From IMG/VR virus record IMGVR_UViG_2547132488_000021, positions 1-4,227 of that record: a stretch of 4,227 nucleotides of DNA; one strand, written 5' to 3'. The notes under the pieces were generated by a model. It saw nothing but the letters and a program-made list of their open reading frames with translations. It did not search any database and was not told where the DNA came from. Numbering within the stretch: the stretch's first letter is position 1; every line of letters starts with the position of its first letter. The DNA comes from a virus (lineage: Duplodnaviria; Heunggongvirae; Uroviricota; Caudoviricetes). The position numbers and the translations under genes were made by a program. Shown here one piece after another: positions 1 through 4,227 of the stretch.

Positions 1-416
1 TTAGCCCCTGTGCTTTTCAAACATCCAAACAGAAATACTCCAAATTGTTTTTCAGAAGAAAATGCAGAGAGACATGTAAAAGCAATAGACTCATCAAAAA
101 TTTCTATGTATTCAGCACAGTGATTAGCCCAACTAATTAATCCTTTAATTAAACTGAAGTCAGCAAAGTTTATTTTTAAATAAGATGGATATTCCCTACA
201 ATCAGAAATATCCCTTAAGTTATTAGCTTTCAAATAGCGACTAATAAACTCAGCGCCAAAATCCGCCACTATCACTCTTTCAGGATATGTCAGGAAAAAA
301 TCTCTAGAGCTAGAGTCGACAAGTACAGATGAACCTCTCTCCAGAAACACACTCTCTTTTCCGAAATAAACATCAAAGGACTCCAAAATCAATATAACTG
401 AACATGTAGTTGCCAT
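1..416 (-). CDS. Hypothetical protein, N-terminal part only (gene continues beyond the left window edge); function unknown
   Basis: My own translation of the minus strand: ATG at 416..414, then an uninterrupted frame of about 138 codons down to position 3 with no stop (MATTCSVILILESFDVYFGKESVFLERGSSVLVDSSSRDFFLTYPERVIVADFGAEF...). The frame is open back to a stop at 468..470. An open frame this long in very AT-rich DNA is unlikely by chance. A GGGCGGA purine-rich stretch lies a few nt upstream of the ATG on the minus strand. Absent from the supplied ORF track, presumably because its stop is outside the window. No family recognised. Confidence 0.45.
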   Translation of the reverse strand, partial: MATTCSVILILESFDVYFGKESVFLERGSSVLVDSSSRDFFLTYPERVIVADFGAEFISRYLKANNLRDISDCREYPSYLKINFADFSLIKGLISWANHCAEYIEIFDESIAFTCLSAFSSEKQFGVFLFGCLKSTGA

Positions 417-997
417 ATCATCCGCCCAATTTAACTGAAACCAGGATGAAGTATATGTATATAAAGTTCACTTTGCCAAACTTCAATATAAAAAACCACT
501 AAAAATAGGGTGTGATAAAAAATACCGTAACAATAAAGCAAAGGATTATAAATTCCGTTACAGTTACAAATGATACTCAAGAAACAATTCCTTAGGAAAA
601 ACTTATTTACAGCCAATAAGTAAGACACTTATATGATATCAAGTTTTCATAAAACATAACTAGGCTAAATAGCTGCGCCTAATACCGCTACACTTTTGCC
701 AGCCCATGTTTGCCTCCGGGTATTGACCCCTTCTCTACGCAACTTCAGTTCCCACCACCAACTTTGCGGCAGCTTTGTAGGATCAATGTCTAAAAGAATA
801 ATGGTGACCGATAAGAAAACGACTGAATAACTGCAGATTTTCGCTCGAAACCTTCCTGTCAGATCCATAGCGAATCAAGTGCTGAATGTCACAGTATCGA
901 ACAGAAAACAGTGACGATCTAACCCTTCAAGAATATTCTACGATTGTTCTGTTTAGGAAAAGCAAGGCGGGAAGTCGGGAGATAAGTCATTGATAAA

Positions 998-1026
998 GTG
1001 GCGGAGAGAGGGGGATTTGCCCCCCC
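998..1026 (-). other. tRNA 3'-end-like motif: T-arm-like hairpin, 7 nt, G, CCA; possible decayed attachment-site relic
   Basis: Minus strand reads GGGGG-GGCAAAT-CCCCC-TCTCTCC-G-CCA: a 5-bp G/C stem with a 7-nt loop matching the T-loop consensus at 5 of 7 positions (GG in place of TT), then exactly 7 nt, a discriminator position and CCA at canonical tRNA spacing. No matching 5' acceptor strand or D/anticodon arms upstream, so it is at most an orphan 3' fragment. Confidence 0.3.
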
Positions 1027-1044
1027 GGTAGAGTTGCCCCTACT

Positions 1045-1061
1045 CCGGTTTTCGAGACCGG
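1045..1061. other. Second GC-rich hairpin (CCGGT-TTTCGAG-ACCGG) in the AT-rich spacer
   Basis: Perfect 5-bp stem with a 7-nt loop, 18 bp from the first hairpin. No U-run on either strand, so not a classical intrinsic terminator. Confidence 0.3.
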
Positions 1062-1144
1062 TCCAATCATCAAACGAAACATAAAATTAATTCACATTAT
1101 GAGGAAAAGTATCTTTTTTGTACTATGTAAATTCAAAGACTTAG

Positions 1145-2014
<870 letters not shown>

Positions 2015-2074
2015 GTCTTTAAGTGATAAGCATAAACCGCAGCACGATCTTCTTGCATACGACGTGCTACGGTT

Positions 2075-2629
2075 TCATTTATCTCCGACCGGAAACTTCT
2101 TATACAGTGTCGATATACCAACATCATAGATGATCGCCACCTTTTGGCGAGGAACGCCTGATGCAATTAATCGCCCGGCCTGCGCCCATTGTTCTGGTGT
2201 AAGTTTGGGACGACATCCACCAATTCGTCCCTGTGCGCGAGCTGCTTCCAGTCCAGCTTTTGTTCGTTCAACAATCAGTTCACGCTCCATTTCAGCCAGG
2301 GCACCCATCACATGAAAGAAAAAGCGCCCCATTGGGGTACTGGTATCAATTGAATCCGTCAGACTACGAAAGTTGATGCCTCGTTCGCGCAACTCCTCCA
2401 CCAGCACGACAAGATGCCGCATACTGCGCCCCAGTCGGTCCAGTTTCCAGACCACCAGCGTGTCACCTGCCGATAATGTCCTGAGCAGCTTTTTCAGTCC
2501 TGGTCTGTCGGACTTTGTACCGCTTATCTTGTCTTCAAAAATCAGCTCACATCCTGCACACTCCAGCGCATTACGCTGTAATTCCGTATTCTGGTTATTT
2601 GTTGATACGCGGACATAGCCAATAAGCAT
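2075..2629 (-). CDS. pin: Serine-recombinase DNA invertase, Gin/Pin/Hin/Cin family
   Basis: Translation MLIGYVRVSTNNQNTELQRNALECAGCELIFEDKISG...GDTLVVWKLDRLGRSMRHL...INFRSLTDSIDTSTPMGRFFFHVMGALAEMERELIVERTKAGLEAARAQGRIGG...VAIIYDVGISTLYKKFP has the catalytic serine in the VRVST motif, the resolvase/invertase catalytic core, and a C-terminal helix-turn-helix. Start placed at ATG 2629..2627 (protein begins MLIGY as in known invertases) with AGGGGGA 6 nt upstream; the track's longer ORF from ATG 2665 adds 12 unconserved residues. The symbol is by family analogy, not a verified ortholog. Confidence 0.93.
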   Translation of the reverse strand: MLIGYVRVSTNNQNTELQRNALECAGCELIFEDKISGTKSDRPGLKKLLRTLSAGDTLVVWKLDRLGRSMRHLVVLVEELRERGINFRSLTDSIDTSTPMGRFFFHVMGALAEMERELIVERTKAGLEAARAQGRIGGCRPKLTPEQWAQAGRLIASGVPRQKVAIIYDVGISTLYKKFPVGDK

Positions 2630-2709
2630 GTTAAATCCCCCTGGTAAAAGCAGGAATGATGCCATTTGCTTGTTATTTCTTCATTTTCATAAACGTTGGT
2701 TTGGGAGAA
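2630..2709 (-). promoter_or_regulatory. Invertase leader: ribosome-binding site and probable promoter, overlapping the crossover site
   Basis: Minus-strand sequence upstream of the invertase ATG reads ...TATGAAAATGAAGAAATAACAAGCAAATGGCATCATTCCTGCTTTTACCAGGGGGATTTAAC-ATG. The SD is clear; the -35/-10 hexamers cannot be assigned confidently by eye. Only 54 bp separate the start codon from the crossover site, so promoter elements must overlap or lie within the site. Confidence 0.4.
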
Positions 2710-3063
2710 GCAGCAAAACGGAATGTAGGTAACGGGCAAAACCAAATTCCGGATATGGCGGCGTTTGCCAGTTCACTTTCATCAACGGGTTTTCAAAAAC
2801 TCCCTTCAGGTCTGATTATTCAGTGGGGTATTGTCAGTGGAGCATCAAACTATACGGTGACTTACCCGGTAACATTCCCAAATCGTTCACTTGCGCTGTT
2901 GGCTGTGCCACATACAACGTCGGTGGCTGGTATATCTGCAATGGGAATAGCGAACTGTTCTGATATCAGCAAATCACAGTTCTATATAATTGTTGGCGGT
3001 ATATCTCAGGGAGAAATTGTCAAATATGAAAGGTCCTGTTTTTGGGTAGCAATCGGTGTATAG
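2656..3063 (+). CDS. Tail-fibre variable C-terminal cassette, silent orientation
   Basis: Track ORF ending ...SCFWVAIGV. It shares LIIQWG and the terminal AIGV with the opposite cassette. The functional cassette begins at 2710, just inside the crossover site; the ATG at 2656 lies outside the segment in the invertase leader and is probably fortuitous. No tail-fibre N-terminal constant region is attached in this orientation. Confidence 0.65.
   Translation: MMPFACYFFIFINVGLGEAAKRNVGNGQNQIPDMAAFASSLSSTGFQKLPSGLIIQWGIVSGASNYTVTYPVTFPNRSLALLAVPHTTSVAGISAMGIANCSDISKSQFYIIVGGISQGEIVKYERSCFWVAIGV
2684..2709. repeat. Left recombination crossover site (gix/hix/cix/pix-like, 26 bp) bounding the invertible segment
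   Basis: TTTTCATAAACG-TT-GGTTTGGGAGAA: two imperfect 12-bp half-sites around a 2-bp core, with the AAAC/GGTTT inner pattern of invertase crossover sites as I recall them (for example gix TTCCTGTAAACCGAGGTTTTGGATAA). Its reverse complement starts TTCTCCCAAACCAA, which is exactly the last 14 bp of the window. Confidence 0.7.
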
Positions 3064-3071
3064 GTATATCT

Positions 3072-3467
3072 ATGATTTATTTCTCAAAATCGACTAATGG
3101 TTTTTTCTTTGATGGTATAAACAGCGACATGCCTGCTGACATTGTTGAGATAAGTACAGACTTATACAATGAATTAATTGCCGGACAGCAGGAAGGGGGT
3201 AAATTAATCACGTCAGATGAAAATGGTTTACCGGTACTGAAATCTCCGGCGATTGATTATGTCGCACGTGCTGAAAATCAGCGAATGCAGTTACTTGCTC
3301 ATGCCGATAATGTCACAGCTGACTGGCGGGTGGAGTTAATGCTTGGTGATATCAGCAGTACAGATAAAGAAAAACTATCTGCCTGGATGGACTACAAAAA
3401 AGAAGTAAAAGCCGTCGACACTTCGACGGCTCCTGAGATTAGCTGGCCTGAGTTACCGGAGGTGTAG
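3072..3467 (+). CDS. Tail-fibre assembly protein (Tfa chaperone) paired with the silent cassette
   Basis: MIYFSKSTNGFFFDG...AWMDYKKEVKAVDTSTAPEISWPELPEV: conserved Tfa C-terminal signature (VDTS-AP-I-WP--P). ATG at 3072 has AGGT 6 nt upstream; the track ORF starts at a TTG (3042) overlapping the cassette's end. It starts 9 nt after the cassette stop, consistent with co-expression. Confidence 0.85.
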   Translation: MIYFSKSTNGFFFDGINSDMPADIVEISTDLYNELIAGQQEGGKLITSDENGLPVLKSPAIDYVARAENQRMQLLAHADNVTADWRVELMLGDISSTDKEKLSAWMDYKKEVKAVDTSTAPEISWPELPEV

Positions 3468-3876
3468 GCCATTCAATATCTGGAGCACTGGAGGTATCCA
3501 CCAGTTCCAGTGCGTCCAGGTAATCCAGCCACAAATTATATTGCGCCAGTTCCTCACCTTTCAGACGACCAATAGCCGCTTTACCGGGCCATTGTTTATT
3601 GTTCATGTATTCGTTGGCCTGGTTAAGCAATAATTGCCTTTCTGATTCTGCCTGTTGAATAAGTTCTTCATGTGATGGTGGAGGTATCAGTGCCCATGTG
3701 GGTAATCCATTCTCTCCTGCAACACGAATTTTGCCATCTGGGGGCGTATTTATTGCAAATTCATTATAAACATCATCACTGACAGCCAGAGCATCATCTG
3801 GCCATGAATTTGCATTAATGTAATCATCCTTAAGTGCAGGATTCACAAAAATGTTTAAAGATGGACTATAAAACAT
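3439..3876 (-). CDS. Tail-fibre assembly protein (Tfa chaperone) paired with the cassette in the expressed orientation
   Basis: MFYSPSLNIF...EELIQQAESERQLLLNQANEYM...YNLWLDYLDALELVDTSSAPDIEWPTPPVTQAS: Tfa-family C-terminal signature. ATG at 3876..3874 with a GGGGTG SD-like motif upstream, 1 nt after the stop of the upstream cassette (3878-3880). Confidence 0.88.
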   Translation of the reverse strand: MFYSPSLNIFVNPALKDDYINANSWPDDALAVSDDVYNEFAINTPPDGKIRVAGENGLPTWALIPPPSHEELIQQAESERQLLLNQANEYMNNKQWPGKAAIGRLKGEELAQYNLWLDYLDALELVDTSSAPDIEWPTPPVTQAS

Positions 3877-3877
3877 A

Positions 3878-4227
3878 TTACACCCCTATAGCGATATAAC
3901 GACCTAATACAGCGTTTGCAGCAGTCGCTATGCTTGAAAAACCGCGGAACTGATTTGATGTAATTGCAGAAGCCGACAGGATTCCTGCGCCTGAAGGTGT
4001 ATGCCCCACATGACTAACTATCATTCCATAACATGCTGACGGAAAGGCAAAAGGAAAATCATTAAGATATCCGGCATCTTCACCACCAGACCCACCAAAT
4101 CTCGCCTGCCCCCACTGAATAATCAGTGTTCTCCGGGAACCTGAAATAATTAACGGAATCGTTACATACCCATTCAGACCAATGACACCCGATGCAGTGC
4201 CAGCCAGAGATAATTCTCCCAAACCAA
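3878..4227 (-). CDS. Tail-fibre protein, C-terminal portion (partial; gene continues beyond the right window edge)
   Basis: Minus-strand frame open from the window edge to the stop at 3878..3880; translation ...LGELSLAGTASGVIGLNGYVTIPLIISGSRRTLIIQWGQARFGG...AVLGRYIAIGV. The frame reads through the right crossover half-site as L-G-E, the same residues and phase encoded by the left site on the plus strand (2701-2709). The track's initial M is really a TTG inside the crossover site, not a start. Confidence 0.8.
   Translation of the reverse strand, partial: GLGELSLAGTASGVIGLNGYVTIPLIISGSRRTLIIQWGQARFGGSGGEDAGYLNDFPFAFPSACYGMIVSHVGHTPSGAGILSASAITSNQFRGFSSIATAANAVLGRYIAIGV

Follow-up and report, generated by a model that had tools for sequence, protein, structure and literature searches.

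A probable fossil serU attachment junction carried within an e14-like thrW prophage of Escherichia coli

The DNA considered here is a 4,227-nt stretch of a tailed phage (IMG/VR record IMGVR_UViG_2547132488_000021, positions 1 to 4,227), which we refer to as the window. Between a gene for an AraC-family regulator and a gene for a GIY-YIG nuclease, its minus strand carries a hairpin that resembles the 3′ end of a tRNA. Two questions are raised by this locus: (i) what the tRNA-like fragment is and how it came to lie there; and (ii) whether it marks the end of a prophage. A preliminary description, made from the sequence of the window alone, had suggested a relic attachment site that stems from the 3′ end of a tRNA gene, with the prophage ending near position 1000 and with chance resemblance as the alternative.

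The serU fragment

Sequence comparison identifies the minus strand of 999–1064 as nt 25–90 of serU, the E. coli tRNA-Ser(CGA) gene, and so supplies the tRNA gene with a matching 3′ end for which a search had been proposed. Native serU is a 90-nt gene located between mtfA and yodB, and is called by ARAGORN as tRNA-Ser with anticodon cga. The 66 nt in the window are identical to the native gene except at 1020–1021. The T arm (1026–1010, minus strand, as are all parts of the tRNA) is formed by the stem strands GGGGG (1026–1022) and CCCCC (1014–1010) around the loop GGCAAAT (1021–1015), and is followed by the acceptor 3′ strand TCTCTCC (1009–1003), the discriminator G (1002) and CCA (1001–999). 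The T-arm, acceptor, discriminator and CCA geometry noticed in the preliminary description is therefore exact, position by position. The loop had been described as matching the consensus apart from an initial GG, and this change of TT to GG in fact accounts for the only two differences from the tRNA part of serU. A second hairpin reported 18 bp away is likewise real. It is the anticodon arm, CCGGT-CTCGAAA-ACCGG with anticodon CGA (1061–1045), and the 18 nt between the two hairpins (1044–1027) are the long variable arm of this class II tRNA. The motif is thus a tRNA 3′ end, as proposed, but its extent had been underestimated: the tRNA portion is 66 nt rather than 28, and it is accompanied by arms on both sides, which are described below.

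In a BLAST search of 28 Gb of E. coli sequence (5,426 complete genomes), 73 of 75 positions are identical to serU (97.3%, E = 6e-27), and colinear identity with the native serU locus extends to window position 721, for a total of 344 nt. An E value of this size for 75 nt, within a colinear match of 344 nt, excludes the chance resemblance that the preliminary description had allowed for.

The same description held that the fragment is not a functional tRNA, and we agree. ARAGORN calls no tRNA in the window. In Rfam nothing reaches threshold; a sub-threshold alignment to the tRNA clan (21.5 bits) traces the anticodon, variable and T arms. With the 5′ acceptor strand and the D arm missing, negative scans are to be expected. 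A functional tRNA gene was rejected on two further counts: the cloverleaf is incomplete, with serU identity beginning at nt 25 and unrelated phage-arm DNA upstream, and the conserved T54-Psi55-C56 is replaced, with GGC for TTC at 1021–1019 (minus strand). The best match of the Rfam scan, which was run at a permissive threshold, is to the Plastid-psbl-rps4 3′UTR (1002–1053, plus strand); its 31.8 bits also fall short of the gathering score, 68, and it was rejected as a separate feature, being a cross-match to the antisense of the T and variable arms of tRNA-Ser.

The junction and its native counterparts at serU

Integration at both serU and thrW is well documented (PMC8190617, PMC7545054). For example, O157 Sakai has the compound prophage Sp1/Sp2 at thrW and Sp14 at serU (PMC8190617), and uropathogenic strains carry PAI-serU (PMC7545054). 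A chimeric query that joined the GIY-YIG side of the window to the native DNA downstream of serU retrieved five genomes, MB15 among them, with the full arrangement at serU. The MB15 prophage begins with mtfA, serU, three small genes, an integrase, a xis-like gene and early genes, continues with a P27-type terminase, an HK97 head, a Mu-like tail and an invertible fibre segment, and ends with pinE, GIY-YIG and the orphan serU fragment, followed by yodB and zinT. It belongs to the same prophage family as the window. The three small genes (MB15 8183–10434) are hypothetical; placed after the regenerated serU and before the integrase, they constitute attL-side cargo, owing to which the integrase is 2.4 kb from its own att site. 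A second relevant genome is GPEC1356, in which a lambdoid prophage is resident at native serU.

When MB15 attL and attR are aligned base by base with an unoccupied serU, a core identity block, O, of 68 bp emerges, which is common to attP and attB of MB15-type serU phages and consists of tRNA nt 25–90 plus CT. MB15 attL tracks the unoccupied gene through CCA and two further nucleotides and thereafter diverges into phage DNA, and at MB15 attR the phage arm is joined at tRNA nt 25. In the window, core O occupies 997–1064, nearly the same interval as the 998–1061 of the preliminary description, and matches the 68-bp block of MB15 attL, attR and attB save for two decay substitutions. Next to it, 721–996 on the minus strand corresponds to the 276 bp of chromosome directly downstream of serU (the B′ arm), with 97–99% identity to serU-yodB intergenic DNA of both occupied and unoccupied loci (276–278 bp). 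These 276 bp are bacterial rather than phage DNA, because MB15 attL diverges 2 nt after CCA, whereas attR and the window stay colinear with unoccupied serU. On the other side of the core, 1065–1243 corresponds to the P arm, that is, the phage side of a serU attR, and reaches the start codon of the GIY-YIG gene. The whole of 721–1243 is 94.5% identical to the native serU locus of GPEC1356, where an orphan serU fragment adjoins a phage arm, and the native attR of MB15 is 98.4% identical over the chimeric query.

On these comparisons, 721–1243 has the make-up of an attR-type junction, P-O-B′, and the idea that a tRNA 3′ end gave rise to a relic attachment site is borne out by a serU core, a P arm and a B′ flank. 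The junction has the core, the P arm of a serU lysogen and the first 276 bp of B′. What a working attR would have in addition, namely a partner attL, a cognate integrase and a continuous flank, is absent. A functional attP for serU was considered and rejected, as the DNA 3′ of O is bacterial and the nearest integrases are of the thrW type or, in phage ev099 (see below), lambda Int.

The 5′ strand of the anticodon stem is where core O starts. Among tyrosine integrases that target tRNA genes, a core of this layout marks those whose crossover takes place in the anticodon loop, which is accordingly the probable crossover position for the serU phages as well. In the P arm, a repeat search detected no direct repeats of arm type. 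Homologous serU integrases (58% identity) are present in MB15 and in M00057, which carries an Stx2d prophage at serU. They are ~25% identical to lambda Int; their match to the thrW integrase is limited to a 58-aa stretch with 31% identity.

The junction in thrW prophages and in lambdoid phages

The arrangement in the window differs from that at serU. Positions 1–2709 are 100% identical to E. coli UPEC-245U/190328, and in this genome, as in M7638 (an O157-like genome), WCHEC020031, DAM, UID2309220036 and isolate 68, the serU flank breaks at 721. After 276 bp (721–996) of colinearity with the chromosome, IS630 debris and AraC stand in place of yodB, and all six genomes continue beyond 721 with 55 bp of IS630 debris, the AraC gene and a truncated IS3-family transposase fragment. 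The debris (666–720) is the 3′-terminal piece of a transposase gene of the IS630 family, with 92.7% identity to the transposase gene end on pJNE23-001_1. The illegitimate joint at 720/721, GGGGTCAATA abutting CCCGGAGG, is found in all fossil copies and not at native loci. A 67-aa ORF at 665–868 (minus strand) is a chimera across the joint between serU-downstream DNA and IS630, and is almost certainly not a gene.

The boundary of the element lies elsewhere. A 47–64-nt direct repeat of the 3′ end of thrW (tRNA-Thr) is located 1.08–1.14 kb to the left of the window start in UID2309220036, DAM, M7638 and UPEC-245U/190328, and in UPEC-245U/190328 and WCHEC020031 this repeat, thrW′, directly abuts the core genes yagP-paoD. 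The opposite prophage end consists of proA, thrW and a 372-aa thrW-type integrase. In M7638, WCHEC020031 and UPEC-245U/190328 the order is proA, thrW, int, pinE, GIY-YIG, fossil, AraC, IS3 fragment, thrW′. With thrW and thrW′ as its limits, the element encloses the IS debris and the AraC gene as well as the serU junction. The window itself contains no thrW fragment. A prophage end near 1000, as the preliminary description had it, is thus displaced by the thrW repeat as the real boundary, and its suggestion that the motif might recur as a direct repeat at the other end fails as well: no serU copy was found at the int-proximal end of the prophage in M7638 or WCHEC020031, where thrW is present instead. 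The comparative placement of the boundary that it called for gives a divided answer. In MB15-type genomes the fragment is followed by chromosome, with an intact serU and the integrase at the opposite end; in the window's lineage the limits are thrW and thrW′. The same division applies to the proposal that GIY-YIG is a terminal gene between the invertase and the att site, which holds for MB15 and the four other genomes but not for the window's lineage.

No serU-type integrase is present in the fossil-bearing loci that were fetched (L015, M7638, WCHEC020031 and UPEC-245U/190328). The two-junction fossil was counted in 414 of the 5,426 complete E. coli genomes, with many O157:H7 genomes among the carriers, the criterion being at least 80% of window 600–1190; the chimeric query found intact serU followed by 278 bp and AraC on the chromosome in none of the 5,426. 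We consider it very probable that in the window's lineage the serU junction is a fossil, a relic att site rather than a current prophage boundary.

Past thrW′, M7638 has a P4-like satellite in tandem (7625–18710) with a primase-helicase, Psu, an ogr/delta-like gene and an integrase. The satellite carries ABC-three-component-system genes and corresponds to the Sp1/Sp2 compound of O157 Sakai at thrW.

The same block of DNA occurs in sequenced lambdoid phages. ev099 (Radostvirus), mEp332 and PhiR70_1 contain window 1–1060 with 98.4–98.8% identity, and like the window they have an O-B′-IS630-AraC-IS3 block beside a phage attachment site. The order in ev099 is J, stf, tfa, a small ORF, then the block (serU core, 278 bp, IS630 debris, AraC, IS fragments), then int and xis, which puts the block at the position of lambda's b region. 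The B′/IS630 joint of the three phages is identical to that of the window. They differ from the window in having lambda-like siphovirus structural genes and lambda Int/attP. The integrase of ev099 proves to be lambda Int, scoring 787 bits against PDB lambda integrase entries across all 356 residues, and neither a thrW fragment nor a second serU core is present in ev099 or mEp332. A working attP of thrW or serU type was rejected for these two phages, since the integrase is lambda Int and neither site fragment is near int. The mEp332 record is cut at the point where the lambda attP core is expected to lie, ~85 bp past the int stop.

The P arms of the lambdoid phages also differ from that of the window. 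They depart from it from 1061 onward, and are those of the native serU attR of the M00057 Stx2d prophage and of phage SerU-LTIIb; this M00057-type arm is joined at 1060, as compared with 1064 in the window, and the T loop has the wild-type TT. The O-B′-IS630-AraC-IS3 block is therefore found joined to two different genuine serU-phage arms, and adjoins two unrelated working integration modules, those of thrW and lambda. Both phage types share the end point of the truncated IS3 (M7638 19195 = L007 5195). The GIY-YIG version of the junction occurs in no sequenced phage of the phage collection, and a search around the AraC block for transposon-like terminal repeats, inverted or direct, gave short chance-level matches only.

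The fossil has also decayed. The T-loop substitutions T54/T55 to GG (1020–1021, minus strand) are carried by the window, DAM, M7638 and WCHEC020031, and the loop is still TT in isolate 68 (an otherwise identical fossil), ev099, mEp332, MB15 attR and all live or native copies. UID2309220036 has an additional 1-nt deletion in the same G run of the T loop. In WCHEC020031 an IS1 (20242–21009) lies within the fossil B′, at a point corresponding to window 834–843. From copy comparison, the pattern appears to be that of an unselected remnant, and it argues against a role as tRNA, tRNA-like RNA or a copy that regenerates serU. The IS1 flanks in WCHEC020031 overlap by ~10 bp, which looks like a target-site duplication; the prophage in that genome is largely deleted.

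Origin of the junction

The explanation that best fits the locus, and one in which we have high confidence, is that 721–1243 is the fossil attR of a serU-integrating temperate phage, now an inert passenger in an e14-like thrW prophage, that is, one with an HK97 head, a Mu-like tail and a Pin invertase. Comparison of the loci documents both the ancestral and the present state, and shows that B′ is bacterial, that 720/721 is an illegitimate joint and that a cognate integrase is missing. In the ancestral state the phage integrates at serU, its tyrosine integrase recombining within the 68-bp block; serU is restored at attL, and the displaced 3′ 66 nt stay at attR behind the terminal GIY-YIG gene. 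The path from there to the present state may be reconstructed as follows. In a serU lysogen, attR and a short flank would have been captured into a phage genome, either by aberrant excision as in lambda bio or by an illegitimate recombination of similar effect in which nearby IS and AraC DNA took part. The serU int/xis module would have been lost, and a thrW module acquired by recombination with another phage. Having no function since its capture, the fragment would have been free to mutate in its T loop. A simple one-step excision of the lambda bio kind is insufficient, since B′ is fused to IS debris and AraC, not to yodB; besides excision, the history must include one or more additional deletions or illegitimate joints. 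Among possible capture intermediates, no phage with both the fossil and a serU integrase was found.

The presence of two P arms on one block implies a later exchange at or within O-B′. We infer a single origin for the O-B′-IS630-AraC-IS3 block, with subsequent exchange at or within O-B′ among unrelated phages. The same product would be expected whether an integrase acted at the core or RecA-dependent recombination took place within the 344 bp of identity with a native attR, and the SNPs in O-B′ include too few informative sites to tell which fossil type is older or where crossovers took place.

The exchange bears on a more active reading of the junction, in which it is a live, portable att joint, so that co-resident serU-type integrases could swap terminal cargo or rearrange the chromosome. 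The MB15/GPEC and M00057/LT-IIb P arms do meet one and the same block at the edge of O (1064 and 1060, respectively), serU-integrating phages are common in E. coli (PMC8190617), and the T-loop mutations, being inside O and outside the presumed anticodon-loop crossover, have no bearing on the matter. Against this reading, the locus lacks both the P′ arm and the cognate int/xis, homologous recombination with a native attR in the 344 bp of O-B′ identity would give the same products, and no recombination products were directly observed. Lambda Int is able to recombine non-canonical att pairs, a point in favour of a live joint. We regard this reading as unlikely, although not negligible, and attach the same low expectation to its corollary, that the fossil serU attR is the exchange point by which AraC and IS-debris cargo moves between lambda-like siphovirus and e14-like myovirus lineages. 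If that were true, orphan att sites would be portable recombination joints linking three integration specificities (serU, thrW and lambda attB).

Alternatively, two serU phages could have made independent captures from a chromosome in which serU, 278 bp, IS630, AraC and IS3 stood natively in series. Such a history would account for two P arms on one flank with no exchange at O, and the IS debris does suggest a decayed chromosomal IS cluster. It is nevertheless improbable: an intact serU followed by the block is present in 0 of 5,426 complete E. coli genomes, and the shared end point of the truncated IS3 would rarely be reproduced by two independent excisions. Both observations make independent captures less parsimonious than one origin with exchange.

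That the fragment is simply the current attR, with a boundary near 1000 and an intact tRNA at the other end, is exactly true of MB15-type genomes, and the fragment does have all three parts of an attR. For the window's lineage this view is refuted by the synteny described above, as read from the genome sequences, and we give it hardly any credence. The serU flank halts at 721, beyond which lie IS630 debris and an AraC gene that also occur in phage virions; the window does not come from a genome in which 1–720 leads on to yodB-zinT; thrW and its 3′ repeat bound the element in UPEC-245U/190328, M7638 and WCHEC020031; and both a serU copy at the int-proximal end and a serU-type integrase are missing in the loci concerned.

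The divergent intergenic position and the stable hairpins might also suggest a coincidental likeness, or else an RNA with a regulatory or tRNA-like function in the promoter region between the divergent AraC and GIY-YIG genes. This is the least credible explanation of all, given the serU match already described, the missing 5′ third of the tRNA, the mutated invariant T-loop bases with an indel in another lineage, and Rfam scores below threshold for every family.

Comparison with known systems, and the neighbouring genes

Orphan 3′ duplications of integration targets are known at prophage ends in K-12, for example icdC (e14) and ptwF (the thrW pseudo-tRNA of CP4-6). As in e14 and CP4-6, the junction has a displaced 3′ copy of the target at attR beside terminal cargo, which is mcrA in e14 and the PD-T4-3 GIY-YIG gene here, and in MB15-type genomes the fragment is exactly such an orphan duplication at a prophage end. 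The window copy departs from this pattern in being partnerless and ~2.1 kb inside a prophage that is bounded by another tRNA gene, thrW.

For the capture of attR together with flanking DNA, the paradigm is provided by lambda bio-type transducing phages, which arise by aberrant excision in the Campbell model. The likeness is that of a phage genome with attR (P-O-B′) and bacterial DNA beyond it, in replacement of the phage's own int/xis side. The differences are that 276 bp of the flank are left, fused to IS debris and AraC, and that a new thrW or lambda module is present. Moreover, lambda bio phages are laboratory variants, whereas the window arrangement is natural and widespread, occurring in isolated phages as well as in the 414 genomes.

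The closest relatives of the junction are the serU elements themselves. Sp14 (PMC8190617), SerU-LTIIb (KU052038), the M00057 Stx2d prophage and PAI-serU (PMC7545054) use the same attB, and these serU prophages and islands have, like the window, the same 62–66-nt orphan serU fragment starting from the anticodon stem. All four are live serU junctions with an integrase beside the regenerated tRNA gene; the window copy, by comparison, has been moved to the thrW region, where no cognate integrase accompanies it. In a literature search, which was not exhaustive, we found no description of a complete attR of one tRNA gene inside phages that use other sites.

The window fragment is a clear trace of the shuffling of phage modules, but an ordinary one, and reveals no new mechanism or class of element. 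Its interest is that it provides a natural case, resolved to the base, of something that is usually postulated: the capture of an att junction with host flank, followed by reshuffling as prophage-end cargo. There is also a practical side. Callers of prophage boundaries that rely on tRNA repeats would end the prophage ~2.1 kb early and wrongly drop the AraC regulator, and the decoy serU fragment is present in ~8% of complete E. coli genomes, with many O157:H7 among them.

The AraC-family regulator gene is cut by the window start, its 5′ part occupying 1–416 (minus strand). The full protein has 247 aa (Pfam HTH_AraC/HTH_18, phrog_1450), and the gene is annotated in all matching genomes and in ev099, mEp332 and PhiR70_1. 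With IS debris on either side, it is carried as cargo both in e14-like thrW prophages and in phages with lambda integrase.

The GIY-YIG nuclease gene (1241–2014, plus strand) belongs to the PD-T4-3 defence family. Its product matches PADLOC PD-T4-3 PDLC04031 with E = 4.5e-140 (residues 1–256 of 257 against positions 1–255 of 256), and is assigned to Pfam PF22945 LEM-3_GIY-YIG and phrog_5356. The gene is always the final one before the serU phage arm, and in MB15 is the last gene before attR. By sequence it is predicted to be defence cargo at a prophage end, and to have been terminal cargo of the ancestral serU prophage. The analogy with mcrA of e14, drawn in the preliminary description, is strengthened by this full-length match to an anti-phage defence family.

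Beyond it lies a DNA invertase gene (2075–2629, minus strand), which is annotated as pinE in all matching genomes. The Pin-invertible tail-fibre segment (2696–4227) is delimited by crossover repeats at 2696–2709 and 4214–4227, which are perfect 14-nt inverted repeats. Relative to UPEC-245U/190328 the segment is inverted, with 2691–4227 being 99.9% identical in the opposite orientation, and the two sequences thus offer a direct snapshot of phase inversion. The end of the window falls within the right crossover repeat.

Follow-up and report, generated by a model that had tools for sequence, protein, structure and literature searches.

A Pin-type tail-fibre inversion switch of the Escherichia coli e14 P segment type in a prophage sequence

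Does the right-hand part of the 4,227-nt stretch of DNA analysed here (the window), in which two tail-fibre cassettes face each other beside a serine invertase gene, constitute an inversion switch, and which enzyme would turn it over? A preliminary description had assigned the region 2075-4227 to a well-known class of switches, had attached little novelty to it and had expected it to fix the context of the window. We found that the region is a Pin-type prophage tail-fibre inversion switch of the E. coli e14 'P segment' type, with the same crossover sites and the same constant region as e14, and both the class and the low novelty claimed for it were thus borne out. Switches of this kind are textbook knowledge and are routinely annotated as pinE plus tail-fibre and assembly genes. 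More specifically, we are confident that it is a two-site switch of the Hin/Gin/Cin/Pin family, situated at the invertase end of a temperate, e14/SfV-like E. coli prophage of the myovirus kind. The switch tells this context of the window, as had been expected, and also which fibre variant is currently 'on'.

Genes and crossover sites of the invertible segment

All five genes of the switch gave domain matches in Pfam (Table 1). The serine invertase that had been proposed on the minus strand was recognized from its Resolvase match, from its HTH_7 match, which marks the C-terminal helix-turn-helix domain, and from alignments with E. coli K-12 PinE (94.0% identity) and Mu Gin (PDB 3UJ3/4M6F; 141/181 residues or 78% identical, E 1e-92). 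The nucleophile Ser9, within MLIGYVRVST, aligned with Ser9 of Gin, and the gene is annotated as pinE in genome records identical to the window's. Translation starts at the ATG at 2629; the upstream ATG at 2665, with which the mechanical ORF begins, is not the real start. In Hin, the contacts with Fis and the enhancer are made by Arg154, Leu155 and basic helix B (PMC3798978), and the corresponding residues of the present invertase are R153/L154 and K46/K47/R50.

Table 1. Positions of the switch components and neighbouring signals in the window
Feature	Position	Strand	Remarks
Stable hairpin	2036-2073		between convergent PD-T4-3-like gene (ends 2014) and invertase gene (ends 2075)
Serine DNA invertase gene (pin type)	2075-2629	-	184 aa + stop; Pfam Resolvase E 9e-52, HTH_7 E 5e-11
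R139C codon	2213-2215	-	codon 139 is TGT (Cys); Arg in PinE, Gin and closest relatives
Candidate recombinational enhancer	2545-2607		two Fis-consensus-like 15-mers, 2593-2607 and 2545-2559, in 5' end of invertase gene
Leader of invertase-proximal cassette	2659-2709	+	MPFACYFFIFINVGLGE; identical to K-12 StfE leader
Left (invertase-proximal) crossover site, 26 bp	2684-2709		TTTTCATAAACG TT GGTTTGGGAGAA; central dinucleotide 2696-2697
Tail-fibre C-terminal cassette A	2710-3063	+	Pfam Gp53-like_C E 1.7e-15; unjoined to constant part in window orientation
Tfa chaperone gene of cassette A	3072-3467	+	131 aa; Caudo_TAP E 1.8e-24
Intrinsic terminator (predicted)	3398-3434	-	12-bp G+C-rich stem, U-rich tail; 5 nt past minus-strand tfa stop
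Tfa chaperone gene of cassette B	3439-3876	-	145 aa; Caudo_TAP E 1.7e-34
Tail-fibre C-terminal cassette B	3878-4213	-	Pfam Gp53-like_C E 1e-12
Right crossover site, inner half and central AA	4214-4227		TTCTCCCAAACC AA; window ends directly after central dinucleotide

The two alternative tail-fibre C-terminal cassettes and the two cognate Tfa genes in mirror arrangement, both of which had been claimed, were likewise recovered, since both cassettes matched Gp53-like_C and both convergent Tfa genes matched Caudo_TAP. Identity between the two cassettes was 35% across 65 aa, and between the Tfa proteins 29% across 140 aa. As in e14-type segments, a separate Tfa gene comes after each cassette and the two units converge; in the window the Tfa genes overlap by 29 nt. 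The Tfa protein of cassette A is annotated in relatives as tail fiber assembly protein WP_000639074.1, and the 218-aa fibre annotated in E. coli UPEC-245U has a C-terminus 100% identical to the cassette itself. Cassette B and its tfa gene, with stop and start 1 nt apart, are predicted to be translationally coupled. The terminator downstream of this pair (-18 kcal/mol, z -4.4), which was found by a terminator scan, would close the fibre operon in the present orientation. At the other end, the hairpin beyond the invertase gene (-24.5 kcal/mol on the minus strand and -19.8 kcal/mol on the plus strand; z -4.6 and -4.8 against shuffles) probably terminates transcription in both directions and forms the outer limit of the switch. 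A sub-threshold Rfam match to CssrB over this hairpin (2038-2097) was rejected as a family member. A consensus scan for promoters of pin or of the fibre operon gave nothing convincing.

The crossover site and inverted partner that had been described were both found. The left site and the pin-proximal site of e14 in K-12 agreed at 26/26 positions. The full right site, TTCTCCCAAACC AA GGTTTTCGAGAG at 4214-4239 in extended coordinates, was identical to the distal e14 site; its outer half was read in the public contig L009 and in the relatives L001 and L003. The two sites are inverted, imperfectly palindromic 26-bp sequences with the same central dinucleotide AA/TT (the left one seen in the window and the right one through L009). 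The inner 14 nt of the left site form a perfect inverted repeat with 4214-4227, the only such pair of sites in the window, and the unique segment is 1504 bp long (about 1.53 kb between the crossover points). Note that the motif alone is not statistically striking, as 30 out of 200 shuffled sequences gave at least two matches when three mismatches were allowed. Despite these weak statistics, the identification is settled, because the 14-nt repeat equals the repeats at which PinE, PinQ and PinR experimentally invert the e14 P segment (PMC12529663). No further pix-like sites, as expected in a multi-inversion system, were found in a search of the window, and the presence of only two sites implies only two states. 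We also weighed a 17-nt perfect inverted repeat (2812-2828 and 4110-4126) as a possible second recombination site but rejected it, since it encodes the LIIQWG motif common to both cassettes and is unlike the site consensus.

A candidate enhancer was located by a pattern scan. The midpoints of its 15-mers, 2600 and 2552, are separated by 48 bp, and about 96 bp separate the proximal 15-mer from the middle of the crossover site, which fits the spacing of about 99-100 bp reported for Hin (PMC3798978). In e14 pinE and Mu gin the DNA sequence of both 15-mers was conserved. The Fis pattern itself is degenerate (24 matches of at least 6/7 in the 646 nt scanned), so the element is to be taken as a candidate by consensus, spacing and conservation.

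The switch had been called complete, and the window ends within the right site. The contig L009, which contains the window with 4227/4227 identical positions and runs on rightward, continues with GGTTTTCGAGAG, completing the 26-bp site, then with an in-frame 97-aa constant fibre N-terminus of the e14 StfP type, and then with a ymfQ homologue and Mu-like baseplate genes (baseplate J). Thus the rest of the site and the N-terminal region of the fibre, which had been sought to the right of 4227, were both present, and completeness held for the element as seen in L009 but not for the window, whose end at 4227 excludes the outer half of that site and the constant part of the fibre.

Both cassettes share a common frame across the site (GLGE), which places the crossover inside the fibre ORF. 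In the window orientation, cassette B continues the reading frame of the constant N-terminal part, giving a 212-aa fibre (3878-4516 in extended coordinates; ORF read in L009), and the predicted 212- and 218-aa fibres matched annotated proteins of L001 and L003. The window state is therefore predicted to express the minus-strand cassette (B), and a flip would give the 218-aa fibre with cassette A. We propose that the fibre gene would be read on the minus strand from the constant 97-residue part through the right crossover site into cassette B, its chaperone gene and the terminator, while cassette A and its chaperone (2710-3467) would face the opposite way, unjoined to the constant part. The invertase would bind both 26-bp sites, and with Fis bound to the enhancer that lies within the beginning of the invertase gene itself, cleavage at the central AA/TT and strand rotation would turn over the segment of about 1.5 kb and bring cassette A, together with its chaperone gene, in frame into the place of cassette B. 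For the present switch, the Fis/enhancer mechanism is expected from its family, as is the recognition of different receptors by the two tips, which would make it the 'host-range switch' of the preliminary description.

Orientation of the segment in related genomes

The claimed second orientation was found in database assemblies. In E. coli UPEC-245U (L003), positions 1-2709 of the window were matched at 100%, and positions 2691-4227 were present in inverted orientation with 1536/1537 identical positions; the segment was likewise flipped relative to the window in L010 and L012. Junction probes against 5426 genomes showed cassette B adjoining pin in 47 and fused to the constant part in 24, and cassette A adjoining pin in 56 and fused to the constant part in 15. 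The segment thus occurs in both orientations across database assemblies, and the junctions fall exactly at the predicted crossover. Assembly breaks told the same story: contigs L013 to L016 stopped right at the outer boundary of the 14-bp repeat, and L015 (1532 bp, from four samples) consisted of exactly the segment and both repeats, as expected if the reads hold both orientations. Such segments fragment short-read assemblies precisely at the 14-bp repeat, and otherwise near-identical prophages exchange cassette pairs.

Short-read assemblers can mis-join at repeats and the perfect inverted repeat is just 14 nt long, so we considered whether the flipped copies could be assembly artefacts, or the mirror arrangement a static duplication without any switch. 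However, the flipped state was present in complete long-read-level genomes, the flips occurred in several independent strains and with several cassette pairs, and the junctions coincided with the central dinucleotide of sites identical to the experimentally validated e14 sites. We regard the absence of a switch as practically inconceivable, and as far as database evidence goes it is refuted.

The sister isolates 22-250 and 22-245 (L020 and L021) had 100% identical flanks and differed in nothing but the inverted segment. In both, about 140 nt remain of the neighbouring invertase gene, and the difference in orientation despite this truncation implies inversion in trans. The candidate enhancer was kept in the truncated remnant of these strains, which still show inversion.

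As for the surroundings, UPEC-245U carries a sister prophage of about 37 kb that runs from integrase to pin and appears complete. The gene beyond the invertase is a PD-T4-3-type GIY-YIG defence gene, and comparison with relatives shows positions 1-416 (minus strand) of the window to be the beginning of a gene for an AraC-family regulator. PADLOC gave no match on the window. No tRNA was found by ARAGORN; a tRNA-like stretch near 1000, outside the switch, is a 3' fragment of serU, and an Rfam plastid UTR family that matched over it below threshold was rejected as a family member.

The R139C allele and the invertase-proximal ORF

The main reservation about the invertase concerns codon 139. Arg was present at this position in every close relative translated (L001, L002 and L004) as well as in Gin and PinE, and Cys139 is the sole difference from the invertases of L001 and L004. 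The arm motif is accordingly GGCRP in place of GGRRP (PinE) or GGRPP (Gin), and the conserved Gly-Arg of the arm is lacking. The allele is rare: of the 1059 E. coli records that matched a 61-mer with the Cys codon, 3 contained it exactly, while 1055 of the others fell in the 95-99% identity band, all of those among the matches listed at 98.4%, that is, with one mismatch. From an alignment with 1HCR and the numbering of Hin, we take position 139 to be Hin Arg140 (Gin Arg139), in the arm that binds the minor groove. Feng et al. in 1994 and Sluka et al. in 1990 are said to have found the arm arginine of Hin important for this binding.

A substitution at this conserved arm suggests that inversion may depend partly on invertases acting in trans. 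In its strong form, this reading holds that R139C has crippled the invertase of an otherwise structurally intact switch, so that the segment is locked or flipped only in trans by a PinQ, PinR or PinE homologue of other prophages. The position and rarity of the allele are in its favour, and so are the differing segments beside the invertase remnant in 22-250 and 22-245. Inversion of e14-type segments in trans has been documented (PMC12529663), and related invertases elsewhere in the genome can perform it. However, carriers of the same allele were found in both orientations (the window and L009 versus L003, L010 and L012), which indicates that inversion continued after the allele arose, whichever enzyme was responsible. 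In addition, R140, directly after Cys139, might partly substitute, and the protein is otherwise intact, with its catalytic and Fis-contact residues preserved. We consider a crippled invertase possible but doubtful. R139C changes a single residue of an invertase that is in all else typical of the family, and it would lower confidence in the activity of the invertase, not in its ancestry. The rare arm substitution offers a natural test of the weight of the cis invertase where several interchangeable invertases share one genome.

The cassette facing the invertase may not be silent. The leader MPFACYFFIFINVGLGE provides cassette A with an ATG-started ORF (2659-3063, 134 aa), and an ORF of this kind is present whichever way the segment lies (134 or 128 aa). 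For e14, Kirigo et al. (2025) described the invertase-proximal product StfE2 and a block of T2 adsorption (PMC12529663), for which receptor masking was proposed. By extension, the element could serve the host instead of, or besides, the phage: the leader joined to the facing cassette would make a small protein of the fibre tip, by which outer-membrane receptors are masked and superinfecting phages blocked, and inversion would toggle this defence. The identity of leader and site with those of K-12 StfE and the PD-T4-3-type gene adjoining the switch agree with this idea. Against it, the leader overlaps the crossover site and the upstream region of the invertase gene, whose conservation explains that of the leader; AGGA lies 0 to 3 nt from the ATGs, a poor Shine-Dalgarno spacing; the consensus scan revealed no promoter-like site, and PADLOC was equally negative for the window; and the cassettes are unlike those of e14. 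Moreover, the apparently complete prophage in the sister genome means that a phage function suffices. A role in host defence is therefore unlikely in our opinion. Very unlikely is the combined scenario, by analogy with e14 StfE2, in which the lysogen would make the ORF of the 'silent' cassette for receptor masking, beside the PD-T4-3 gene, while R139C would leave flipping to the invertases of other prophages. We retain the reading as a tail-fibre switch of the phage.

Comparison with known inversion systems

The closest system is the P segment of K-12 e14 (stfP-tfaP / tfaE-stfE-pinE). Besides the 94% identical invertase and the two identical 26-bp sites, the two elements share the constant fibre N-terminus (StfP residues ~1-101), the upstream ymfQ homologue, the invertase-proximal leader ORF, and the order of constant part, cassette with tfa, reversed tfa with cassette, and invertase. 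The cassettes, in contrast, are not orthologous to those of StfP and StfE, and the same scaffold carries other alleles: cassette B was 36% identical to the StfP C-terminus (74 aa), and cassette A had no significant match with either K-12 e14 cassette. The Tfa proteins were 32-48% identical to those of e14, with 48% between that of cassette B and TfaP. The unique segment measures 1504 bp against 1797 bp in e14; mcrA lies beyond the e14 invertase, in the place of the GIY-YIG gene here; the prophage appears complete in the sister genome, whereas e14 is a 15-kb remnant in K-12; and R139C is particular to the present invertase.

The Mu G segment with Gin and the P1 C segment with Cin have serine invertases of the same Fis/enhancer-dependent family (78% identity to Gin) and follow the same logic, with a constant Sc part and alternative Sv/U and Sv'/U' cassettes. 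There too the invertase gene adjoins the segment, and the enhancer region in the 5' end of the gene is conserved at the DNA level. The Mu segment is larger (about 3 kb, with S of 504 aa) than the present one, whose fibres of 212 and 218 aa end in gp53-like tips, and the gix half-site is TTCCTGTAAACC instead of TTCTCCCAAACC.

The Hin/hix flagellar switch of Salmonella involves the same recombinase family and, presumably, the same invertasome mechanism. Its distance of about 100 bp from the site to the proximal Fis site is matched by the candidate in the window, and R154/L155 and basic helix B of Hin are conserved in the present invertase. In Hin, however, a promoter is flipped and not coding cassettes, and there is no tail-fibre context.

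Shufflons use a tyrosine recombinase. In both the Min system of plasmid p15B and the shufflons, as here, site-specific inversion joins alternative C-terminal cassettes to a constant part; these are multiple-inversion systems, whereas the element in the window has two sites and therefore two states.

Gene organisation and crossover sites

Six-frame ORF analysis and Pfam scans of the region 2075-4227 found five genes, which bore out the parts named in the preliminary description: a serine invertase, two cassettes for alternative tail-fibre C-termini and two Tfa genes in mirror arrangement. The two cassette/Tfa units are convergent with a 29-nt overlap, and their products share 35% identity over 65 aa (fibre tips) and 29% over 140 aa (Tfa proteins); the units are true alternatives, not copies. 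A 17-nt perfect inverted repeat within both cassettes, CTGATTATTCAGTGGGG, codes for their common LIIQWG motif; such DNA identity is surprising in cassettes otherwise so diverged as proteins, and the repeat could be a point of homologous exchange between them.

Features of the window and its extension in contig L009 (window coordinates)
Feature	Position	Strand	Evidence or remark
AraC-family regulator gene	1-416	-	window begins within it
Similarity to lambdoid phages	1-1060		98.5-98.8%
serU 3' fragment	~997-1063	-
GIY-YIG protein, 257 aa	1241-2014	+	PADLOC PD-T4-3, full length, E 4.5e-140; Pfam LEM-3_GIY-YIG
Serine recombinase, 184 aa	2075-2629	-	Resolvase E 9e-52, HTH_7 E 5e-11
Cys139 codon (TGT)	2213-2215	-
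Fis-consensus-like 15-mers	centres 2600 and 2552
Left 26-bp crossover site	2684-2709		TTTTCATAAACG TT GGTTTGGGAGAA
Perfect 14-nt inverted repeat	2696-2709, 4214-4227		repeat finder
Cassette A, gp53-like tail-fibre C-terminal domain	2710-3063	+	Pfam, short ORF segment
17-nt inverted repeat	2812-2828, 4110-4126
Tfa gene after cassette A	3072-3467	+	Caudo_TAP (tail-fibre assembly)
Intrinsic terminator	3434-3398	-	-18 kcal/mol, z -4.4
Tfa gene after cassette B, 145 aa	3439-3876	-	Caudo_TAP
Cassette B, gp53-like tail-fibre C-terminal domain	3878-4213	-	Pfam, short ORF segment
Right crossover site, whole in L009	4214-4239		TTCTCCCAAACC AA GGTTTTCGAGAG
Fibre ORF, 212 aa	reaches 4516 (L009)	-
ymfQ homologue	4520-5104 (L009)

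A crossover site with an inverted partner had also been proposed. The left copy of the 14-nt repeat forms a 26-bp site with its surroundings, and the right copy is represented in the window by the inner half-site and the central AA. The outer half was read in contig L009 (Logan assembly of SRR27430355, 7760 bp), which was found through look-up of the 145-aa Tfa protein, holds the entire window (4227/4227 identity) and extends past its right end. Beyond the completed site, as had been anticipated, lies the constant fibre N-terminus, 97 residues joined to cassette B across GLGE, followed by the ymfQ homologue. A shuffle test of the site motif alone was unimpressive, and its significance therefore comes from identity to known sites: both 26-bp sites recur without any difference in e14, the cryptic prophage of K-12, where Kirigo et al. 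2025 (PMC12529663) showed by experiment that the P segment of 1797 bp is inverted at the repeats (TTGGTTTGGGAGAAGG / CCTTCTCCCAAACCAA) by PinE, PinQ and PinR. There were no further sites in the window when up to 3 mismatches were allowed, indicating a two-state switch.

Following Kirigo et al., the invertase-proximal ORF, whose leader MPFACYFFIFINVGLGE is identical to K-12 StfE, might have a host-defence role, but we regard this as unlikely, because the leader overlaps the conserved crossover site, the ribosome-binding spacing is poor, a scan found no promoter and PADLOC gave no hit.

Inversion of the segment in related genomes

Since cassettes A and B share one reading frame with respect to the site, simulated inversion yielded an uninterrupted 218-aa fibre, and E. 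coli UPEC-245U has exactly this predicted product as its annotated fibre. The UPEC-245U locus matches the window at 100% over 1-2709 and, reversed, at 1536/1537 positions over 2691-4227, and an artificial flipped-junction probe matched it at 600/600. Contigs L010 and L012 are in the same flipped state, and a second cassette pair behaves likewise (loci L001 and L004, ~99.8% identical with the segment inverted). Junction probes run over 5426 complete E. coli genomes placed cassette B beside the invertase in 47 cases and fused to the constant part in 24; the counts for cassette A were 56 and 15. The clearest case is that of the chicken-meat isolates 22-250 and 22-245 from one study: the stretch between the sites has opposite orientations in the two, and their flanks show 100% identity over 2295 and 3803 nt. 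The predicted occurrence of both orientations was thus observed, and these comparisons exclude a static duplication or assembly artefact, to which we assign a negligible probability.

In several independent short-read assemblies, contigs (L013-L016) stop precisely at the outer boundary of the 14-nt repeat, and one of them (L015, 1532 bp, from four samples) is exactly the segment with both repeats, the output expected of a de Bruijn assembler when both orientations are among the reads. The right end of the window, 4227, is the last base of the repeat, in the central AA of the crossover site, and is the very base at which these contigs begin or end. This coincidence suggests that mixed orientations in the sequenced culture broke the contig that forms the window, the left junction having nonetheless been assembled through.

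Invertase, candidate enhancer and the Cys139 allele

In the Hin system, invertase dimers on the sites and Fis dimers on an enhancer form an invertasome on supercoiled DNA, and an AT-rich TAATG element is mentioned (PMC3798978). The 5' end of the invertase gene here contains two Fis-consensus-like 15-mers with a centre-to-centre distance of 48 bp, the nearer one 96 bp away from the crossover, and with TAATG between them; both are conserved in the DNA of pinE and gin. Fis-contact residues are also kept (R153/L154 and K46/K47/R50, for Hin R154/L155 and basic helix B). Consensus, spacing and conservation argue for this 5' end as a candidate enhancer. By analogy with the family, an invertasome of this composition would assemble here on both sites and the enhancer; Ser9 would cut the central dinucleotide, and the subunits would then rotate by 180 degrees and so invert the segment.

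The intrinsic terminator, a strong one, lies right behind the stop of the cassette B tfa and ends the fibre operon in the present orientation, and no equivalent lies behind the cassette A tfa (3468-3500, +). We speculate that in the flipped state fibre-operon transcription could continue across the reversed cassette, pass the left site and enter the same-direction invertase gene, so that invertase expression might depend on segment orientation.

The invertase differs from its closest relatives (L001, L004) only by Cys139 for Arg, the arm motif being GGCRP, against GGRRP in PinE and GGRPP in Gin. By the 1HCR alignment, this position corresponds to Hin Arg140, which is reported to lie in the minor groove and to be required for site binding (Feng et al. 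1994; Sluka et al. 1990). Cys139 thus replaces an Arg seen in both PinE and Gin, and the exact 61-mer with its codon occurs in only 3/1059 matching E. coli records, so that the enzyme may be crippled and the switch trans-dependent or locked. We consider this possible but rather doubtful, because the allele is found with both orientations (window and L009 versus UPEC-245U, L010 and L012) and inversion therefore went on after it arose, although other invertases may have carried it out. In 22-250 and 22-245 (L020/L021, locus ~2072-3823), the same cassette pair is flipped despite an invertase gene truncated to its first ~140 nt, and inversion there must come in trans; the remnant retains the candidate enhancer and is followed by a DUF262 gene.

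One of the three carriers, E. coli Z1323HEC0423 (L005, 3892-4446 and 5803-6549), combines the allele with a different 5' gene part and very different cassettes, suggesting that pin has recombined internally or that the CGT-to-TGT change is a recurrent one. Its fibre gene is annotated 'integrase', probably a mis-annotation.

Prophage setting and comparison with e14

In complete genomes of relatives, the remainder of a Mu-like contractile tail module was present (baseplate J, gp46, gp45/V, DNA circularisation protein, tape measure, tube and sheath). An apparently complete ~37 kb prophage, with the element at its end, is present in E. coli UPEC-245U/190328; it has an integrase beside tRNA-Thr/proA and an e14-like repressor region (ymfK, ymfT, ymfL).

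At the left of the window, the serU fragment covers this tRNA-Ser(CGA) from its anticodon stem through the CCA end and takes in a further 9 nt of the downstream flank, with two T-loop mismatches; ARAGORN found no tRNA there and Rfam gave only a sub-threshold antisense hit. The fragment is probably an attachment-site relic. Similarity to the lambdoid phages PhiR70_1, ev099 and mEp332 ends at it, indicating that two different mobile elements abut there; the AraC-family regulator gene (WP_000246059.1 in relatives) is also an accessory gene in lambdoid phages.

The GIY-YIG gene adjoining the invertase is of the type of PD-T4-3, a single-gene anti-phage system, and holds the slot that the restriction gene mcrA occupies beside pinE in e14. 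Such prophages thus seem to keep a place for defence genes at their invertase-distal end.

The invertase shares 94.0% identity with PinE of e14 and matches Mu Gin (PDB 3UJ3, 4M6F) at 141/181 residues (E 1e-92), in agreement with the proposed Gin/Pin-type membership. The constant fibre part is the N-terminus of e14 StfP, whereas the cassettes are other alleles: cassette B shares 36% identity with the StfP tip, neither of the K-12 cassettes matches cassette A significantly, and the Tfa proteins are 32-48% identical to K-12 Tfa. The few genomes opened have at least five cassette types in this slot, as would fit the modular exchange of fibre tips that has long been known. The preliminary description was correct both in what it observed and in how it interpreted it. 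As it held in assigning little novelty to a well-known class, this tail-fibre inversion switch of the e14/Pin type, whose cassette alleles are uncharacterised, is already known and annotated in identical public genomes.

Follow-up and report, generated by a model that had tools for sequence, protein, structure and literature searches.

The window, which is the whole 4,227-nt stretch of viral DNA that was analysed, is almost certainly the invertase end of an e14-like E. coli prophage with a classical P-inversion switch. The inverted repeat flagged in the original prediction was confirmed as the two crossover sites of an e14-type Pin DNA-inversion switch. Each of the two opposed tail-fibre-tip cassettes had a copy of the site exactly at its start, with a serine invertase gene adjoining.

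The pixR-type site on the invertase side was 26 bp long (2684-2709, unstranded; TTTTCATAAACGTTGGTTTGGGAGAA) and was assigned by its identity to pixR and by an isomer breakpoint. It contained an outer half-site (2684-2695), the core dinucleotide TT (2696-2697), and an inner half-site (2698-2709). Its reverse complement, TTCTCCCAAACCAACGTTTATGAAAA, was identical to published pixR (26/26) and to the K-12 e14 sequence, while identity to sites of other inversion systems was 20/26 for hixL, 19/26 for cix, and 17/26 for gix. The visible part of the pixL-type site (4214-4227, unstranded; TTCTCCCAAACCAA) contained the inner half-site (4214-4225) and the core AA (4226-4227), and matched the first 14 nt of pixL at 14/14 positions. 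The pixR and pixL reference sequences were those in Table 3 of PMC3241671, and sequence comparison found the same pix sites in K-12 e14. The window is itself an entire contig, and its end coincides precisely with the core.

Complementarity between 2696-2709 and 4214-4227 was 14/14, as expected from the perfect 14-base inverted repeat that had been proposed. The next 12 bases on the inner sides, GCAGCAAAACGG and TTATCTCTGGCT, agreed at only 2/12 positions; therefore, the repeat ends at the inner edge of the site, which was also part of that proposal. The outer pixL half-site falls past the contig end at position 4227, and both it and the fibre constant region were taken from identical or near-identical contigs outside the window. 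A public contig that was 100% identical to all 4227 bases (L011) continued with GGTTTTCGAGAG, completing pixL at 26/26 positions, and the same continuation was present in the sequences L001 and L004. The original prediction would have been given up if the sequence past 4227 did not continue as the reverse complement of the left site. The site was completed, but the 12 bases of GGTTTTCGAGAG agreed with the expected CGTTTATGAAAA at only 7/12 positions. That refutation was mis-specified, and the 7/12 outer match leaves the site standing, because the two sites of a pair normally have different outer half-sites in this family (hixL/R, cixL/R, pixL/R). The two half-sites agreed at 8/12 positions within the left site and at 9/12 positions within the completed right site. 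With cores TT (left) and AA (right) in inverted orientation, the pair had the form of Din-family sites: two inverted 26-bp imperfect palindromes with identical, asymmetric 2-bp cores.

By itself, a perfect inverted repeat of 14 nt is not unusual: 7% of 300 shuffles of the 4.2 kb contained at least one. The half-site-plus-core pattern TTCYCCYAAACCAA occurred twice against 0.13 expected occurrences (two or more in 0/200 shuffles), and the 25-nt Din-family consensus matched once against 0.04 expected. A search of the window for a third crossover site, as in Min-like multiple inversion, found none with two to three mismatches allowed. Membership in the shufflon (Rci) or Min systems was rejected, since there were only two sites and the recombinase was of the serine type and not the tyrosine type. 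ARAGORN found no tRNA in the window, and Rfam gave only sub-threshold matches there.

A complete E. coli genome, CP049845.1 (L004), was an exact inversion isomer of the window. Positions 1-2709 of the window were collinear with it at 100% identity, while positions 2691-4227 matched it in reverse complement (1536/1537), the sole mismatch being at 2695. Exchange was therefore confined to the 14 bp at 2696-2709. The crossover had been described as mapped to the base pair; the isomer places the exchange within these 14 bp, but any finer position is masked by the 14 bases identical at both sites. By analogy with Gin/Hin/Cin biochemistry and the annotated P1 crossover, exchange probably takes place on the central TT, and cleavage, as elsewhere in the family, would be a 2-bp stagger at the central dinucleotide. 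A longer, 17-nt perfect inverted repeat (2812-2828 / 4110-4126), coding for the LIIQWG motif common to both cassettes, was also considered as a crossover and was rejected given the isomer breakpoints at 2696-2709.

Among the 5,426 complete E. coli genomes surveyed, cassette A adjoined pin in 55 and was fused to the constant part of the fibre in 14; cassette B adjoined pin in 46 and was fused to the constant part in 24. Both orientations were present among carriers of an identical Pin protein. Several draft assemblies with the same Pin allele had a terminal k-mer starting exactly at the core: three contigs (L015, L016, and L017) had the last core base exactly 127 nt from their end, and in a SPAdes-named metagenome contig this distance was exactly 55 nt. 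Contig ends anchored at the core are expected from a branch in the assembly graph, and suggest mixed orientations in the sequenced cultures. The adjoining contig in GCA_000357685.2 would be expected to start with GGTTTTCGAGAGCCG. The DNA between the sites thus inverts, as in the Din family, according to the natural isomer, the orientations found in genomes, and the contig-end k-mers. For the K-12 P segment, experimental inversion at TTGGTTTGGGAGAAGG by both PinE and PinQ is reported (PMC12529663).

The segment carried two opposed cassettes. Cassette A, a variable tail-fibre C-terminus (2710-3063, plus strand; Pfam Gp53-like_C, E = 1.7e-15), lay on the pin side in the window orientation, separate from the fibre constant part, and was followed by its tail-fibre assembly chaperone (3072-3467, plus strand; Pfam Caudo_TAP, E = 1.8e-24). 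Cassette B, also a variable C-terminus (3878-4213, minus strand; Pfam Gp53-like_C, E = 1e-12), was read from the constant part past 4227, with its own chaperone at 3439-3876 (minus strand; Pfam Caudo_TAP, E = 1.7e-34). The cassettes were only 35% identical to each other, over 65 aa, and the chaperones were 29% identical. Directly 3' of the cassette B chaperone stop was a putative terminator (3407-3434, minus strand), a consensus match to a hairpin with a 12-bp stem followed by a T-run.

The inner half-site, GGT TTG GGA GAA, encoded Gly-Leu-Gly-Glu in an identical phase in both cassettes, and contained the Leu-Gly-Glu of the original prediction as a subset. The core TT formed positions 2-3 of the preceding codon, which read GTT where the site faces pin and CTT (Leu) where it faces the constant part. 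The constant part of the fibre was 98 aa long and ended in ...ALENLGLGE. The fusion with cassette B was intact (212 aa) in L001 and in L011, and the fusion with cassette A was intact (218 aa) in the L004 isomer. Both fusion genes were thus intact in real genomes, which bears out the claim of an in-frame fusion in either orientation; together with the isomer breakpoints, they place the joint inside the tail-fibre coding sequence, as had been proposed. The codon phase of the site was the same in Mu S, P1 S, and e14 (...N/Y-Leu-Gly-Leu-x-Glu). On the pin side, a leader, MMPFACYFFIFINV-GLGE (2656-2709, plus strand), keeps the pin-facing cassette in an open frame. It corresponds to the start of 'stfE' in K-12, with zero differences in the leader DNA. 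RefSeq lists the pin-side cassette as a stand-alone gene.

The pin gene (2075-2629, minus strand) encoded a small serine DNA invertase of 184 aa with the Pfam domains Resolvase (PF00239, E = 1e-51) and HTH_7 (PF02796, E = 6e-11). Pin was 94% identical to K-12 PinE, 82% to Cin, and 77% to Gin, and its best match among solved structures was Gin (3uj3, E = 1e-92). The column of Ser9, which we take to be the catalytic serine, was invariant across six aligned invertases, including PinE, Gin, and Cin. A resolvase domain, an HTH domain, and the conserved Ser, as in Din-family recombinases, were therefore all present in Pin. Neither a promoter between pin and the site nor a promoter-like match for pin came out of a sigma-70 scan, which overall gave fewer sites than in shuffles.

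A putative Fis-dependent recombinational enhancer was placed by homology at 2540-2611 (minus strand), within pin codons 7-30. The Cin enhancer is annotated at cin nt 19-90 in the P1 record, and the pin stretch was identical to it at 56/72 positions, a value confounded by the fact that these bases are also under protein-coding constraint. Two G-N13-C 15-mers occurred at pin nt 22-36 and 71-85, 49 bp apart, one of them a strict and the other a loose Fis-core-like match. Because the strict Fis consensus was matched by only one 15-mer in the enhancer homologue, the enhancer is kept here as a candidate.

In the proposed mechanism, Pin dimers would bind the two inverted 26-bp imperfect palindromes, pixR at 2684-2709 and pixL from 4214, and the pix sites would assemble into an invertasome with the enhancer, bound by Fis, in the 5' part of pin; a requirement for Fis and for the enhancer is expected from the family. 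The segment of ~1.53 kb would then invert. The frame is kept because a Leu codon takes its positions 2-3 from the core, and because Gly-Leu-Gly-Glu is encoded by the inner half-site (12 bp) in both cassettes. In the window orientation, the short tail fibre therefore has its constant N-terminal part of 98 aa joined in frame to cassette B; once the segment has inverted, cassette A takes this place. An assembly chaperone of its own follows each cassette. The outcome is alternation of receptor-binding tips and, going by related systems, presumably of host range.

Residue 139 of Pin was Cys (codon 2213-2215), while Arg occupied this position in K-12 PinE, L001, L002, Gin, and Cin, and in gamma-delta resolvase the aligned residue was also Arg. 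When the 1HCR alignment is extended without gaps, position 139 corresponds to Hin Arg140, the residue of the minor-groove arm. A literature search on Hin Arg140 found nothing relevant. The Cys139 allele was rare, occurring in 14 contigs, while its Arg parent occurred in at least 1000. Pin with Arg139Cys may thus be weakened, with inversion possibly driven in trans. A stronger form of this view, that the pix sites are real but that Pin is crippled, so that another Din-family invertase of the genome inverts the segment in trans or the switch is freezing, accords with the conserved Arg, with the rarity of the Cys allele, and with a report of PinQ inverting the e14 P segment in trans (PMC12529663). 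It is rather unlikely, however, given that both orientations, as well as contig ends from mixed cultures, were found among carriers of the exact Cys139 allele. Switching therefore went on after the mutation, driven by the resident Pin or by another invertase. Another rival reading, that the 14-bp repeat is a mere Gly-Leu-Gly-Glu coding motif of paralogous cassettes and that the inversion is RecA-dependent or an assembly artefact, could draw on the 17-nt repeat, which is exactly such a motif, and on the shuffles in which a 14-nt inverted repeat arose somewhere. This was refuted by the isomer breakpoints, which lay away from the 17-nt repeat, and it retains next to no probability: 14 bp is shorter than the homology length required by RecA, the site is a full 26/26 match to published pix and adjoins an invertase gene, and inversion at this repeat was demonstrated experimentally in K-12 (PMC12529663).

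A further question is which product matters. The pin-side ORF was open in both isomers (135 aa at 2656-3063 in the window and 128 aa, in the cassette B version, in L004), its leader DNA was that of K-12, and K-12 e14 StfE2 is reported to block T2 adsorption (PMC12529663). These points would agree with a free tip protein from the leader ORF as the main output, blocking the adsorption of other phages, with phage host range secondary. We regard this as improbable. The leader had poor ribosome-binding-site spacing, and a good Shine-Dalgarno spacing and a promoter match were both looked for at the leader and neither was found; the L002 leader carried two substitutions, both non-synonymous; and the cassettes were unlike those of K-12. 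In the relatives, moreover, the prophage appears to have a full gene set (integrase, lysis, head, contractile tail, and baseplate), and therefore a host-range role in the virion is the simplest reading. Similarly doubtful is the combined proposal of two outputs and independence from the own invertase, with a free tip made from the 18-codon leader and flipping despite Cys139. If it were true, the unjoined cassette would yield a free receptor-binding tip that excludes other phages, as for StfE2 and here with two different tips, and flipping without the arm arginine would mean either that the invertase of another prophage acts in trans or that Arg139 is dispensable.

The Pin/pix tail-fibre switch in the window is an already known textbook system and holds no new mechanism. 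Descriptions of such sites in Mu, P1, and e14, including their location in coding sequence and their in-frame design, go back to the 1980s. The value of the window is mainly practical, as a clean example in which a tail-fibre gene beside a small serine invertase stands for two protein isoforms. Only one tail-fibre isoform is visible per assembly, and breaks in draft assemblies tend to fall precisely on the core of such inversion sites.

No record in the phage collection covered at least 80% of the module; the best was Escherichia phage Cartapus, with 92% identity over 67% of the query. The P-segment inversion system of the cryptic prophage e14 of K-12 (GenBank X01805) was reportedly described by Plasterk and van de Putte in 1985. 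The window resembles it in pixR and pixL (each 26/26), Pin (94% identical), the constant fibre N-terminus, the pin-side leader ORF, and the gene order ymfQ, fibre, invertible segment, pin; the constant region and ymfQ were found in L001, L004, and L011. In contrast to K-12, the cassettes are other alleles than the StfP and StfE tips, the segment is ~1.53 kb and not 1797 bp, the perfect repeat is 14 bp and not 16 bp, a LEM-3-like GIY-YIG gene and not mcrA lies beside pin, the relatives' prophage is apparently complete while e14 is truncated, and Pin carries Arg139Cys.

The G segment of Mu (Gin/gix) likewise has its invertase gene outside the segment, two opposed tip-plus-chaperone cassettes, and a crossover in the fibre gene with identical codon phase (IQN-L-GLQE), but differs in its core (GA in Mu, AA here), site identity (17/26), invertase (77% identical), segment length (3 kb), and the long constant part of the Mu fibre. 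The C segment of P1 (Cin/cix) shares the architecture, codon phase (IQY-L-GLRE), and core AA, and its record annotates an enhancer inside the 5' end of cin and a crossover in the middle of cix; it differs in its sites (19/26 identical), its invertase (Cin, 82% identical), and its segment length (4.2 kb). Hin/hix of Salmonella, a system of Fis- and enhancer-dependent flagellar phase variation, has the same recombinase family, 26-bp site design, and AA core (hixL 20/26), but Hin inversion moves a promoter and not coding cassettes, and the hin gene is located within the segment. Min of p15B has tail-fibre cassettes and sites of the same family (13/14 over half-site plus core), but shuffles several cassettes through six sites, whereas the window has only two sites.

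The observation of crossover sites within tail-fibre coding sequence was borne out, and its interpretation was essentially right. In reverse complement, positions 2684-2709 (TTTTCATAAACGTTGGTTTGGGAGAA) were identical at 26 of 26 positions to pixR, and the last 14 bases of the window (TTCTCCCAAACCAA; 4214-4227) were identical to the first 14 nt of pixL, as given in the table of Din-family target sites (Table 3, PMC3241671). Identity with hix, gix, cix and mix sites was 16-20 of 26 positions. Positions 2696-2709 and 4214-4227 were perfectly complementary and the repeat ended at the inner site edge, where the adjacent inner bases matched at only 2 of 12 positions. By itself a 14-nt inverted repeat was not very improbable, being present somewhere in 4.2 kb in 7% of shuffles; specific site patterns were much less likely by chance. 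The half-site-plus-core pattern occurred twice (0.13 expected; two in no shuffle) and the Din consensus once (0.04 expected). Both site copies fell exactly at cassette starts, adjoining the invertase gene. A longer perfect inverted repeat of 17 nt (2812-2828 and 4110-4126) was rejected as the breakpoint; it encodes LIIQWG, common to both tips.

The invertase gene, pin (2075-2629, minus strand), encodes a small serine recombinase of 184 aa with Resolvase and HTH_7 domains; it shares 94% identity with PinE from e14, a cryptic prophage of K-12. Directly adjoining pin were two opposed cassettes, each pairing a tail-fibre tip (Gp53-like_C) with an assembly chaperone (Caudo_TAP). Cassette A comprises the tip at 2710-3063 and the chaperone at 3072-3467 (plus strand), and cassette B the tip at 3878-4213 and the chaperone at 3439-3876 (minus strand). 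The cassettes are distant paralogues, with identity of 35% across 65 aa between the tips and 29% between the chaperones. The chaperone genes were convergent with a 29-bp overlap (3439-3467), and a terminator-like hairpin with a 12-bp stem (3434-3407, minus strand) lay past the cassette B chaperone stop, within the cassette A chaperone coding sequence. Within pin, positions 2540-2611 were identical at 56 of 72 positions to the Cin enhancer annotated at cin nt 19-90 in the P1 record, and contained two G-N13-C 15-mers 49 bp apart. Because this stretch overlaps strongly conserved codons, the likeness can only suggest a putative recombinational enhancer.

The window corresponds end to end to WGS contig APZX01000174.1 (GCA_000357685.2). 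Logan contig SRR27430355_54, identical to the window at 4227 of 4227 positions, ran on past 4227 as GGTTTTCGAGAGCCG, completing pixL at 26 of 26 positions; two further loci, the close relative L001 and the Escherichia coli chromosome L004, had the same continuation. The original prediction had counted as refutation a right outer half-site that was not the reverse complement of the left. Taken literally this was found (7 of 12 positions matched), yet the expectation was mis-specified, because the outer half-sites are unlike each other in hix, cix and pix alike (PMC3241671).

Comparison with L004 (E. coli UPEC-245U/190328, CP049845.1) provided an inversion isomer. Window positions 1-2709 were collinear and 100% identical, and 2691-4227 matched as the reverse complement at 1536 of 1537 positions, the sole mismatch being at 2695, where the pin side has G and the constant side has C. 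The window and L004 therefore differ by one inversion, with exchange inside the 14 identical bases 2696-2709. Of the claim that the crossover was mapped to the base pair, confinement between 2695|2696 and 2709|2710 stood; finer placement is indirect. Din-family recombinases make 2-bp staggered cleavages. This cleavage mode, the pseudo-dyad symmetry of the site and the crossover annotated at the centre of cix in the P1 record would place the exchange at the central TT (2696-2697). Junction probes run against 5,426 complete genomes recovered both states: cassette A adjoined pin in 55 genomes and was fused to the constant part in 14, and cassette B adjoined pin in 46 and was fused in 24. In K-12, inversion occurs at TTGGTTTGGGAGAAGG, by PinE and by PinQ; approximately 30% of a wild-type culture was in the inverted state, and of 562 genomes surveyed, 33% had the P segment inverted (PMC12529663).

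Another arrangement was seen in GCA_054573715.1 (JBTNJS010000018.1; locus L012, 1077-1104), where the pin/GIY-YIG/AraC flank and cassette B were joined via an identical TTGGTTTGGGAGAA to a P2-type tail fibre of 509 aa. The fibre junction read …LTYLGLGE-GSALPVG… and the outer half-site differed (TCTTCTCACATACC). Two prophages may have exchanged DNA at the crossover site, or the locus may be a mosaic of another kind.

The inner half-site was read in the same phase, as Gly-Leu-Gly-Glu, in both cassettes. The predicted in-frame fusion in either orientation was seen as intact genes: 212 aa in SRR27430355_54 (constant N-terminus and cassette B) and 218 aa in L004 (constant part and cassette A). In Mu S, P1 S, K-12 StfP and the fibres of the window locus alike, the site began on the second base of a codon, so that the core invariably supplies bases 2 and 3 of a Leu codon (IQN-L-GLQE in Mu S, IQY-L-GLRE in P1 S, LEN-L-GLGE here). 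The in-frame design is thus a property of the whole family and not particular to this locus. On the pin side, a hydrophobic 18-codon leader (MMPFACYFFIFINVGLGE) held the cassette in an open frame (2656-3063, plus strand); this ORF (2656-2709 plus cassette) was open in both isomers and had weak ribosome-binding and promoter signals. RefSeq annotates such pin-side ORFs as stand-alone 'gp53-like' genes; in K-12 the copy is labelled pseudogene stfE.

The Pin of the window had Cys at residue 139 (codon 2213-2215, in the GGRRPK arm), a position at which PinE, Gin, Cin and two close relatives all have Arg and with which an Arg of gamma-delta resolvase aligns. By extrapolation, residue 139 would correspond to Hin Arg140, the minor-groove arm residue. 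The Cys139 allele was rare (14 contigs versus at least 1000 with the Arg parent). Among carriers of the identical Pin, cassette A adjoined pin in the window, L011 and L015, and cassette B in L010, L012, L014 and L016-L019.

Contig ends were observed at window 4227 and in loci L015-L018. Measured from the final core base, the contig end lay precisely 127 nt away in L015, L016 and L017 and precisely 55 nt away in a metagenome contig that has a SPAdes-style name and the same Pin allele; the window contig stopped right at the final base of the pixL core. Since 127 and 55 are common largest SPAdes k-mer sizes, each terminal k-mer has its start right at the core. With only 14 bp, the repeat falls far short of k and so cannot by itself branch the assembly graph; a branch at the core k-mer means that both flanks precede the same cassette sequence. 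Mixed orientations in the sequenced cultures are the likely cause, and a duplicated cassette is less likely. The right end of the window is only suggestive of mixed orientations, because its pin-side junction was unbroken. Given both orientations among Cys139 carriers together with the contig ends, switching appears to continue in this lineage, with either the resident Pin or a trans-acting invertase as its driver.

In L004 the module lay at the end of an apparently complete prophage of ~38 kb with an integrase at tRNA-Thr, a LexA-like repressor, and lysis, terminase, portal, capsid, contractile tail and baseplate genes. The simplest role of the switch is alternation of virion host range. Left of pin, the window contained a LEM-3-like GIY-YIG nuclease-domain gene (1241-2014, plus strand), a truncated tRNA-Ser copy and a partial AraC-family gene. 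The tRNA-Ser fragment (990-1064, minus strand, 75 nt) was 97% identical to an annotated E. coli tRNA-Ser gene and was not called as a tRNA by ARAGORN; an integrated element probably left it behind as a partial duplicate of att type.

The window system is the already-described e14 Pin/pix system with different tip alleles; K-12 e14 has the same two pix sites. In K-12 the restriction gene mcrA adjoins pin, whereas the GIY-YIG gene has that position in the window, which suggests that the prophage end beside pin is a variable cargo or defence slot. The equivalent pin-side fusion of K-12 is credited with phage exclusion, its inverted version StfE2 being claimed to block T2 adsorption (2025, PMC12529663).
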